Virus record (IMG/VR): IMGVR_UViG_3300037785_000059
Location: 1 to 60,957 of that record
Strand: one strand, 5' to 3'
DNA: 60,957 nucleotides
DNA from: a virus
Lineage: Duplodnaviria > Caudoviricetes
Position numbers and translations under genes: made by a program
The notes under the pieces: model-generated
Database searches by the model: none
Seen by the model: the letters and a program-made list of their open reading frames with translations, nothing else
What the model was told of the DNA's origin: nothing
Shown here: piece by piece, positions 1 through 60,957 of the stretch
Layout of the letters: every line of letters begins with the position of its first letter
Numbering within the stretch: position 1 is the stretch's first letter

Positions 1-144
1 GAGAACGAGAGGCTGCGGAAGGCGCTTTTGTTTTATGCAGATCGTGAAAGCTGGGTTTCTCTTGACCCATACGAAGACGCAAAGGTTGACGTTGACGAAG
101 GTGATAAAGCCCGCGCCGCCCTACGGGAGAAGACCGATGACTAA
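1..144 (+). CDS. Partial small phage protein (5' end outside window or across the circular join)
   Basis: Open frame ENERLRKALLFYAD...KARAALREKTDD*, typical of phage early small ORFs; stop overlaps next start. Confidence 0.5.
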   Translation, partial: ENERLRKALLFYADRESWVSLDPYEDAKVDVDEGDKARAALREKTDD

Positions 145-589
145 TGACCAAGGGGCAAAGCCCCGAGACACACAGAACACCGCGCCTGAGAAAATTTGGC
201 TTAACGTAGAAAACGAAAACGATGTGTTCCCAAACGAAGTTGCCTACCTACGCGCCGACGTGGCACAGGCTATGGTCGCGGCGGCGCTGGAGAAAGCGGC
301 TTATGAAGTTGCTGAACTGGCAGAGCATATAGCCGAAGAACGCAACGACAGAGACCGTGCAACTCAAGCTCGCGCTATTGCCAAAGGCATCCGCGCCCTG
401 ATCAAAGACCCCTCTATCCTCGCCAAGCGTGACGCGCAAATTAAGGCCGAGGGGCTGCGCGAGGCGGCAGGGTTGATAAAGCCTCCGAAGTTTTGCCTGC
501 CCGATCAGGTTGGCCGCGTGGAAGCGATGCACGAAATGAGACACGCCATCCTCGCCCGCGCCGACGAGATAGAAAAAGGAGAAGGGTGA
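137..589 (+). CDS. Hypothetical phage protein
   Basis: ATG 137 after GGAGA; APEKIWL...YLRAD motif common in phage small proteins. Confidence 0.7.
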   Translation: MTNDQGAKPRDTQNTAPEKIWLNVENENDVFPNEVAYLRADVAQAMVAAALEKAAYEVAELAEHIAEERNDRDRATQARAIAKGIRALIKDPSILAKRDAQIKAEGLREAAGLIKPPKFCLPDQVGRVEAMHEMRHAILARADEIEKGEG

Positions 590-840
590 TGCAGCGCGAC
601 GATCTTGCGCCGTGGGCGCGCTGGATGCCGGGTTGGCTTCTGATGGTGCTCCTATTGGTTTTAGCCACAATCAATATTCCGCTTTTCGCCGCCAACGGCC
701 TAAAGCACGGGCTGATAGAATGGTGGAGCACCTTCATGTCGGAAACGTCAATGTTGCGAGTGATGCTGCGCAACGAAAAAACCCCCGCGCCGGGGGCAAG
801 TAAGCGCCGCGCGGCTGAGATTGAGAAAGGAGAAGCGTGA
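589..840 (+). CDS. Hypothetical membrane protein
   Basis: GTGATG coupled start after AAGGAG; hydrophobic WLLMVLLLVLATINIPLFA. Confidence 0.55.
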   Translation: MQRDDLAPWARWMPGWLLMVLLLVLATINIPLFAANGLKHGLIEWWSTFMSETSMLRVMLRNEKTPAPGASKRRAAEIEKGEA

Positions 841-995
841 TGCGCCCCGGCAAGTATAACCCCGCCCGCTCCTGCATACCCGCGTGGTGGCGGCTTGGGA
901 TCAGGGGCGCAGATGGCGTCTGGCGCATGACATGGCCGATTGCTCGACGGCTCAGGAAAGCCGCCAAGAAAAGAAGCCCCGCCAACCGAGGCTGA
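840..995 (+). CDS. Small basic hypothetical protein (MRPGKYNPARSC...)
   Basis: Translated by hand; follows same RBS/GTGATG junction repeat. Confidence 0.4.
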   Translation: MRPGKYNPARSCIPAWWRLGIRGADGVWRMTWPIARRLRKAAKKRSPANRG

Positions 996-1016
996 GATAG
1001 AGAAAGGGGAAGGGTG

Positions 1017-1211
1017 ATGAGACTAAAATACCACCCTCAATACGAGTTCGGAGAACACATCGGGCCGTCGTTTGAGTGGTTTGCATGGTATCCCGTTCGG
1101 CTTTGGTATGGCCGCATGGTCTGGATGCGCAAGGTATCTTGCCAGCGCGTGCAAAAACGCAGCCACCTTGATGGTCATTGCTGGCAATTCTGGTCTTACG
1201 CCGATGCGTAA
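1017..1211 (+). CDS. Trp-rich hypothetical protein
   Basis: WFAWYPVRL...VWM motif seen in phage small proteins; RBS junction repeat upstream. Confidence 0.6.
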   Translation: MRLKYHPQYEFGEHIGPSFEWFAWYPVRLWYGRMVWMRKVSCQRVQKRSHLDGHCWQFWSYADA

Positions 1212-1240
1212 AAAGCCCCGCCAACCGAAGCTGACGGGGC
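1210..1240. terminator. Hairpin with A-run on + (terminator-like on - strand)
   Basis: AAAAA GCCCCG ccaaccgaagctga CGGGGC. Confidence 0.5.
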
Positions 1241-1414
1241 CAGACCAATAGACCCCAACGTGGGCTAGACGCCAAGGCCTCGCGGACGCCCGGCACCATG
1301 CCGGGCGTCGAAAACCCTATACCCCGGACCGCGGACCGCGCAACACCTTCCAAAATACCCCCACATCCGATACCCTCCGCGGCACAACCACACGCCGCCA
1401 AAGGGGCACGGACC

Positions 1415-3040
1415 ATGGCCATCGACGCAAACGACCCGCGCAGAGGCAGCTTTGCGACAGGCTCCTCGCGCCAAACCGCCGACGCCGCCAAATCCAGCGC
1501 CAGCAAAGCACGCGCCTCGTCCCCCTCGATCAGCCGATCCACCCCAACGCGCAGCAAAAGCCCCTCCGCCAGCTCGACCGCGGCCCGCGGGGCCAGCAGC
1601 TTCGGCGGAAACAAATCCTTCGGGGACCGGGACGACGACGACCGCAACCGCGTCAGCAAACCGTCCGGCGAACAGCAGGCGCGGAAAACGCGCACCGGCT
1701 TCCCCTCCGGCAAGGCCGACGGCGGCCGCGACAGCCGACCTTCCATCGTCCCCGGCCCCAAGCAAACCTTCGCCCAACAGCCCAGCCTCGGATCCTTCCG
1801 GCCCACGCCCCGGCCGACACCACAGGCCGCCCAGCCAACCGCACAAACCTTCCGACCCACCCCCAGACCACGGACCGTGGCCCCCGTCGCAGGGCAGACG
1901 CTCGACGCGCCACGGACCGCGGAACCCGTCGCACAAAGATACCTCGACGGACCGCGGACCTCGACGCCCATCGCCGAGCGCTACATGACGCCGGAACAGG
2001 AGGCCCTGGCCGACGCGTTCTTCGCCCGCCTCGGACAGGCCGGGCCCATCGGGCAAGCGCCGGTGCAACAACTGGACCGCGCGACCGCCAACGCCGTCAT
2101 GGAAGACTTCGCCGCCCTTGAAGACCGCGTCGATATGGAGCCCCAGTTCGTCAACAACCCGCTGCGACAGCTCGGCTACCTCGATGCAGGCGGACTGCGC
2201 GGCATCGACTTCATGCCCCTAGACCCAAACAGCGCGACCTACTACGGCAGCGGATACACCCCCGCTTACTACGACGCAGAAGTGCTGGCCGCCATGGACA
2301 GCGGGGACAACCTGCTTCCCATCTTTGATTCCGTCGCAATGATAAACCCCGCGCGGGCCGACGCCTTCACAGACGCATACTTCAGGGGACAAGACGCATA
2401 CCTCCTCCCCCCGCGGACCGTGGCCCTCGGGGCAAACTACATGACAGAGGGGGCCAAAGCCCACGAAGCCGGACACCGCGGCTTCGATGTCATCGAAGAA
2501 CTCTTGCAGGGAAACCCAGAGCTGCGCTCGCGGTTCTATCGCGGCTTCCCCATGAGCGAAGGCCTGCCGCCCCAGCGTTATTCGCGCGGATACGACACCC
2601 GTCTCGAAGGCCTCGTGCCGCTGTCTAACCGAAACATCTACACACAGGACCAAGCCTCTGCGTTTGAAGAAAACGTAGTCGAGCGCGGCGACGACCCCTC
2701 AGCCACGTGGATCCAGCCGCGGACCGCGGATCAGCCCGTAGGAACCTACGCAACCATGGAACCGACGATCCAATACATGCGGGGCGTCGGCACCGAGCAA
2801 TATGCGCCCACCCCGATAGGGTCAGAACGAATGCGGCGCTATGACCAAATCATGCAGGAAATCGCCGCAGAAGAGCTGGCCCGACGCGGCGTGCCGCCCC
2901 GCGCGACCATGCAGGGCGACCCCGAGCAGGCTCTGAGCGTGATGCAGGGCATCACAGACCGCGCGGACCAAGCCCGTCCAGAAGAACGCAACAGAGGCCT
3001 CCTCGGCGGCATCGGGGCCCTGATCCGCGGGATCTTCTGA
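1415..3040 (+). CDS. Putative virion-internal protein with disordered N-terminus and HExxH zinc-peptidase-like motif
   Basis: ATG 1415 after AAGGGG; N-terminus nearly identical to 13009 protein; KAHEAGHRG at 2462-2476. Confidence 0.75.
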   Translation: MAIDANDPRRGSFATGSSRQTADAAKSSASKARASSPSISRSTPTRSKSPSASSTAARGASSFGGNKSFGDRDDDDRNRVSKPSGEQQARKTRTGFPSGKADGGRDSRPSIVPGPKQTFAQQPSLGSFRPTPRPTPQAAQPTAQTFRPTPRPRTVAPVAGQTLDAPRTAEPVAQRYLDGPRTSTPIAERYMTPEQEALADAFFARLGQAGPIGQAPVQQLDRATANAVMEDFAALEDRVDMEPQFVNNPLRQLGYLDAGGLRGIDFMPLDPNSATYYGSGYTPAYYDAEVLAAMDSGDNLLPIFDSVAMINPARADAFTDAYFRGQDAYLLPPRTVALGANYMTEGAKAHEAGHRGFDVIEELLQGNPELRSRFYRGFPMSEGLPPQRYSRGYDTRLEGLVPLSNRNIYTQDQASAFEENVVERGDDPSATWIQPRTADQPVGTYATMEPTIQYMRGVGTEQYAPTPIGSERMRRYDQIMQEIAAEELARRGVPPRATMQGDPEQALSVMQGITDRADQARPEERNRGLLGGIGALIRGIF

Positions 3041-3049
3041 AGGAACTAA

Positions 3050-3434
3050 CCAGAGCGGCCGACACCGGGGGACAACCCCCGGTGGCCCTGGGATCAGGGT
3101 CTTAAATTGGCTGTCTTTCCAGCCTGTCAGCCCGTAGACGACACGGTGCCGGTCACTCGAAACCGGGCGAGGATGGTTTCCCACTGTCGCTCGGCCCTAC
3201 CGCGTGCCCGCTTAATGCTGCGAGCGCCGCGCTCTGAGGGTGTGCTCGTGGTGCCAAGACCGTTTTCGCCTATCAGGCTAGGTCTATGCATCTTCACTGT
3301 CAGCACACCGCCAGAAAGCGGTCGCGCCAGCGCACAGAATGTGGCGCATTCGGTAACGCGAAGACCAAAACTGCGAAAACCGTGACAGTCTTTTCGAGTG
3401 TTGATGTTGCGGCGTGCGCTGGCACAGACCGTTC
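3050..3434 (-). ncRNA. Candidate large structured non-coding RNA
   Basis: No credible ORF; many nested inverted repeats, GAAA loop, TTCGAGT loop, GGCTG-GAAAGA-CAGCC hairpin; upstream TTGACC-N16-TAGAAC on - strand. Confidence 0.6.
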
Positions 3435-3491
3435 TAAAGGATGGAGCACGGGGGTCAAGACGTTGACCGCGGCCCGCGGGCCTATTATGTC
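3431..3491. promoter_or_regulatory. Back-to-back sigma70-type promoters
   Basis: GGTCAA (3453-3458; TTGACC on -) and TTGACC (3463-3468) with plausible -10 boxes 16-17 bp away. Confidence 0.5.
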
Positions 3492-3519
3492 TCTTATACG
3501 TTTAAGTATAGGAGGCCCC

Positions 3520-4302
3520 ATGAACATCTATGACCACAACGGATGCGTCGCCATCCCCGTCGGCGTCACACAAGAATGGCTCGACGCCCTCGACCGCGAA
3601 GGCATCGAGAAAAATCTCCAGAAGATCCTCATCGAAAAGGCCGAGCACCTCGGAGAACAGGAAAAAGCACGCCAGAGGCTCGAATCCGCCCAAGAGGCCC
3701 GCGAAAACCGCCAAGACAGCATCCTGCGCTCGCTCACCGAGGCCGAGATCAACGAAGCCGCCCTCTTGGTCCTCGATCACACCAAAGGCGTCCTAAAGAC
3801 CGCTTTGCGCCTCCAAGCGCTCATCGACAAACACATCGAAAACCCCGAAGACGGAAGCAAACGCGGCAACGTCAACACCGTCCTCGATTACGTCCGGGCC
3901 CATATCAATATGCTCGAAGGCGTGAGCCTCTCCAAAAAACCCCTCCAAGACCTGCGATACATCCGAACCGCCAAAGCCGCCAACGCCTGCGGCATCTCCC
4001 ACAAAAACCTCTCGATGATCTGGAAATGCCTCATCTCCATCCACAAAAGCGGCACCGCCCTGCCCATCGGACAAGAGGCAAAGCTCGCCGACCTCGCCGC
4101 CACCATGCAGCTCCAAGCCGACTATGACAGGGAAGCCGAAAAAGAGGCCGAAGCCTCGCTCGGACCCCGCGACAAAGAAAGACGACGCCGCGCGGCCCAC
4201 GCAGAAGCCCGACGGGCCATGTTCCCAGACCTGTCCCTCTATCCCGGCGATGAACCTATAAGTTCAAAATACCGGAGATCGAGGGAATTTGAGGCCGAAT
4301 GA
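3520..4302 (+). CDS. Hypothetical helical protein
   Basis: ATG 3520 after AGGAGG; strong C/A codon bias. Confidence 0.75.
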   Translation: MNIYDHNGCVAIPVGVTQEWLDALDREGIEKNLQKILIEKAEHLGEQEKARQRLESAQEARENRQDSILRSLTEAEINEAALLVLDHTKGVLKTALRLQALIDKHIENPEDGSKRGNVNTVLDYVRAHINMLEGVSLSKKPLQDLRYIRTAKAANACGISHKNLSMIWKCLISIHKSGTALPIGQEAKLADLAATMQLQADYDREAEKEAEASLGPRDKERRRRAAHAEARRAMFPDLSLYPGDEPISSKYRRSREFEAE

Positions 4303-4499
4303 CGGGGCGTATATTTTTAGGTGCAAAGGCGGGATTGCGGGGGCCGGGGCAGATGTCGCGGACCGCGGACCGCGGGACGGGGTAGAAAATATCCCGTAAA
4401 ACCAAGGCATTGTCCGGATAATCGGGGAAGGGCTGGCGAAAAATCTTGCGCGGATCGGGGACAGGAGGTAGGTTCTTCCTGTCCCCAAACGACGGGGAC

Positions 4500-4995
4500 G
4501 CGGCGAAAAAGGTTACATAGTTACGAATTTCTAGGGTAAAAATGTAACCGTAAATTGCCGGTAAGTGGTTGAAAGCATTGGGGAAAATTGTCGAGTTACA
4601 TAAGTGACGGTGTTTTTAGGGCGGGGCGCGGATCGCGGATCGCGGATCGCGGGGCCAAAAACAGGGCTACTTATGTAACCGAAGGCCGAAGGGCCAATGA
4701 AATAAGGGCGAAACCGGCGTCAACCGGTAACGAATAGACCCTAGAAATATGTAACCGTGTAACCGTCCCAGGCGAGGAGCCTGCGGGCGGATTTTGCGTT
4801 TGATCTGGTCTTGACAAGGGCCCGAAGTCCTTAATTGGCCAGATGTGTTAAGGGGGGGAGAGATGGTTTTTTATTTTTTTTGATTTTTGCTCTATATACT
4901 AATAGGGGAAAATAAGAGAATGGGGTTGACAAGATGAGGCGGCGAAGGCCCAGCCTCTTGACCCCTGCCCGGCCTGCCTGCTAAATGTAACGAGA
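4500..4995. other. Putative replication origin or packaging-initiation region
   Basis: AT-rich, non-coding, with about 8 ATGTAACCG/GTTAC repeats in both orientations and a T-run near 4867-4888. Confidence 0.5.
4958..4987 (+). promoter_or_regulatory. Promoter for terS
   Basis: TTGACC-N16-GCTAAAT, alphaproteobacterial RpoD-like. Confidence 0.55.
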
Positions 4996-5014
4996 ATTAA
5001 CATCGGAGCAGAGC

Positions 5015-5659
5015 ATGACAGGCAATCGCTATCTGGTCGCTCAAGAAGAGCGGAAGAACGTCCGACGCAAGGCGAAGGACTACGCCCCCGAAGACAAGCC
5101 CCTGAAGCGCCGCGAAGAGCTGTTCGTCCGGGAGCTGGTCTCGAAGGATGGTCAGATCACGATGCGCGAGGCGGCGATCAATGCCGGATTCCCGCCTCGC
5201 TCGGCGCACGCCCGCGCGCACGAGATGACCAATCCTGCAATCAGCCCCCACATTGTGAAGGCGATCAAAGCCTACCGGGCGGAGCTCGATGCGAAATATG
5301 GCGTCGAATATCACCGGCACCTGCGCGACCTGCAGAGGATCCGCGACATGGCCCTAGAGGCTGGCGCGTTCTCGGCCGCCGTTCAGGCGGAGTATCGGCG
5401 CGGGCAGGCGCATGGCGACATCTACGTCCAGAAAAGCGAAGTCCGGCACGGCACCATCGAGTCGATGAGCAAAGACGAGGTGCTGAAGGCGATTAAGGAG
5501 CTGAAGCAGCAGTATGAGCCAGTCACCATTGACGTCACGCCCGAAGAAAACGCAAACCGCGGCAACCGGCAAAAAGCGCGAGAGCGCCTTCTGGCGGGTG
5601 GTTCTGAGGGCGATGGAGAAATCGAAGAGGGCGAAATCCTGGACGGCCACGAGGATTGA
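5015..5659 (+). CDS. terS: Terminase small subunit
   Basis: N-terminal HTH (EELFVRELV...EAAINAGF) plus SAAVQAEYRRGQAHG oligomerisation motif typical of TerS. Confidence 0.8.
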   Translation: MTGNRYLVAQEERKNVRRKAKDYAPEDKPLKRREELFVRELVSKDGQITMREAAINAGFPPRSAHARAHEMTNPAISPHIVKAIKAYRAELDAKYGVEYHRHLRDLQRIRDMALEAGAFSAAVQAEYRRGQAHGDIYVQKSEVRHGTIESMSKDEVLKAIKELKQQYEPVTIDVTPEENANRGNRQKARERLLAGGSEGDGEIEEGEILDGHED

Positions 5660-5984
5660 GTCTTGGGCCGTCCCTGGCGTCCCTGACGTCGATGTCTGCG
5701 ATGAGCACGGGCGGTTCCACAAGATCGAGCTGAAGAGCACGGCGAGCGACAAGGTGGGGCTGCGGCCGCACCAAGTCTCTTACATGACGCGGCACCAGCA
5801 CGCGTCGTGCTGGATCTTGGTGAGAAAGACCTTGACGACCGGCGGCCACGCGGTGTTTCTGTATCACGCACGCCAGGCGGTCGATGTCTGGGCGGAGGGG
5901 TGCAAGGTGCGCCCGATCCTGCGCTTGGATTCGCCGGTCGATTATGACGTGCTGTTTGACACCATATCCCCGCCGGAGGGCTGA
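5514..5984 (+). CDS. PD-(D/E)xK nuclease (VRR-NUC / Holliday junction resolvase-like)
   Basis: ESAFW...RIESWAVPGVPDV...IELK...RPHQ motifs; overlaps terS 3' end; start uncertain. Confidence 0.75.
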   Translation: MSQSPLTSRPKKTQTAATGKKRESAFWRVVLRAMEKSKRAKSWTATRIESWAVPGVPDVDVCDEHGRFHKIELKSTASDKVGLRPHQVSYMTRHQHASCWILVRKTLTTGGHAVFLYHARQAVDVWAEGCKVRPILRLDSPVDYDVLFDTISPPEG

Positions 5985-6165
5985 CTATGCTATGGATCCT
6001 GACGCGCCTCAGCGCGTGGCTGAATGCGCCATACGATTGGCGCGACGACCTGGACAGGTTGCGCGAAGATCAAGACCGAAAAAAAGACCTTGACGACGAT
6101 CACGACGCCGACGCATGATGCGCGGCATGGGCAATCCCGCCCGGCTTTGATTTGGAGATGAGACG

Positions 6166-6699
6166 ATGCGGACACAAACTGTTGCGGTTTTCACGTTCGA
6201 TGAGCTCGACGCCGACGCGAAAGAGCGGGCGCGCGAGGATTACCGGCGCGGCGGCGACCTGTGGCACTGGTCTGGCGAGTGGTGGGCGAGCGCCGAGGCG
6301 TTTTCTGCTATCGCGCCGATCCAGGTGCAGGCGATTGATTGGGATCGCGCCGAGCCTGAGATGCGCTTTGCTGATGATGACGTCGCGGCGCTGTCTGGCG
6401 TTCGGGCGTGGAAATGGCTGCACAATAATGGCTGGTTCGATCTGGCGGCGCGCAACGCTGATGGCGGCTGCACCTTGACGGGCTATTGCGGCGATTGCGA
6501 CTTTTTTGATCCGATCCATGCCTTGCGGTCGCGCCCGGCCGACGTGCCGGCCCTTGAGGATCTTTTCCGCGACTGCGTCTATGGCTGGGCGTTCGCCGCC
6601 CGGCGCGACCTTGAGTGGTGTTATTCGGATGAGGCTATCGACGAAACGCTGACCGCCAACGGATATGAGTATCTCGCATCGGGAGAGTTTTGGGGTTGA
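6166..6699 (+). CDS. Acidic phage/plasmid protein (FDELxxxAKERA...YSDEAIDETL family)
   Basis: Cassette 1; family commonly annotated as an antitoxin-like protein in MGE early regions (from memory). Confidence 0.7.
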   Translation: MRTQTVAVFTFDELDADAKERAREDYRRGGDLWHWSGEWWASAEAFSAIAPIQVQAIDWDRAEPEMRFADDDVAALSGVRAWKWLHNNGWFDLAARNADGGCTLTGYCGDCDFFDPIHALRSRPADVPALEDLFRDCVYGWAFAARRDLEWCYSDEAIDETLTANGYEYLASGEFWG

Positions 6700-6765
6700 C
6701 GCCCCGCCCCGCTTTATCAATCAACACATGGGCAATCCCGCCCGCTAACCTCTGGAGATTTTCCA

Positions 6766-7407
6766 ATGCTCACCATCACTGTTGATTTTCTGAAAGCCGC
6801 CCTGCTCTTCGCCTCGAATGAGCAGACCCGGTATTACCTCTGCGGCGTGCACCTCCTGCGCCGCGGAGACCACCTCCGCATCTGCGCGACCGACGGTCAC
6901 CGGCTTTTCGTCGCGTCCGAGATCCTTTCCGGGCCCGGCCCGGACTTCGATGTCATCCTGCCCCGCGATGCGTTGAAAAAGGCCCTGACCGGCTTGGGCC
7001 GCGGCGTGTCGCACCTGCCCCTGGTTCTGGAAACCGGCGAGCGCGCGGGCCGCGACCAGGTCCTGCGCGCGACGCTGGGCGACGTCCAAATGACGCCCGT
7101 GGATGGATCGTTTCCGGACATTACCCGCGTCATCCCGAAAGCCGACGCGATCACCGGCGAGACGGCCGACTTCAACCCGATGTATCTCGCCGACATTGGC
7201 AAGGCGGCAAAGATCCTCGGATCCGGCGTCACGGATTTTCACCTTGGGCACAATGGCGACGCGCCCGCCCTCATCACGTTCGGTCAGAAAACCGCGTTTG
7301 CGGCCCTGATGCCGCTGCGCCCGCGGGTGGAGCCCATGCGCGCTTATGAGGTGGCGGCAATCATGGGCAGTGACGCGCCCGCGCTGGCGGATCAAAACGC
7401 GGCTTGA
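6766..7407 (+). CDS. Truncated DNA polymerase III beta-clamp-like protein
   Basis: ASNEQTRYYLCGV...ATDGHRL...GSFPDITRVIP...FNPMYL...ALMPLR match DnaN domains 2-3; only 213 aa. Confidence 0.8.
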   Translation: MLTITVDFLKAALLFASNEQTRYYLCGVHLLRRGDHLRICATDGHRLFVASEILSGPGPDFDVILPRDALKKALTGLGRGVSHLPLVLETGERAGRDQVLRATLGDVQMTPVDGSFPDITRVIPKADAITGETADFNPMYLADIGKAAKILGSGVTDFHLGHNGDAPALITFGQKTAFAALMPLRPRVEPMRAYEVAAIMGSDAPALADQNAA

Positions 7408-7476
7408 CGCGTCAAGGTCAAACGGTCTAACAAGGGGGCGGGCAATCCCGCCCCCTTTGCTTTGGAGATCCCCGAG

Positions 7477-7992
7477 ATGAAAATTTATGTCGCTTGCCTC
7501 GCCGCTTATAACGCCGGACGCCTTCACGGCGAATGGATCGACGCCACGTCCGACGCCGCCGAGATGGGCGAGGCGGTCGCCGCTATGCTCGCAAAGTCGC
7601 CCGTGCCCGGTGCGGAAGAATATGCGATTCATGATTATGACGGTTTTCCGGATATGGGCGAGTATCCGGGCCTTGACGCTATCGCCGAGACCGCGGGCTT
7701 AGTGGAGCTCGCCGCGGAGCATGACCTGAGCCCCGCGGCGTTCAAGGCGATTGCCGACAATTGGCACGGCGGCGCCCGCGACATCCGCGAGGCGTTCGGG
7801 CGGTGGGTCGGGCTGTTCGACTCTTTCCGCGAGTATGCCGACGAAATCGCGGATCTTTACATTGGCGAGACGTCCGGCGCGGCGGCCGACTATGTTTCGC
7901 AATATTTCGACTTTGAGTATCACGCCAGCGACCTTGCCCTTTCTTACACCGTTATCGAGACGCCCGACGGGGTCGCGGTTTTTTATGATTGA
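7477..7992 (+). CDS. ardA: Antirestriction protein ArdA
   Basis: KIYVACLAAYNAGRLHGEWID, EEYAIHDYDGF and YFDFE motifs; acidic. Confidence 0.9.
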   Translation: MKIYVACLAAYNAGRLHGEWIDATSDAAEMGEAVAAMLAKSPVPGAEEYAIHDYDGFPDMGEYPGLDAIAETAGLVELAAEHDLSPAAFKAIADNWHGGARDIREAFGRWVGLFDSFREYADEIADLYIGETSGAAADYVSQYFDFEYHASDLALSYTVIETPDGVAVFYD

Positions 7993-8062
7993 CGCGTCAA
8001 GGTCAAACGCGCTAGGCAGGGGGCGGGCACTCCCGCCCCCTTTACTGTTTGGAGATTCTGAC

Positions 8063-8326
8063 ATGCTAAACACTGACGTTGACGCCGCCACGCTTGCCGC
8101 CGCCAAATTCGCCGTCCGCGAGGCCGTCCGTTATCGCGGTCTTGTGTCTGACACGCCCGCTTGGGAAGAGGTTTTCGAAGAGGTGCGCGACCTGCAGCGC
8201 GTCGCTAAGGCGTCCGGGTTGCCTATCTCGCCTGCAGATTGGGTTTACCTCGCCGACCTGGTCAACGAGGCGTGCGACGATGACGGTCTGCCGCGCTTGT
8301 TCGTCGTGGAAGGGGCCGACGCATGA
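8063..8326 (+). CDS. Small acidic hypothetical protein (cassette 4)
   Basis: ATG 8063 after TTTGGAGA of the repeat element. Confidence 0.7.
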   Translation: MLNTDVDAATLAAAKFAVREAVRYRGLVSDTPAWEEVFEEVRDLQRVAKASGLPISPADWVYLADLVNEACDDDGLPRLFVVEGADA

Positions 8327-8472
8327 TCCGGCCCCGCGCCCGCCAGCGCGCCCGCCAGGCGCGCCGCGACGCGGCGGCCGACGTGGTGGCGATTGCCGCC
8401 ATGATCGCGTTTACATATGGGGGGCTGCTGCTGGCCTTCGCGCTCGACGCGGGGGTGACAGCTGGACCTTGA
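8323..8472 (+). CDS. 49-aa basic/transmembrane peptide (MIRPRARQRARQARRDAAADVVAIAAMIAF...)
   Basis: ATGA-coupled; its TGA is the TTGA of the next -35; not in ORF track. Confidence 0.6.
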   Translation: MIRPRARQRARQARRDAAADVVAIAAMIAFTYGGLLLAFALDAGVTAGP

Positions 8473-8541
8473 CGCGGCCGCGGCCGTGACGATAGACAGG
8501 GGGCGGGCAATCCCGCCCCCTTTGCTTTGGAGAATCTCGAG

Positions 8542-8724
8542 ATGTATGTTTATCAATCCCAGTCCGGTCACTTTGAGGTTGCCGCATATACGTCAACGCG
8601 TTGTTGGCGTTTGCGCATGGCGGCGGTCAACGCCCCGTCTTTTAATACGCGCGCGGAGGCGGAAGCGTGGCGCGTTGAAACAGAAGCCCGGATCCGGGCC
8701 GAACAGTCGGGGGCGGTGGCATGA
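8542..8724 (+). CDS. Small hypothetical protein (cassette 5)
   Basis: ATG after TTTGGAGA; FNTRAEAEAW motif. Confidence 0.65.
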   Translation: MYVYQSQSGHFEVAAYTSTRCWRLRMAAVNAPSFNTRAEAEAWRVETEARIRAEQSGAVA

Positions 8725-8927
8725 CCGGCCCTGACTTCCGCCTTTCCTTCGATTGTCCCGATTGCGGTAAGCAATGGGGAGAAACGGCCCGAGTGCGGCG
8801 TGACGGCGAGTGTCCGCGGTGCGGCACGGTTTCGCGCTATACGCGGGCCCGCGCCCTAGCGCCCTGGCCCTGGCCTACCTCGCGCGCGCCCGAACGCCCC
8901 TATCCCCCGCCGCGCGTTTGGGATTGA
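8721..8927 (+). CDS. Zinc-ribbon protein
   Basis: CPDCG...CPRCG; ATGA-coupled; stop fused to next -35. Confidence 0.65.
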   Translation: MTGPDFRLSFDCPDCGKQWGETARVRRDGECPRCGTVSRYTRARALAPWPWPTSRAPERPYPPPRVWD

Positions 8928-8997
8928 CGCGGCCGCGGCCGCTATGTCATGAAGGGCGCGGGCGCAATCCCGCGCCCTTTGCTTTGGGAGGCCTTCC

Positions 8998-9315
8998 ATG
9001 AAATATGACATATTCAACGGGAACCCGCGCACCTTGACGCGCTTTGAGTTTTTCACCCTTCGCCGCGCCGCGCGTCGCAACCGCTGCAGCTATCGGTTCG
9101 GCCGGTTCTACATCGGTTCGGACGTCCGGCCTTGCGACGCCGCGGGCGCAATTGTTTACGGCCCCGCCCACAAGCTGCGCTGCGCGCAGTGGGCTCGCGC
9201 GCAGGCCGCCGCCGCTCGTGACGCCGAATCCCGCAGCCGTTGGATTCGCGGTGCCCGTGAGATTCTTTCCACGCCCTGCGCCCCTGTTGACTATTGGCGC
9301 GCGCGGTTCACCTGA
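8998..9315 (+). CDS. Basic hypothetical protein (cassette 6)
   Basis: ATG after TTTGGGAGG of the repeat element. Confidence 0.7.
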   Translation: MKYDIFNGNPRTLTRFEFFTLRRAARRNRCSYRFGRFYIGSDVRPCDAAGAIVYGPAHKLRCAQWARAQAAAARDAESRSRWIRGAREILSTPCAPVDYWRARFT

Positions 9316-9341
9316 CGCCCGCCGCCCCTACCGCGCCACCG

Positions 9342-9370
9342 CGCCCCGCCTTCACCGGCGGGGCGTTTTT
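9342..9370 (+). terminator. Intrinsic terminator (near-duplicate at about 9639-9667)
   Basis: CGCCCCGCC ttcacc GGCGGGGCG TTTTT. Confidence 0.75.
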
Positions 9371-9454
9371 CGTTTGGGATTGACGCGCCGCTAGGTGCGG
9401 CGCTATTAACGGGGCGGGCGCAATCCCGCGTCCCTACCGTTTGGAGCTTTACGC

Positions 9455-9613
9455 ATGACCACCTATTCTATCGTCTTCACCGAACGCGGCCGCCCCGTCC
9501 GGACCTGGACAGGCTATGCAACGTGGGCCGACGCCCGCCGCGCTATCGCCGACGCTGACCTGGTTATCCCCTTCCACTGGGATTGGACAATCGCCGAGGT
9601 GCGCCGCCCCTAA
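9455..9613 (+). CDS. 52-aa hypothetical protein (MTTYSIVFTERGRPVRTW..., cassette 7)
   Basis: Translated by hand; TTTGGAG RBS; not in ORF track. Confidence 0.65.
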   Translation: MTTYSIVFTERGRPVRTWTGYATWADARRAIADADLVIPFHWDWTIAEVRRP

Positions 9614-10244
9614 CGCCCGCCGCCACCGCCGCGCTACCGCGCCCTGCCCTACCCGGCGGGGCGTTTTCGTTTGCGCCCGTCTCGCCCGTTAAACCGGCCG
9701 CCCGCGGCCCGTCGCCTACGCCCCTAGACCTACCGGCCCGTGCTACGCGCCCGGCGGCCCGGATCCTGCGCGCCTCGCGCCCCGTTATGTCCGGCCGTGC
9801 ATAACGGTCGGCGCAGCCCGGCCCCCGCCCCGCGGGCCGAGATGTCCGTTAATCGGCCCCCGGCGCGCGCCCCTGGCGGCCCGATCCGCGGCCCGCGGCG
9901 GCCGGATCCGGGTGCGCGGTGCGGTGGTCCGGTGCCCGGATCGGATCCGGGTTTATGTCATCCGCGGCCCGTGATCCTGCAGGCGGTGGCGATGTTTCAC
10001 GGGCCGTCGGCCTGCAGTCGGCGTCGATGTTTCACGGGCTTGACGCCGAGGCCGGCGGCCCGCGGTGCGCGGTGCGCGCGTCATGGGGCCCCGGCGGCAA
10101 TTGAGGCTATCGGCGCGCAAGCCGTTGGAATCGTTGGGTTTTTCGCGCTGCATGGGCGGCGGTCCGGCGGACGGGCGCAAGGACCATGTTCGTCACAAAC
10201 AATCATCAGAAAAAAAGGTACCGGATTCTGGGGTCCGGATCGGA

Positions 10245-10260
10245 TGTTTCACGTGAAACA
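10245..10260. promoter_or_regulatory. parS: parS site (perfect chromosomal consensus)
   Basis: TGTTTCACGTGAAACA inside an 18-bp palindrome (10244-10261); half-sites TGTTTCAC at 9993 and 10028. Confidence 0.85.
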
Positions 10261-10438
10261 TCTATAAGAAATCCAATCCTCTGTCCGGGTCCCCTGCCCC
10301 GTGGGTATGATAAAAATTTTCAATGAAACAAGGCGGTTTCGTTCTAAATGTGCGAACCGAAACCCCTATCGCATATCTTTCGATACGTGCTATTCTCTGT
10401 GCAAAACGGCCCGAGGCCCTTATTTTTAAGGCCCGCGA

Positions 10439-10483
10439 ATGTGATCACATGGTGTGATCACACGCTCGGAGGATGTGATCACA
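10439..10483. promoter_or_regulatory. Three TGTGATCACA palindromes flanking the terL RBS
   Basis: Copies at 10440-10449, 10453-10462, 10474-10483; GGAGG at 10468-10472. Confidence 0.7.
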
Positions 10484-10484
10484 A

Positions 10485-12938
10485 ATGTCTATGCTGAACG
10501 AAGACCCGCAGGAGCGCCTGTTGAAGTTGGAGCTTCGGCTTGCGCAGCTTCAGATGAAGGAGAAGGTGCAGCAGGAATTCCTGCCGTTTGTGAAGCATGT
10601 CTGGCCTGAGTTCATTGCGGGGGAGCATCACCGGATCATTGCGGAGAAGTTGGAGCGTGTGGCGCGTGGTGATTTGAAGCGTTTGATCATCAACATGCCC
10701 CCGCGTCATCGACTGGCGTTGGACACGCCTGTTTTGACTGTGGCGGGTTGGAAGACGATAGGGACGGTCGAGGTCGGCGATTTTGTCTATGGCTCGGACG
10801 GTCTTCCGCAGCGCGTGGTGGGGAAGTCGGATGTGTACGAGGAGCCTCTGTACGAGGTGCGTACGGACGAGGGCGAGGTCTTTGTCACGGATGCGGAGCA
10901 TCGGTGGAAGGCGGTTCGGTCTGTGCGCGAGATGGTTGGCGGCGTCCGCGGCACGCGAACCGAGGAGGTTGTGGTGTCCACGCGGGACATTGCGGACTGT
11001 GTTCTGCGCGCGGACCGTGCGACGCGGCTCGTGGACCGTGCTGCGGTTCATCGGGAGGCTGTGGAGTTGCCTGTGGACCCGTATGTTTTGGGGGTCTGGT
11101 TGGGGGACGGGCACAAGGGTCAGGGGATTATTTCGAGCCCGGACGAGGACGCGGCGTTCCTTCGTGCGGAGCTTGAGCGGCGCGGGTATCGGACCACGGA
11201 TCAGGCAACGTCGATGACTTTTGGCGTGTTGGGGTTGAAGGTTCTGTTGCGGGATGCGTTGGGCGTTTTGGGGGACAAGCGCATTCCGGAAGAGTATCTT
11301 CTGGGGTCTGTCGAGCAGCGGCGAGCTTTGCTGCACGGTTTGATGGACACGGACGGGAACGTGATGGCGTCTGGGCAGTGTGTGTTTTCGCAGAGCGATT
11401 CGGGGCTCATTGAGTCGTTCCGGCGGCTGCTGTGGTCTTTGGGTATCAAGAACACAGTGATTTCGTATGTGCCTAAGCTGAACGGGGTTGAGCACAAGCG
11501 GGCGTACAAGGTGCATTTTTACGACGCCGATGCGGCGACGTTGCCGCGCAAGCGGGCGCGGTGCCGTGCGCCGAAGGGGTTTGGGTCGCGGATTTATGCC
11601 ACGGCGGAGCCTTTGGGGGTGTCGGGTCGTGTGCAGTGCATTCAGGTTGCGAACGCGGATCAGGTGTTTTTGGTGGGGCGGAGCTTGACCCCGACGATGA
11701 ATACCAAGAGCGAATTTGCATCTTTCCTGTTCCCGGCGTGGTTTATGGGCAAGTTCCCGAACAAGAAGATCATCCAGGCGACGCATACGACGGAGTTGGC
11801 GGTTGGTTTTGGTCGAAAAACGAAGAATTTGATCGAGCGGGATGATTACAAGGACGTGTTTGACGTCAAGTTGGCGGCGGACAGTAAGGCGTCTGGCCGG
11901 TGGGACACGGACCGTGGCGGGATGTATTACGCTGTTGGTGTGGGGTCGAACTTGGCGGGTCGTGGTGGTGATTTGATTATCATTGACGACCCTCATTCGG
12001 AGCAGACGTTGATGTCTGCGAATGGGTTTGACGATGCGTGGGATTGGTACACGGGGGGTCCGCGTCAGCGTTTGCAGCCGGGTGGTGCGATTGTTGTGGT
12101 TATGACGCGGTGGCATGAGAAGGATTTGACGGGACAGTTGATCCGTGCGCAGGCCCGTGATCCGTTGGCCGATCAGTGGGAGGTTGTGGAGCTTCCTGCG
12201 ATCATGCCGAGTGGGAACTCCTGTTGGCCGGAGTATTGGTCTTTGGAGGATATGGTGCGTGTTCGTGCGTCGATTCCTTCTGGCAAGTGGAATGCGCAGT
12301 ATCAGCAGAACCCGACGGGTGATGAGAACTCGATTTTGCGTCGGGATTGGTGGCAGATTTGGGAGAAGGGGAAGGTTCCGCCATTGGAGTATGTGATTCA
12401 GAGCTATGACACGGCGTTCTCGAAGCGGGAGACGGCGGATTATTCGGCGATCACGACGTGGGGTGTCTTTCGGCAGGATGAGGGTGGTCCGCCGTCGTTG
12501 ATGTTGTTGGATGCGAAGAAGGGTCGGTGGGATTTTCCGGAGCTCAAGCGTGAGGCGTGGTCTTTGTATCAGTTTTGGGAGCCTGAGACGGTGATCATTG
12601 AGGCGAAGGCGACGGGGATGCCGTTGACGCATGAGTTGCGGAACATGGGGATTCCTGTGGTGAATTTTACGCCGAGTCGGGGCAACGACAAGGTGAGCCG
12701 GGCGCACAGTATTGCTCCGTTGTTTGAGGCTGGGATGATTTGGGCTCCTGATGAGCAGTGGGCGCATGAGTTGATTGAGGAGTGTGCGGCGTTTCCGAAC
12801 GGGGAGTATGATGACTATGTGGACAGCACGACGCAGGCGTTGATGCGGTATCGTCAAGGCAATTTTGTGCAGTTGCCGACGGATGACTGGGATGAGGAGG
12901 AGGAGCGCAGCCCGCGGATTCGGGCGTATTATGGGTAG
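10485..12938 (+). CDS. terL: Terminase large subunit (intein-containing)
   Basis: INMPPRH|TKSE Walker A, LIIIDDPH Walker B, SYDTA and DDYVDSTTQA nuclease motifs. Confidence 0.95.
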   Translation: MSMLNEDPQERLLKLELRLAQLQMKEKVQQEFLPFVKHVWPEFIAGEHHRIIAEKLERVARGDLKRLIINMPPRHRLALDTPVLTVAGWKTIGTVEVGDFVYGSDGLPQRVVGKSDVYEEPLYEVRTDEGEVFVTDAEHRWKAVRSVREMVGGVRGTRTEEVVVSTRDIADCVLRADRATRLVDRAAVHREAVELPVDPYVLGVWLGDGHKGQGIISSPDEDAAFLRAELERRGYRTTDQATSMTFGVLGLKVLLRDALGVLGDKRIPEEYLLGSVEQRRALLHGLMDTDGNVMASGQCVFSQSDSGLIESFRRLLWSLGIKNTVISYVPKLNGVEHKRAYKVHFYDADAATLPRKRARCRAPKGFGSRIYATAEPLGVSGRVQCIQVANADQVFLVGRSLTPTMNTKSEFASFLFPAWFMGKFPNKKIIQATHTTELAVGFGRKTKNLIERDDYKDVFDVKLAADSKASGRWDTDRGGMYYAVGVGSNLAGRGGDLIIIDDPHSEQTLMSANGFDDAWDWYTGGPRQRLQPGGAIVVVMTRWHEKDLTGQLIRAQARDPLADQWEVVELPAIMPSGNSCWPEYWSLEDMVRVRASIPSGKWNAQYQQNPTGDENSILRRDWWQIWEKGKVPPLEYVIQSYDTAFSKRETADYSAITTWGVFRQDEGGPPSLMLLDAKKGRWDFPELKREAWSLYQFWEPETVIIEAKATGMPLTHELRNMGIPVVNFTPSRGNDKVSRAHSIAPLFEAGMIWAPDEQWAHELIEECAAFPNGEYDDYVDSTTQALMRYRQGNFVQLPTDDWDEEEERSPRIRAYYG
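10710..11702 (+). mobile_element. Class 3 intein with LAGLIDADG homing endonuclease (331 aa)
   Basis: Begins RLALDTP, DAEHRW (block B Trp), VQCIQV (block F Cys), PTMN|T end; LGVWLGDG and LHGLMDTDG. Confidence 0.9.
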
Positions 12939-13008
12939 GTGTTGAGGGGTTTTGGGTTATCGGGTAGGGTGGCGGTGATATTTTCTGCCATCTGGGGGCC
13001 TTTTTGCC

Positions 13009-15837
13009 ATGTCGATTGACGCGAACGATCCGAGGCGCGGCAGCTTTTCGACGGGGTCGTCTCGTCAGACGGCGGATGCGGCGAAGTCGAGTGCGAGCAA
13101 AGCGCGGAGTTCGTCCCCCTCTTTGTCGTCATCGTCTTCGACGCGCAGCAAGAGCCCTTCCGCGGCTTCCACGGCGTCTCGGTCGTCTTCGACCAGTAAG
13201 AGCAAGAGCACGCCCAGCGGCAACCAGGCGTTTGGGGATAAGGGCGGCAAGAGCGTAAGCAAGCCTTCTGGCGAGCAGGGTGCGAAGAAGACGCAGCAAT
13301 CTGCTATAGACAGTTTCTTTTCGTCAAAGCCCGCGATGACCAGCGGAGACGGGGGCGGCAAGTCCTTTTCGCCCTCATCCTCGTCTAAGAAAACGCAACA
13401 GCCCGTTGCGGCTCCGCCGCCTTCTGTTCCGAAGCAGCAGTTTTTGCAGCAGCCTTCGGCGGCGACGACGCCTCCGGGCTCTTGGCTTGACGACTACAAC
13501 GCCAACACGGGCAATTTCTTCACGAACCAGCCCTCGTATCTTGGGGCGTATCGGGCGGATTCGCCCGGCGACATGATGTTGCTGGACATGCTGATGCAGC
13601 AGTCCCTCCCGAACGCTGTCCCGGCTCCGATGGCCGTGGGCCCGCTGCAGGGCCCGAACCTGCCGACTCCCGAAGAGGAAACGTCGATTGCGAAGCGGTA
13701 TTTGACGCCGCAGAGCAATTTTGAGGCGGCGATGGGCCTGACGCCTCTGGGCTTTACGGCCCCGCAAGCGGCCCCTGCTCTGCCCGAGCGCAGCTTCATG
13801 GGCCCGGACACGATGGCCGACAGGGCGGTGACGGCCGCGGCGATGGCTCCGCAGTATACGATTGATGACTACATCTCGGCGGCCTCGGGTTCCGTACCGC
13901 GGCCCGCGGGCCTTGGCGGTTTGGGCGGCATGTCTGTTGCGGAGTTTAATGCGACGCTGCCGCTGGAGGCGTCGTTTTTGCCGCAGGGTTTTGGTCCGGA
14001 GGCGAGTCCTGTTCCGCAGATGCGGCCTGGCCCGGAGCCGACGCGTCCGGTGATGCGGCCGCCGCAACCTGTGGAAGATCTCGGTTTTTCTGAATTTGGG
14101 CGCGTGTACGGCCAGCCGATCACGCCGTACACGACGCGGTTTGACGCTCCGATTGCGCCGGGCGCGGAGGGGACGACGGCTTTGGGCGCGGTTCCGGGCG
14201 CTCCGCCGGTTCCTGTGGCGGGCGCTTTGCCGGGGAGCCAGTTGCCGCCGGCTCCTGTTTCGATGTCGGGGATGGCGAACCCGTTTTTGGAGGAGATCTT
14301 GCCGGGCAGTCCGGGCGCGATGGGCGCGGGGCCGCTTCAGCAGGGGGTTGGGGCGAGTAGGATTCCCCCTGATCTGGACACGTCCACGCCTGTGGCGGGC
14401 GATCTGCCTCTTGGGACGGATTATCAGAGCTATGCGCTGCCCGGCCCTGCGCCGGAAGCGATGATTTCGACGCCGCCGCTGTTTTTTGGCGGGTCGCTGA
14501 ACTCTGCGGCGGGGCAGGCCCCGGCTTTGGGCGCGGTGGATGACCGGTATGCGGCGTCGGTTCCGGGGTTTGCGCTGCCGGATCAGCCGCGGTCGTCCGC
14601 GCCGCAGGCGGGAATTGCGTCTTTGCCGGTCCCGGCGGGCGATTTTGCGGGTTCGCAGCCGTTTTTGGAGGAGATTTTGCCGGGCAGTCCCGGTGTCCGC
14701 GGCCTGAGCGTGATCCCGCAAGGCGTTCGCCCGAGCACGATCCCGCCTGATCTGGACACGTCCACGCCGGTGGAGGGCGACTTGCCGCTTCGGACGGACT
14801 ACGGCGAGCCGCGGCCCGCGGTCCGTGCTCCGTCTATGCAGGGGTCTGTTCCGGGCTTGGGCGCGTTTCCGGAGGGCGCTCCGTCGTCCGCGGCCCGCGT
14901 TCCGCCGAGTTTTGACGACGGTTTGAACATTGACGCCTTTGGGGCGTCGCCGTTTGGCGATGTTCCGGTGGAGGGCGATTTGCCGATGCGGTTGAGCACG
15001 GACCCCGGTTCGCGGCCCGCGGGACAGGCTTCGGCATCGCAGCCCACGGCGACTGAGGCGCTTGCCGCGTCCCGTGCGGACGAGCGGGCGCGGGTTTCGG
15101 AGGAGGCGCAGCGGCGGATTGCTGATATGCGGGAGGCCCGCGCGTCCAACCAGTATGGGTTTGAGGAGCGTCCTGCTCTGATCGGCGAGACGGATCTGGC
15201 CCAGGGCACGGGCTTGGGCGGCATGGGCTTGCAGGCGTCGTCGTCTTCGGCCTTGTCGGCGACCCCGGCGAACATTGCGGCGGATGCGGCGGCGGGTCAG
15301 AAGGGTATTGCGGAGGGGTCTTATATCCCTGTCATGGGCGGTCCGACGATTGGCGGGCAGCTTTTGGCGGCGGGGATCAACGCGGCGAACCCTCTGTTGC
15401 GGGGACAGGACAAGGGCGACGGGTTCTTGAGCCGGATTACGGGCGGTCGGCCGCTGTTTGGCGAGAACGGGATCATTCCGCCGAGCGATCCGTTTACGAT
15501 TGAGGACTTTATGGCGTCGCAAGCGGCGATGGAGGAAGAGGGCGCGGATCGGCGGATTGCGGAGTCGCCGTTTGATCCGGGGTCCTCCGAGTTTGGCGAT
15601 GTGACGGGCGGCGGCACGACGGACACGTCAGACACGGCGGATTCGGGCTTGAGCGTGGGCCAATATGGCGACCTTGGGTACACCGAGGCTCCGCCTGTGA
15701 CGCTTCCGAGTGGGTATTCGATGTCGCTTGAGGATTATCTGGCGCTGTTGGCGCGGATGCCGGGCGGCGCGCAGTCCGCGGGCCGCGGCCTGTTGTCGGT
15801 GACGCCGTTGAATCTTGGGATTGGGTCTCTGGCGTGA
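13009..15837 (+). CDS. Large Pro/Ser/Gly-rich putative internal virion protein
   Basis: 942-aa ORF between terL and portal; internal repeat PFLEEILPGSPG...IPPDLDTSTPVxGDLPL twice. Confidence 0.8.
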   Translation: MSIDANDPRRGSFSTGSSRQTADAAKSSASKARSSSPSLSSSSSTRSKSPSAASTASRSSSTSKSKSTPSGNQAFGDKGGKSVSKPSGEQGAKKTQQSAIDSFFSSKPAMTSGDGGGKSFSPSSSSKKTQQPVAAPPPSVPKQQFLQQPSAATTPPGSWLDDYNANTGNFFTNQPSYLGAYRADSPGDMMLLDMLMQQSLPNAVPAPMAVGPLQGPNLPTPEEETSIAKRYLTPQSNFEAAMGLTPLGFTAPQAAPALPERSFMGPDTMADRAVTAAAMAPQYTIDDYISAASGSVPRPAGLGGLGGMSVAEFNATLPLEASFLPQGFGPEASPVPQMRPGPEPTRPVMRPPQPVEDLGFSEFGRVYGQPITPYTTRFDAPIAPGAEGTTALGAVPGAPPVPVAGALPGSQLPPAPVSMSGMANPFLEEILPGSPGAMGAGPLQQGVGASRIPPDLDTSTPVAGDLPLGTDYQSYALPGPAPEAMISTPPLFFGGSLNSAAGQAPALGAVDDRYAASVPGFALPDQPRSSAPQAGIASLPVPAGDFAGSQPFLEEILPGSPGVRGLSVIPQGVRPSTIPPDLDTSTPVEGDLPLRTDYGEPRPAVRAPSMQGSVPGLGAFPEGAPSSAARVPPSFDDGLNIDAFGASPFGDVPVEGDLPMRLSTDPGSRPAGQASASQPTATEALAASRADERARVSEEAQRRIADMREARASNQYGFEERPALIGETDLAQGTGLGGMGLQASSSSALSATPANIAADAAAGQKGIAEGSYIPVMGGPTIGGQLLAAGINAANPLLRGQDKGDGFLSRITGGRPLFGENGIIPPSDPFTIEDFMASQAAMEEEGADRRIAESPFDPGSSEFGDVTGGGTTDTSDTADSGLSVGQYGDLGYTEAPPVTLPSGYSMSLEDYLALLARMPGGAQSAGRGLLSVTPLNLGIGSLA

Positions 15838-15916
15838 GGCCGTGCCGACGCTAGGCAAGCCCTGTTTTGCATGGTAGGTTTGTGGAAACCCGGCGTTTTG
15901 CCGGCAGGAGGATTTT

Positions 15917-18379
15917 ATGGCGCGAGCCCCGGTCATTCCGTCAGTTTCTTTCGTGGAGCGGGAGAACGACAGCCCTGAGATGGAGCAGGCGGCGGTTGAT
16001 CTGACCGTCGAGTCTCTGGGCCGTACGATGGATGCGCGTCGTCCGTTTCTTGAGGGCGTGGACATCGAGATGGAGGATGACGGCGGCGCTGTCATCGACT
16101 TTGACCCCGAGGACGATTTCGGCCCTGACGACGGGGCGTTTGACCGGAATTTGGCCGAAGAGATGGATCTCGGCGAGCTGGGGGCCGTGGCGAACGATCT
16201 CTTGGCGCAGTACGAAAGTGCTAAGGAAAGTCGCGGGGACTGGGAAGAAGAATACAGCAAGGGCTTGGAGCTTTTGGGCTTCAAGTACGAGGAGCGGACC
16301 AATCCGTTCCGCGGCGCGACGGGCGTGACGCACCCGCTTTTGGCGGAAGCGGCGACACAGTTTCAGGCGCAAGCATTCAATGAGCTCCTGCCTCCGGGCG
16401 GTCCGGTCCGAACGCATGTTCTGGGCGAGATCACGAAGGAGAAAGAGGCGCAGGCCAAGCGCGTCAAGGAGTTCATGAACTACTACGTGACGAACGTGGC
16501 GGAGGAATACACGCCTGAGTTCGATCAGATGCTGTTTTACCTGCCTTTGGCGGGATCGACGTTCAAGAAAGTCTACTATGACGCGAATTTGGAACGGGTT
16601 GTGTCCAAATTCGTGCCTGCGGAGAATCTGGTCGTTCCGTATGACGCGGCCGATCTGGAGACGGCTCCGTTTGTGGCGCAGGTTCTGCGGATGCCGGCGA
16701 ACGACGTGCGGAAGCTGCAGGTTGCGGGCTTCTACAGCGATGTCCCGGTGCATCCTAGTCAGGAGAAGCAGAGCGATATTTCGGAGGTGACGGACGAGAT
16801 CGAGGGGTCAAGCCCGTCGATGATCGACTACGACGTCACTTTGCTGGAATTCCACGTTGATCTGGACCTTCCGGGCTACGAGGACCGCGACGAGGACGGC
16901 GAGGAAACGGGCATTATGCTGCCCTATGTCGTCACGGTGTGCGAGGACACGGGCTCGGTTCTGTCGATCCGTCGGAATTACAAGGAGGCGGACGCAAAGC
17001 GCCGCAAGATCCAGTATTTTGTGCATTACAAGTTCCTGCCGGGCTTCGGTTTCTACGGGTTGGGGCTGATCCACACGATTGGTGGACTTTCGCGGACGGC
17101 AACGGCGGCTTTGCGGCAGTTGATCGACGCGGGCACGCTGTCGAACCTCCCGGCGGGTTTCAAGGCGCGCGGATTGCGCATCCGGGACAACGACGATCCT
17201 CTGCAGCCCGGCGAGTTCCGGGACGTGGACAGCCCCGGCGGCGCGATCCGCGACAGCCTGATGCCGCTCCCGTTCAAGGGCCCGGACGCCACGCTGTTCA
17301 ACCTTTTGGGCTTTGTGGTCCAAGCGGGCCAGCGGTTTGCGACGATCACCGACATGAAGGTCGGGGACGGCAACCAGCAGGCGGCGGTCGGCACGACGGT
17401 GGCGATGCTGGAGCAGGGCGCGCGGGTGATGAGCGCGGTCCACAAGCGCTTGCACTACGCGATGAAGCAGGAGTTCAAGCTCCTGGCGCGGGCGATGGCG
17501 GAATCGTTGCCGCCGCAGTACCCGTATACGGTCGCGGGCGCGGACCAGACGGTGTTTGCGCAAGATTTTGACGACCGGGTGGATGTGATCCCTGTCTCGA
17601 ACCCCAACATCTTCTCGCAGTCGCAGCGGATCATGCTGGCGCAGACGCAGATGCAGTTGGCGATGCAGGCCCCCGAGCTGCACGACATCTACGAGGCGTA
17701 TCGTCGGATGTACGAGGCGCTTGGCGTCCGGGACATCGACAAGATTTTGAAGCCGAAGGAAGAGGCCGAGGCGCAGCCGAAGGATCCGGCGACCGAGAAC
17801 ATCGACGCGCTGAACCAGTTGGAGCTGCAGGCGTTTGAGGGGCAGAACCACGACGCCCACATGATGTCTCACCTTGTTTTTGGCGCGTCGGGCCTTGTCG
17901 GGCAGATGCCGATGGTCGGCATGGCGCTGCAAAAGCACCTGATGGACCATGTTCGCCTCAAAGCGACCGAGATCGTCATGGCGCAGGTCGCTCAGATGGG
18001 CGCGGGCCAGCAGCTTCCGCCCGAGATGCAGGTGCAGGTCGAGGCGGCGATTGCGAACCAGATCGCGCAGGAGCTGCAGAATCTGCGGCAGTTGAACGAC
18101 CAGATCACCGGCCAAGCGCAGCAGCAGGGCCCTGATCCGTTGGTCGCGCTCAAAGAGCAGGAGCTTCAGCTTCGTGCGCAGAAGGATCAGGCGCAGATCG
18201 CGCAGGATCAGGCGGAGCTGCAGTTGGACGCGCAGAAGGCGCAGCAGCGGGCACGCGAGTTCCAAGAACGGTTGGAGCAGAACCGTGAGCTGACGATGAC
18301 GAAACTTGACGCAACGGCCGAGCGCGAGCGTGCGCGGATCGCGGCCCAGATGGCGATGGCCCAGCAAAGGAGGCAGTGA
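15917..18379 (+). CDS. Portal protein
   Basis: HPLLAEAATQFQAQA, YLPLAGSTFKKVYYD, FLPGFGFYGLGLIH motifs; Gln-rich C-terminal coil; position after terL. Confidence 0.9.
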   Translation: MARAPVIPSVSFVERENDSPEMEQAAVDLTVESLGRTMDARRPFLEGVDIEMEDDGGAVIDFDPEDDFGPDDGAFDRNLAEEMDLGELGAVANDLLAQYESAKESRGDWEEEYSKGLELLGFKYEERTNPFRGATGVTHPLLAEAATQFQAQAFNELLPPGGPVRTHVLGEITKEKEAQAKRVKEFMNYYVTNVAEEYTPEFDQMLFYLPLAGSTFKKVYYDANLERVVSKFVPAENLVVPYDAADLETAPFVAQVLRMPANDVRKLQVAGFYSDVPVHPSQEKQSDISEVTDEIEGSSPSMIDYDVTLLEFHVDLDLPGYEDRDEDGEETGIMLPYVVTVCEDTGSVLSIRRNYKEADAKRRKIQYFVHYKFLPGFGFYGLGLIHTIGGLSRTATAALRQLIDAGTLSNLPAGFKARGLRIRDNDDPLQPGEFRDVDSPGGAIRDSLMPLPFKGPDATLFNLLGFVVQAGQRFATITDMKVGDGNQQAAVGTTVAMLEQGARVMSAVHKRLHYAMKQEFKLLARAMAESLPPQYPYTVAGADQTVFAQDFDDRVDVIPVSNPNIFSQSQRIMLAQTQMQLAMQAPELHDIYEAYRRMYEALGVRDIDKILKPKEEAEAQPKDPATENIDALNQLELQAFEGQNHDAHMMSHLVFGASGLVGQMPMVGMALQKHLMDHVRLKATEIVMAQVAQMGAGQQLPPEMQVQVEAAIANQIAQELQNLRQLNDQITGQAQQQGPDPLVALKEQELQLRAQKDQAQIAQDQAELQLDAQKAQQRAREFQERLEQNRELTMTKLDATAERERARIAAQMAMAQQRRQ

Positions 18380-18585
18380 TGCAAGGACGTGTGAAGTGCG
18401 GGGGGTCTAAGCCCTCTGACGCGCCGAAGCCGGCGAAGGCGGCGGTGATTGACGGGCAGGGCCGCATCCCGTTTGCGAAAGAGAAGACGATGGCGACGCC
18501 GAACACGGCGAAGGGCATGACGTCCACCGGAAAGAGCCGTGGCATGGGCGCAGCGCTGCGCGGCGGCCGCTACACATACGACTAA
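18379..18585 (+). CDS. Small basic virion-associated protein
   Basis: RGMGAALRGG C-terminal motif typical of this phage group. Confidence 0.65.
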   Translation: MQGRVKCGGSKPSDAPKPAKAAVIDGQGRIPFAKEKTMATPNTAKGMTSTGKSRGMGAALRGGRYTYD

Positions 18586-18618
18586 GGCCCTCGGCCGTGC
18601 TCTGGGGAGTCTGTTTCG

Positions 18619-18888
18619 ATGGATGCGGCACTGATTTGGAGCGCAGGGCTTACCTTTGTCCTGGGCTTTCTCGGTTGGGTTTTGCGCGGCTATGTCGATG
18701 ACCTGAAGAGGATCACGATCTTGCTAAACCGAACGAGAGAAGAGATTGCGCGGGACTATGTGACCAAATCGGATGCGCGCGAGGACATGAAGCAGATCTT
18801 GGACCGGCTGCAGGCTATGGACGAGAAGCTAGATCGTGCGTTGGATCGCCGGGAGCGCCGTGACGACCGGAGGATGGGCGATGCGTAA
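18619..18888 (+). CDS. Single-TM protein, holin/hemolysin-like candidate
   Basis: N-terminal TM, ILLNRTREEIARDYVTK; directly upstream of endolysin. Confidence 0.6.
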   Translation: MDAALIWSAGLTFVLGFLGWVLRGYVDDLKRITILLNRTREEIARDYVTKSDAREDMKQILDRLQAMDEKLDRALDRRERRDDRRMGDA

Positions 18889-19498
18889 GTATTCTGAGCG
18901 CAGTTTGAGAAGTCTTAGGGGCATTCACCCTGATTTGAGACGGGTTATTGACCGCGCGCTGCAGGAAAGCCCGCTTGATTTTGTGGTGATTGAAGGGTTG
19001 CGAACGAAGGAGCGGCAAAGACAGCTCGTAGCGTCTGGGGCCTCTCGAACCATGAACAGCCGTCATCTGACGGGGCACGCGGTGGATTTGCTCCCGATTG
19101 GACCGAACGGCCCGTCGTTTGATTGGCCGTTGTATGATCGGCTTGGCCCGGCGGTTAAGGAGGCGGCGGAAAAAGAGGGCGTGCCTTTGACGTGGGGCGG
19201 GGATTGGTCGAGTTTTCGAGACGGCCCGCATTTTGAGCTGGATCGCGCCGCGTACCCGGAAACAGCGTGGACGACGGGCGATGCTCCGCCTGTGCCCCGA
19301 ACCTCGGCGGCGCAGTCGAATACGGTTCGCGCGTCGGCGGCGCAGCTTGGCACGGCGGCCGCGGGCGGCGTGACGGCGATTGCGGCGTTAGATGGGCAGG
19401 CGCAGGTCATCACGATTGCGCTGTTCGGCGTGATTGCGCTTGCGGCGCTTTGGATCATGCGCGAGCGTTTGAGGAAGTGGGCGAACGGCGACAGGTGA
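18881..19498 (+). CDS. Endolysin, M15 (L-Ala-D-Glu-type) peptidase with C-terminal TM segments
   Basis: EGLRT..RQ, SRHLTGHAVD, WGGDW, DGPHFEL. Confidence 0.9.
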   Translation: MRKYSERSLRSLRGIHPDLRRVIDRALQESPLDFVVIEGLRTKERQRQLVASGASRTMNSRHLTGHAVDLLPIGPNGPSFDWPLYDRLGPAVKEAAEKEGVPLTWGGDWSSFRDGPHFELDRAAYPETAWTTGDAPPVPRTSAAQSNTVRASAAQLGTAAAGGVTAIAALDGQAQVITIALFGVIALAALWIMRERLRKWANGDR

Positions 19499-19501
19499 AG
19501 C

Positions 19502-19723
19502 ATGTTCCGCATAAAGGTCTACCTCGCGGCCGCTGGCGCATTTTTGGCCGCGCTCTTAGGGGTTTACTTGCGCGGAAGACGCGACGAGGCCGCAGCCGAC
19601 GCGGAAAGGGAGCTCAATGAGTATGTTGAAGCGCGCCGTCGGATGGATGCCGTGGACATCGACGACCCTGACGCTGCTCGTCAGTTCCTGCGTGATCGGC
19701 AGCAGTCCCGCGGCGATCTGTGA
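19502..19723 (+). CDS. i-spanin-like protein
   Basis: N-terminal TM followed by helical domain, after endolysin. Confidence 0.6.
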   Translation: MFRIKVYLAAAGAFLAALLGVYLRGRRDEAAADAERELNEYVEARRRMDAVDIDDPDAARQFLRDRQQSRGDL

Positions 19724-19844
19724 CGGCACGGTTCGGCTGCGCGACCGCCATGCGGACGCGCTTCTGGCGGACGGGGGCGACCAGTCTGTCCAGAGTGGCG
19801 CGGCTTTGATCGGAACGCTCGACGCGTACTGCCACGACGTATAG
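19617..19844 (+). CDS. o-spanin-like lipoprotein (overlapping)
   Basis: LLVSSC lipobox-like, overlaps i-spanin in another frame; start uncertain. Confidence 0.55.
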   Translation: MSMLKRAVGWMPWTSTTLTLLVSSCVIGSSPAAICDGTVRLRDRHADALLADGGDQSVQSGAALIGTLDAYCHDV

Positions 19845-19903
19845 CCGTCAACCTTAGTTTATGGGCTGGCACCCCGTGTATGGGACATGCTACATATTGT
19901 GGC

Positions 19904-20101
19904 ATGGATGGACTTGACACAGCACAATTTGTGCAGCGCGCGATCAAGGAGCGGCGTTCCTTGGTCTTGGATTTGTTGGAAAACAACGGAATCCGGTCGA
20001 TGGAGCACTATCAGCTTTGCATGGGCGAGCTGAATGCGCTGACGTTTGTGGCTGAGGAGCTGTCAGGTTTTCTCGAACAGCAGGAGACTAGGGATGACTG
20101 A
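19904..20101 (+). CDS. Conserved small phage protein
   Basis: MEHYQLCMGELNAL motif; precedes GroES-like gene. Confidence 0.65.
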   Translation: MDGLDTAQFVQRAIKERRSLVLDLLENNGIRSMEHYQLCMGELNALTFVAEELSGFLEQQETRDD

Positions 20102-20546
20102 GTCATCGAGCGCGGTGGACTTGTCGTCCATCGACGTAAAGGGCGCTGTCGAAAGCATGTACGTCCCCAAAGAGGACCGTGTTTTGGACCCGTCGAAGGC
20201 GGATGCGAGCCTTTTGGAGCGGATGCCGTCGCCGACGGGGTGGCGGATGCTGATTTTGCCGTATCGCGGCAAGGGCAAGACGGCCGGCGGGGTCTATTTG
20301 CCTGAAAAGGTCGTGGACGATGGGCAGCTCACCACGGTGGTGGGCTACGTGATGAAGCAGGGCCCGCTCTGTTACAAGGATGAGGCCAAATTCCCGGACG
20401 GCCCGTGGTGCAAGACGGGGGATTGGGTGATCTTTGCCCGATATGCGGGGTCTCGCTTCAAGATCGAAGGCGGCGAGGTCCGAATCCTGAACGACGACGA
20501 GATTCTTGCGGTCATTTCCGACCCCGAGGACATTTTGAGCCTGTAA
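20094..20546 (+). CDS. groES: GroES-like co-chaperonin
   Basis: PTGWRMLI, KTAGGVYL, GDWVIFARYAG, RILNDDEILA. Confidence 0.85.
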   Translation: MTESSSAVDLSSIDVKGAVESMYVPKEDRVLDPSKADASLLERMPSPTGWRMLILPYRGKGKTAGGVYLPEKVVDDGQLTTVVGYVMKQGPLCYKDEAKFPDGPWCKTGDWVIFARYAGSRFKIEGGEVRILNDDEILAVISDPEDILSL

Positions 20547-20556
20547 GGAGCAGAAA

Positions 20557-21507
20557 ATGGCCGAAGAGCAGAAGGCATACGAACCGGACAGCGGCGAGCT
20601 TGATCTGGACATGGGCGAGCACGAGGCCGCCGAGGTTGAGGTCGATCAGCCGGGCGGCGAGTCCGAGGAGCAGGAGGCGTCGGGCGACGACCGCGACGAC
20701 GACCGCTCTGAGCACGAAGATGTTGCGAGCTCTGCACAGAAGCGCATCAACCGCCTGACCAAGAAGATGCGCGACGCCGAGCGTCAGCGCGAAGAGGCGA
20801 TCCGCTACGCCCAGCAGGTTCACAGCGAGGCCGAGCAGCTCAAGCAGCGCATGAAGCAGCTCGATTCGGGGTATCTGCAGGAGTACGGCTCTCGTCTTGA
20901 GATCGAGACCAAGACGGCCGAGGCGGCGCTCAAGCGCGCGGTGGAAACGGGCGATTCTGACGCGGTGATCGAGTCGCAGCGTCGCCTGAACGAGCTGTAT
21001 TCGGCCGCGCAGAAGTACCGCGACGCGAAGCGGATGCAGGCCACGCGCGAGCAGCAGTACGCCCAGCAGCAGGAATACGCCCAACAGCAACAGCAGCCGC
21101 AGGCGTATGCGCAACCGCAGCAGGAGGTCCGCCGTCCGGACAAGAAGGCGGAGGACTGGGCCGAGCGCAATACGTGGTTCGGCCAAGACGAAGCCATGAC
21201 CTTTGCGGCATTTGGGATCCACAAAAAGCTCGTTGAAGACGAGGGATTTGACCCGCAAAGCGATGAGTATTACACTGAGCTGGATCGACGGATTCAGCGC
21301 CGGTTTGGAAACACCATGCAAGACGCTGATGAAACCGCACAAAATTCGGGTACTGGCCGCCGCCCCGCTCAGACGGTAGCCGGTGTTTCCCGCTCCTCCG
21401 GGAAAACATCTGGGCGCAAAAAGGTTCGACTCACCCCGACCCAGGTTGCTATCGCCAAAAAGCTGGGTGTGCCGCTTGAAGAATATGCGAAATACGTGAA
21501 GGACTGA
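20557..21507 (+). CDS. Capsid scaffolding protein
   Basis: Acidic N-terminus, QKRINRLT coiled coil, C-terminal LTPTQVAIAKKLGVPLEEYAK. Confidence 0.75.
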   Translation: MAEEQKAYEPDSGELDLDMGEHEAAEVEVDQPGGESEEQEASGDDRDDDRSEHEDVASSAQKRINRLTKKMRDAERQREEAIRYAQQVHSEAEQLKQRMKQLDSGYLQEYGSRLEIETKTAEAALKRAVETGDSDAVIESQRRLNELYSAAQKYRDAKRMQATREQQYAQQQEYAQQQQQPQAYAQPQQEVRRPDKKAEDWAERNTWFGQDEAMTFAAFGIHKKLVEDEGFDPQSDEYYTELDRRIQRRFGNTMQDADETAQNSGTGRRPAQTVAGVSRSSGKTSGRKKVRLTPTQVAIAKKLGVPLEEYAKYVKD

Positions 21508-21511
21508 AACA

Positions 21512-22000
21512 ATGACTGCAGAAACCAAAACCGGGCGTTATGCGGACATTGATCGTGCTCCGCGTGCAAACAAAACTCGGGAGAAAACGGCGGCTCGCCG
21601 TCCGTGGGCTCCCCCGTCCATGCTGGACGCCCCGCCCGCGCCGGAAGGCTACAAGCATCGCTGGATTCGTGCCGAGGTTCGTGGTTTTGATGACCGCAAG
21701 AACATCTCTGCCCGGCTTCGTGAGGGTTACGACTTGGTTCGCGCCGACGAGTTCCCTGACTTTGAGGCCCCGGTGATCGACTCGGGAAAATATGAGGGCG
21801 TGTTTGGTGTTGGCGGACTGGTTCTCGCCAGGATCCCGCTGGAAACCGTCGAAGAGCGCGCTGCGTACTTCGCGGACCGCAACCGCGATCAGATGACCGC
21901 GGTGGACCAAGACATGCTGCGCGAGAACGCACACTCGACCATGACGATCTCCAACCCGGATCGTCAATCTCGTGTAACCTTTGGCGGCCCACGTCGATAA
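21512..22000 (+). CDS. Conserved head-module protein
   Basis: WAPPSMLDAPPAPEGYKHRWIR motif; synteny before capsid genes. Confidence 0.75.
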   Translation: MTAETKTGRYADIDRAPRANKTREKTAARRPWAPPSMLDAPPAPEGYKHRWIRAEVRGFDDRKNISARLREGYDLVRADEFPDFEAPVIDSGKYEGVFGVGGLVLARIPLETVEERAAYFADRNRDQMTAVDQDMLRENAHSTMTISNPDRQSRVTFGGPRR

Positions 22001-22028
22001 CGCGTGGCCCCCTTGACGGAGAAAAGTT

Positions 22029-22679
22029 ATGGCAAACGCCGAAACTGCCTTTGGCCTTCGTCCCGTCGGGCTTGCTGGCGCTGGTGTGAATAGCACTGGT
22101 GTCACCGAGTATGAAATCGCGTCGAACAACACCAACGCGATCTACCAGTACGGTCTCGTCACCCCCACCTCGGGCGGTGTCATCGACTATGCTGGCGCGA
22201 CCAACGGCGGCACCACGTCCGCTCTTGGCGTCCTGATGGGCATTCAATACCACGACAGCGTCCAGAAGAAGCCCGTGTGGCTCAGCTACTGGCCGGGCTC
22301 GGGAAGCGTGTCGGTTGACACGAACTACCCGGTCAAAGCCTACGTGGCCGACAACCCCGACCAACTGTTCGTCGTTGCCGCTGACGCGACGCTCACCGAC
22401 CGCGCCACCGCGCTGGCCTCGGTGTTTGCAAACGCTTCGCTCGGCACCTCGGCGCGCACTGGCTCGACCGCCACCGGCCGCTCGAACTCGCAACTGAATG
22501 TTGCGTCGATTGCCACCACCGCAACCCTTCCGCTGCGTATCGTTGGTCTTGTCGATGACGAGGCAAACAGTGACTACGGCTCGGCAGGCGCGCATCTGCT
22601 GGTTCGCATCAACGCTCATTTCAACGCAGCAACCCGTCGTTTCGATTCGCAGACCACTGCGGATTCGACCGGCGTGTAA
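22029..22679 (+). CDS. Capsid decoration / minor head protein
   Basis: MAN..FGLRPV start, DNPDQLF, LPLRIVG; immediately before MCP. Confidence 0.7.
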   Translation: MANAETAFGLRPVGLAGAGVNSTGVTEYEIASNNTNAIYQYGLVTPTSGGVIDYAGATNGGTTSALGVLMGIQYHDSVQKKPVWLSYWPGSGSVSVDTNYPVKAYVADNPDQLFVVAADATLTDRATALASVFANASLGTSARTGSTATGRSNSQLNVASIATTATLPLRIVGLVDDEANSDYGSAGAHLLVRINAHFNAATRRFDSQTTADSTGV

Positions 22680-22692
22680 GGAGGGCTGACCA

Positions 22693-23598
22693 ATGGCTAT
22701 CTCTCGCGCACAGCTAGCGAAAGAGCTGGAACCAGGCCTTAACGCGCTGTTTGGCCTTGAATACGACCGCTACGAGAACGAGCACGCCGAGATCTTCGAT
22801 CAGGAGTCCTCGGATCGTGCGTTCGAAGAAGAGGTCATGCTCGGCGGCTTCGGCACCGCGCCGACCAAGACCGAAGGCGGCAACATCTCGTACGATGACG
22901 CGCAGGAAACCTACACTGCCCGTTACACGCACGAGACCATTGCTCTGGCGTTCTCGATCACCGAGGAGGCTGTGGAGGACAATCTCTACGACCGTCTCTC
23001 GGCTCGGTACACCCGTGCTCTGGCCCGCTCGATGTCGCAGACCAAGCAGATCAAGGCTGCTTCGATCCTGAACAACGCGTTCAACACCGGCGCGCCGATT
23101 GGCGACGGTGCGGCGCTGTGTTCGTCGGCGCACCCCACTCTGTCGGGCAGCCAGCGTAACCAGCTTTCGGTCGCTGCGGACCTGAACGAGACGTCGCTTG
23201 AGCAGATGCTCATCGACATCGCCGGGTTCACGGACGAGCGTGGTCTGAAGATTGCCGTTCGCGGCATGAAGCTGATCATCCCGAAGGAGCTTCAGTTTGT
23301 CGCCGAGCGCGTCATCAACTCGAACCTCCGTCCGGGCACGGCTGACAACGATCTGAACGCGATGAAGTCCATGGGTATGCTGCCCGATGGTGCGGTTGTG
23401 AACCACTTCCTCACCGACACGGACGCGTTCTTCATCAAGACCGACGCCCCGAACGGCTTCAAGCTGTTCCAGCGTACGCCGATCCGGACCGCCATGGAAG
23501 GCGACTTCGACACCGGCAACATGCGCTTCAAGGCCCGCGAGCGTTACAGCTTCGGCGTCTCGGACTGGCGCGCGGTCTTCGGTTCGCCGGGCGCGTAA
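22693..23598 (+). CDS. Major capsid protein (Mu gpT-like)
   Basis: MAISRAQLAKELEPGLNALFG...GDFDTGNMRFKARERYSFG..DWR...GSPGA. Confidence 0.9.
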   Translation: MAISRAQLAKELEPGLNALFGLEYDRYENEHAEIFDQESSDRAFEEEVMLGGFGTAPTKTEGGNISYDDAQETYTARYTHETIALAFSITEEAVEDNLYDRLSARYTRALARSMSQTKQIKAASILNNAFNTGAPIGDGAALCSSAHPTLSGSQRNQLSVAADLNETSLEQMLIDIAGFTDERGLKIAVRGMKLIIPKELQFVAERVINSNLRPGTADNDLNAMKSMGMLPDGAVVNHFLTDTDAFFIKTDAPNGFKLFQRTPIRTAMEGDFDTGNMRFKARERYSFGVSDWRAVFGSPGA

Positions 23599-23620
23599 CC
23601 TCCCTTCGCGCTTGGTGGAG

Positions 23621-23649
23621 AGGCCCGCTTCGGCGGGCCTTTCTTTTTT
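23621..23649 (+). terminator. Intrinsic terminator after MCP
   Basis: AGGCCCGC TTCG GCGGGCCT TTCTTTTTT. Confidence 0.9.
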
Positions 23650-23672
23650 GAAGGGCGTCCTGTATCTTTTGG

Positions 23673-23749
23673 GTCAGGCAACACATCCAGCCCCGCAGAC
23701 AGGCCGCCTGCCTGACGATGCACAGACTGCGCGGCCAACCCTTGTGCAT
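23673..23749 (+). ncRNA. Structured RNA, candidate Mu-gpT-DE-like motif
   Basis: Stems 23673-80/23709-16 and 23718-24/23743-49; loop-loop complement CGCAG/CTGCG; downstream of a gpT-like MCP. Confidence 0.55.
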
Positions 23750-23760
23750 GAGGTTTTTCC

Positions 23761-23997
23761 ATGGCTCAGACCACTTTCTCCGGCCCGGTTGTTTCGACCA
23801 ACGGCTTCACGGGCGACGTCACCGGCGCGATCCAGGTTCCGACGTACACGGTTGCGACGGCTCCGTCGGCGTCTGCTGCGGGCGCGGGCACCGTGATCTA
23901 TGTGTCGGACGGCGCGGCCGGCAGCGCAATTCTGGCGTTTTCGGACGGCACCAACTGGAAGCGTTCGGACACCGGCGCGACCATCGCGGCGGCTTGA
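23761..23997 (+). CDS. Small virion protein
   Basis: MAQTTFSGPV start; IYVSDGAAG..LAFSDGTNW. Confidence 0.75.
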   Translation: MAQTTFSGPVVSTNGFTGDVTGAIQVPTYTVATAPSASAAGAGTVIYVSDGAAGSAILAFSDGTNWKRSDTGATIAAA

Positions 23998-24005
23998 GGC
24001 GTTCC

Positions 24006-24113
24006 ATGCCGATCAAGTGGGAACCTGCGAGCAAGGAAGAGCTTGAGGCGCGGTCCGCGCCCAAGCCTTCGAAGCCTACGAAGAAAGCGTCTGCGAAGAA
24101 GGGGGCGTCCTGA
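24006..24113 (+). CDS. 35-aa Lys-rich peptide
   Basis: MPIKWEPASKEE...KKASAKKGAS; TGATG coupled to next gene. Confidence 0.45.
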   Translation: MPIKWEPASKEELEARSAPKPSKPTKKASAKKGAS

Positions 24114-24388
24114 TGGCAAACTCAGATGTGAAGGCCAAGCGCCTAGCCTCTACGGGAGCCGCGTCGGTGGGCCGGGCGCGTTTGCGCCAAGTGCATGTCC
24201 TGACGAGCGCCGGCGCGGGCCGGCTTACTTTGACGGACGGCGACGGCGGCCCGACGGTGCTCGATGTAGATTTCATCGCATCGGATTCGAACTCGGTGAA
24301 CATCCCCGACGAGGGGCTTTTGTTCACGTCGGACATTCACTGCAGCGCGGCGACGAACATTTCGGCGTTTACGATCTTCTACGCGTGA
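24113..24388 (+). CDS. Small virion protein
   Basis: IPDEGLLF motif, beta-rich. Confidence 0.7.
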   Translation: MANSDVKAKRLASTGAASVGRARLRQVHVLTSAGAGRLTLTDGDGGPTVLDVDFIASDSNSVNIPDEGLLFTSDIHCSAATNISAFTIFYA

Positions 24389-24397
24389 GGTTGGGCC

Positions 24398-24682
24398 ATG
24401 GCGACGACCAAGGACGTCAAGCGGAGCCCGTCTGGGCGTCTTTCCTATCGGGGGGAGACGTTTTCGGGCTACAACAAGCCCAAGCGCACGCCGGGGAAGT
24501 CCAAGAAAAGCGCTGTTTTGGCCAAAAAGGGCAATGAGGTGAAGCTGGTCCGGTTCGGCGACCCGAACATGTCGATCAAAAAGGACCAGCCGGGACGTCG
24601 GAAAAACTTTCGGTCCCGTCATAATTGCGATTCGGCAAAGGACAAGTTCAGCGCGCGGTATTGGTCCTGCAAAGCGTGGTGA
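24398..24682 (+). CDS. Basic conserved phage protein
   Basis: KLVRFGDPNM...RKNFRSRHNC...ARYWSCKAW. Confidence 0.75.
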   Translation: MATTKDVKRSPSGRLSYRGETFSGYNKPKRTPGKSKKSAVLAKKGNEVKLVRFGDPNMSIKKDQPGRRKNFRSRHNCDSAKDKFSARYWSCKAW

Positions 24683-24685
24683 GCC

Positions 24686-25318
24686 ATGTCCGTCCTCCCC
24701 TTCTACGCCCCTGACGAGAAAGACATCGTAGAGGAGATCCGCGCGTGGTCCGCCCATGCGCTGGAGCGGCCCAACCCGTATTTCAACGACCTCCCGGCCT
24801 GCCCGTATGCGAAGCGCGCGTGGCACGAGGGCCGTGTTGCGATCATCTTCAAATATGGCGGCAATCAGTGCCTGTTCAGCGTTTTGTGCGAGTTCAATGA
24901 CGCGCTGGATTTGGTCATGCTGGTGGATCGGAACGAGCGGCGGCCGGCCGAAGAGTTCCACGACTATCTGGACGCGTTGAACGAGGCGATTTCAAACGGG
25001 GTGTTTGGCGACCGCGATCTGTGGGTCATGGGCTTTCACCCGGACGATGACGCGAATGATTTTGTGGACGATGGGACGTTTGAGCCGCACGTGAACACGC
25101 CCTATGCGTTGATCTTTGTGCAGCGGTTGACGAAGGTTCAGGAGGCCGCAGACAAGCTCAAGCAAATGGGCTATTATGACGCCTATCTGGCGGAGTACGA
25201 CGCGTCAGAGCGGTTTGGCGAGCGGGAAGCTCTGTATAGGAGACTGAAACATGGCGATGAGCCCTCGGAAGAAGATGGCTATGGGCAAAGAGGGGTCCAA
25301 GTCGAAGCCCGCGGTTAA
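24686..25318 (+). CDS. DUF1415-like protein
   Basis: LPACPYAKRAW, MGFHPDD, FVQRL motifs. Confidence 0.65.
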   Translation: MSVLPFYAPDEKDIVEEIRAWSAHALERPNPYFNDLPACPYAKRAWHEGRVAIIFKYGGNQCLFSVLCEFNDALDLVMLVDRNERRPAEEFHDYLDALNEAISNGVFGDRDLWVMGFHPDDDANDFVDDGTFEPHVNTPYALIFVQRLTKVQEAADKLKQMGYYDAYLAEYDASERFGEREALYRRLKHGDEPSEEDGYGQRGVQVEARG

Positions 25319-25406
25319 GCTGCGTGCGGGCGGCATGGTGAAGAAGATGCGCTCGGGCGGCATGGTGAAGAAGATGCGCTGCGGCGGATCGGCGAAGAAG
25401 TCGTAA
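25251..25406 (+). CDS. 51-aa basic peptide with (KK)MRxGG repeats
   Basis: MAMSPRKK...LRAGGMVKKMRSGGMVKKMRCGGSAKKS; AGGAG RBS; 27-bp tandem repeat. Confidence 0.65.
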   Translation: MAMSPRKKMAMGKEGSKSKPAVKLRAGGMVKKMRSGGMVKKMRCGGSAKKS

Positions 25407-25567
25407 TGCCCAGCCGTCCTGGATTGTACAGCAACATCGCCGCGAAGCGTCGCCGGATCAAGGCGGGGAGCGGCGAGAAGATGCGCAAGCCGGGGAGCAA
25501 AGGCGCTCCGACGGACAAAGCGTTTCGTGAGTCCGCCAAGACGGCGAAGAAGCGGAAGAAGACCTAA
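25406..25567 (+). CDS. 53-aa basic peptide
   Basis: GLYSNIAAKRRRIKAGSGEKMRKPGSKGAPT; TAATG-coupled on both sides. Confidence 0.7.
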   Translation: MPSRPGLYSNIAAKRRRIKAGSGEKMRKPGSKGAPTDKAFRESAKTAKKRKKT

Positions 25568-26232
25568 TGGCCCTGTCCGGCACCAAGACGTTCGATCTGG
25601 ACGTCACCGAGTACATCGAGGAGGCGTTTGAGCGGTGCGGCTTGGAGGCCCAGACGGGGTATGACCTGAAGACGGCCAAGCGGTCGATGAACCTGCTTCT
25701 GGCGGAGTGGGCCAACCGCGGCTTGAACCAGTGGACGATTGCGCAGACGACGGTGACGCTGACGCAGGGCACGCGCGAGTATGCGCTGGGCCCGGAGACG
25801 ATTGACGTTTTGTCGGCCGTCGTGCGCCGGAGCGGCACGGACTATGCGCTGGAGCGCGTGGGCCGTGATGCGGATTTGAACATCCCCAACAAGAGCACGC
25901 AGGGACGCCCGTCTCAGTTCTTCGTGGACCGGAGCATTGATCCTGTTCTGCGGCTGTGGCCGACGCCGGAGAACGGCACGGACACGGTGATCTTGGACCG
26001 CTTGGTTCGGATGGATGATGCGGCGGATCAGACGAACACGATGCAGATGCCGTTTCGGTTCTACCCCGCGCTGGCGGCGGGGCTGTCGTATTACATCTCG
26101 ATCAAGCGCGCGCCGCAGCGGACGCAGTTCTTGAAGGCGGTGTACGAGGAGGAGATGGAGCGCGCGATGTCCGAGGACCGTGATCGGGCGTCTTTGCAGA
26201 TCCAGCCGTATGTCGGGTATTATGGGGGCTAG
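25567..26232 (+). CDS. Head-tail adaptor / tail tubular protein
   Basis: IEEAFERCG, EWANRGLNQW, IPNKSTQGRP, LWPTP motifs. Confidence 0.75.
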   Translation: MALSGTKTFDLDVTEYIEEAFERCGLEAQTGYDLKTAKRSMNLLLAEWANRGLNQWTIAQTTVTLTQGTREYALGPETIDVLSAVVRRSGTDYALERVGRDADLNIPNKSTQGRPSQFFVDRSIDPVLRLWPTPENGTDTVILDRLVRMDDAADQTNTMQMPFRFYPALAAGLSYYISIKRAPQRTQFLKAVYEEEMERAMSEDRDRASLQIQPYVGYYGG

Positions 26233-26234
26233 GG

Positions 26235-26540
26235 ATGGCGACGTTTGCGCAGGGTCGGAAGGCGTATGGCATCTCGGACCGCTCGGGGTTCCGGTATCCG
26301 CTGCATCGGATGAAGAAAGAGTGGACGGGGGCGCTTGTCGGGTTTGACGAGTGGGAGCCGAAGCATCCGCAGCTTGAGCCGCGGCGCAAGGTTGTCGATC
26401 CGCAGGCTTTGAAGGATCCTCGGCCTGACCGGAAAGAGCCTTTGGTGGTCTACGTGGGGGTTCCGTTGGTGGAGGCCCCTGATCTGCGCCCGGTGCGGGC
26501 GTTTGGCGTGGTGGGACAGGTTGGGGTGGTGACGACATGA
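26235..26540 (+). CDS. Conserved virion module protein
   Basis: SDRSGFRY...EPKHPQL...DPQALKDPRPD. Confidence 0.7.
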   Translation: MATFAQGRKAYGISDRSGFRYPLHRMKKEWTGALVGFDEWEPKHPQLEPRRKVVDPQALKDPRPDRKEPLVVYVGVPLVEAPDLRPVRAFGVVGQVGVVTT

Positions 26541-27175
26541 GCATGAACTACGCCCAGCTCACGCAGGCGATTCAGGACTACATGGAGAACTCTGAGGCCA
26601 CGTTCGTGTCCCAGATCCCGACGTTTGTGCGGCAGACGGAGGAGCGGGTGTTCCGCACGGTGTTGCTGCCGGAGCTTCGGACGCACGCGACGACGAACGC
26701 GGTGGCGGGCAACCCGTATCTGGCGCGACCGACGGATTTCTTGGCCCCGTTCTCGATGGCCGTGGTGACGGATGCAGGCGAGTATTACTACCTGCAGGAG
26801 AAGGACACGGACTTCGTGCGCCAGGCGTACACGTCGCCGAGCTCCACGGGCCTGCCGCGGTATTACGCGCAGTTTGACGGGGATCGGACGGGCAGCGAGG
26901 GCAACTTTGTCTTGGGGCCGACGCCGGATGCGGCCTACACGGTCGCGTTGCATTACTATTACGACCCTGAGTCTATCGTGACGGCGGGCACGTCGTGGCT
27001 TGGAAACAACGCCGAAATGGTGTTGCTGTATGGGTCGTTGACCGAGGCGTATACCTTCATGAAGGGTGACGCGGACATGATGCAGCAGTACGAGAAGAAG
27101 TATCAGGAGGCTCTGCAGGGCCTCGGCGGTCTGGCGCGGTTGTCCATGACCGACAACTACCGAAAGGACGCGTAA
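26537..27175 (+). CDS. Head-tail adaptor protein
   Basis: MNYAQLTQAIQDY, PRYYA, GPTPD, LLYGSL motifs. Confidence 0.75.
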   Translation: MSMNYAQLTQAIQDYMENSEATFVSQIPTFVRQTEERVFRTVLLPELRTHATTNAVAGNPYLARPTDFLAPFSMAVVTDAGEYYYLQEKDTDFVRQAYTSPSSTGLPRYYAQFDGDRTGSEGNFVLGPTPDAAYTVALHYYYDPESIVTAGTSWLGNNAEMVLLYGSLTEAYTFMKGDADMMQQYEKKYQEALQGLGGLARLSMTDNYRKDA

Positions 27176-27604
27176 ATGGCTATCACTCAGGCAATGACGA
27201 CGAGCTTCAAGCAGGAGCTCATGGAAGGCGTTCACGACTTCACGACGCACACGTTCAAGATCGCGCTGTTCACCAGCTCGGCCACGCTGGGCGCGGCCAC
27301 GACGGCCTACAGCACGACGAACGAGGCGAGCGGGACGGGATACACGGCCGGCGGGGAAAATCTCACGGTGGTCGGCGGCACGGTCTCGACAAGCGGCACG
27401 ACGGCGTTCATCGACTTCGCGGACGTGTCGTGGACTTCGGCGTCGATCACGGCGCGCGGCGCGCTGATCTACAACTCGTCGGTGGTCGGCAACCCTGCGG
27501 TCGCGGTTCTGGATTTCGGGTCGGACAAGACGTCTACGGACGGCACGTTCACCGTTCAGTTCCCGACGGCCGACGCGTCGAACGCTATCGTGCGGATCGC
27601 CTAA
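27176..27604 (+). CDS. Structural tail protein
   Basis: TSFKQEL, FKIALFT, GYTAGG, TARGALIYN, VLDFGSDK. Confidence 0.75.
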   Translation: MAITQAMTTSFKQELMEGVHDFTTHTFKIALFTSSATLGAATTAYSTTNEASGTGYTAGGENLTVVGGTVSTSGTTAFIDFADVSWTSASITARGALIYNSSVVGNPAVAVLDFGSDKTSTDGTFTVQFPTADASNAIVRIA

Positions 27605-27607
27605 GCC

Positions 27608-27973
27608 ATGGTGAAGCTCGTCAACCGCGCCAAGATGACCACGTCCACGACGGGGACGGGGACGATCACGCTTGGCTCTGCGGAGACGGGCTACCAGACG
27701 TTTGCCGCGGCGGGCGTCGTGGACGGTGACACGGTGCGCTATGTCCTTGAGGACGGTGATGCGTGGGAGATTGGCTCTGGCGTCTACACGGCGTCGGGTA
27801 CGACCATGACGCGTGTTCTGGAGGAAAGCAGCACGGGGTCTCTGTTGAACCTGACCGGAGGGGCGGTGGTTTTTGTGAGCGCTGTGGCGGCGGATTTTGC
27901 GGCGTCGGTTGACGGGGGCTTTGCCTCGGCCGTGTACACCGCAGAACAGTCTATAGACGGAGGTTCGGCATAA
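27608..27973 (+). CDS. Tail-associated protein
   Basis: [18 protein letters not shown] motifs. Confidence 0.7.
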
Positions 27974-29337
27974 TGGCTGACCGCATTCAAATTCGCCGTG
28001 ATCTGGCTGCGAACTGGACGAGCGCCAACCCGACGCTTGCTCAGGGCGAGCTTGGCTACGAGACCGACACGGACAAGGTCAAGATCGGGGATGGCACGAC
28101 AGCCTGGACCAGTCTTGGCTACTTCGTTGATCCCAACAGCTACCTTCTGGATTCGGACATCGGCGTCACGGTGCAGGGCTATGATGCCAACACCGCCAAG
28201 TATGATGACACGACAGCCAACTTTACGGGCACCCTTCAGAATGGTGGTAGCAATGTCGTAGTTGACTCGGACATTGGTGTTGCCGTTCAGGCCTACGACG
28301 CCAATACGGCCAAGTACGACGATGTCACGGCCAACTTCACGGGCACTCTCCAGAACGGTGGCAGCAATGTTCTGGTCGATACCGACATCGGCTCGACCGT
28401 GCAGGCGTGGGACGCGGACCTCGACACTTGGGCCGCAAAGACTGCCCCGATTGGCACTGTTGTTGGCACCTCTGACACCCAGACCCTGACCAACAAGACG
28501 CTCACCGACCCTGCGATCAACGTGGGCTCGGATGCCACGGGCGACGTGTACTACCGCGCAGCGGATGGTTCGTTTGAGCGCCTTCCTGTGGGCTCTGACA
28601 CGCAGGTTCTCACCCTGGCCTCGGGTATCCCGTCTTGGGCGGACTCCGCAAGTGGGGGCATCGCCTTCACCCGCAAGACGGCTAATTACACCGCCTCTGC
28701 AAACGAGGGGGTTATTGCCGACACCTCGGGCGGTGTGTGGACCCTGACGCTGCCTGCGACTCCGACAGCGGGGGATGTGGTTGCTGTGGTGGACGGGGCA
28801 GACTGGTCGGTCAACCACCTGACCGTGGCCCGCAACGGCAGCACCATCGAGGGTGACGCTGAGGACATGACGATGGACCTCGGCGGTGTGTCGGTGGACT
28901 TCATCTACGACGGGACCACTTGGCAGATCTATGCTCAGGTGGGGGGCTACTCTCCTGGCACGGTTGTCACGGAAGACGGCACTCAGACGATCACGAACAA
29001 GACCCTTGTTGACCCTGCCATCACGGGCACGATCCTTGAGGACGTGTACACGGTCACGGGCACCACACCTGCTCTGGACCCCTCCAACGGCTCGATCCAA
29101 GTCTGGACCCTGACGGGCAGCTCGACGCCCTCGGAGAGTATTGCGGCAGGAGAGGCGATCACGCTGATGATTGACGACGGCACGGACTACACGATTGACT
29201 GGGCGACCAGCATGTCGGTGACTTGGGTCAACAACGGGGGCTCTGCCCCGACACTGGCCACAACGGGCTACACGGTCATCGCTCTGTGGAAGGTTTCGAC
29301 CACGCTGTACGGCGCTCTGGTGGGAGACGGTAGCTGA
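27973..29337 (+). CDS. Tail fiber protein with Mtd-N/hyaluronidase-like N-terminus
   Basis: IQIRRD...NPTLAQGELGYETDT..KIGDG; 38-aa internal tandem repeat; QTLTNKTL motifs. Confidence 0.8.
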   Translation: MADRIQIRRDLAANWTSANPTLAQGELGYETDTDKVKIGDGTTAWTSLGYFVDPNSYLLDSDIGVTVQGYDANTAKYDDTTANFTGTLQNGGSNVVVDSDIGVAVQAYDANTAKYDDVTANFTGTLQNGGSNVLVDTDIGSTVQAWDADLDTWAAKTAPIGTVVGTSDTQTLTNKTLTDPAINVGSDATGDVYYRAADGSFERLPVGSDTQVLTLASGIPSWADSASGGIAFTRKTANYTASANEGVIADTSGGVWTLTLPATPTAGDVVAVVDGADWSVNHLTVARNGSTIEGDAEDMTMDLGGVSVDFIYDGTTWQIYAQVGGYSPGTVVTEDGTQTITNKTLVDPAITGTILEDVYTVTGTTPALDPSNGSIQVWTLTGSSTPSESIAAGEAITLMIDDGTDYTIDWATSMSVTWVNNGGSAPTLATTGYTVIALWKVSTTLYGALVGDGS

Positions 29338-30119
29338 TGCTGTGGAGTAAGGCTATTGGTGCGGGGGGTTTCGGGGGGCTTAACCCTGCGGATTTTTTTG
29401 GCCCTTCCGACCAAGGTTTTTTTGTGGACACTTTTGATCCCGCAAACCGTACGGGGACAACCACGGCTTCTTCCTTGATAGACCTTTCGCCGAACGGAAA
29501 TGACCTAGTCACTGAGTCGGGAGCAGGCCCGTCCGTGACAACCGTGGGCGGAAACGATTATCTAGACATAGCTGGATCTGGCCTAGCTATGACAAACACC
29601 GACACTTCTTGGATTTCTGTGTTTAACAATCAAATTACCTTTTGTGCTGTAGTGATCCCCGGAGGCAGCAGTGAGGCGGGCAATAACTTTTGGGCCCCAA
29701 ACATAACCATAGCGGACATGCGGGAGCTCGACATAAACAACGTTGCGCCATTTTCCGCAGGTAAGGGTAGCAACAAACCTTGGCTCGGGGTCACTTCAAA
29801 CCAAGATCCCGGCAGTGAATGGCTTAATGCTGGAAGCGATTTAGTTGCAAACGTGCCGGTCGTTTTTAGCTTTACCATTGACGGTAATAGCGTAAAAATT
29901 TACCTGAATGATTCTCTCGACTCTAGTGCCACGTTTACTGCTCCGGGCCTTTCTCGTTCTGGCGCGGAAATGTTTACGCTAGGGGCCAGAAGACTAAACG
30001 CTGGCACGATTGACGACTACTGGGACGGTCAGATAGGTCCGTCTTTTTTAATAAGCCGCGTTCTTACGAGCACGGAGTTGAGTCTTTTGCAGCAAAAATA
30101 CATTGACCTAATTTCCTGA
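29337..30119 (+). CDS. Lectin/ConA-like receptor-binding protein
   Basis: Visibly lower GC; beta-sandwich-like VKIYLN...FTLGAR...WDGQIG; followed by chaperone. Confidence 0.6.
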   Translation: MLWSKAIGAGGFGGLNPADFFGPSDQGFFVDTFDPANRTGTTTASSLIDLSPNGNDLVTESGAGPSVTTVGGNDYLDIAGSGLAMTNTDTSWISVFNNQITFCAVVIPGGSSEAGNNFWAPNITIADMRELDINNVAPFSAGKGSNKPWLGVTSNQDPGSEWLNAGSDLVANVPVVFSFTIDGNSVKIYLNDSLDSSATFTAPGLSRSGAEMFTLGARRLNAGTIDDYWDGQIGPSFLISRVLTSTELSLLQQKYIDLIS

Positions 30120-30136
30120 CAACACTGGAGACCCCT

Positions 30137-30574
30137 GTGCCCTACCTCAAGCTCACAAACGGCGTCCCTGAGACCTACTCAATCGGGAAACTGCGCCGTG
30201 ACCATCCGAACGTCAGCTTCCCCAAGCAGCCGAGTGACGCGCTCTTGGCTGAGTGGGACGTGTACCCCTACACGGTCCTGCCCCAGCCCGACTACGACAG
30301 CCTTGTCCAGCGGTGCGAGGCCTCGCCCTTAGAGCAGGTCAGCGGGGCGTGGATTCAAGCCTGGACCGTGGAACAGCTTCCGCTGGAGGACGCCGAGCGC
30401 AACGTCCGCAGCAAGCGCGACAGCCTTCTCGCCCGCTCCGACTGGACACAGGTCATCGACGCTCCTGTAGACCAAGCAGCGTGGGCCGCGTACCGTCAGG
30501 CGCTGAGGGACATCCCGTCGCAGCAGGGGTTCCCGTACAACATTACTTGGCCGCAGGAGCCGTCCAATGGCTAA
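30137..30574 (+). CDS. Tail fiber assembly chaperone
   Basis: RDSLLARSDWTQ...WAAYRQALRDIP.Q.GFP..ITWP. Confidence 0.85.
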   Translation: MPYLKLTNGVPETYSIGKLRRDHPNVSFPKQPSDALLAEWDVYPYTVLPQPDYDSLVQRCEASPLEQVSGAWIQAWTVEQLPLEDAERNVRSKRDSLLARSDWTQVIDAPVDQAAWAAYRQALRDIPSQQGFPYNITWPQEPSNG

Positions 30575-30917
30575 TCTTTCCGCGAAGATCGCCCCGTCTG
30601 GTGTGGGCTACATCAACATCCCGCCTGCGGGCACGAAGACCTCCAGCTACACGCTGACCAAGGACGATGTCGGTCATTACGTGCAGATCGGCACGGGTGG
30701 TTCGATCACGATCCCCGACTCTGTCTTCGCTGAGGGGGATGCGGTCAGCCTCTTCAACAACACGACGGGGGATGTGACCATTACCTGCTCGATCACCACC
30801 GCCTACCTTGCGGGGGAGGACACCGACAAGGCCAGCGTGGTCCTCGCAACGCGGGGCGTGGCCAACGTTCTGTTCATCAGCGGCACTGTTGCGGTTATCA
30901 CGGGGAACGTCAGCTAA
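30567..30917 (+). CDS. Small tail protein
   Basis: SYTLTKDDVG...ITIP...F.EGD.V domain typical of fiber tips. Confidence 0.65.
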   Translation: MANLSAKIAPSGVGYINIPPAGTKTSSYTLTKDDVGHYVQIGTGGSITIPDSVFAEGDAVSLFNNTTGDVTITCSITTAYLAGEDTDKASVVLATRGVANVLFISGTVAVITGNVS

Positions 30918-31594
30918 TGTCGGGCATTCATCAGATGCTGGTTGGTGGGTCGTATGGCGGTGGGGGAGGACTTTCGTTTACCGCAAACCACACGTCACAT
31001 GTCTCAGCCAGTAACTCCTTTACGTTACCTTCTTCTGGCGTTGTCGGGGATATTGCCGTCTTGACTTACATCACCGCCCAGGGCACAGCCCCAAACGTGC
31101 CTTCTGGTTGGACAGAGGTTTCATACACCGCCGGAACCGGCTTATTCTGGCAAATGCAGAGGAGTATTGTTAAAATACTTACGCCAGAGGATCTGGGGGT
31201 AACTCTCCCTCTTGCTAGTTCCAGTGTCCCTCAAAACGTCAACAACACGTACCTCGTAACATTTACACCCTCCCGCCCCATTACATTACTATACCCTTCT
31301 TCTGTGGATGAGGATTTCAGCACAGGGGCCGCGTTGCCGACGAGGACAAAGGACACCACCGCCTACAATCCTCCAAACATTGTGTTTGCGGCAGCATCTA
31401 ATTTAGACTCAGACATATCGTCTGTTTTTTCGGGGGTCTTTTGGGACGAAAACTTTGTCACAAATGACACTAGAGTCAGTTTGGCGGTGTCCTATGAGGT
31501 TCAGCCTAGCGAGAACACTGACCGTGACGTGACCCCTTCGGGGCAATCTGGGCAGAGCCGCATTTGCCATAGCTTTGTATTGAACGCCGAATAA
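30917..31594 (+). CDS. Putative receptor-binding protein
   Basis: Visibly lower GC; PSGWT motif; followed by second chaperone. Confidence 0.6.
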   Translation: MSGIHQMLVGGSYGGGGGLSFTANHTSHVSASNSFTLPSSGVVGDIAVLTYITAQGTAPNVPSGWTEVSYTAGTGLFWQMQRSIVKILTPEDLGVTLPLASSSVPQNVNNTYLVTFTPSRPITLLYPSSVDEDFSTGAALPTRTKDTTAYNPPNIVFAAASNLDSDISSVFSGVFWDENFVTNDTRVSLAVSYEVQPSENTDRDVTPSGQSGQSRICHSFVLNAE

Positions 31595-31606
31595 CAGGAG
31601 GAACCA

Positions 31607-32050
31607 TTGCCCTACTTCAAGCTCACAAACGGTGCCCCCACCCCCTATTCGCTGGGCCAGCTCCGCAAGGACAACCCCGAACACGGCTTTCCCCTTCGCC
31701 CTACGGACGAATGGCTGGCAGACTGGGATGTCTACCCCTACACCGTGGCCGAAACTCCCGATCACGATCCTATCACCGAGAAGGTGGTGGACGATGGCTT
31801 CTCCCAAGGCGAGACAGGCGCGTGGTTCCTGAACCGTCGAGTCGTCCAGCGGCCCGAGGAGCAAGTCGCCCAGACCATCCGCACCATGCGCGACCAGAAG
31901 CTGCGGGACACGGACTGGCTCGTGATCCGTGCTGCGGAGACGGGTGTTCCTCTGTCGGACGCGTGGTCCGCGTACCGTCAGGCGCTGCGGGATGTTCCCT
32001 CGCAGGCGGGTTTCCCGTATAATGTGACATGGCCCACTGAACCGGAATAG
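31607..32050 (+). CDS. Tail fiber assembly chaperone (paralog of 30137)
   Basis: PYFKLTNG start; TDW...AYRQALRDVP.QAGFPYNVTWP; TTG start after AGGAGG. Confidence 0.85.
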   Translation: MPYFKLTNGAPTPYSLGQLRKDNPEHGFPLRPTDEWLADWDVYPYTVAETPDHDPITEKVVDDGFSQGETGAWFLNRRVVQRPEEQVAQTIRTMRDQKLRDTDWLVIRAAETGVPLSDAWSAYRQALRDVPSQAGFPYNVTWPTEPE

Positions 32051-32054
32051 GTAG

Positions 32055-32843
32055 ATGCTCGGATTCTCCCCTCTTGCGAGCGCGCCCCTAGCGGACGACG
32101 CGGGGGAGATCAGCCCGAACGTCACGGTTTTTGCGACGGGCGTTGCGGCCACGGGGCAGGTCGGCAGCGTCACGGTTGCGACGACGGCGTCGGTGGATGT
32201 TGCGGCCACGGGCGTTGCGGCCACTGGGGCTGTGGGCAACGTCACCATCGTCACGGCAGACGGCGTCTCCATTCTTGTCACGGGCGTTGCGGCCACTGGG
32301 GCTGTCGGCAGCGTCACTGTCGCGGTCGTCGCCAATATCAACGCGCCGGTCACGGGCGTTGCGGCCACGGGGCAGGTCGGTACGGTAGAGGCGAGCGCCG
32401 GCGCGACGACGGCGGTTACGGGCGTTGCGGCCACTGGGGCTGTCGGCAGCGTCGCGGTCTTGGCGGGCGAGCGGGTTATCCCGACGGGCGTAGAGGCGAC
32501 GGGTGCTGTCGGCACCGTCACGATTTCTGGCACGGCGACGACGGCGGTTACGGGCGTGGCCGCCACGGGTGCTGTCGGCACCGTCACGATTGAGTTCAGC
32601 CAAGATGTCTTCGTTACGGGCGTTGCGGCGACGGCGGAGCTGGGGTCGGTCGAGATTACCGGCGGCATCACGGTTCTGGTCACTGGCGTTGTGGCCACGG
32701 GTGCGGCGGGCTTTGCCTCGGTTTGGGGCCGTGTTGTCCCTGACGCGCCGAGCATTTGGACAACGGTGGACCCGTCCGCGACTGGTATCTGGACGACGGT
32801 TGATCCCGATCCGGGGCAGGTGTGGGTCCGCACGGCGGCGTAG
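32055..32843 (+). CDS. Repeat-rich virion fiber protein
   Basis: MLGFSPLASAPLA start; about 10 TGVAATGxVG repeats. Confidence 0.75.
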   Translation: MLGFSPLASAPLADDAGEISPNVTVFATGVAATGQVGSVTVATTASVDVAATGVAATGAVGNVTIVTADGVSILVTGVAATGAVGSVTVAVVANINAPVTGVAATGQVGTVEASAGATTAVTGVAATGAVGSVAVLAGERVIPTGVEATGAVGTVTISGTATTAVTGVAATGAVGTVTIEFSQDVFVTGVAATAELGSVEITGGITVLVTGVVATGAAGFASVWGRVVPDAPSIWTTVDPSATGIWTTVDPDPGQVWVRTAA

Positions 32844-32853
32844 GGCCGCGATC

Positions 32854-32882
32854 TTGACGGTCGGGGTGCCCAAGCGGATACT
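32854..32882 (+). promoter_or_regulatory. sigma70-type promoter
   Basis: TTGACG-N17-GATACT. Confidence 0.55.
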
Positions 32883-32908
32883 CCGGCGCAACGACACAGG
32901 AGGCTTCG

Positions 32909-34384
32909 ATGCCCGACACATTTACGCCAGGTGGCCTGCTGCTGATTGGCAACGGCGAGCGCTCCGGAACGTGGGGCACCGTCACCAACACGAACATGCA
33001 GATCCTCGGCCGGATGATTTCGCAGGCCGGGACGATTGCTCTGTCCGGGACGACGCACACGCTGACCGTGTCGGACGGCGTGCTGTCTGACGGGCATTAC
33101 GCGGTTCTGGTCTTTGGCGGCTCGCCGTCGGGGACCAATACGGTCACGATCAACCCGAACGACGCCAAGCGGACGTTCTTTGTGAAGAACGACTCTGGGC
33201 AGAGCGTTGTGCTGACGCAGGGGTCTGGGGGCGACGTTACTGTGGCCGACGGCAAGACGGCTATCGTCTACTGCGATGGGGCGGGCTCGGGAGCTGCCGT
33301 TGTGGACATCACGGCGAACCTTGCAATCGCCGGGCTGGTCACGGAAACGGGCACGCAAACGCTGACGAACAAGACGCTGACTTCGCCGACGCTGACTTCG
33401 CCGACGCTGACTTCGCCGACGCTGACCGCGCCGGTGGTGAACGGCCCTGTGACGGGCGACGTGGTTTTGTCCGAGGCCACGTGGGAGGCCGGGACCAGCA
33501 CGACGGAGGGCGTGGTCAGCCCTGCCAAGGTGGCGGCCGCGATTGCGGCGTTGGGCGGCGGCACCTATACGGCGGGCGGCGGCATTGGCCTGACGGGGGA
33601 AGAGTTTAGTGTCGCGGCAGGCGGCGGCTTGACGCAAGACGCCGACGGCGTGTCTCACGCCGACACGTCCACGCAGGCCTCTGTCGATAATTCGGGGGCG
33701 ACGGTCATCCAGGACGTCACGCTGGACACCTATGGCCACGTCACTGCGCTCGGCAGCACGACGCTGGCCCTGACCGATCTGGGCGTTACGGCCTCTGCGT
33801 CCACGCTTAACACCGTGAGCACGCCGCAGGCCGAGGCGGTGTGGGAAGCGGGGACCGGAACGACGGAGAGCGCGGTCAGCCCGGCCAAGGTCGCGGCTGC
33901 GATTGCGGCGCTGGGGTCGTCGGGATGGACGGAAAGTGCGGTTCAGAACGCGACGGGGCAGACCTCCGTTAATTTCACAAGCCTGCCCACGGGTTTGTCT
34001 GAGATTGAAGTTTTGTTCTATCAGCTCAGTGCAAACGTCGGCCTTCAAACAGGTGTGCAGCTTTCGGTCGGGGGCGTGTTTGCAACGAGCGGCTATCAGG
34101 CCGAGGCGCAGTCGCAGAGTTCCATCTACACGTCCTCCAGCCAAATGACCTTTATCCTCACTCCTGACTCCGTTGGCGCGTCGGGCGTTATGCGTTTCTA
34201 TCGCTTTTCGTCGAACACGTGGATTTCGGAGCACAACCTTGGCGGGACAAATGGCTCCAGTGTTGCGGGCAATTCGTGGGGCGGCGGCTCTGTGACGCTA
34301 GGCGGCGAGCTGGACGGCCTGCGCCTTTGGGCGAGCCCACAAAACTACGACGCGGGCCAAGTCAAGATAAGGTATCGCACCTAA
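32909..34384 (+). CDS. Tail fiber / tail spike protein
   Basis: GE.SGTWGT.TNTN N-terminus; TLTSP x3; WEAGT.TTE..VSPAKVAAAIAALG twice. Confidence 0.75.
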   Translation: MPDTFTPGGLLLIGNGERSGTWGTVTNTNMQILGRMISQAGTIALSGTTHTLTVSDGVLSDGHYAVLVFGGSPSGTNTVTINPNDAKRTFFVKNDSGQSVVLTQGSGGDVTVADGKTAIVYCDGAGSGAAVVDITANLAIAGLVTETGTQTLTNKTLTSPTLTSPTLTSPTLTAPVVNGPVTGDVVLSEATWEAGTSTTEGVVSPAKVAAAIAALGGGTYTAGGGIGLTGEEFSVAAGGGLTQDADGVSHADTSTQASVDNSGATVIQDVTLDTYGHVTALGSTTLALTDLGVTASASTLNTVSTPQAEAVWEAGTGTTESAVSPAKVAAAIAALGSSGWTESAVQNATGQTSVNFTSLPTGLSEIEVLFYQLSANVGLQTGVQLSVGGVFATSGYQAEAQSQSSIYTSSSQMTFILTPDSVGASGVMRFYRFSSNTWISEHNLGGTNGSSVAGNSWGGGSVTLGGELDGLRLWASPQNYDAGQVKIRYRT

Positions 34385-36246
34385 TGCCTCTGACGGGTCT
34401 CCAGTTCCGGCCGGGAATCAACCGCGAAACGACGTCCTACACCAACGAAGGCGGGTGGCAGGATTGCGACAAGGTGCGCTTCCGCGCGGGTTTCCCGGAG
34501 ACTATCGGCGGCTGGGAGCCCTATACGGGTACGCCAGTTTTGGGCGTGTGCCGCAATCTCCACACCTGGACGACCCTGTCGAACGAAAACTTCGTGGCCG
34601 TGGGCACGCATCTCAAGCACTACCTCGCCAGCGGCGGCGCGCTGTTCGACATCACCCCGATCCGCGAATCGACGGCCGATGGCGCGGTGACGGTCAGCGC
34701 AACGGACGGGTCCACCACCCTGACGGTGTCGGACACGGCACATGGCGCGCTTCTGGGGGACTTCGTGACGTTCCGAAACGCTGTTTCGCTGGGCGGAACC
34801 GTGACGGCGGCTGTCTTGAACGCCGAGCACCAGATCACGCAGATTGTGGACGCAGACACGTATGAGGTCGAGCTGGCGGTCGCTGCCAACGCCTCGGACA
34901 CGGGGAACGGCGGCGCTCTGATGGCGGCCGATTATCAGGTCAACACCGGCCTTTCGGACGCCGCCTTTGGCGACGGCTGGGGCGCAGGCCCGTGGGGCGA
35001 CGGCGGCTGGGGCTCGCCGGCGGATACGTCGGTGCCGGGCGCGCAGCTCCGTCTGTGGGCCGCCGACAATTACGGGGAAGACCTCCTGTTCTGTGTCCGC
35101 AACGGCGGCATCTACTACTGGGACGCTTCTTCGGGGACCGCGGCCCGCGGCGTAGCGATATCGGACCTTCCGGGCGCAAATTTGGCTCCGACGGTGGCCC
35201 GCGTTGTGCTGACGTCCGACCGGGACCGCCATGCTCTGGCGTTTGGGTGTGACGACGAGCTGTCTCCTGGGCAGCAGGATCCTCTGCTGATCCGCTTTTC
35301 CAACCAGGAGAGCGTGACGGATTGGGAGACCCGCGCGGACAACACCGCGGGCAGCCTTCGGATCAGCTCGGGCAGCGGCATCGTCACGGCGGTCAAGACG
35401 CGCCAGCAGGTCGTGGTGTTCACCGACGTTTCCTTGCACGCGCTGCAGTACATCGGACCGCCGTTCACGTTTGGTCTGACGGAGATCTCGGTCAACGTGA
35501 CGATTGCCGGCCCGCAGGCCGCGGCGGCCGTCAACGACCTTGTCTTCTGGATGGGCGAGGGGGACTTCTTCGTCTACGACGGCCGGGTGCGCAAGCTGCC
35601 CTGTTCGGTCAAAGAGTATGTCTTCAACCGGCTGGACATCAGCCAATCTCAGAAGATCACGGCGGCGCACAACCCGGAGTTTTCGGAGGTGTGGTGGTTC
35701 TACCAGTCCTCGGAGGGCAGCGAGAACGACAGCTACGTTGTCTACAACTACGAACAGAACCTCTGGTACTACGGCACACTGTCCCGGACAGCGTGGCAGC
35801 AGCGCGGCATCTTTGGCTACAGCATTGGCGCGGCCCCTGACGGGTATCTGTATTATCACGAGATCGGCATTCGGGACGGGAGCACGAGCCCCGCGCAGGC
35901 GCTTAATGCGTATATTGAGTCGAGCCCGGTCAACATCGGCGAGGGCGACCAGTTCATGTTTGCGGACAGGATCATTCCGGACATCACGTTCCGGAATTCG
36001 CCGGGCAGCCCGACGGTGACGATGACGCTGCGGGCACGGAATTACCCTGGCGACGGGTATTTGACAAAGGAAGAGGACAACCCTGTGACGCGGACGGCGA
36101 CGCTGCCGGTCGAAAAGTTCACGCGGGACATCGACGTGCGCTTGCGCGGACGGGCGGTGTCCTTGCGCGTGGAATCGGATGACCGCGACACGTCTTGGCG
36201 TCTGGGCACGCCGCGCCTGCGCGTTCGGACGGACGGGCGGAGGTAA
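34384..36246 (+). CDS. Tail nozzle / stabilization protein (P22 gp10-like)
   Basis: RPGINRE, DKVRFRAG, IRFSNQE, FWMG, EVWWFY, YVVYNY, WRLG...DGRR. Confidence 0.75.
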   Translation: MPLTGLQFRPGINRETTSYTNEGGWQDCDKVRFRAGFPETIGGWEPYTGTPVLGVCRNLHTWTTLSNENFVAVGTHLKHYLASGGALFDITPIRESTADGAVTVSATDGSTTLTVSDTAHGALLGDFVTFRNAVSLGGTVTAAVLNAEHQITQIVDADTYEVELAVAANASDTGNGGALMAADYQVNTGLSDAAFGDGWGAGPWGDGGWGSPADTSVPGAQLRLWAADNYGEDLLFCVRNGGIYYWDASSGTAARGVAISDLPGANLAPTVARVVLTSDRDRHALAFGCDDELSPGQQDPLLIRFSNQESVTDWETRADNTAGSLRISSGSGIVTAVKTRQQVVVFTDVSLHALQYIGPPFTFGLTEISVNVTIAGPQAAAAVNDLVFWMGEGDFFVYDGRVRKLPCSVKEYVFNRLDISQSQKITAAHNPEFSEVWWFYQSSEGSENDSYVVYNYEQNLWYYGTLSRTAWQQRGIFGYSIGAAPDGYLYYHEIGIRDGSTSPAQALNAYIESSPVNIGEGDQFMFADRIIPDITFRNSPGSPTVTMTLRARNYPGDGYLTKEEDNPVTRTATLPVEKFTRDIDVRLRGRAVSLRVESDDRDTSWRLGTPRLRVRTDGRR

Positions 36247-36248
36247 GC

Positions 36249-37343
36249 GTGTCCCGCAGCGTCCCTGTCCCGTATTTCCCGATCCCGCCGGAGGAATACA
36301 CCCCGCAGTACCAGGCGGAGGTGATCCGGTCGTTTGCGGTCTATGCCCAGCAGATGAACACGCCCGGCCCGTGGCGTGCGACGTCTCTCACGCTGACGCC
36401 GACTGGGGGCGCGACGGCGACGGGCGTCCTGACCTACAACAGCGCGGAGGACACGCTGGACCTGTCGCATCTGAACGGCGTGGTTCAGCAGCTCGGCATT
36501 GAGCAGTACATGCGCGCGACGAATGACACGGGCAGCGCGATCCCCAACGGGACGGTTGTGGGGTTTGCGGGCGTCAACGGCGAAATCAAGATCGCGCCGT
36601 ATATCGCCGACGGCTCGGTCCCGGAGCTGTATTTCGTCGGCGTGGCGACGTTTGACATGGCCGACGGCGACACCGGGATGGTGACGACCTACGGCAAGGT
36701 CCGCGGCCTTGATACGACGGGTCCGGGGGCCGAGACGTGGAGCATCGGGGACATCCTGTATGCCTCCCCGACGACGGCGGGCGGCTTGACGAATGTGCGG
36801 CCGACGGCTCCGGACGTCGTGATCGTGGTGGCGGCCGTACTTACCGTGGACGCCACGGCCGGCGAGATCCTCGTGCGGCCGACGATCCCGATGGGTCTCG
36901 ACTACGGCTCGTTCGACTCGACCAGCACTCAGACGCTGGCCGCGATCAACACGCCGACGGCGGTGACGCTGGGGACCACGCTGTCGTCTAACGGCATCTC
37001 CCTGTCGAGCGGATCGCGGCTCACTGCGGCGCAGGCGGGGTTCTACAACATAGACGTGTCTCTGCAGCTCACCTCCAGCAGCTCCAGCGCCAAGACCCTC
37101 TATTTCTGGCTGCGCCAAGACGGCGCGGATGTGGACGACACCACGCGGGCTATCACAGTGACGCTTAACAGCGGCAGGAGCCCTATTGCGCTGAATTACA
37201 CGATCTCGCTGGAAGCGTCGCAGTATGTTGAACTCTACTGGGCGGCCGACAGCACGGACGTGTCTTTGAGCGCGATCACGGGACTGGCCTTTGCGCCCGA
37301 TGCGCCGTCTGTTCTGATCAACGTCTCGCAGCTCCAGCTCTGA
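36249..37343 (+). CDS. Tail-associated protein
   Basis: GTG start after stop of previous gene; YGSFDST C-terminal beta domain. Confidence 0.65.
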   Translation: MSRSVPVPYFPIPPEEYTPQYQAEVIRSFAVYAQQMNTPGPWRATSLTLTPTGGATATGVLTYNSAEDTLDLSHLNGVVQQLGIEQYMRATNDTGSAIPNGTVVGFAGVNGEIKIAPYIADGSVPELYFVGVATFDMADGDTGMVTTYGKVRGLDTTGPGAETWSIGDILYASPTTAGGLTNVRPTAPDVVIVVAAVLTVDATAGEILVRPTIPMGLDYGSFDSTSTQTLAAINTPTAVTLGTTLSSNGISLSSGSRLTAAQAGFYNIDVSLQLTSSSSSAKTLYFWLRQDGADVDDTTRAITVTLNSGRSPIALNYTISLEASQYVELYWAADSTDVSLSAITGLAFAPDAPSVLINVSQLQL

Positions 37344-37444
37344 CGGAGCCTTGGCTGGAAACTGTTGGCAAGGTCTGATAAAGTTTGCCGTATATATGGC
37401 GGCAACGCTTATAGTCTAATTGCTTTTAGACGCGGTACGAGGGG

Positions 37445-38950
37445 ATGCCCGACATGGCGATGGCCGACGCGACAGATCTCAAGACGCTGCCTGGGGGCGG
37501 GCTCGCGTCTTTCCTGACATCGAACCTCGATGAGGTGGACGACAGCGTCCTCGCCTTTGGACGGCCCGCGGGCATCAATTCGATGCGCGATGTCGCGGAG
37601 CGCATGGCGAAGATGGGCCGCAATGGCGACAGCTTCGTGGTCCACGCGTCGGAGCGCGAGATGATGGTTCCGCGGGAGGTGGTCGAGAAGAACCCCGAGC
37701 TGCGCGCGCAGATCATGCGGAGCATCGCGGAAGAGGGGGCGGACCCCGAAGCCTACATCGTCGGCAGCGACCAGAACTCGATCAACCCCTACACCGGGCA
37801 GCGCGAATTCTTCCTGAAGAAGATCGTCAGCGGCATCAAGAACGTGCTGAAGACGGTGGCCCCGGTGGTTCTGCCAGTGGTCGGCAGTATGATCCTCGGT
37901 CCGGTCTGGGGCGCTGCGGCGGGCAGCGCGCTGAACGCGGCGATTCAGGGCGGGGACGTGAAGGATGTCCTGAAGGCGGGCTTGATCGGCGGCGCGGCCG
38001 GGGGCCTGTACGCGGGCGTGACCGGCGCGTTCCAAGGCGCGCAGTCCGGGATCGGCGCGCTGGCGGGCGCGAAGGCATCGCTGTCTGCGGCGGTCTCGCC
38101 CAGCAATGTGTTCGGCGGCCTCGGTTCGCGGATCTCGGAGAACGGCCTGCTGCGCGCGTATCAGGGTCCGGACTACGCGGCGATGGCTTCGGAGCAAGCG
38201 GCCGCCGCTGCACCGCCCGGCACGCCGGGCGTGGATCGTCCGGTGACGAGCCAAGACATGGCGGCAAGCGGGCAGGAGGGCACCTTTATGGATCGGCTTC
38301 TGGGCCGCACGCCGCAGCCTGCGCCGCTGACGGGCGAAGCGCGGCTCGCGGAGATCGCTCGGCTGCAGGAGGCCTACCCGACTCTGGATCAGGGCACGAT
38401 CATGGCGAACCTGCCGGGCGGTGCGGCCGCGGAAAGCGGCGGCCGGTCGATCCTGCAGCGGTTCGGACCGCAGATCGCGGGCAGCTTGGCGCTCGGTGCG
38501 GCAACAGGGGCGTTCGACCCTGTCCCGACCGAAGCTCCGCCGACGCCCGGATACGACACCACCTCCTCGGATCTTCTGGCCGAGAACCCCGAGCGGTATA
38601 GCGTCGGGGCCTACGGCAGCCCGCAGTATGTGACCGCGTCGGACGTGGTGTATCCGGGTACGAACAACGCGGGCATCGCCGCCCTGCAGACCTACACGCG
38701 CCCGCCGATCCCTGTCACGCCGCTGCGGTTCGCGGCACAGGGCGGTGAGATGTCTTCGTTCCCCCGCCGGAACGGCTACATCTCCGGGCCGGGCACGGAA
38801 ACGTCCGACGACGTTCCGGCCATGCTGTCTGACGGCGAATTTGTGATGACGGCCCGCGCGGTCCGCGGCGCGGGCAACGGGAGCCGGGAGCGCGGCGTGC
38901 GCCGCATGTACGACATGATGCGAATGTTTGAAGGGGGCGTCGCCCGATGA
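37445..38950 (+). CDS. Internal/ejection protein
   Basis: GRNGDS..VH, SINPYTGQREFF, GPGTETSDDVPAMLSDGEFVMTARAV; hydrophobic Gly/Ala segments. Confidence 0.7.
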   Translation: MPDMAMADATDLKTLPGGGLASFLTSNLDEVDDSVLAFGRPAGINSMRDVAERMAKMGRNGDSFVVHASEREMMVPREVVEKNPELRAQIMRSIAEEGADPEAYIVGSDQNSINPYTGQREFFLKKIVSGIKNVLKTVAPVVLPVVGSMILGPVWGAAAGSALNAAIQGGDVKDVLKAGLIGGAAGGLYAGVTGAFQGAQSGIGALAGAKASLSAAVSPSNVFGGLGSRISENGLLRAYQGPDYAAMASEQAAAAAPPGTPGVDRPVTSQDMAASGQEGTFMDRLLGRTPQPAPLTGEARLAEIARLQEAYPTLDQGTIMANLPGGAAAESGGRSILQRFGPQIAGSLALGAATGAFDPVPTEAPPTPGYDTTSSDLLAENPERYSVGAYGSPQYVTASDVVYPGTNNAGIAALQTYTRPPIPVTPLRFAAQGGEMSSFPRRNGYISGPGTETSDDVPAMLSDGEFVMTARAVRGAGNGSRERGVRRMYDMMRMFEGGVAR

Positions 38951-39987
38951 GCGATACGACACAAACGGTCATCAACCGGCAGGATCCGGCGATTGAGGCA
39001 TACCGCCTTGGTCTTCTGGGGGACGTCCAAGAGTTCGTCAAAAACCGCATCGCTTCCGGGGACATGCCCCCGGATTACCAAGTCGCGCAGATGTCTCCGG
39101 CCGAGCTGGCGGGCGTGCAGGCGGCGATGCAGGGCATCGGGGCCTATTCGCCGTTCCTGACGGCCGGTTCTCAGACTATTCAGCAGGGCCAGCAGCTTGC
39201 GGCATCGCAAGCAGCCCCTGCCCTGATGCAAGGCATCGGAGCGGTCCAGCAGGGCATCGGATCTTTGGCGGGCACCGGCGCGGGCTTTGACCCGTCGCAG
39301 ATCCAGCCGTTCATGAACCCCTACGAGGATGCCGCGATTCAACAGGCTCTGTCCGACATCCGGCGGCAGGGCGACATCGCCCAGCAGGGCGTGCGGGCGC
39401 AGGCCGTTGGCGCGGGCGCGTTCGGCGGTTCGCGGACCGCGATTGCCGAGCAGGAGCTTGAGCGCAATGTGATGGACCAGATGGGCCGCACGGCGGCGCA
39501 GATGCGGACGGCGGGCTTTGAATCGGCGGCGAACCGGGCGCAGCAGGCGTTTGAGCAGCAGATGGGCCGCCAGCAGCAGGTGGGCGCTCTGACGGGGCAG
39601 CTTGGTCAGGGCATCGGTTCGATTGCGGGCCAGATCGGCGCACTCGGCGGGCAGCTTGGTCAGCTCGGCATCCAGCAGGCGGGCATCGGCGAGCTGCAGA
39701 CGAACCTCGGGTCGCAGGACATCCAGAACCTGATGACGACCGGCGGCGTCGAGCGGGGCGTCGCGCAGTCCACGGCGGACGCGCAACGGCTCACGAACCT
39801 GCAGCGGTATTCGCAGCCGTACCAGCAGTATGGCTTCCTGTCCGACATCTACTCGGGCATTCCGACGGGCCAGATGGTGACGACGGCCTCGTCGTCGCCG
39901 CAGGTTTCGCCGTTCCAAACGGCCGTCGGCTTGGGTATCAGTGGTCTAAGCGCCGCGGCGGGCGCACAACGTGCGGGGATCATCTAA
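38947..39987 (+). CDS. Gln/Gly-rich DNA transfer (ejection) protein
   Basis: FMNPY, GAFGGSR, QPYQQYGFLSDI motifs. Confidence 0.7.
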   Translation: MSDTTQTVINRQDPAIEAYRLGLLGDVQEFVKNRIASGDMPPDYQVAQMSPAELAGVQAAMQGIGAYSPFLTAGSQTIQQGQQLAASQAAPALMQGIGAVQQGIGSLAGTGAGFDPSQIQPFMNPYEDAAIQQALSDIRRQGDIAQQGVRAQAVGAGAFGGSRTAIAEQELERNVMDQMGRTAAQMRTAGFESAANRAQQAFEQQMGRQQQVGALTGQLGQGIGSIAGQIGALGGQLGQLGIQQAGIGELQTNLGSQDIQNLMTTGGVERGVAQSTADAQRLTNLQRYSQPYQQYGFLSDIYSGIPTGQMVTTASSSPQVSPFQTAVGLGISGLSAAAGAQRAGII

Positions 39988-42251
39988 TGAACGTCATGCA
40001 ACGCCCCCTGTTCCGCCAAGCGGGCGGTCCGGTCGCTCCGCAGATGGCGGGCGTGCAGGATCCGCGGCAGATGGTCCGCCAGGTTGAAGCGCAGACCGCG
40101 CAGCAGGCCGCTCCGATGGGGGCGGCTTTGGCGCAGCAGACGATGTCTGAGCTCGACACGGCGGAAAGCCCGGAGCAGCTCATCAATGCGATGCGGGGCA
40201 ACGCGCGGCCTCTGGAAGAGCGGTATGCCGAGCTGGCGGGCCTTGTGGGGCAGGCGGACGCCGAGCGGACGCCGGAGTCTGTTCTGGCGCTGGTCCAGCC
40301 GACGATGATGATGACCGAGCAGGGCGCTTTGGACAGCGGGATCGGCGAGCTTTTGCAGAACCTGACGGGCGGCGTTGCGATGGAAACGCCGGACGGCGCG
40401 CCGACCGCGATGGGGCAGGGCGTCGGATCGCTTATGATGGCCGGTGCGCCGCAGGACGAGATGGGGGTTGGGCAGCCGCCCGTTGCAAATTTTAGCCGGG
40501 GCGGCGCGGTCCAGCGCTTCCAGACGGGCGGGGAAGCGTCGCGTCTTGGCCAGATCTACTCCGAGATGCTGCCGGTGTATCAGGGGATCCTTGGCGACCC
40601 CGAGGAATCGCGGCGCATGGGCCAAGCGCAAATCCTGTTCGACATTGCCGACCGCGCCGCGGCCTTCGCCGGCGGCGTAGACCCGCGCACGGGGCAGAGC
40701 ATGGCGGGCCGGTCCCCGGCCGCGCAGCTCGGCGCGGCGATCTCTGGCCTGGGCGGCCAGATCGGCCAGCGCGTCGCGGGGATGGAGCAGCAGGACCAGC
40801 AGCTCCGTCTTGCCGCGCTGCAGGCGGCGCAGGGCGAATACAGCGCAGAGCAGGCCGCGGCCCGCGCGGCGGCGGCTCGGGCGAGCGAGCGGGGCATCGG
40901 CAACGCGTTTGAGGCGGTCGATGAGAACGGCAACGTGGTGGCGATGGAATATCTGTCCACGCGGGCCGATCTGGATGCGTTCCGGGAGGCCAATCCGGGG
41001 ACCACGATCCGTCAAGCGCGGCCTCCCGCGGAAACGGTCCTGCGCGAGGTTGGCGGCGACCTGTACAACCTGACGGACCCGAACAACCCCGTTCTTGTCC
41101 TAAGCGGGGCAGGCGAGCGGGATTTGCGCGAGATCGGCGGGTCGTTGGTGGATGTCACTGACCCGGCCAATCCGAATGTCGTTTACACCGCACCCGGTCA
41201 AGCAGAGCTCCGGACCGTGGGCGACGTGCTTTTGAACGTGACGGATCCTGCCGACCCGCAGATCGTCTACGAGGCTCCGGGGTCCGCGGACCGCGACCTG
41301 CGGACGATTGACGGACGCGTGGTTGATTTCACCGACCCTGCCAACCCGACGGTCTTGTATGAGTCTCCGGAGACTGCGGATCTGGGCCGCTTCATCAACA
41401 TTCAAATGCCCGATGGCGAGGTGGTGTCTGTTCGGGAAAACTCGCCGGAGGCTGCGGACCTTATTCAGCAGGACGGGATAATTGTGGCTCAAACGGGCCC
41501 AGTTCGCCAAGACATTCTGACCGATCCCGAGGTTTTGGCAGCGTACGCTGCAGGTGAGGTCGGGCCCGAAGACACCGCGCGCATTCAAGCCGCTATTGCA
41601 GACAACACCCGGTCGGTCTTCAACTCCGAAACGGGCCGCTTTGAGCAGCCCACGATTACGCCCTTGGTGCGCCAAGCCGAAGAGTCTCGCCGCGCCGCGG
41701 GCCTCTCGACGGTGTTGGCGTTCCCGGAAGAAGCAGAGCCTCCCCAAGAGGGGGCCGAGCGCGAACGCGCGCTGGCAGAGCTTGGTGGCGAGGCGTTTGG
41801 TACGTCGGCGTTCTTTGACCAGCTCGCCAACTCGGTGTTTGCCCTTGTCGATGCCGAAGCACCGCGTCCTCAAACGCAGGCGGCCGTTGCGGCGGTCAAC
41901 GCACTGAACCAGGACGCGTTGATTGCGTTCCGCGAGGTCACGGGCGGCCGAACGGCACAGGAAGCGATCAACCAGTTCCAGAGGGTTCTGCCGACGCCCG
42001 CACAGATCAGTGGTAGCCCCAGTTCTGCGGCGGCTCAAATCGAGCAGGTTATCAACCTGTTCAACGCCAACATTGAGTCTCGTCTCCGTTCTCTTTCGAC
42101 GGGCACGGCGTCCCCAGCAGATCGGCAGCGGTTGCAGGAGGGGATCATCAACGGGCAGGCGATGGTCCGGGCCTACGAGGCACTTCTTCGCGGGGTCCGC
42201 GGCGGGCCCACGGGGGCTCCGGTCGATCCCGCACAATTCCGCCGGAGGTAA
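39987..42251 (+). CDS. Internal/ejection protein
   Basis: MNVMQRPLFR start, TPESVLALVQP; four LRxxxxxxxxxTDPxNP repeats. Confidence 0.7.
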   Translation: MNVMQRPLFRQAGGPVAPQMAGVQDPRQMVRQVEAQTAQQAAPMGAALAQQTMSELDTAESPEQLINAMRGNARPLEERYAELAGLVGQADAERTPESVLALVQPTMMMTEQGALDSGIGELLQNLTGGVAMETPDGAPTAMGQGVGSLMMAGAPQDEMGVGQPPVANFSRGGAVQRFQTGGEASRLGQIYSEMLPVYQGILGDPEESRRMGQAQILFDIADRAAAFAGGVDPRTGQSMAGRSPAAQLGAAISGLGGQIGQRVAGMEQQDQQLRLAALQAAQGEYSAEQAAARAAAARASERGIGNAFEAVDENGNVVAMEYLSTRADLDAFREANPGTTIRQARPPAETVLREVGGDLYNLTDPNNPVLVLSGAGERDLREIGGSLVDVTDPANPNVVYTAPGQAELRTVGDVLLNVTDPADPQIVYEAPGSADRDLRTIDGRVVDFTDPANPTVLYESPETADLGRFINIQMPDGEVVSVRENSPEAADLIQQDGIIVAQTGPVRQDILTDPEVLAAYAAGEVGPEDTARIQAAIADNTRSVFNSETGRFEQPTITPLVRQAEESRRAAGLSTVLAFPEEAEPPQEGAERERALAELGGEAFGTSAFFDQLANSVFALVDAEAPRPQTQAAVAAVNALNQDALIAFREVTGGRTAQEAINQFQRVLPTPAQISGSPSSAAAQIEQVINLFNANIESRLRSLSTGTASPADRQRLQEGIINGQAMVRAYEALLRGVRGGPTGAPVDPAQFRRR

Positions 42252-42260
42252 GGGCGCACC

Positions 42261-45200
42261 ATGACGGATATCAGCACAAATCCTCCCGTTGGTCCGACGG
42301 TCGCGGCCGCCGAATCGCTGCGGCCGCTGCGCATTGACTACGACGTCAATGCGGCGCTGGAGGCGGGCCTGACGGCCGCGGACATCGCTGAGTATCTTGC
42401 GTCTGAAATGGACTACGACATCGCGGGCGCGCGCGAAGCGGGTGTCACGAACGACCAGATCATCGGCGAGCTGTCCACGGCCCGCGCGCCGTCCCGAACG
42501 GGCGCGGTGGCTGAGGGCACGCTACGGGGGGCGATTGTGGGCGGCGGTGCATTGGCCGGGGCGGCGACCGGGGCCGTAGCTGGCGCGCCCCTTGGCCCCG
42601 TAGGCAGCTTGGCGGGCGGCACGCTCGGCACGATTGCGGGCCTGTTCGCGGGCACGCAAGCCGAACAGGGCCTTGAGGATCTGGGCGCGCTGCCGACGGG
42701 GCAGGTCGTTCCGGGCCGCCGGCCGTTTCTGGAAGCTGGACGTACGTTTGGCGGCGGCGCGAGCTTTCTTGCGGCTCCGGCGCTGGCCGTGCGCGGCATC
42801 CCCCTGTCCACGACGCGGTTTCTGGAAAACCAAGCGACCCGACGTGGTCTTGAGGCAAGCCGTCTTGGGCCTTTTGACCAGCTTCTCCGGAGCTACCAGC
42901 AGCGTCCGGGCCTGTTTGTGGCGGGGGAAACCGGCGCTCTTGGGGCATCATCCGTTGCAGGCGGCTTGTCGGAAGCGTCCGATCCGGGGAACGCGTATCT
43001 CCGGATGGGCGCTGAGATCCTTGGCGGCATGGCCAATCCTGTCGGGATACTTTCGCGCTTCGCAGCCCCGGCCGCAGACTCTATTCGCAGCAGCCTGCGC
43101 GGCCTGACGCCGGAAGGCCGCGCCAGCCGACTGGGCCGCCGCCTTGTTGAGATCCTAGAGAACGCGGGCGAAGACCCGGAGGCCGTGATCACCGCTCTGA
43201 GGCGGGACGACGATATCGCCGAGCTTGCCGCAGAAATGGGCGTGGACCTCGGCCCGCGGACCGCGGCCCTTCGTTCGGGCAGCCCGACACTAACCACGCT
43301 GCAGCGCACCATCGCCGCGCAGAACAGCGAGACGCTGGGGCCGACCGTTGCGCGGGCCGCGGAGCAGAACCTTGAGGGCATCTCGCGCTTGATCAGCCTG
43401 ATGTCCCAGATGGAAGACCCCGCCGTTCTGGCCACGGCCGCGCAGATGCGGGACGCCTATTTCCGCGAGGCGATACAGATGCGGTTGGACCAAGCGTCGG
43501 CGCAGGCCGCCGAGACGGCGGGCCGCCTCGTCACCGACGATCCTTTGGCCGGGCAACGGGCAGGGGAGGTCGTCGCGTCCATTGTCGGGGATGCGCTGCA
43601 GGACGCGCGGGCGCAGGAGCGTGCCCTGTACCAAGCGGTGGATCTGACGCAGCCGGGCGTGGCCGACAACATCATCGGAACGGTGGCCGAGATCCGGGCC
43701 AACCTCCTGCCGGAATCTCCCTTCCCCTCCCTGATCACGCGGTTCGTGCGCCGTGTGTCGGGCGAGGACGCGGAAGAGGGGCTGGAGGAGGCGGCAGAGG
43801 TCACGCTGCGCGATCTCGTCAACTTCCGGTCGGAGATGCTGTCGATGACCCGCGATGCGCGGGCCCAGGGCAATTTCCGGGACGCGAATTTCTACGGCCG
43901 GATGGCCGAAGCGGCTCTGGAAGACATTGGCCTGCGGGCGGGGGACGGTTTGGACGCAAACCAGCAGGCGCTTCAAAACGCCTATGCGTTCAGCCGCAGC
44001 TTGAACGACGTGTTCACGCGGTCGTTTGCGGGGGATGTCGGCGCGACGCGGCGCACGGGAGCAAACAGGATCCCGCCGGAGCTCTTGGCCAACCGGATCT
44101 TTGGCAGCGGCGGAGACGCCACGTCTCTGCGCATTGCTGATCTGGAAGAGGCCGCACAGTTCATGGCGCAGCAGGCGGGGCCGGAGTTTGCGGAGGTGTC
44201 CCAGCAGCGGCTGGGCACGCTGCGCGATGCGGAGCAGACGATCCTGCGCGTGGCGGCAGAGCGGACGCTGAACCCGGAGACAGGGCAGGTCAACCCGGCG
44301 GCCCTGTCCCGGTTCATGCAGCGCAACGCAGCGACGCTGGAGCGGTTCCCGCAGCTTCGCTCCGACCTTGAAAACGCCGTCACGGCGCAGCAGCGCCTGC
44401 GGTCGGTGATCGAAGAGACTTCGCTGGAGGCCCGGAACCTCGACAACAACCGCGTGTTCAGCGCGCTTCTCGGGGCAGAGGAAACGCCCGGCGGTGCAGT
44501 CGGGCTTGCGATTGGCACGCCTGGGGAAGGTCGTCGTCCGGATGCGGTGCGCAACTTGAACCAGCTTGTGCGGCTTGCGAACACGGCGGGCGACATTGCT
44601 CCGCAAGCGCGGGCAGGCTTGCGCGACGCGGTTCTGGACCGCGCCGTTGTTTATGCGACAAGTCCGGAGGGAAACTTTAGCTTCAACCGCTTCCGCAACT
44701 TCCTTTTGGAGCCTATCTCGCGCAGCCAGCCTTCGGTGGCGGGCGTTCTTCGAGACGGCGGGATCTTCACGGACGCCGAGGTCACGCAGCTCAACCGGCT
44801 TCTGCGGGAGGCCGACCGTGTGCAGGAGGCGATGGATGCGGGCGGCCCGCAACTAGACGAAGTGGTGATCGACGCGCCGGCCGCGGTCTTTGACCTCGTG
44901 ACGCGCATCGCCGGTTCGGCCGTCGGTACGGGCGTCTCGCGCGCCGCGGAGCGCGTCATTCCGGGTTACACCCGCGGCAGCGGGCAGGGCCTGATTGAAG
45001 CGCAGGCCGGTTCGCGGCTCACGCGCAACCTGTTCGAAAACATGCCGCAGACGTATTTCAAGGACATGCTGAACGAGGCGATCAGCAACCCCCAAGTCAT
45101 GGAGGCCCTTCTTCGGCGAGGGGTAAACGAGTCGCCGCGGGCGCGTCGCGTGGTGGATCGCCGGATCAACGCTTTCCTGATCGACGCGGGCCTGCAGCCC

Positions 45201-45539
45201 GCACAAGAAGAGATCGAGGACACGCGGTTCCGTGTTCCGCTGGTCGGCGCAGCCAACGCCGCCACCCCGAATGCGGCCTTGGAGGAATATCTCCAGAGCG
45301 TGCAGCAGCCTGCTCCTGCCCAGCCCGCGACACCGGCCGCCAGTCCCCGGCCGACGAACGCGACACCGGCGGTGGGAGCACCCCCGCCTGCGGTTCCGCG
45401 AGCCGCTCCAGCCGCGCCGCGGGCGGGGGGCCAAGGTGCGAGCTATTCGGCTCTGTTCCCGAACGATCCCATCTCGCCGATGCTCCAGCAGCGCGAGCTG
45501 CAGCAGGGGATCGGAGCGCTGATGCCGGGCCCGCGCTAA
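42261..45539 (+). CDS. Large internal/ejection protein
   Basis: 1092 aa, last structural gene; ends YSALFPNDPIS...GIGAL. Confidence 0.7.
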   Translation: MTDISTNPPVGPTVAAAESLRPLRIDYDVNAALEAGLTAADIAEYLASEMDYDIAGAREAGVTNDQIIGELSTARAPSRTGAVAEGTLRGAIVGGGALAGAATGAVAGAPLGPVGSLAGGTLGTIAGLFAGTQAEQGLEDLGALPTGQVVPGRRPFLEAGRTFGGGASFLAAPALAVRGIPLSTTRFLENQATRRGLEASRLGPFDQLLRSYQQRPGLFVAGETGALGASSVAGGLSEASDPGNAYLRMGAEILGGMANPVGILSRFAAPAADSIRSSLRGLTPEGRASRLGRRLVEILENAGEDPEAVITALRRDDDIAELAAEMGVDLGPRTAALRSGSPTLTTLQRTIAAQNSETLGPTVARAAEQNLEGISRLISLMSQMEDPAVLATAAQMRDAYFREAIQMRLDQASAQAAETAGRLVTDDPLAGQRAGEVVASIVGDALQDARAQERALYQAVDLTQPGVADNIIGTVAEIRANLLPESPFPSLITRFVRRVSGEDAEEGLEEAAEVTLRDLVNFRSEMLSMTRDARAQGNFRDANFYGRMAEAALEDIGLRAGDGLDANQQALQNAYAFSRSLNDVFTRSFAGDVGATRRTGANRIPPELLANRIFGSGGDATSLRIADLEEAAQFMAQQAGPEFAEVSQQRLGTLRDAEQTILRVAAERTLNPETGQVNPAALSRFMQRNAATLERFPQLRSDLENAVTAQQRLRSVIEETSLEARNLDNNRVFSALLGAEETPGGAVGLAIGTPGEGRRPDAVRNLNQLVRLANTAGDIAPQARAGLRDAVLDRAVVYATSPEGNFSFNRFRNFLLEPISRSQPSVAGVLRDGGIFTDAEVTQLNRLLREADRVQEAMDAGGPQLDEVVIDAPAAVFDLVTRIAGSAVGTGVSRAAERVIPGYTRGSGQGLIEAQAGSRLTRNLFENMPQTYFKDMLNEAISNPQVMEALLRRGVNESPRARRVVDRRINAFLIDAGLQPAQEEIEDTRFRVPLVGAANAATPNAALEEYLQSVQQPAPAQPATPAASPRPTNATPAVGAPPPAVPRAAPAAPRAGGQGASYSALFPNDPISPMLQQRELQQGIGALMPGPR

Positions 45540-47983
45540 TCGAGCCACGCGCGGGCCTGCTCGCCCAAGACTTGGCTGGCGATGTTGATCTTGTCCCGCA
45601 GGGCCTTGATGATCTTCTCGTCAATCGTCTTGGGCGACACGAGGTCGATGTAAGTCACGTTTGACGTTTGCCCGATCCGGTGTGCGCGGTCCTCGGACTG
45701 CAGACGCACCTCAAGGTCGTACGAATTGGAGTAGTAGATCATCGTCTTGGCCTGCGTCAGGGTCAGACCATAGGCCCCTGTCTTGTTGGAGATGAAGAAG
45801 CGCAGGGGGTGGTCCGGGTTTTGGAAATCGCGGACCGCGGCCCGCCGGTCTTCGTCCGGCGTTGCGCCGTAGTAGGGTGCCGCCGATTCTGGGCCGAATC
45901 GGCGGCGCAGGGCTTCGGTGATCGTTTCGATGTCGTGTGTCCACGTTGCCCAGATGATCACCTTGCCCTGAGTCTCGTCTACGATGTCGAGCAGTTCATC
46001 GAGACGTTTGTTCTTGAGGGGGACGACGTCGCCCTCGTCGGTTGTGAAGAAGCCGCAGCAGATCTGGTGCAGGCGCATGAGCTGCGTGAGGACGGATTGC
46101 GTAGTGGCCAGCTCGCCGCTTTCGAGCTGGGCGAGGGCCAGCTCTTTCATCTGCTTGTAGGCTTTGATCTGTTCGTCGGTCAGGGCGACATCGCGTCGGA
46201 CGTAGATCTTGTCGGGCAGATCGAGGCAGTCCTCTTTGAGGATGCGGGTGCTGAATTTTTCGAGCTTCTCGTTGAGCTCGTCAAGGCGGCGGTATCCAAC
46301 GATCTCCTGGAACGATTTGTGGCCCATGGTCCGTTGCTGCAGGACGGCGTAGCGGCTCTGGTAGGCAAAGTAGGAGGAGAAGCCGAGGCACTTCTCGGCG
46401 AGGAAGTCGCATTGGGAGAAGAGGTCCATCGGGCTTTTGGTGATGGGCGAGCCTGTCAGGATGCGGGTGTATTTGGCGGCGCGGCCGACTTTGACGACGT
46501 TCTTGGTGCGCTTGGCTTGCCGGTTCTTGATGGTCGTGCTTTCGTCTACGGCGACGAGGCAGTTGGGGTTGTGCTTGACGAAGGCGAGGGCGGTGTCGGC
46601 CCCTTTGGGCGTGGACAGGGCCTCGATGTTCATCACGAAGATCCGGAGGCGCTTGTCCCGGCGCTCGTGCGGCAGGGCGAACTCGCGGAGGGTTTCGCGG
46701 AAGCGTTGAGTGATGTTGGGCTGCCAGCGCAGCACTTGGTGTGGAATGCGGTCGGGCAAGTGGACCGGGATTTCGCTCGTGACCCAGTTGTCGAACACGC
46801 CTTTGGGTGCGAGGATCAGAGCGGCGTCGATGCGGCCCGCCTCGTAGAGCGCGCCCATGGTATCAATGGTTATTTTGGTCTTGCCGGTGTTCCCTGTAAC
46901 GAACACGCACCCGTTCCTGCGCAAAACGAGGTAGGTGGAAGGCACTCGGAAACAGTACATGTGTCCGTCGGGTGCCGGTATTTTTTCGGCGCGCGGCTGG
47001 ATGCACACTAGGTTAGACGTCCTACCGGTGCCCACGGCGTGAACCCGCCACGTCCCGTCTCCGCCGGAGCGGACGGAGCTTCGCTTCCCGGTGGAAGCCA
47101 AACAGAACTGAATAAAGTCCGCGTCCTCCTTATGGATCGAAGAATACACTCGCATGTCGCTGTTTTTGGGGGAATCCCAACGAAACACTTCGTCCAGAAT
47201 AACGAGCTTCTGAGCTTCCGTGGCCTGCCACCACATAGCGCCAAACGTCTTTGACACGCACGGCGGCAAAAAGATGACTCGGACAAATTCGTCTTTCGCG
47301 GACCGGACCTCATAGGGGATGTTTGCGCGCTCCAAGAGCATCTGGATACGTTCTATCTTTCTTGTGCGCTTAACCCGAACTGTTCCTTTTCGCTTGGCCC
47401 CCACGCCGCTCAGGTCCCGCGTGTGGAACGTCCCGTCCGCATGAAACGCGACCTGCACGCGGATCTGGTCATCAGACAATGGTATGCCGGGGCCGTGGCA
47501 GCCGCGAAAGACCGGCCAAACGTGCGACATTTTTTTGCCCCGTTCCACGAACCTCTTGGGGGTCGTTTCAAACCATGCGGTGCTTCGCTGGTTGATCTGC
47601 ACGTCGTCCGGGCCTTGCCCGACCCGATCATACAGGTCGCCCAGTTTCGATTTGCGTGTGATGTCCGAGCGCAAAACCAACATGCGATGGTCTTCGCTCA
47701 AGACCTGGTCCAGACCGCGAGCGGAGGTAAAGTGGTACATTTCCTCGCACGGCTTGCGCACGTATTCCAAGGGTTCTACGAATTCTGCGCGTCCATCCAG
47801 CGTGAACTGCGCCACAGGCCCGCCCACGTAGTCGGCAATTCGAACCCACCCTGTGGGGGACAAATACTCGGTGTCGGCATCAACGCACCCCATCTCACAG
47901 AACAGGGCCCAGAATTTCTTGTCCCACGAGGCCGACCACGCGTCGCGCTGGTGGGCATAGGGCGTTGTTTTTGGCTCATACAT
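45536..47983 (-). CDS. SNF2-family helicase (intein-containing)
   Basis: EMG|TGKT, VDESTTIKN, LTGSP, GLTLT, QSEDRAHRIGQ. Confidence 0.92.
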   Translation of the reverse strand: MYEPKTTPYAHQRDAWSASWDKKFWALFCEMGCVDADTEYLSPTGWVRIADYVGGPVAQFTLDGRAEFVEPLEYVRKPCEEMYHFTSARGLDQVLSEDHRMLVLRSDITRKSKLGDLYDRVGQGPDDVQINQRSTAWFETTPKRFVERGKKMSHVWPVFRGCHGPGIPLSDDQIRVQVAFHADGTFHTRDLSGVGAKRKGTVRVKRTRKIERIQMLLERANIPYEVRSAKDEFVRVIFLPPCVSKTFGAMWWQATEAQKLVILDEVFRWDSPKNSDMRVYSSIHKEDADFIQFCLASTGKRSSVRSGGDGTWRVHAVGTGRTSNLVCIQPRAEKIPAPDGHMYCFRVPSTYLVLRRNGCVFVTGNTGKTKITIDTMGALYEAGRIDAALILAPKGVFDNWVTSEIPVHLPDRIPHQVLRWQPNITQRFRETLREFALPHERRDKRLRIFVMNIEALSTPKGADTALAFVKHNPNCLVAVDESTTIKNRQAKRTKNVVKVGRAAKYTRILTGSPITKSPMDLFSQCDFLAEKCLGFSSYFAYQSRYAVLQQRTMGHKSFQEIVGYRRLDELNEKLEKFSTRILKEDCLDLPDKIYVRRDVALTDEQIKAYKQMKELALAQLESGELATTQSVLTQLMRLHQICCGFFTTDEGDVVPLKNKRLDELLDIVDETQGKVIIWATWTHDIETITEALRRRFGPESAAPYYGATPDEDRRAAVRDFQNPDHPLRFFISNKTGAYGLTLTQAKTMIYYSNSYDLEVRLQSEDRAHRIGQTSNVTYIDLVSPKTIDEKIIKALRDKINIASQVLGEQARAWLD
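46889..47887 (-). mobile_element. Class 1 intein (333 aa) with degenerate LAGLIDADG domain
   Basis: CVDADTEYL start, SEDHRM block B, MYCFRVP...FVTGN|T end; AFHADG. Confidence 0.9.
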
Positions 47984-48085
47984 GAAAAAACCTCCTTGAC
48001 ACCCCCAGCCATATCATAACATATGGGATACGCAAGAGGCAAAAAACCTCTTTACACACGGACCACGGCTCACGAAGGAGACACA

Positions 48086-48655
48086 ATGAGCGATATTCTT
48101 GGCATGTTCGAGGAGGACAGCGCGGTCAGCGCGGCGGAAGCCGTCAGCACCGATGGCCTCAAATCCGTATCCGCCCTCGCCCGGCGCATCCGCGATACGG
48201 AAGAGCAAATCCAGCAGGCAGAGGCGTTCCTGAAAGAGCGCAAGGCCCAGCTTCTGAAGATGACCGACGAAGACCTGCCCGCGGTTCTCGAAGAGATGGG
48301 GCTGCAGTCGTTTACGCTGGACGACGGCAGCAAGGTTGAGGTCAAACCGCTCTACGGGGCCTCCATCCCGGCCGCACGTAAGGACGAAGCCTTTGAATGG
48401 CTGCGCGACAACGGGTTTGACGACATCATCAAGAACGATGTCATCTGCAGCTTCGGACGGGGCGAAGACGAAAAGGCGGTGGAGTTCGCCCGCGCCGCCC
48501 GCGAGCGGGGCCTGACCCCCGAGCAGAAACAAGCGGTTCACGCGCAAACGCTCAAGGCGTGGGTGCGCGAGCGCGTCGAAAGCGGGGACGCGTTCCCCAT
48601 GGATCTCTTCGGAGCATTTGTTGGCCAGCGCGCCACGATCAAGAAAGGCAAGTGA
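48086..48655 (+). CDS. Conserved phage replication-module protein
   Basis: AAGGAG RBS; LPAVLEEMG, AFEWLRDNG.DDIIKN, VHAQTLKAWVRE. Confidence 0.8.
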   Translation: MSDILGMFEEDSAVSAAEAVSTDGLKSVSALARRIRDTEEQIQQAEAFLKERKAQLLKMTDEDLPAVLEEMGLQSFTLDDGSKVEVKPLYGASIPAARKDEAFEWLRDNGFDDIIKNDVICSFGRGEDEKAVEFARAARERGLTPEQKQAVHAQTLKAWVRERVESGDAFPMDLFGAFVGQRATIKKGK

Positions 48656-48656
48656 G

Positions 48657-49469
48657 ATGACCAAAGCAGTCGCAAAGAAGGAAGAGGCCCAAACGGCCGT
48701 CGCAGCATTCGATCCGTCGATGTTCGAACAGGACGCCGGCAGCGGCAACGAGAACATCGGCCAAGACGATCTCGCGCTCCCGTTCCTCAAGATCATCTCC
48801 GGTCTGGACCCCCTGCTCGATGACATCGAAGAGCTGCGGAAGGGCGACATCTACAACACCGTCACCGGCGACATCTACAAGGGCAAGGAAGGCGTCCGCG
48901 TCATCCCCTGCGCCTACCAGCGCCGGTTCATCGAATGGGCTCCGCGGGGACAGGGCAGCGGCGCGCCGGTGAACATCTACACCCCCGACGAGGAGCGCCC
49001 GCGCACCGAGCGCAGCAAGGACGACAACCGCGAGTACGTCGTCGGCGGCAACGGCACCTACATCGAGGACACCCAGCAGCACTTCGTCCTGGTCCTGAAC
49101 GATGACGGCACCGCGTCGCCGGCCCTGATCGCCATGAAGTCCACGCAGCTCAAGAAGGGCCGCAAGTGGAACAGCATGATCCAAGGTCGCACGATGATGG
49201 GCAAGAACGGCCCGTTCCAGATGCCCCGCTTCTCCAACGTCTACCTCCTGAAGAGCGTGGCCGAGGAAAACTCCAAGGGTTCTTGGCACGGCTGGGACGT
49301 CAGCCTTGAAGGCCCCGTCACCGACGGCGCGCTCTACGGGCAGGCCAAGACCTTCGCCGAAAGCATCAACCGCGGCGACGTCAACGTGAAGCACGCGCGC
49401 GATGACGACGGTAGCGCCAGCAGCTACGCCGGCAGCCCGTCTGACATGGACGGCGAAGCGCCCTTCTAA
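48657..49469 (+). CDS. Putative ssDNA-binding/annealing protein
   Basis: DLALPFLKI, MKSTQLKK.RKWN, acidic tail ending in PF. Confidence 0.65.
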   Translation: MTKAVAKKEEAQTAVAAFDPSMFEQDAGSGNENIGQDDLALPFLKIISGLDPLLDDIEELRKGDIYNTVTGDIYKGKEGVRVIPCAYQRRFIEWAPRGQGSGAPVNIYTPDEERPRTERSKDDNREYVVGGNGTYIEDTQQHFVLVLNDDGTASPALIAMKSTQLKKGRKWNSMIQGRTMMGKNGPFQMPRFSNVYLLKSVAEENSKGSWHGWDVSLEGPVTDGALYGQAKTFAESINRGDVNVKHARDDDGSASSYAGSPSDMDGEAPF

Positions 49470-49537
49470 ACCATCCCCTGAGACGACCACGCGGGCCCCG
49501 CTCCGGCGGGGCCCCAACCACCAGCAGGGGCTTCTTT

Positions 49538-51076
49538 ATGTCAAACGAAGAAAAATTCGCAGCAATCTTCGATGGGTTGAAGCAGGCCTACGGCACCTAT
49601 CGCATCGACCGCACACAATCGAATGGCAAGAACGTCGGCAAAGCCGCCGTCATCCAACAACCGCGGACCGCGGGCCTGTGGCAGGACCACCTCGCCGGCC
49701 GGGGCGCGGGCATCGGGATCATCCCGATCAACGAGAATAACGACTGCAAGTGGGGCTGTATCGACATCGACCAGTACCCCTTGGACCACAAGGCGCTGAT
49801 CGAGCGCATCCGAAAGCTGAATCTGCCCCTCGTCGTCTGCCGCTCCAAGTCGGGCGGGGCGCATATGTTCCTGTTCACGTCCGACTGGATCTCGGCCCGC
49901 GACATGCAGAAGGCGCTGAACCAGATCTCAGCGGCAATGGGGTACGGCGGCAGCGAGGTCTTCCCCAAGCAGGTCCGCCTGTTCTTGGAGCGCGGCGACG
50001 TAGGGAATTTCCTGAACCTGCCCTACTTCGACGCCGAGGGCGGCCTGCGCTACGCGTTCAACGATGACGGCACGGCCGCGACCTTGGAAGAGTTCTTTGC
50101 CCTCTACGACCGCTTTGTCCAAACCCCAGAGCAGGTCCAAGCCCTGACCATCGAGGAAAAGCCCGACGAGCTGATCCCGGAGGGCCCGCCCTGTCTGCAG
50201 ACCCTAGCCCGGCAGAAGATCAGCGAGGGCGGCCGCAACAACGGCCTGTTCAACATCGGCGTCTACCTGCGCAAGGCCTACCCGGACAACTGGGAGGCGG
50301 AGCTTCTAACCTACAACATGCAGTATCTCGACCCGCCCCTGCCGCTGTCGGAAGTCAACGTCGTCGCAAAGCAGCTCACCAAGAAGGACTACGCCTACCG
50401 CTGCAAAGAGCCGCCCATCGCGCCCTACTGCAACGCCGAGCTGTGCCGCACGCGCAAGTATGGCGTCGGCGCGGCGGTGGCCAGCAGCGTGATCGCCAAC
50501 CTGCGAAAGTACAACTCCACCCCGCCCGTCTGGTTCATGGACGTCAACGGCGAGCCGCTGGAGCTGGATACCGAGGGCCTGATGAGCCAAGGGGCCTTCC
50601 AGAAAGCCTGCGTCGAGCAGCTCAACCACATGCCGCGGACCGCGGCCAAGAACCAGTGGGAGGCGCGGATCAACAAGCTCCTGCAGGACATGACCGAGAC
50701 CGAGGGGGCCATCGTGCAAGTGTCGGAGGACGCGTCGATTGACGGCCAGTTCTACGACTACCTCGAAGAGTTCTGCACGACGATGCAGCAGGCCAACAGC
50801 CGGGAAGAGATCCTGTTGCGGCGGCCCTACACCGACGAGGAGCAGGACCTAACCTACTTCCGGCTCAAGGATTTCGAGGCGCACCTCAAGAAGAACAAGT
50901 TCTTCGAATACAAGAGCCACAAGATCGCCCAGCGCCTGCGGGACCGCAACGGCGACAGCACCGTCATCAAGATCAAGGGCAAGCCCGTGCGCGTCTGGAC
51001 CATACCGGCGTTCAAGACGGGTGCCGTCGAGCTGGATACCCCCAACTTCAAATCAGCGGAGGACTCCCCGTTTTGA
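49538..51076 (+). CDS. AEP-type primase-polymerase with PriCT-like domain
   Basis: WGCIDID, RSKSGGAH, EVFPKQ, GNFLNLPY, EGGRNN. Confidence 0.85.
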   Translation: MSNEEKFAAIFDGLKQAYGTYRIDRTQSNGKNVGKAAVIQQPRTAGLWQDHLAGRGAGIGIIPINENNDCKWGCIDIDQYPLDHKALIERIRKLNLPLVVCRSKSGGAHMFLFTSDWISARDMQKALNQISAAMGYGGSEVFPKQVRLFLERGDVGNFLNLPYFDAEGGLRYAFNDDGTAATLEEFFALYDRFVQTPEQVQALTIEEKPDELIPEGPPCLQTLARQKISEGGRNNGLFNIGVYLRKAYPDNWEAELLTYNMQYLDPPLPLSEVNVVAKQLTKKDYAYRCKEPPIAPYCNAELCRTRKYGVGAAVASSVIANLRKYNSTPPVWFMDVNGEPLELDTEGLMSQGAFQKACVEQLNHMPRTAAKNQWEARINKLLQDMTETEGAIVQVSEDASIDGQFYDYLEEFCTTMQQANSREEILLRRPYTDEEQDLTYFRLKDFEAHLKKNKFFEYKSHKIAQRLRDRNGDSTVIKIKGKPVRVWTIPAFKTGAVELDTPNFKSAEDSPF

Positions 51077-51618
51077 CCCACACTCGTGAAGAAACCATCG
51101 CGCGGGCGAAGGAAATGCGCCGCCAGCACGTCGAAGAGAAGATGTCGCTGCAGACCATCGGCAACCAGCACGGCCTGTCGCGCGAGCGCGTGCGGCAGAT
51201 CATCCAGAAGTACGAGACGGTGTTCTGCCGCCAAGAGGCCATGGCCGAGGGCCGTCTGCGCCTAGTCGTGATGGGCGACCTGTTCGGCGTCGTGTCTCGC
51301 CGGATCTGGGCCGTCATCGAGCGCGCGCAGCTAGAGAGCTACCCCATCCAGTCGTTCATCGACCGGATCGACCTGCGCGAAATCATGGACCACCCCAACG
51401 TCGGCAAGCGGTCCATCAACGAGCTTCTCACCATTTTTGAACAGGCAGGGTACGATGTTTCGCATCTTCGGGCCGCCCGGAACTGGAAAAACTACAACGC
51501 TTCTGAACATCGTGCAAAGAGCTTTGGAGGAGGGAACTTCCCCAACCTCGATTGCATTCCTAGCCTTTACGAGGAAAGCGGCGCGGGAAGCCAAGGAGCG
51601 GGCCTGCCAGAAATTTGA
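51073..51618 (+). CDS. Sigma70 region-4 HTH fused to RNAP alphaCTD-like HhH domain
   Basis: SLQTIGNQHGLSRERVRQI and EIMDHPNVGKRSINEL. Confidence 0.65.
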   Translation: MTHTREETIARAKEMRRQHVEEKMSLQTIGNQHGLSRERVRQIIQKYETVFCRQEAMAEGRLRLVVMGDLFGVVSRRIWAVIERAQLESYPIQSFIDRIDLREIMDHPNVGKRSINELLTIFEQAGYDVSHLRAARNWKNYNASEHRAKSFGGGNFPNLDCIPSLYEESGAGSQGAGLPEI

Positions 51619-52960
51619 CTTCGACCCGGACAAAGACCTGCCGTTCTTCCGCACGATCCACTCGCTGGCCTACCGGATGAGCAACGTGCGGGAGAGCCAA
51701 CTCCTGCAGGCGGAGCACTTTGACGAGCTGTCGAAGCAGATCGGCGTGTCGATGACCGTGACGCGCGTCTCGGAAGATGATGACGAGGCGGGCGTCACCT
51801 CGGACCACCCGATCCTGTCGCTGATCAACCTCGCCCGGCTTCGCAAGACGCCCCTGCGCGCTCAGTACGACCGCAGCAGCATCCAGCACACCTGGGAGGA
51901 GGTTTCGTACGTGGACAGGGCGTACAGGGGCTACAAGGAGGCTCTGGGGCTGTATGACTACACCGACATTCTGGAGAAGTTCGTGACGGAGGGTGTGGCC
52001 TACTGCCCGCGCTTCAAGCTGACGTTCATGGACGAGGCGCAGGATTTGTCGCCGATGCAATGGGACATCGCCCACGCGCTCGACGGCATCTCGGAGCGGA
52101 TGTACTGCGCCGGCGATGACGACCAAGCTATCTACCGCTGGGCCGGGGCCGACGTGGATCACTTCATTAACCTGCCGGGCGGGGCCGAGATCCTAGAGCA
52201 GTCCTACCGCATCCCGGCCTCGGTCCACCGCGTGGCGGAGCGGATCGCGTCGCGGATCGGGCGGCGCTACACGAAAGTCTACAAGCCCCGCAAGGAAGAG
52301 GGGCAGGTGAACCGAATCTACAGCATCGGCGAGCTGGACATGCGCGAGGGGAATTGGCTCGTCATGGCCCAGGCCAACTACATGCTTACGCCCGTGGCCG
52401 AAGAGCTCAAGCGCGCGGGCCTCCTGTTCGAGCGCAACGGCCGGCGGTCCATCTCGGCGCGGATCAGCCAAGCCGTGAACGGCTGGGAGGGCCTGCGCAA
52501 GGGCCGCAGCATCGACTGGGACACGGCACAGTGCATCTACGACTACATGTCCGGCAACGGGAAGCGCGTGCGCCGGGGCTACAAGAAGTTCTCTGACACC
52601 GACAAAGACAAGATGTTTGATCTGGCGACCCTGCAGTCCGACCACGGCCTCGCCGCCGACCCGGACATGCCCTGGTACGACGCGCTCGATAAGCTGCCGC
52701 AGGTGGACCAGATCTACATCCGCGCCCTGCTGCGAAGCGGCGAGAAGTTCAACGCCGCGCCCCGCATCAAACTGTCCACGATCCACGGCACAAAGGGCGG
52801 GGAGGCCGACAACGTCGTGCTGTTCACGGACCTCAGCCCGGCGGCCATGGACGAGGAGAGCGAAGACCTGCACCGGGTCTTCTACGTGGGCGTCACGCGG
52901 ACGCGCCAGAACCTTTTCATTGTCGAACCGGACGACGCAACAAGGAGCTACCTGATATGA
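51455..52960 (+). CDS. UvrD/Rep-like SF1 helicase
   Basis: GPPGTGKT, AFTRKAA, DEAQDLS, AGDDDQAIY, STIHGTKGGEAD, YVGVTR. Confidence 0.92.
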   Translation: MFRIFGPPGTGKTTTLLNIVQRALEEGTSPTSIAFLAFTRKAAREAKERACQKFDFDPDKDLPFFRTIHSLAYRMSNVRESQLLQAEHFDELSKQIGVSMTVTRVSEDDDEAGVTSDHPILSLINLARLRKTPLRAQYDRSSIQHTWEEVSYVDRAYRGYKEALGLYDYTDILEKFVTEGVAYCPRFKLTFMDEAQDLSPMQWDIAHALDGISERMYCAGDDDQAIYRWAGADVDHFINLPGGAEILEQSYRIPASVHRVAERIASRIGRRYTKVYKPRKEEGQVNRIYSIGELDMREGNWLVMAQANYMLTPVAEELKRAGLLFERNGRRSISARISQAVNGWEGLRKGRSIDWDTAQCIYDYMSGNGKRVRRGYKKFSDTDKDKMFDLATLQSDHGLAADPDMPWYDALDKLPQVDQIYIRALLRSGEKFNAAPRIKLSTIHGTKGGEADNVVLFTDLSPAAMDEESEDLHRVFYVGVTRTRQNLFIVEPDDATRSYLI

Positions 52961-53352
52961 AGACCATCGAGCAGGAAATGGAGGACCAAAGCATCCTTGC
53001 GGCGGCGTCCGGGTATCCCGACGACAACCCAAAGACAGTCTATGGAGAGTCCAAGCCCAAGATCAGCAGCACGCCGATCATCGGCATCCGCGAGATGGGC
53101 AAGGTGTTTGAGCTCGGGGCCAAGAAATACGGCCGCTTCAACTGGAGGATCCATACGGTTTCGGCCACAGTGTACTATGACGCGGCGTGGCGGCACCTGT
53201 CTGCGTGGTTTGAAGGCGAAGACATCGACCCGGAAAGCGGCGTGTCGCACCTCGCCCACGTCATGGCTTGCATGACGATCCTGCTGGACGCCGAAGACAA
53301 GAAAAAGCTCAATGACAACAGGGGCACCTGCGAAGAAGTGAGCGCCCCGTGA
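52957..53352 (+). CDS. dATP/dGTP diphosphohydrolase domain protein (DUF5664-like)
   Basis: GAKKYGRFNWR, AAWRHL, GEDIDPESGVSHLAH. Confidence 0.8.
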   Translation: MKTIEQEMEDQSILAAASGYPDDNPKTVYGESKPKISSTPIIGIREMGKVFELGAKKYGRFNWRIHTVSATVYYDAAWRHLSAWFEGEDIDPESGVSHLAHVMACMTILLDAEDKKKLNDNRGTCEEVSAP

Positions 53353-55256
53353 TGGAGACGAAACTGCAGATCCCGATGTTCACCACTAACCCCGAGTGGG
53401 TGCCGCCGAGCGAGCTGCCCGATCTCACCGACTGCAAAGAGATCGCCATCGACGTCGAAACGCGCGACCCGAACCTCAAGCTCAAAGGCCCCGGCTGGCC
53501 GACGAAGGACGGGGAGGTGATCGGCTATGCCGTCGCCACGCACCACTGGTCCGGATACCTGCCCGTCAAGCATTTCGGCGGCGGCAACCTTGACGAAGGC
53601 ATCGTCAAGCGCTGGCTCAAAAAGCAGCTCGCCAGCCCGGCGGACAAGATCATGCACAACGCCCAGTACGATCTCGGCTGGCTGCGCGCTGAGGGGTTCG
53701 AGGTTCACGGCCGCGTGATCGACACGATGGTCACGGCGAACCTGCTGGACGAAAACCGCTTCAGCTACAGCCTGAACGCGCTGGGCTACGACTACCTGGG
53801 CAAGGTCAAATCAGAGAAGGGCCTGACCGAGGCGGCCCGCGACTTCGGCGTCGATCCCAAGGGGGAGATGTGGAAGCTGCCCGCCATGTACGTCGGGCAG
53901 TACGCCGAGATGGACGCCGTCTTGACGCTCGACCTTTGGACCAAGTTCAAGAGCATGGTCGAAACAGAGGGGCTAACCGAGGTCTGGACGCTTGAGACAG
54001 AGCTCATCCCCTACCTCGTGGAGATGACGCGCCGCGGCGTGCGCGTCGATCTCGATAGGGCCGAGCGGTCCAAGCAGGAGGTGATGAAGCGCGAGAAGGA
54101 TCTTCTACAAGAAATCCGCAGCATCGCCGGCATGGACGTGGACATCTGGGCCGCCGCCAGCATCTCCAAAGCCTTCGACGCCCTGTCCGTGCCCTACCCC
54201 CGGACCGAGAAGGGCGCGCCGTCCTTCACCAAATCGTTCCTCACGGACCACGCGCACCCGCTCGCCAAAGCCATCGCCCAGGCGCGGGCCTACAACAAGA
54301 TCAATGGCACGTTCATCGACGGCATCCTGAAATACGTCGGCCCCGACGGCCGCGTGCATGGCCACATCAACCAGATCCGCTCGGACGACGGCGGCACCGT
54401 CTCCGGCCGCATCTCGATGTCCAACCCCAACATGCAGCAGATCCCGTCCCGCGACCCCGTGCTCGGGCCCATGATCCGCAGCCTGTTCCTGCCCGACGAA
54501 GGCAAGCAGTGGGCCAGCATCGACTTCTCGCAGCAGGAGCCGCGGCTCGCGGTCCACTACGCGGACGCCTACGGCAAGAGCATCCGCAGCCCCTTGGCCG
54601 GGGTGGCCGAGATCGTGGAGGCCTACAACACCGATCCGAACACGGACTTCCACACGATGGTGGCGGAAATGGCGGGGCTGCCGCGCAAGCAGGCCAAGGC
54701 GGTGGGTTTGGGCATCATTTACGGCATGGGGGCCAAGAAAATGGCCGACGATCTCGACATCTCGGTCGAAGAGGCCAAGGACGTGATCGCCCAGTTCAAC
54801 GGCACGTTGCCGTTCCTGAAAGCGCTCAACCGTGGCGTGCAAAACCGTCTCGAAGACCCTCGGTCCTCCGGCAGCATCCGCTCGATCCGCGGCCGCAAGT
54901 GCCGGTTTGAGCTGTGGGAGCCCGCCTCGTTCGGCATGAACAAGGCCATGAAGTACGAAGAGGCGGTCGCGGCCTACGGCCCGACGACGCGGCTGCAGCG
55001 GGCGATGACCTACAAAGCCCTGAACCGCCTGATCCAAGCGTCGGCGGCCGATATGACCAAGACCGCATGGCTGAATTGCTGCAAAGCCGGGCATCTGCCC
55101 ATGCTTCAGGTCCACGACGAACTGGCCTTCAGCGTCACAGACGTCGAAGAGGCCAAAAAGCTGTCCCGCATCATGTCCGAGGCCGTGCCTTTGTGCGTTC
55201 CCAACAAATGCGACATTGACATAGGGCCGAGCTGGGGCGAAGCTAAAGAGGTGTGA
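53352..55256 (+). CDS. polA: Family A DNA polymerase with 3'-5' exonuclease
   Basis: IDVET, HNAQYD, GRISMSNPNMQQIP, DFSQQEPR, AKAVGLGIIYGMG, QVHDEL. Confidence 0.95.
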   Translation: METKLQIPMFTTNPEWVPPSELPDLTDCKEIAIDVETRDPNLKLKGPGWPTKDGEVIGYAVATHHWSGYLPVKHFGGGNLDEGIVKRWLKKQLASPADKIMHNAQYDLGWLRAEGFEVHGRVIDTMVTANLLDENRFSYSLNALGYDYLGKVKSEKGLTEAARDFGVDPKGEMWKLPAMYVGQYAEMDAVLTLDLWTKFKSMVETEGLTEVWTLETELIPYLVEMTRRGVRVDLDRAERSKQEVMKREKDLLQEIRSIAGMDVDIWAAASISKAFDALSVPYPRTEKGAPSFTKSFLTDHAHPLAKAIAQARAYNKINGTFIDGILKYVGPDGRVHGHINQIRSDDGGTVSGRISMSNPNMQQIPSRDPVLGPMIRSLFLPDEGKQWASIDFSQQEPRLAVHYADAYGKSIRSPLAGVAEIVEAYNTDPNTDFHTMVAEMAGLPRKQAKAVGLGIIYGMGAKKMADDLDISVEEAKDVIAQFNGTLPFLKALNRGVQNRLEDPRSSGSIRSIRGRKCRFELWEPASFGMNKAMKYEEAVAAYGPTTRLQRAMTYKALNRLIQASAADMTKTAWLNCCKAGHLPMLQVHDELAFSVTDVEEAKKLSRIMSEAVPLCVPNKCDIDIGPSWGEAKEV

Positions 55257-55290
55257 TGCAGGCTCATCATGCTGTTCCTCTCCTTGACTC

Positions 55291-55319
55291 ACCCGCGGAC
55301 CCCGGTCCGCGGGTTTTTT
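55291..55319 (+). terminator. Intrinsic terminator
   Basis: ACCCGCGGAC CCCG GTCCGCGGGT TTTTT. Confidence 0.85.
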
Positions 55320-55356
55320 CTTGTCGGCCGAGAGCGTGTCTTATATCATCGCAGAC

Positions 55357-55656
55357 ATGGACACGAACAAATGGAAATCGGTGCTCATGCACCGCTGGAT
55401 GTACGAGGAAATCGTGGCAATCGCCTCGATTGAAGGCCGTACGATCAGCGGGCAGATCCGATTCATCTTTGAAGAGTGGAAAAACCGCAACCTGACCGAA
55501 CCAGACATGCGCGTGGTCCGCGCAAAGATCGTAGAGCTGCGCGAGGCCGAGAAAGAGGCTTACGAAGCGCGGATCACGGGTCAGGAAGAGGTGGAGCGGG
55601 ACATCAACATCTTAGGGATCCAAGCTCTTCCTCCATCGAAGCGATTCGGGAAATAA
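55357..55656 (+). CDS. Ribbon-helix-helix-like DNA-binding protein
   Basis: MDTNKWKSVL...EGRTISGQIR. Confidence 0.6.
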   Translation: MDTNKWKSVLMHRWMYEEIVAIASIEGRTISGQIRFIFEEWKNRNLTEPDMRVVRAKIVELREAEKEAYEARITGQEEVERDINILGIQALPPSKRFGK

Positions 55657-55798
55657 GCTCGTCCATCTCGTCCATCATCGACGTCTCAAGGAACGCCAGG
55701 TAGTCCGCAGCGTCGAACAGAACCTGCGCCCGCATGTCGTCTTTGACGCGGAGGGCGTCCACGGCAAGCAGGCGCAGCATTTCGACGTGGTCGGTCAC
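55604..55798 (-). CDS. Hypothetical protein
   Basis: Coupled small ORF in leftward operon. Confidence 0.55.
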   Translation of the reverse strand: MTDHVEMLRLLAVDALRVKDDMRAQVLFDAADYLAFLETSMMDEMDELISRIASMEEELGSLRC

Positions 55799-55992
55799 AC
55801 CCGATACCCCGCGGCCCGCAGACTGCGGGTGAACTGCGAGAGCCGCTGGCGGGCGTTCTGGAGGCGCAGGGCGGCGTTGGGCGGGGGCACGTCGGCGGAC
55901 AGGAGCTCGTCCTGCAGAGCGTCCACCTCGCGCCGCATATGGCGCAAGGTGGCTTCTTGGTCCGCGGACAGCGGCTTGCGGTCAGGGCTCAA
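55795..55992 (-). CDS. Hypothetical protein
   Basis: Coupled small ORF ending LRAAGYRV. Confidence 0.6.
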   Translation of the reverse strand: MSPDRKPLSADQEATLRHMRREVDALQDELLSADVPPPNAALRLQNARQRLSQFTRSLRAAGYRV

Positions 55993-56176
55993 TGCCGTGT
56001 TCCTCTAGGAGCGATTCGAGCTTCTCGACGCGCTTGCGCAGCCGCATGTTCTCGACCGTCAGGCCCATCACCTTCTGCTGCGTTGCGCCGAGCTTCTCGA
56101 TGAACCAGTCCGAGCGCAACGGCTCGCGGCCGGGCGGGAGTTGGGGGCTGGGATTATTCAAAGGCACCTTCCTCAA
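55982..56176 (-). CDS. Hypothetical coiled-coil protein
   Basis: ENMRLRKRVEKLE; start uncertain. Confidence 0.5.
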   Translation of the reverse strand: MRKVPLNNPSPQLPPGREPLRSDWFIEKLGATQQKVMGLTVENMRLRKRVEKLESLLEEHGIEP

Positions 56177-56435
56177 TCATGCGTTTTGCGTTCAGAACCA
56201 CCGTTGTCCTTTTGGTGGTTTCCTTTTTGCTTCTAACCCCTCGGAAAAAAGCATTAAGAAACTCAGGACTGGCCGGCTCAACCACTACGCCCGACAGCTT
56301 GGCGCAGACCGGGCACTTAAAGTGCAACGTGTCGGCGGGTGCCACGGCGACCCAATCCTTGCTGCACTCAAGGCAGGCAACATAGGCGCTCATATGCGGT
56401 CTGTGGTCGTCAAGGTTTATGATGTTGTCATTCAT
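56154..56435 (-). CDS. Zinc-ribbon protein
   Basis: NIINLDDHRPH...CLECSKDWVAV...CPVC; lower GC. Confidence 0.65.
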   Translation of the reverse strand: MNDNIINLDDHRPHMSAYVACLECSKDWVAVAPADTLHFKCPVCAKLSGVVVEPASPEFLNAFFRGVRSKKETTKRTTVVLNAKRMIEEGAFE

Positions 56436-56637
56436 CCCCAATCCCCCTATGCCGTTTGATCTCATCGAGCGCCTCATAGAGTATGTCGGCCACGCCGGCG
56501 GCGGGCATGAGGCGCATGTCGTCTGTCCAATGGTTCGCAATCTCCGCCATCAGGGCGACGCGCTCTAACCGCTCGGGCAGGTTGTCGTGCAACTCCGTAA
56601 GTTCCGCTTTCCAGTCGATTTCGGGGGCCTCGTTCAT
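56428..56637 (-). CDS. Hypothetical protein
   Basis: Coupled small ORF. Confidence 0.55.
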   Translation of the reverse strand: MNEAPEIDWKAELTELHDNLPERLERVALMAEIANHWTDDMRLMPAAGVADILYEALDEIKRHRGIGDE

Positions 56638-57047
56638 GTCTTCTTCCCATACAAGGTTTCTGCCAGCGCGTCCGCGGCGGCCTTGAGGCCGCGGAACACC
56701 TCGTCAAACTCGTCCATGTCCCGACAGGTGATGCTGAACTGAATCGTGGCGCGCGCCCACCGGGTGTAGAGGCCCTTGTTTCTGGGCTGGATATGGCCGG
56801 AGAAGTGCGGCCGCACGGTCCAATCGGTGTGGTTGATGGACAGGGCGTCAGAGGGGCCCATCCACTCGATGAAGTGGGGGTCCACGAGGCTAGTGGCCCG
56901 TTTTCGGAGCGCCGACGCGGCCTTGCGCGAGGCCTTGTCCAAGCCCTCCCGCGCTTCGCGGTCGGCGGTGTCCCGCTTCCAGGCCAAGCGCCGCGCTTCG
57001 CGGTACGCGGTCAGGTCGATTTGCTGGATCTGTTCAATCGGTGTCAT
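56634..57047 (-). CDS. Hypothetical protein
   Basis: ATG after GAGG; coupled both sides. Confidence 0.6.
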   Translation of the reverse strand: MTPIEQIQQIDLTAYREARRLAWKRDTADREAREGLDKASRKAASALRKRATSLVDPHFIEWMGPSDALSINHTDWTVRPHFSGHIQPRNKGLYTRWARATIQFSITCRDMDEFDEVFRGLKAAADALAETLYGKKT

Positions 57048-57268
57048 TCCTCTTCCTCCGATTCCACGCGCCCCGACCCGCCGCACTCGTCGCACGTCAC
57101 CCAGTCCCAGTCATCGGTTTCTGGGTCCAGCGTATGCCATCCAATCGGCACTTCGATCTCGCCCGTACCGTTGCACTCGGGGCAGTCCACGAACCGCGCT
57201 TCGTAGGCCTCGCGCTCCTCTTCGCGGCGGCGCAGGGCGTCGAGGTTTCCATCTGTCGGGCCGATCAT
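57044..57268 (-). CDS. DnaJ-type zinc-finger (CxxCxGxG) protein, copy 1
   Basis: CPECNGTG and CDECGGSG. Confidence 0.75.
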   Translation of the reverse strand: MIGPTDGNLDALRRREEEREAYEARFVDCPECNGTGEIEVPIGWHTLDPETDDWDWVTCDECGGSGRVESEEEE

Positions 57269-57462
57269 GGCAGCTCCTTCCCCATCACGATCTCCCGCCA
57301 ATTCGGCTTGAGATGCCCAAAATCACGCGGCTCCGTCACCAGCGTCTCCTCTTTGCACACGCCGCACGTATCGGGGTGCCACGTCGCGTATTTGTTCGGC
57401 TCCCCGCGGCCCAGCTTCTCGCCGCACGGACCGCAGATCCAATCAGGGTATCTTCTCGGCAT
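57265..57462 (-). CDS. Zinc-finger protein
   Basis: WICGPCG...TWH..TCGVC...TEPRDFG. Confidence 0.7.
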   Translation of the reverse strand: MPRRYPDWICGPCGEKLGRGEPNKYATWHPDTCGVCKEETLVTEPRDFGHLKPNWREIVMGKELP

Positions 57463-57764
57463 CAGTCGTCCTCCAGAACAGCAAAATCGGCCTCATACGC
57501 GTGGTCCGCGGCCCGTTCGATCAGATCCCCGATCTCCTTTGCCCCATGCGCCGTCTCGTTCGCCGTGTCCCAGTAGGCCTTCATCAAATGCGGCCAGAAC
57601 TGGACGGTCTGCGGATAGGTGCCGTACCGCCCGACGACGGCCCGGACGTGCCAGGGCGCTTTCTCTTTGTTCGGAAATTCCAGATCCAGCGTGTAATCTT
57701 CGGCCAACTGTGCAAAAGCGCGCACCTGCGACAGGTGCTGTGGCTTAGAGTGCCAGAATTCCAT
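57462..57764 (-). CDS. Hypothetical protein
   Basis: APWHV...FWPH motif; coupled. Confidence 0.65.
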   Translation of the reverse strand: MEFWHSKPQHLSQVRAFAQLAEDYTLDLEFPNKEKAPWHVRAVVGRYGTYPQTVQFWPHLMKAYWDTANETAHGAKEIGDLIERAADHAYEADFAVLEDD

Positions 57765-58315
57765 CACAGCGCCTCCTCTTCGGGCACCCCGAGGTAGTCT
57801 TTGGACTGCAGGGCCCAGAGGATGAACGACGGGCGGGCCTGGCCGACCCGGTGGTAGACCTCGGCCCGCGAAATGCGGCCCGCGTTGAACAGGCGCTGCA
57901 GGGCATTGCCCGTCATCTTCTTGTCTACGTTCAGCTCGGCCGCCACCTCAGCGGTGGTCATATACGAGATGTCGCCCTCCGAGGACGCCTCCTCCAGCGT
58001 GTCATAGCACCGCTGGTCCAGAGACATGCCCGAGACAGGGTCGTGCCCCGTCAGATTCTCCGGCAAAGGCGGCAGCTCGACGCCGGCCCGCGGAACGCGG
58101 ACCGCGCGCCACGGGGTCTTGGCCTTCAACTCGTTCATGTTCGGGACCAAAACGGCCTCGACGCGCTCGCCGACCTGCAGCCGCGCGCCGTTGACGACAG
58201 AGGCCGGGATGAAAACCTGCTCCCCGGTCTGCGCGACTTGGCCAAAGCCCGCTCCGGATTGGATGATGTTGAGGACGAACATGTCTTGGAGGTCGATGGC
58301 TGCGTGGGTGTTCAT
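57764..58315 (-). CDS. OB-fold (cold-shock-like) plus winged-HTH protein
   Basis: GFGQV...GEQVFIP...PWRA then MTTAEVAAEL...NALQRLFNAGRI; AAGGAG RBS. Confidence 0.65.
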   Translation of the reverse strand: MNTHAAIDLQDMFVLNIIQSGAGFGQVAQTGEQVFIPASVVNGARLQVGERVEAVLVPNMNELKAKTPWRAVRVPRAGVELPPLPENLTGHDPVSGMSLDQRCYDTLEEASSEGDISYMTTAEVAAELNVDKKMTGNALQRLFNAGRISRAEVYHRVGQARPSFILWALQSKDYLGVPEEEAL

Positions 58316-58344
58316 GGAAGTCTCCTTAGCAAAAAGAACACCCC

Positions 58345-58418
58345 ACACATAACCCGCTTTTCCCGTTAGTCAATCTTAAAAAGAATACTTGACATGTCCC
58401 CGCGTCCTGCGCCACCTT
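58345..58418. promoter_or_regulatory. Divergent promoter region
   Basis: AGTCAA (58368-73; TTGACT on -) and TTGACA (58389-94) flanking an AT-rich spacer, between divergent operons. Confidence 0.5.
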
Positions 58419-58486
58419 GCCCAAAACAACACCGGAGCCGGATCGTACCAAGATCGGAGCCGGATCGGAGCCAGAGAGGAGACCAC

Positions 58487-58666
58487 ATGGACGAAGACCC
58501 ACACCTCATCAACGTCAGCGCGCACCGCGCCAAGCTCCAGAAGGACGTCGATGACATCCTCTGGGACGCCGGCGTCAACGATCCGCGGCTCGGCGCACTC
58601 ATCGCCGAGCTCAACCACTTCACCAAACTCGATGAACAGGGAATCCCCTATGAACCAGACTTCTGA
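58487..58666 (+). CDS. Hypothetical protein
   Basis: GAGGAG RBS; ends YEPDF. Confidence 0.6.
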   Translation: MDEDPHLINVSAHRAKLQKDVDDILWDAGVNDPRLGALIAELNHFTKLDEQGIPYEPDF

Positions 58667-58880
58667 CCCGGACGACGCGGACCGCGAAGCGCGGATCACG
58701 GCCTTTCTTGAGCAAACGCCGGAGGACATGACACCGCACGAGCTGGAGCTCATCCTGCTCGCCATCCTCACGGCCCATGTCGAAGACAGTTCGGTCGGCG
58801 CATTCCTGCACTACCTCGCCCTGCGCCACGCTTTCTTCTTCGTGGACACCGACGACACCGCGCCCCCGCGCCTGCAATAA
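58650..58880 (+). CDS. Hypothetical protein
   Basis: Overlapping start; C-biased codons. Confidence 0.55.
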   Translation: MNQTSDPDDADREARITAFLEQTPEDMTPHELELILLAILTAHVEDSSVGAFLHYLALRHAFFFVDTDDTAPPRLQ

Positions 58881-58891
58881 GGACACACCCC

Positions 58892-59158
58892 GTGGCACAG
58901 CACATCTACAGATTCCTGCACTTCGGCCTCATGGGCGGCCTCCTAGCCGCGTTCTTTTTCTTCGACAAAGATCTCGCCGAGCTATCCGACCTCGTCATCG
59001 ACCTGCGCGAGGCCGTCGCCATGGTCGAAGCCGGGGCGCACCAGATGCATGAGGCGTCCGTCGCCCTCGACACGTTCACGCGGCAGCAAAACTGCGTCGC
59101 AGACCAAGGGGAATGGCACCCCGAATTCGGCTGCAGCCTGCAGCTCATCCAGGAGTAA
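58892..59158 (+). CDS. Hypothetical membrane protein
   Basis: N-terminal hydrophobic segment. Confidence 0.55.
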   Translation: MAQHIYRFLHFGLMGGLLAAFFFFDKDLAELSDLVIDLREAVAMVEAGAHQMHEASVALDTFTRQQNCVADQGEWHPEFGCSLQLIQE

Positions 59159-59163
59159 GAGAC

Positions 59164-59499
59164 ATGATCCGCATCACCGAAGGCAAATACTACCGCACAG
59201 CAAACGGCCGCAAGATCGGCCCCGCTCGGCCCTTTTACGACCACCCCGACATCTGCGCTTGGGCCATCCCCAACTGCGCCGGGGACCTGTATTACTCCAA
59301 CGACGGCAAAACCGTCTCTAACATGGACGACTGGAAAATCGTCGCAGAATGGAAAGACCCCGAAGCGCTGACCCGCGACGAAGAACGCGCCATCGAACTG
59401 CTCCGCGAATGGCTCGCGGTCCGCGGGACGCCAACAGGGCAATTCCTCTTCGAACAGGCCCTTGAAACGCTCCGCCTGCCCGAGGAGGCGCTGACATGA
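59164..59499 (+). CDS. Hypothetical phage protein
   Basis: GKYYRTANGRKIGP...IVAEW motif. Confidence 0.7.
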   Translation: MIRITEGKYYRTANGRKIGPARPFYDHPDICAWAIPNCAGDLYYSNDGKTVSNMDDWKIVAEWKDPEALTRDEERAIELLREWLAVRGTPTGQFLFEQALETLRLPEEALT

Positions 59500-59663
59500 T
59501 CCGCCTGCCCGAACCCAAGCGGGAGACGGTGACGCTGTATGGCTGCCGTGAAAACGACAAGTGGGGATTCAGTGAGAAGCGCCCAGACGACACCCACCGC
59601 ATCACCTTTGACCTGATCGACAGCAAGCCCGACTGTGACAGCATCCGCATGGAGGAACTGTAA
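59496..59663 (+). CDS. Small hypothetical protein
   Basis: EPKRETVTLYG...DTHRITFDL; translated by hand. Confidence 0.6.
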   Translation: MIRLPEPKRETVTLYGCRENDKWGFSEKRPDDTHRITFDLIDSKPDCDSIRMEEL

Positions 59664-59881
59664 TGACAAACCTCCTCAAACGCCGACGCACACAAGCGCA
59701 GGTCCAGCAGACCGACACCGCACTCGACAGGCTCCTCACAGAGCTCCGGGATCACGACCCGCGGGCCGCGGCCCACGCGATCCTCGGCTTCTGCGAGACC
59801 CGCGGGGACATGACACCCGACGTGCTGACCGATCTGGGAAACCGGATCGGGCGCATGGGGCACATGAGGGGGCGGGCATGA
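59663..59881 (+). CDS. Hypothetical protein
   Basis: TAATG-coupled. Confidence 0.55.
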   Translation: MTNLLKRRRTQAQVQQTDTALDRLLTELRDHDPRAAAHAILGFCETRGDMTPDVLTDLGNRIGRMGHMRGRA

Positions 59882-59942
59882 CGCGTAAGAAAATATGCCC
59901 TAACCGCATCAAGCGGGCGCTGGTCGGCAAGGAGGGCGAGGA

Positions 59943-60437
59943 ATGACCCAAGACGAACTTAAAAAAATCCTTTCCGACCACAAAGCATGGTTGAAGAACA
60001 AAGGCGGAAAGTGGGCCAACCTGATCGGTGCCGACCTGAGCGGTGCCGACCTGAGCGGTGCCGACCTGCGCCGGGCCTACCTGCGCCGTGCCCACCTGAG
60101 CGGTGCCGACCTGCGCGGTGCCGACCTGCGCGGTGCCAACCTGCGCGGTGCCAACCTGAGCAATGCCGACCTGCGCGGTGCCCACCTGCGCGGTGCCGAC
60201 CTGAGCGGCGCTGGTATCATTGACTGCGGCCAGCGCAGTGACGGTTATCAGTTCTTTATTCACGTCACAGCAAAAGACCAGCCGATGTTGATCGCAGGAT
60301 GTCGCTATTTCACGCTGTCAGAAGCTCGAAAACATTGGGACAAAACCCGCCCCACAGGCCAGCGCCTCGGGGACGAAAGCCGCGCAATGCTGGATCATGG
60401 AGAGAGAATGCTTTCGATAGCGGAGGTCACACAATGA
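59943..60437 (+). CDS. Pentapeptide repeat protein
   Basis: About 13 A(D/N/H/Y)L(S/R)G repeats, HKAWL N-cap, AGCRYFTL C-domain. Confidence 0.9.
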
Positions 60438-60670
60438 CCGGCCCCACCGACGGCAACCTTGACGCCCTGCGCCGCTGCGAAGAGGAGCGCGAGGAATACG
60501 AGGCGCGGTTCATCGATTGCCCCGAGTGCAACGGCACGGGCGAAATCGAGGTGCCGCTGGGCTTTCACACCGGCAACCCGGAGACTGACGATTGGGACGT
60601 GGCCGACTGCGAAGAGTGCGGCGGCACGGGCAAGATTGAAGCGGAGGAAGACGATGCGCTTTACGACTGA
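60434..60670 (+). CDS. DnaJ-type zinc-finger protein, copy 2
   Basis: CPECNGTG and CEECGGTG; paralog of 57044-57268. Confidence 0.75.
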
Positions 60671-60755
60671 CGACATTCTCGGCGGCATCTGCATTGCCGT
60701 CATGATCTTCGGCCTGCCGTGGGTCGCGGCAATCGCCCAGGCGGTGATGCAATGA
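60654..60755 (+). CDS. Small single-TM peptide
   Basis: [23 protein letters not shown]. Confidence 0.5.
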   Translation: MRFTTDDILGGICIAVMIFGLPWVAAIAQAVMQ

Positions 60756-60867
60756 CCTGCTGCACATTTGACTGCCGACAAGGCCGAGACTGCCCGAACC
60801 GCATCAAGCGGGCGCTGTGGCCTGCGATCAAAGAAACGCTGGCACGGCTGGCGAAGGAAGGTGTGAA

Positions 60868-60957
60868 ATGACGCGACTAAGAGCACTGAAGAAACTGGCC
60901 GAAAAGGTGGAGGCGGGAGAATGGGGGCAAAACGCAGCGTGGAAAATTTTTGGGATA
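60868..60957 (+). CDS. Partial hypothetical protein
   Basis: ALKKLAEKVEAG, runs off window end. Confidence 0.5.
   Translation, partial: MTRLRALKKLAEKVEAGEWGQNAAWKIFGI

Follow-up and report, generated by a model that had tools for sequence, protein, structure and literature searches.

A probable new family of phage RNAs, a putative leader in most phages and a stand-alone unit in one complete virus record

The stretch of DNA analyzed here, referred to as the window, comprises an entire IMG/VR virus record (60,957 bases; CheckV completeness 100%). Its gene content includes small and large terminase, portal, primase, helicase and DNA polymerase, and the large terminase shares about 61% identity with those of the Pelagibacter phages HTVC027P and HTVC023P. 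The RNA candidate lies in an intergenic gap between a 580-aa ORF, which ends at the upstream edge of the gap, and a gene for a 260-aa HTH-like protein (Table 1). Protein family scans gave no family match for the 580-aa ORF; 13 of 20 differences from the run contigs that were checked by hand in this gene fall at third codon positions of its frame. The start of the 260-aa gene was placed at ATG 3520 and not at the first ATG of the ORF (3286) because four aligned homologues (alignment A1) begin at that methionine, and an AGGAGG box precedes it. Those four homologues, every one on a contig of 1.6 kb or less, are the only ones found, and neither flanking protein has relatives among the viral contigs searched.

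The element is read on the strand opposite to both neighbors, divergent from the 260-aa gene and convergent with the 580-aa gene. The same convergent layout, beside a homologue of the 580-aa gene, is found in a run contig (X3 record 8). A second promoter-like site faces the 260-aa gene, and the palindrome that it spans occurs a single time in the window; judged by its position and sequence, this site may act as promoter or operator of that gene. An alphaproteobacterial host, suggested by matching the promoters to a Caulobacter consensus, was dropped as a candidate, since no analysis supports any host.

Table 1. Coordinates of the candidate RNA, its predicted parts and the surrounding features in the window
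Feature	Position	Strand	Description
580-aa ORF	1298-3040	+	
Intergenic gap	3041-3519		479 nt
3' module	3063-3106	-	TTTAAGA, hairpin T1 (3099-3086), one base, hairpin T2 (3084-3063)
D3, optional multi-hairpin block	3108-3231	-	TGG-GAAA-CCA hairpin, CCGGT..ACCGG, GGCTG-GAAAGA-CAGCC
D2, optional long hairpin	3227-3321	-	Outer strands conserved; covarying inner stem 3309-3302/3246-3239; variable apex
D1, conserved core, three-way junction	3326-3423	-	P1 3423-3414/3335-3326; arm A (P2', P2, P3); arm B (P4 hairpin)
Promoter-like site of the RNA	3431-3458	-	-35 TTGACC 3458-3453, 16-nt spacer, -10 TAGAAC 3436-3431, 7 nt to 3423
Divergent promoter-like site for the 260-aa gene	3463-3488	+	Back to back with the -35 box of the RNA; spans palindrome CCGCGGCCCGCGG
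Candidate 59-aa ORF	3306-3127	-	
Candidate 75-aa ORF	3527-3300	-	
Candidate 92-aa ORF	3107-3385	+	
260-aa HTH-like gene	from 3520	+	
Small terminase gene	5015-5659		

Folding of a 430-nt region gave -192.8 kcal/mol on the minus strand (z -4.50) and -190.8 kcal/mol on the plus strand (z -3.93), and in neither case was any of 100 dinucleotide shuffles as good. Most of the structure described in a first-pass annotation of this DNA was recovered. The stem that closes D1 is a perfect 10 bp (11 bp by script if G-U is allowed), the proposed 8-bp stem 3239-3246/3302-3309 turns out to be the inner stem of the 95-nt hairpin D2, and the three D3 hairpins given in Table 1, together with the two terminal hairpins T1 and T2, appear in both the MFE and the centroid folds. 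Two of the proposed pairings were abandoned: the extension of the closing stem by GCGGTC/GACCGT runs into the -10 region and is kept in no relative, and the MFE fold pairs CCGTG with TACGG in place of the GTC-TACG-GGC hairpin. The size suggested for the RNA stands, with a window unit of about 360 nt that reaches from 3423 to about 3063 on the minus strand. The notion of a single ornate fold survives in part, as the region is folded but not in a fixed way: a core of about 100 nt and a 3' module are conserved, optional inserts come in addition, and D2 and D3, both optional, contain most of the stems listed in that annotation.

We found ten related copies of the element in uncultivated phage contigs (L082, L083, L089, L093, L095, L098, L100, L101, L102 and, weakly, L002), of which nine came from pattern scans of viral contigs. 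Further pattern matches were judged on reading to be chance: a hairpin in a Moritella MAG (L087), L088/L091, L090, L092, L094, L096, L097 and L099. The same kind of scan over metagenome contigs returned no true copy. A covariance model of D1 (R1) scores 84-118 bits in nine copies, and its application to 41 plus 49 sources added nothing besides the weak match at L002:1324-1426 on the minus strand. This match has 19.1 bits (E 0.0027 within 4 kb, 0.43 within 642 kb), a score close to that of reverse-strand matches to the true copies (20.2-20.3 bits). The L002 contig is the closest relative of the window by large terminase (91%) and has its copy in the corresponding location and orientation; the helices differ, and 19 of 22 nucleotides in the junction stretch are identical.

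No copy was detected by blastn or nhmmer in 80 loci related by large terminase, and blastn of the window region and of the L101 version gave no match in 50,697 phage records. There was likewise no blastn match in 72,556 plasmids. The element was also not found in 703 sampled bacterial genomes, of which 401 from one phylum were searched by BLAST and 151 from each of two orders, possibly not those of the hosts, by R1. A 22-nt exact match in genomes G197 and G085 lies within coding sequence (GETILARL) and was discounted.

Similarity to the relatives starts exactly at 3423 and stops at about 3060, with otherwise unrelated flanks. The conserved unit is thereby limited to the part between the presumed +1 and the end of the last hairpin. 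Contigs of four public sequencing runs were also compared with the window over 2600-4400, without using uncovered parts as evidence; their similarity stops near 3424, and one of them joins 3107 almost directly to 3326. Part of the stretch occurs in 20 of the 22 listed sequencing runs, none of them listed as RNA, and these runs have no bearing on expression. The unit occurs in unrelated phage backbones. Other segments of the window are shared with L089, L093 and L095 at 74-95% amino-acid identity, which shows that these phages exchange modules.

The first-pass annotation had also assigned the RNA its own promoter. In support of this, the TTGACC-N16-TAGAAC sequence is present and the relatives have a -35-like box at a similar distance, but a strict E. 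coli-type promoter scan calls no promoter in 2800-3800. In the window, 29 nt separate the end of TTGACC from the first conserved base (3423). Measured to the first base of P1, the distance is 29 nt for TTGACG in L082, L089 and L098, 30 nt for TTGACA in L093 and L095, 28 nt for TTGATA in L100-L102 and 32 nt for TTGCAG in L002. These boxes sit in five mutually unrelated upstream sequences, and the sequences between box and core are unrelated as well. Such a spacing is what a -35 box should have if the transcript begins with the first nucleotide of P1. The -10 hexamers (TAGAAC, TAACTT, TAAATT, CAACAA, GAAACA and TAGAAA) are weak and have only the A at position 2 in common.

D1 is the part that all copies share. 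The layout of P1, arm A and arm B is found in 10 of 10 copies including L002 when the arms are folded separately, and in most of them also as whole molecules; RNAalifold gives a partly different inner pairing. The closing stem P1 occurs in three sequence versions, each of 10-12 bp, with one G-U variant in L102. Its identity among six copies is by construction, since the P1 sequence itself was used to retrieve them. P3 is a hairpin of differing sequence with the loop UCCG, UCUG or GAAA. Arm B consists of the small hairpin P4 with the loop CGCCA; six copies have A-U as its third pair and three have C-G, and P4 has 7 bp in L002. Bases of the junction and loops are conserved, unpaired stretches among them, while the helices vary, and pairing is preserved through sequence change in P1, P2, P3, P4, the D2 stem and T2.

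Covariation was counted in an alignment of nine sequences and 21 pairs (A2); two other alignments were left out of the counts, one with two reverse-strand rows (A3) and a MAFFT alignment with L002 in which the 5' half is misplaced (A4). In A2, 98.9% of the cells pair, compared with 21-41% when the partners are slid. Sixteen of the 21 pairs never vary, and only two, both in P1, have changed on both sides, a count that 226 of 500 shuffles reach. The covariation score of 0.111 against 0.056 in shuffled alignments is matched by 1 of 500 shuffles. With only ten copies and an effective sequence number of 1.25, the set is too small and too alike for a significance test of the R-scape type.

Around this core the elements gain and lose whole domains at one junction, and their total length ranges from 143 nt in L093, which has just D1 and the 3' module, to 543 nt in L098. 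The D2 architecture was found in six instances (the window, two copies in L098, L100, L101 and L102); the inner stem differs in sequence among the window, the first and second L098 copies and L100-L102, and pairs in all six. D2 is missing in L082, L089, L093 and L095, and also in contigs of runs X2 and X6, where 3232-3321 is replaced by five other letters. D3 is 99% identical to L082 over 104 nt and 98% identical to L083 over 99 nt, with different flanks in both cases. It is partial in L089, where the GNRA loop GAAA reads GCAA, and missing in L093, L095 and L100-L102. Among the run contigs, 3094-3231 is almost free of differences while the end of the neighboring 580-aa gene differs by about 10%. 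Recent transfer, rather than selection, could account for the near-identity of D3 across phages.

The 3' module is common to the window, L083, L093, L095 and L098, with varying T1 loops and one T2 pair that reads G-C, G-U or A-U across copies. Directly after T2 the RNA strand reads TCGGCC, no T run follows either terminal hairpin, and a scan for intrinsic terminators found no G+C-rich hairpin with a T run on either strand inside 3041-3519. L100-L102 have a different 3' part of about 220 nt, with a strong final hairpin directly before the ribosome-binding site of the next gene.

The minus strand favored in the first-pass annotation agrees with three kinds of observation. The z-score of the whole element is more negative on the sense strand in seven of seven elements, the loop change in the D3 of L089 keeps to the GNRA form, and neighboring genes of the relatives are co-oriented with the strand equivalent to minus. 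L002 folds to -35.7 kcal/mol in sense and -23.1 kcal/mol in antisense. When D1 is folded by itself, 6 of 10 copies reach a lower raw MFE in antisense than in sense. Inspection by eye also shows an A-C mismatch in one sense-strand D3 stem, where the opposite strand would form G-U.

Of the 10 relatives whose contigs continue past the element, 9 have as the next feature, about 15-175 nt further on, an ORF of the same orientation. It encodes small terminase in L100 and L083 and HNH in L098, L101 and L102; L002, L089, L093 and L095 have a small ORF there. The genes further downstream in L083, L098, L100, L101 and L102 comprise HNH and/or small terminase, large terminase and portal, while in L093 and L095 the element precedes a 78-aa ORF and a RusA-like gene; these two copies and that of the window lie away from packaging genes. 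Upstream, a gene for a double winged-helix regulator with matches to HTH_24, MarR_2 and FaeA (E values from 7e-10) is present in six contigs. In L082, L089, L098 and L101 it is followed by a gene for a 64-78-aa protein without a family match, both co-oriented with the element, and in L093 and L095 the gene for a homologous regulator (E 2e-8) extends up to the -35 box. Neither the regulator nor the 64-78-aa protein has a homologue in the window. The large terminase of the L098 type is 52-56% identical to those of phages of several phyla and indicates no host.

Since the next start codon is only about 15-20 nt past the last hairpin in L093, L095, L101 and L102, there is no room for a second promoter, and the element must be the 5' leader of the next gene in these phages. 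The copies in L002, L083, L089, L098 and L100 fit a leader position more loosely; in the window the next gene is convergent.

Taken together, we consider it likely that the element is a real structured RNA of the minus strand. It probably represents a new phage RNA family outside Rfam that is a leader in most phages and stand-alone in the window. We lean, with somewhat less assurance, toward reading the window copy as a structured non-coding RNA gene and the family as promoter-proximal regulatory leaders. The leader is the most likely role because the unit mostly heads co-oriented genes, often for packaging, and often has a regulator upstream. That the family acts in cis in this role is a tentative proposal. 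Transcription, the 3' end and all steps of the mechanism outlined below are deduced from position and conservation.

In this proposal, the family unit would consist of a sigma-70-type promoter, a D1 that starts at or next to +1, and zero to several hairpin domains, to which some members would add the conserved twin-hairpin 3' module. D1 would fold once made and could be the platform on which RNA polymerase, a phage protein or a small ligand binds, thereby deciding whether transcription or translation passes the downstream hairpins into the genes, often those of the packaging operon. The window copy would be a free RNA of about 360 nt ending at the twin hairpins, and may act in trans or be a recent, still-intact transfer. 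A leader function leaves the retention of this copy unexplained, because it has no gene downstream to regulate. A more specific and speculative version, which we regard as rather unlikely in its entirety, takes D1 for a portable promoter-coupled regulatory RNA that times the packaging operon, either put-like on the polymerase or as a ligand or protein sensor. Such a cassette would be swapped among phages and tolerate domain insertions, and the window copy would be a stand-alone derivative, for example a decoy.

The copy without a downstream gene raises the possibility of a trans-acting small RNA of the 'moron' type, expressed from its own promoter and acting on RNAs or proteins of host or phage through base pairing or decoy action, with its place upstream of genes being incidental. 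This would suit a self-contained unit that is oriented against both neighbors in the window, the convergent copy in X3 record 8, the movement of the unit between unrelated phage backbones, and the conserved unpaired stretches. The copies of L093/L095 and L101/L102, however, must be leaders, and no complementary target beyond chance exists within the window. The 12-mer opposite the junction finds its own site and one site with one mismatch there, which 2 of 100 shuffles equal, and the corresponding 13-mer finds its own site only. We view a trans-acting role as unlikely.

The element could instead matter as DNA, with its inverted repeats serving as operators, as a replication or packaging site, or as a recombination hot spot. 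Both strands do fold better than shuffles, the antisense MFE of D1 is the lower one in the majority of copies, the element adjoins HTH regulator genes, several phages have it ahead of the small terminase gene, a place expected for cos sites, and the L082 and L083 contigs break inside it. A function confined to DNA would nevertheless have difficulty with helices that change yet pair through strand-specific G-U intermediates, the far better sense fold of L002, the -35 box that marks the 5' edge at a fixed distance, and the copies away from packaging genes. We hold this explanation to be improbable.

We judge it very improbable that D1 works like a riboswitch, as the ligand-binding aptamer of a 5' leader whose expression platform is formed by the hairpins behind it. 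Variable helices around a three-way junction whose junction and loop bases are conserved, placed at the 5' end of operon leaders, are what such an aptamer would look like, and in L002 the hairpin after D1 carries in its 3' strand an AAGGA just before the ATG. Yet no Rfam riboswitch matches, the class of the downstream gene is inconsistent, variable inserts part D1 from the genes (in elements of 143-543 nt), and the window copy has nothing to switch.

Coding capacity appears unlikely from the sequence comparisons, and that the element encodes one of the three small proteins is scarcely credible: the ORFs exist, with weak matches to DUF3693 (E 0.062) and phrog_5807 (E 0.016) and a peptide-like stretch in D3 common to the window and L089, but protein family scans gave nothing at the curated cut-off, 10 of the 25 codons that the 59-aa ORF (across D3) shares with L089 differ with just one synonymous change (by eye), its start falls within D2, a domain missing from other copies, the 75-aa ORF begins ahead of the promoter and runs across the beginning of the adjacent gene, and D1 copies differ by 1-2-nt indels.

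The preferred reading, a family of promoter-proximal leaders, is of interest because little is known of how late (packaging) genes are timed in most uncultivated aquatic phages. A folded RNA between a regulator gene and an HNH/terminase operon that is swapped among backbones makes a testable candidate for a control element. Whole domains are gained and lost at one junction in this family, which is also useful for understanding how larger RNAs are built. Should the element be only a stabilizing 5' structure or a relic, it would be one more unremarkable entry among thousands of phage RNA motifs already predicted.

With respect to known families, the whole window has no match in Rfam 15 at gathering score, riboswitches, C4, tmRNA and 6S included, in line with the first-pass annotation, which could assign the RNA to no family. 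A permissive search of 2900-3650 returned only snoR30 (13.9 bits, cut-off 60, E 7.6) and sR14 (9.5 bits, cut-off 38, E 9.8), both chance matches, and the element in L100, L102 and L098 has no Rfam match at E up to 1. It had rightly been held not to be a tRNA: ARAGORN reports nothing in the window apart from a tRNA-Pro at 34971-35067, and thus no tRNA or tmRNA in the region. The earlier comparison with GOLLD and ROOL did not hold up. Although these RNAs are likewise phage-borne and multi-hairpin, their models give no match up to E 10, and the element is far smaller and changes length by whole domains.

A 2023 IMG/VR catalogue (the DNAVirus_N set) lists 8495 candidate structured RNAs of 29-151 nt, some of them upstream of terminase genes (PMC10690425). 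These are the same kind of object from the same data source, and pieces of the element, D1 or D2, may already be among them; its pipeline would not join such parts into a 360-nt unit (PMC10690425). A literature search found no description of the element. P1 resembles the closing repeat of a retron, yet no reverse transcriptase domain occurs among the nearest neighbor proteins scanned, and no Q homologue was seen among the neighboring proteins scanned.

The nearest parallels are two phage control systems. In lambdoid phages the late operon begins with a short promoter-proximal PR'-tR' '6S' transcript that ends in hairpins and is subject to Q antitermination. The element resembles this leader in its place, in L083, L098 and L100-L102, between a regulator gene and the late or packaging genes, and differs from it in its conserved three-way junction, in hairpins without a T run, and in a window copy that leads no genes. 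The put RNAs of HK022 are cis-acting, polymerase-modifying antiterminator RNAs made of two stem-loops. Compared by description only, D1 departs from them as a three-way junction of about 100 nt in place of two stem-loops, and shares with them the arrangement of a structured RNA directly after the promoter, at the head of different operons and with hairpins behind.

The large terminase looks, from its sequence, like a protein interrupted by an intein that carries a homing endonuclease. Its 80 relatives cover only ~57% of the protein, split in two pieces, and a LAGLIDADG_3 domain lies at amino acids 277–325. Immediately 5′ of the small terminase gene, a non-coding stretch of the window (4846–4931) is 87% identical to positions 3381–3465 of L002, the uncultivated phage contig closest to the window by large terminase, where it occupies the same position. 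The ~700 nt around this stretch (4300–5000) are low in G+C and have a strongly positive GC skew; the stretch may serve as a packaging site or encode another RNA.

Promoter-like sites of two kinds were observed in the window. At 3453–3482, back-to-back –35-like boxes (GGTCAA gacg TTGACC) are followed by a palindrome, CCGCGGCCCGCGG; the site is a possible operator for the adjoining 260-aa HTH-like protein. CCGCGG-rich motifs resembling the palindrome occur elsewhere in the window, and several are found in L002. The second kind, a promoter-like box of the TTGACGCG type, forms part of a repeated cassette that precedes successive small genes and also contains a ribosome-binding site and a hairpin rich in G+C.

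Features located in the window and in a related contig
Feature	Location	Strand	Details
Large terminase gene	window 10485–12938		817-aa product
Repeated cassette copies	window 7404–7461, 7989–8046, 8469–8526, 8924–8990, 9405–9446		DNA repeat families D5, D6, D15
tRNA-Pro(GGG)	window 34971–35067		97 nt; ARAGORN
SNF2-family helicase gene	window 45536–47983	minus	
Pentapeptide-repeat protein	window 59943–60437		Pfam E 4e-27
int-alpA RNA (RF02996)	L102:3457–3521	minus	36.0 bits; cut-off 35.8

The ends of the record (60434–60957 and 103–361) share ~74–95% protein-level identity with parts of L089 and L093, two contigs with copies of the RNA element; this similarity reflects mosaic exchange with the other carriers of the element. 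The same metagenome number appears in the names of six related contigs (L002, L093, L095 and L100–L102). The pentapeptide-repeat gene, which shows up as a 15-nt tandem repeat, encodes a protein with 74% identity to a gene product of L095, itself a carrier of the RNA element. A longer tandem repeat with a unit of 66 or 72 nt is present in nine copies at 32120–32726, within a plus-strand ORF of the tail-fibre region, and has a distant tenth copy at 30833 (repeat families D2 and D3). Unlike almost every other large gene, the SNF2-family helicase gene is encoded on the minus strand. Long ORFs of either strand enclose the predicted tRNA-Pro(GGG), which is unusually long and may contain an insert or have been called falsely.

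Two further RNA features were noted in relatives. The int-alpA RNA of L102 is located 2.7 kb away from the RNA element on the same contig. In L002, a long minus-strand hairpin (1259–1323) lies 3′ of the domain resembling D1, the core of the element. The 3′ strand of this hairpin includes the AAGGA that directly precedes the start codon (ATG) of a 61-aa ORF, whose product has a hydrophobic N-terminus; this layout looks like a translational switch.

What the first reader, a model, noticed from the sequence alone, without database searches (positions are those of the whole stretch)
6090..9675. Seven-unit cassette array punctuated by a fused stop-promoter-terminator-RBS element, carrying anti-defence-type genes
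Seen: each cassette begins with TTGACG, a -10-like box, a conserved GGG(CG)CA[AC]TCCCGC core and a TGG(G)AG RBS. In five junctions (6696, 7404, 7989, 8469, 8924) the upstream gene's TGA stop is the TGA of the -35 box. In units 3-6 the core extends to a 10-11-bp perfect stem (e.g. AAGGGGGCGGG-caat-CCCGCCCCCTT, 7432-7457) followed by a T-rich tract. Inference: read-through RNA from the previous cassette forms a terminator, while the local transcript starts within the stem, escapes termination and carries a short 5' hairpin, so every cassette is insulated and plug-and-play. Neighbouring units share spacer variants (3=4, 5=6), consistent with recombinational expansion. Cargo is ArdA, a truncated beta-clamp, an acidic protein and six tiny unknowns, lying between terS and terL. 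No recombinase was recognised. This resembles plasmid leading regions and phage host-takeover modules, and the unknown ORFs are anti-defence candidates.
Basis: partly seen in the sequence, partly recalled or inferred. Interest (0 to 1): 0.85.

Follow-up and report, generated by a model that had tools for sequence, protein, structure and literature searches.

The report
Phage promoter-terminator gene cassette array
A phage genome carries seven small gene cassettes, each headed by the same compact start-stop control element, and related phages swap cassettes at this element; the design resembles one already described in T4-like phages.

Summary
Seven copies of a ~75-bp element lie at 6090-9454 and nowhere else in this 60,957-bp virus record (7 matches, 0.00 expected). 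Each has TTGACG, a weak -10, the core GCA[AC]TCCCGC, GGAG and ATG. At five junctions the TGA of TTGACG is the stop codon of the upstream gene. Units 3-6 fold into 10-12-bp hairpins of -23.7 to -26.2 kcal/mol.

The element is not private to this phage. A profile finds 99 distinct copies in related viral contigs, and the same 19-mer hairpin is exact in 52 of them. In 78 of 85 elements the stem abuts the -10. A standard start site would therefore fall inside the left arm. That geometry fits "terminate incoming RNA, spare your own".

Cargo is shuffled: 22 gene orders occur among 32 arrays. One cassette indel between 92-96% identical contigs is bounded exactly by two elements.

The closest known system is the PeSL promoter/stem-loop cassette of T4-like phages (PMC2839356). 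I rate this a new variant of a known kind, in relatives of Pelagibacter phages HTVC023P/027P. Promoter activity, start sites, termination and timing are all inferred; no RNA data exist. Only ArdA supports the anti-defence label.

The parts
5015..5659 (+). Small terminase subunit gene (left flank)
   Evidence: phrog_51 terminase small subunit, 8.2e-10. Pfam Terminase_2 is below cut-off. 83% identical to L040.
5514..6118 (+). Nuclease/helicase-like ORF (5514-5984, start uncertain, overlaps terS) and a 43-aa acidic ORF (5987-6118) that runs into unit 1
   Evidence: phrog_2165 9e-10 and phrog_93 6.7e-6. Colinear with L040. ORF list.
6090..6165 (+). Unit 1: TTGACG 6090-6095, core 6129-6142, GGAG 6154-6157. 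No left arm, only a 4-5-bp stem.
   Evidence: The only unit called promoter-like by the E. coli-consensus scan.
6166..6699 (+). Cassette 1 gene, 177 aa, acidic (pI 4.3), unknown function. Member of a large phage protein family.
   Evidence: phrog_10310 8.5e-24. 917 cluster representatives at E<=1e-3. AF2 model pLDDT 97.2. No PDB match at E<=0.001. 4 uncharacterised phage proteins in BFVD.
6696..6765 (+). Unit 2: the TGA of TTGACG is the stop of cassette 1. The core is present but there is no long stem.
6766..7407 (+). Cassette 2 gene, 213 aa, two-domain relative of the beta sliding clamp (DnaN domains II+III)
   Evidence: PF02767 2.4e-9. phrog_3007 and phrog_947. PDB DnaN chains 5.5e-12, residues 141-254. 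Homologues in 25 of 153 related loci.
7404..7476 (+). Unit 3: stop/-35 overlap, 11-bp stem 7432-7457, TTTGCTTT, GGAG
   Evidence: -26.2 kcal/mol, z -3.67
7477..7992 (+). Cassette 3 gene, 171 aa, ArdA anti-restriction protein
   Evidence: PF07275 1.1e-32 over 153 of 155 profile positions. phrog_2059 1.9e-24. pI 4.1.
7989..8062 (+). Unit 4: stop/-35 overlap, 10-bp stem 8018-8041 (loop CACT)
8063..8472 (+). Cassette 4: an 87-aa acidic protein (8063-8326) and an overlapping 49-aa basic/hydrophobic ORF (8323-8472)
   Evidence: The 87-aa protein is 49% identical to an ORF in L040 and 42% to one in L026.
8469..8541 (+). Unit 5: stop/-35 overlap, 10-bp stem 8498-8521
8542..8927 (+). Cassette 5: a 60-aa ORF (8542-8724) and a 68-aa zinc-ribbon-like ORF (8721-8927)
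   Evidence: The 60-aa ORF has 6 homologues at 72-90% identity. Zinc-ribbon hits are all below Pfam cut-offs. Codon-position GC is atypical.
8924..8997 (+). Unit 6: stop/-35 overlap, 12-bp stem 8951-8980 carrying a compensated G-C to C-G change relative to units 3-5
8998..9315 (+). Cassette 6 gene, 105 aa, basic, unknown function
   Evidence: Homologues at 97, 68 and 47% identity on other contigs.
9311..9376 (+). 3' module of cassette 6: stop codon plus a canonical intrinsic terminator (stem 9341-9366, TTTTTCGTTT)
   Evidence: Direct repeat D5, 85% identical to 9609-9667. -26.5 kcal/mol. Terminator-like.
9380..9454 (+). Unit 7: full promoter part, imperfect stem, no T tract. It follows the stand-alone terminator.
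   Evidence: (-17.8 kcal/mol, z -0.99)
9455..9613 (+). Cassette 7 gene, 52 aa, unknown function
   Evidence: One homologue at 75% identity besides the window's own record.
9609..9674 (+). 3' module of cassette 7 and end of the array: stop plus intrinsic terminator (stem 9639-9664). Conserved at the end of the L040 array.
   Evidence: blastn 9641-9732 against L040 8336-8426, 75.8%.
10485..12938 (+). Large terminase gene (right flank) interrupted by an intein-like insert
   Evidence: tblastn ~61% to annotated TerL. Terminase_6C and LAGLIDADG_3. Window 10709-11711 has no counterpart in L040.

Best explanation
The region is an array of seven self-contained gene cassettes. It sits in the variable terS-terL region of a phage related, by TerL, to Pelagibacter phages HTVC027P and HTVC023P.

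Each cassette is headed by one copy of a ~75-bp composite control element with three parts:
1. A host sigma-70-type promoter. Its -35 hexamer TTGACG also supplies the TGA stop of the preceding gene.
2. A GC-rich stem-loop followed by a T-rich tract. The stem begins directly after the -10 hexamer. RNA coming from upstream therefore contains the whole hairpin and terminates just before the next ribosome-binding site. RNA started at the local promoter begins inside the left arm, keeps only 3-4 of its bases, and runs on.
3. A GGAG ribosome-binding site and an ATG.

Because the same element precedes every gene, homologous recombination between copies deletes, inserts or exchanges whole cassettes without disturbing their neighbours. 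This makes the region a gene-shuffling platform of the PeSL type.

The cargo (ArdA, a two-domain clamp relative, acidic and tiny proteins) is most likely expressed by the host polymerase soon after entry.

Shown here: the repeat, its conservation and geometry across relatives, the hairpins, variable cargo, and an element-bounded indel.

Inferred: promoter activity, the start position, termination, early timing, and the function of all cargo except by homology for ArdA.
For: Repeat in the window. 7 matches against 0.00 expected, all on one strand, each 6-11 nt upstream of an ATG after GGAG.

Conservation.
- A profile of the element finds 169 hits, 99 of them distinct, in the 154 sources held (153 related loci plus the window).
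- The family consensus is TTGAC.-N-TATGCGAtAAA-GGGGCGGGGCAATCCCGCCCC-T-rich-GGAG-ATG.
- The 19-mer hairpin is exact in 52 viral contigs, several with 2-4 copies.
- 25 of 55 TerS-related loci with at least 2.5 kb downstream carry at least one element within 6 kb after terS: 19 carry one, 5 carry three, 1 carries six.

Geometry.
- In 78 of 85 distinct elements a TTG/TTT lies 26-33 nt (mode 29-30) before the stem. The stem therefore starts 0-3 nt after a -10 placed 17 nt from the -35.
- A start 7 nt after the -10 leaves 1-6 (mostly 3-4) left-arm bases.
- Median hairpin energy is -18.3 kcal/mol for the full hairpin and -8.7 for the truncated one.

Hairpin and terminator.
- Units 3-6 fold at -23.7 to -26.2 kcal/mol with z -2.4 to -3.7.
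- 68 of 85 family elements have at least 5 T in the 8 nt after the stem.
- Covariation is modest but above controls: 33 cells changed on both sides against 18.1 in shuffles (0 of 500 reach it), score 0.175 against 0.095-0.146 for slid partners.
- The same hairpin occurs singly in 69 bacterial contigs, 24 of them with a T-rich tail, without the promoter or RBS parts. This fits a generic terminator hairpin.
- Where a stand-alone terminator precedes the unit (unit 7), the unit's own stem is degenerate.

Stop/-35 fusion is family-wide. In 29 of 45 distinct TTGAC elements the TGA closes an open frame of at least 40 codons.

Shuffling.
- 22 gene-family orders occur among 32 non-identical arrays. The clamp family has 4 different upstream and 5 different downstream neighbours.
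- L010 and L029 are 92-96% identical in the flanks. L010 carries an extra element plus a 63-aa ORF between two elements, while L029 has one chimeric element.
- The window and its closest relative L040 are 86-90% identical in TerS and TerL proteins, yet share only the clamp and the 87-aa protein (49-63%) within the array.

Against: - No transcript data. No start, end or timing has been measured, and no RNA run holds the stretch.
- In the window the -10 hexamers are weak (CTAACA, CTAGGC, GATAGA...). The E. coli-consensus scan called 1 of 7 units promoter-like, no more than in shuffles.
- The host and its sigma factor preferences are unknown.
- The T tract of the window's units is interrupted, and unit 3 was not called terminator-like.
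- Units 1 and 2 keep the core GGGCAATCCCGCCC without a left arm. The loop GCAAT is the same in 55 of 89 elements. A plain terminator does not need such sequence constancy, so another constraint may act on it.
- Truncated leaders do not fold better than shuffles (z -0.3 to -1.4). The proposed 5' hairpin is therefore unsupported by energy.
- 30 of 55 TerS relatives show no element at the threshold used.
- Whether the phage has its own RNA polymerase could not be excluded. The PF00940 search had a silent control, and six ORFs of 338-1092 aa have no Pfam family; five of them also have no PHROG family.
Confidence: 0.68

Rival explanations
1. The conserved hairpin is mainly a recognition site for a specific factor rather than a passive terminator. 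Candidates are a phage or host DNA-binding regulator using the palindrome at +1 as an operator to shut off the cassettes, or an RNA-binding, antitermination or processing factor. The array would then be a co-regulated regulon, and termination would be secondary.
For: The stem and loop sequence is nearly constant across phages whose TerS is only 65-73% identical. The loop is GCAAT in 55 of 89 elements. Units 1 and 2 and several relatives keep GGGCAATCCCGCCC without the left arm. A palindrome over the start site is a classic operator position. Terminator palindromes that double as transcription-factor sites are documented (LexA at the yobI terminator; Fletcher et al. 2026 bioRxiv, section 16 read).
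Against: No candidate regulator was identified in the 30 ORFs scanned. The same hairpin with a T-rich tail occurs in unrelated bacteria, which argues for a generic structure. Compensated changes keep the pairing. Dual use of the left arm, as discriminator/start region and as stem, could itself freeze the sequence.
Confidence: 0.15
2. The TTGACG boxes are not active promoters. The array is read as one or a few long transcripts from a promoter upstream of terS (about 4925), and the hairpins act as RNA stability or processing signals, or as partial attenuators that set gene dosage.
For: The -10 boxes in the window are weak and only 1 of 7 units passes a consensus scan. A GGGGTTGACA box lies upstream of terS, with its equivalent in L040. 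The T tracts are imperfect.
Against: TTGAC or TTGCA at a fixed 26-33 nt from the stem is conserved in 78 of 85 elements. The low-GC relatives have good -10 regions (TGCGATAAA, TTTAAA) at 17-nt spacing. Conservation of a -35 to -10 spacing has no obvious reason in a pure RNA signal.
Confidence: 0.1
3. The repeats are sites of a dedicated site-specific recombinase (integron attC-like) or the ends of a small mobile element, and their regulatory look is incidental.
For: Cassette-by-cassette variation and an element-bounded indel. PeSL authors also left a helper recombinase open (PMC2839356, discussion passage seen).
Against: No integrase or recombinase family appeared among the 30 window ORFs scanned; this scan was not exhaustive. 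Elements are always co-oriented with the downstream gene at a fixed distance. There are no target-site duplications. The crossover in L029 lies within plain homology.
Confidence: 0.04
4. The hairpins are single-strand promoters of the Frpo type known from plasmid leading regions, or N4-type hairpin promoters read by a virion polymerase.
For: The cargo resembles leading-region genes: ArdA here, and DUF932-like proteins behind the element in relatives. The Samuel et al. 2024 leading-region paper was seen only as a search listing and the start of its abstract.
Against: The -35 and -10 hexamers lie outside and upstream of the stem, so the fold does not build them. The longest ORF is 1092 aa, far below the size I recall for the N4 virion polymerase. 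Tailed-phage DNA enters double-stranded (general knowledge).
Confidence: 0.03

Closest known systems
PeSLs (promoter-early stem-loops) of T4-like myoviruses (Arbiol et al. 2010, PMC2839356; Comeau et al. 2014, PMC4122927)
   Same: Both are a repeated ~50-100-bp composite that runs from the upstream stop codon through a sigma-70-like promoter and a G/C stem-loop to the SD and ATG. Both cluster in a variable region full of ORFans. Related phages differ by cassettes bounded by the element. One PeSL subclass has the stem just after the -10 (section 14).
   Different: No sequence relationship and a different phage lineage (TerL closest to HTVC027P/023P). One geometry dominates here, whereas PeSLs have five. 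The -35 itself carries the stop codon, instead of a stop in an AT-rich upstream tract. The hairpin sequence is almost invariant across many phages. Promoter and terminator activity and mini-circles were shown for PeSLs but not here.
Morons of lambdoid phages (as discussed in PMC2839356, passage seen)
   Same: Single genes that bring their own promoter and terminator.
   Different: Morons lack a shared flanking repeat and are thought to insert by illegitimate recombination. Here one conserved element heads every cassette.
Promoter-coupled terminators of bacteria (Fletcher et al. 2026, bioRxiv 10.64898/2026.08.19.745784; abstract and sections 5, 9, 16 read)
   Same: Terminator and promoter of adjacent units share DNA.
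   Different: There the stem acts as the -35 and termination occurs about 10 bp upstream of the next start. Here the promoter comes first, and the predicted termination point lies about 20-25 nt downstream of the local start.
Anti-defence islands in plasmid leading regions (Samuel et al. 2024, PMC11541004; search listing and start of abstract only)
   Same: A cluster of small, early-needed genes including ArdA. DUF932-like genes occur in relatives.
   Different: This is a phage, not a plasmid. The promoter hexamers are not formed by the hairpin, and no ssDNA entry is involved.
Integron gene cassettes
   Same: A tandem array of single-gene cassettes of variable content separated by a repeat.
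   Different: No integrase was recognised. The repeat is a promoter-terminator-RBS element upstream of each gene, not an attC site downstream. Every cassette has its own promoter.

Membership tests
PeSL-type composite promoter/stem-loop cassette (functional class) | Sigma-70-like -35 and -10 at about 17-nt spacing | tested here: inconclusive
   TTGACG is invariant in 7 of 7 units, but the -10 boxes are weak and only 1 of 7 passes the E. coli-consensus scan. Relatives have better -10 regions at 17-nt spacing.
PeSL-type composite promoter/stem-loop cassette (functional class) | Stable G/C stem-loop within the element | tested here: met
   Units 3-6 fold at -23.7 to -26.2 kcal/mol. Units 1, 2 and 7 are weak. 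Family: 85 elements have stems of 7-13 bp.
PeSL-type composite promoter/stem-loop cassette (functional class) | [quoted passage not shown] | tested here: met
   The stop lies inside the -35 at 5 junctions. Family-wide, 29 of 45.
PeSL-type composite promoter/stem-loop cassette (functional class) | Repeated and clustered in a variable region rich in ORFans | tested here: met
   7 copies in 3.4 kb and none elsewhere. 6 of 9 cargo proteins have no homologue in 153 related loci.
PeSL-type composite promoter/stem-loop cassette (functional class) | Indels or replacements between related phages with breakpoints in the element | tested here: met
   L010 against L029. Window against L040. 22 orders in 32 arrays.
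PeSL-type composite promoter/stem-loop cassette (functional class) | Measured promoter and terminator activity; mini-circles | not testable with these tools
   Needs reporter assays, RNA end mapping and inverse PCR.
PeSL-type composite promoter/stem-loop cassette (functional class) | Belongs to the T4-like myoviruses, with an AT-rich tract upstream of the -35 | tested here: not met
   TerL is closest to HTVC027P/HTVC023P. No AT-rich tract in the window; the coding sequence abuts the -35. It is therefore an analogue, not a member of the T4 lineage set.
Intrinsic (Rho-independent) terminator | GC-rich stem immediately followed by a U tract | tested here: inconclusive
   The scan calls units 4, 5 and 6 and the two stand-alone sites at 9341 and 9639, but not unit 3. 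The window's tracts are interrupted. Family: 68 of 85 have at least 5 T in 8 nt.
ArdA anti-restriction protein (PF07275) | Full-length match to the family profile above the curated cut-off | tested here: met
   114.3 bits against a cut-off of 27, profile positions 1-153 of 155. Acidic, pI 4.1. Activity not tested.
Beta sliding clamp (DnaN) | Three clamp domains in about 366 aa | tested here: not met
   213 aa. Only the central-domain profile matches. It aligns to DnaN from residue ~141 onward. It is a two-domain relative, conserved as such in 25 of 153 related loci.
Integron | Tyrosine-recombinase integrase next to the array, attC sites downstream of the genes | tested here: not met
   No integrase family among the 30 ORFs scanned (not exhaustive). 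The repeat lies upstream of the genes and carries promoter and RBS.
Frpo-type ssDNA promoter | -35 and -10 created by the fold of a single strand | tested here: not met
   Both hexamers lie 5' of the stem.

The most novel reading that the evidence does not exclude
The ~21-nt core (GGGGC GGGGC AAT CCCGCCCC) is a three-in-one device fixed across a widespread group of aquatic phages. Its left arm would be the promoter's discriminator and start region. The whole core would be a terminator for incoming RNA. After initiation inside the arm, the remaining GGGC/GCCC register would give every cassette mRNA the same short 5' hairpin. The constancy that this triple duty imposes would also make the element a recombination hot spot. 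The terS-terL region would then work as an integron-like, recombinase-free capture platform for counter-defence genes, evolved independently of the T4 PeSLs.
Probability: 0.3. Interest if true: 0.7.

Novelty: new variant of a known kind. Interest (0 to 1): 0.55.

Why it matters
- It would show that PeSL-style modular shuffling is not a peculiarity of T4-like myoviruses. It would be a convergent solution in an unrelated phage group related to abundant pelagiphages.
- The element is a simple sequence tag (one 19-mer found 52 viral contigs). It marks genes that phages express from their own insulated promoters next to ArdA. That gives a cheap way to harvest candidate counter-defence and host-takeover genes from metagenomes, for example the 177-aa family with a confident new fold and 917 cluster representatives.
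- The element is a natural, very compact stop/promoter/terminator/RBS part. It would be worth testing as an insulator in GC-rich bacteria.

Tried and rejected
- RNA evidence. The look-up of sequencing runs (kind rna) listed no RNA holder. This says nothing about expression.
- DNA contigs of the one holder, X1, were laid on the stretch. Two joints (6158>9342 and 7463>8911) fall at or near element borders. Their sides are only 23-24 letters at 85% likeness, which the tool itself flags as often repeat-derived. I do not count them.
- DNA similarity to 50,697 deposited phage records: no match for 5000-10500.
- Rfam: only a sub-threshold hit (BjrC68, 20.7 bits against 39) over unit 6. Rejected.
- PF00940 (single-subunit RNA polymerase) in the record: no match, but the control rang nowhere, so it is uninformative.
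- The strict first pattern found only 2 units because the core spacing differs between units. A 13-mer with 2 mismatches was not above chance on its own (10 against 5.1). Both were replaced by the pattern.
- The bacterial-genome scan with the 19-mer gave 69 single hits over many phyla that cover only the hairpin. They give no host and no sign of the composite element. Fifteen share a longer palindrome (GTAG...CTAC) that I did not follow.
- HTVC027P and DSL-LC04 have the same terS-to-terL block of small genes but not this element. HTVC027P has two copies of a different TTGACA-plus-inverted-repeat motif.
- Structure of the cassette-1 protein: Foldseek against PDB gave nothing at E<=0.001.
- Supplementary files of the PeSL papers (reporter data, primer tables) were not seen.

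Closed or failed tools:
- Fold search library pdb_via_wide was not on the machine.
- L056 was not held for the genome search.
- Searches failed on a one-base coordinate slip of mine and were repeated with corrected coordinates.

Full report
What the window is. The window is a whole IMG/VR virus record of 60,957 bp, rated 100% complete and classed 'linear'. GC is about 62%. Both ends fall inside open frames, so the ends are probably arbitrary. The large terminase (10485-12938) is about 61% identical to those of Pelagibacter phages HTVC027P and HTVC023P, and about 60% to that of phage DSL-LC04. It carries an intein-like insert with a LAGLIDADG domain, and that insert is absent from the closest relative. 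A primase, a helicase and a family-A DNA polymerase lie at 49.5-55.3 kb. The host is unknown.

The observation. Reading 5400-10400 and listing ORFs confirms the description. A pattern joining TTGACG, the core GCAMTCCCGC and GGAG matches seven times, all on the + strand, at 6090, 6696, 7404, 7989, 8469, 8924 and 9380. None of 100 shuffles gave a match. Nothing similar occurs elsewhere in the record. ATG codons follow at 6166, 6766, 7477, 8063, 8542, 8998 and 9455. At five junctions the upstream ORF ends with the TGA inside TTGACG (ORF ends 6699, 7407, 7992, 8472, 8927).

Hairpins in the window. Units 3-6 fold into 10-12-bp G/C hairpins of -23.7 to -26.2 kcal/mol, well below shuffles. Units 1 and 2 keep the core but lack a left arm. 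Unit 7 has an imperfect stem and no T tract. Neighbouring units share spacer variants, 3 with 4 and 5 with 6.

The -10 boxes are poor: an E. coli-consensus scan calls only unit 1 promoter-like, no more than chance. The T tracts are interrupted, and the scan calls units 4-6 terminator-like but not unit 3. Cassettes 6 and 7 each end in a shared 59-nt 3' module that starts at the stop codon and holds a canonical terminator (9341-9366 and 9639-9664, about -26.5 kcal/mol). The last of these is conserved at the end of the array in the closest relative.

The cargo.
- Cassette 3 is ArdA (PF07275, 1.1e-32, full length).
- Cassette 2 is a 213-aa relative of the beta clamp. It matches only the central-domain profile and aligns to DnaN from residue ~141 onward. 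It has homologues in 25 of the 153 related loci held (some of these loci are the same contig fetched twice). It is a standing two-domain family, not a broken gene.
- Cassette 1 (177 aa, pI 4.3) belongs to a large family with 917 cluster representatives at E<=1e-3. It has no Pfam family. With an 81-row alignment it folds at pLDDT 97.2. It has no solved structural relative by Foldseek (0 of 24 listed rows at E<=0.001). It matches only uncharacterised phage proteins in BFVD (4 at E<=0.001).
- The 87-aa acidic protein has relatives in two other contigs (L040 and L026).
- The 105-, 60- and 52-aa ORFs have homologues of the same length on other contigs, so they are probably genes. Their codon-position GC, and that of the 49- and 68-aa ORFs, is less typical than for the larger genes.
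- Beyond ArdA, nothing ties the cargo to counter-defence.

The element is a family, not a local oddity.
- A scan for TerS relatives returned 349 confirmed stretches, of which the best 80 were kept.
- A scan for TTGACG plus the core returned 33 loci.
- The 19-mer GGGCGGGGCAATCCCGCCC is exact in 52 viral contigs, several with 2-4 copies.
- An iterated nhmmer profile finds 169 hits, 99 of them distinct, in the 154 sources held (153 related loci plus the window). The window has 7, its closest relative L040 (the same contig as L016) has 6, and all others have 4 or fewer.
- Of 55 TerS-related loci with at least 2.5 kb downstream, 25 have at least one element within 6 kb after terS.
- The consensus has a -35 (TTGAC/TTGCA), a region reading TATGCGAtAAA or TTTAAA at the -10 position, the hairpin GGGGCGGG-GCAAT-CCCGCCCC, a T-rich tract, GGAG or GAGG, and ATG.
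- The window's copies differ by one G in the loop (CAAT).

Geometry. I located the best stem and the upstream TTG/TTT in every distinct element. In 78 of 85 the -35 starts 26-33 nt (mode 29-30) before the stem. With a 17-nt spacer the stem therefore begins 0-3 nt after the -10 hexamer. A start 7 nt after the -10 leaves only 1-6 (mostly 3-4) bases of a 7-13-nt left arm. Median folding energy falls from -18.3 to -8.7 kcal/mol. It remains a prediction from standard promoter spacing, not a measurement.

The leftover GGGC can pair with GCCC in a second register in all seven units. Those short folds are no better than shuffles, so I treat the '5' hairpin' as a possibility only.

Is the hairpin a structure under selection? 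On an 87-row alignment, 79.6% of cells pair. Cells changed on both sides number 33 against 18.1 in shuffles (0 of 500 reach it). The covariation score of 0.175 exceeds all slid controls (0.038-0.146). Some rows, including the window's, are offset by one column and count as unpaired. Clear compensated cases are G-C to C-G in units 6 and 7, and G-C through G-U to A-U next to the loop in relatives.

Most of the stem, however, never varies, and the loop is GCAAT in 55 of 89 elements. Two explanations are open. One is triple duty of the left arm (discriminator, start, stem). The other is recognition by a factor, which is rival 1.

The same hairpin occurs once each in 69 bacterial contigs from many phyla. 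There the profile match covers only the hairpin and tail, and 24 of 69 have a T-rich tail. So it is also a generic terminator-like hairpin and gives no host clue.

Stop/-35 fusion. In 29 of 45 distinct elements with TTGAC, the TGA closes an open frame of at least 40 codons. The fusion is therefore a family trait, not an accident of this genome.

Cassette turnover.
- I clustered the first ORF behind each element into 42 families. Among 32 non-identical arrays of two or more units there are 22 different orders. The clamp family has four different upstream and five different downstream neighbours, and a 71-76-aa family has three different upstream neighbours.
- Cargo behind the element in relatives includes DUF932-like proteins of about 370-397 aa, DUF7249 and Kyano_Gp96.
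- The cleanest event is L010 against L029. Their flanks are 92-96% identical. L010 has an extra element plus a 63-aa ORF lying between two elements. L029 has a single element that carries the promoter part of L010's second unit and the downstream gene of its third. This is what recombination between two flanking repeats produces.
- Two other pairs (L054/L081 and L159/L145) differ by a small gene inserted directly behind the element's RBS.
- The window and L040 are 86-90% identical in TerS and TerL proteins. Within the array they share only the clamp and the 87-aa protein, at 49-63%, plus the elements themselves.

Comparison with what is known. The closest system is the PeSL of T4-like phages. 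PeSLs are repeated composites that run from the upstream stop codon through a sigma-70 promoter and a G/C stem-loop to the SD and ATG. They are concentrated in hyperplastic regions with ORFans and mediate cassette gain and loss. [quoted passage not shown]

Differences here are the phage lineage, a single dominant geometry, the stop codon inside the -35, near-invariance of the hairpin across many phages, and the lack of any experiment.

In the searchable library, PeSL terms appear in 13 papers from 2011 on, none about HTVC023P-type phages. Only two records, a preprint and its published version, hold both 'HTVC023P' and 'promoter', and I saw them only as listings. So I found no prior description of this element, within the limits of that library.

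Bacterial promoter-coupled terminators (Fletcher et al. 2026) share DNA between terminator and promoter, but in the opposite order. Frpo-type and N4-type hairpin promoters do not fit, because the hexamers lie outside the stem. No integrase was recognised among 30 ORFs scanned; that scan was not exhaustive.

Verdict. It is a new variant of a known kind, a PeSL-like cassette system in a different and environmentally common phage group. This genome has the largest array seen among the loci examined. Interest is moderate (0.55): the design principle is published, but the family-wide conservation, the stop/-35 fusion and the ready-made tag for finding independently promoted phage genes are useful. 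Confidence in the main explanation is 0.68.

Noticed in passing
window 4300-5015: A 700-bp non-coding stretch upstream of terS. It holds 5 of the record's 7 TGTAACC words within 4511-4764 (2.13 expected for the whole record), further GTTACA/GTAACG variants, a CGCGGATCG triple repeat near 4628-4650, and TTGACA boxes at 4811 and 4926. Some relatives carry GTTACG/GTAACG inside their element spacers. This may be an iteron or operator region.
   Followed up: partly
window 9675-10480: An 800-bp GC-rich non-coding gap between the array and terL. GATGTTTCACG occurs four times there and nowhere else, including a perfect palindrome at 10243-10262. The block 10169-10261 is 84% identical to L040, more conserved than most of the array. 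It may be a packaging or late-control region.
   Followed up: partly
window 10709-11711: The large terminase carries an insert of about 334 aa with a LAGLIDADG-like domain (an intein with homing endonuclease). The insert is absent from the closest relative L040.
   Followed up: partly
window 6166-6699: The cassette-1 protein belongs to a large phage family (917 cluster representatives). Its predicted fold is very confident (pLDDT 97.2), yet it has no Pfam family and no solved structural relative by Foldseek.
   Followed up: yes
window 8911-8930 and 9367-9386: The last codons of the 68-aa ORF (…CGTTTGGGATTGA) are homologous to the non-coding T-tract/-35 junction before unit 7. The ORF's C-terminus seems to have been recruited from former intergenic sequence after loss of a terminator.
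   Followed up: no
window 34971-35067: ARAGORN calls a 97-nt tRNA-Pro (GGG) with the anticodon at position 39, which is unusually long for a tRNA.
   Followed up: no
L120 (HTVC027P) 7641-7709 and 8191-8261: Two copies of a different composite: TTGACA followed by an inverted repeat whose loop holds a TAATAT-like -10, then AAAGG and ATG. The promoter-plus-hairpin design may be older than the sequence family studied here.
   Followed up: no
L161, L162, L169, L172, L173 and about 10 more genome-contig loci: In unrelated bacterial MAGs (Anaerolineae, Planctomycetota and others) the same 19-mer sits inside a longer palindrome, GTAG-GGGCGGGGCAATCCCGCCC-CTAC. Its recurrence across phyla is unexplained.
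   Followed up: no
L054 1912-2167 vs L081; L159 4169-4390 vs L145: A 71-76-aa gene family appears inserted exactly between an element's RBS and the resident gene, without a second element, in two independent phage pairs.
   Followed up: partly
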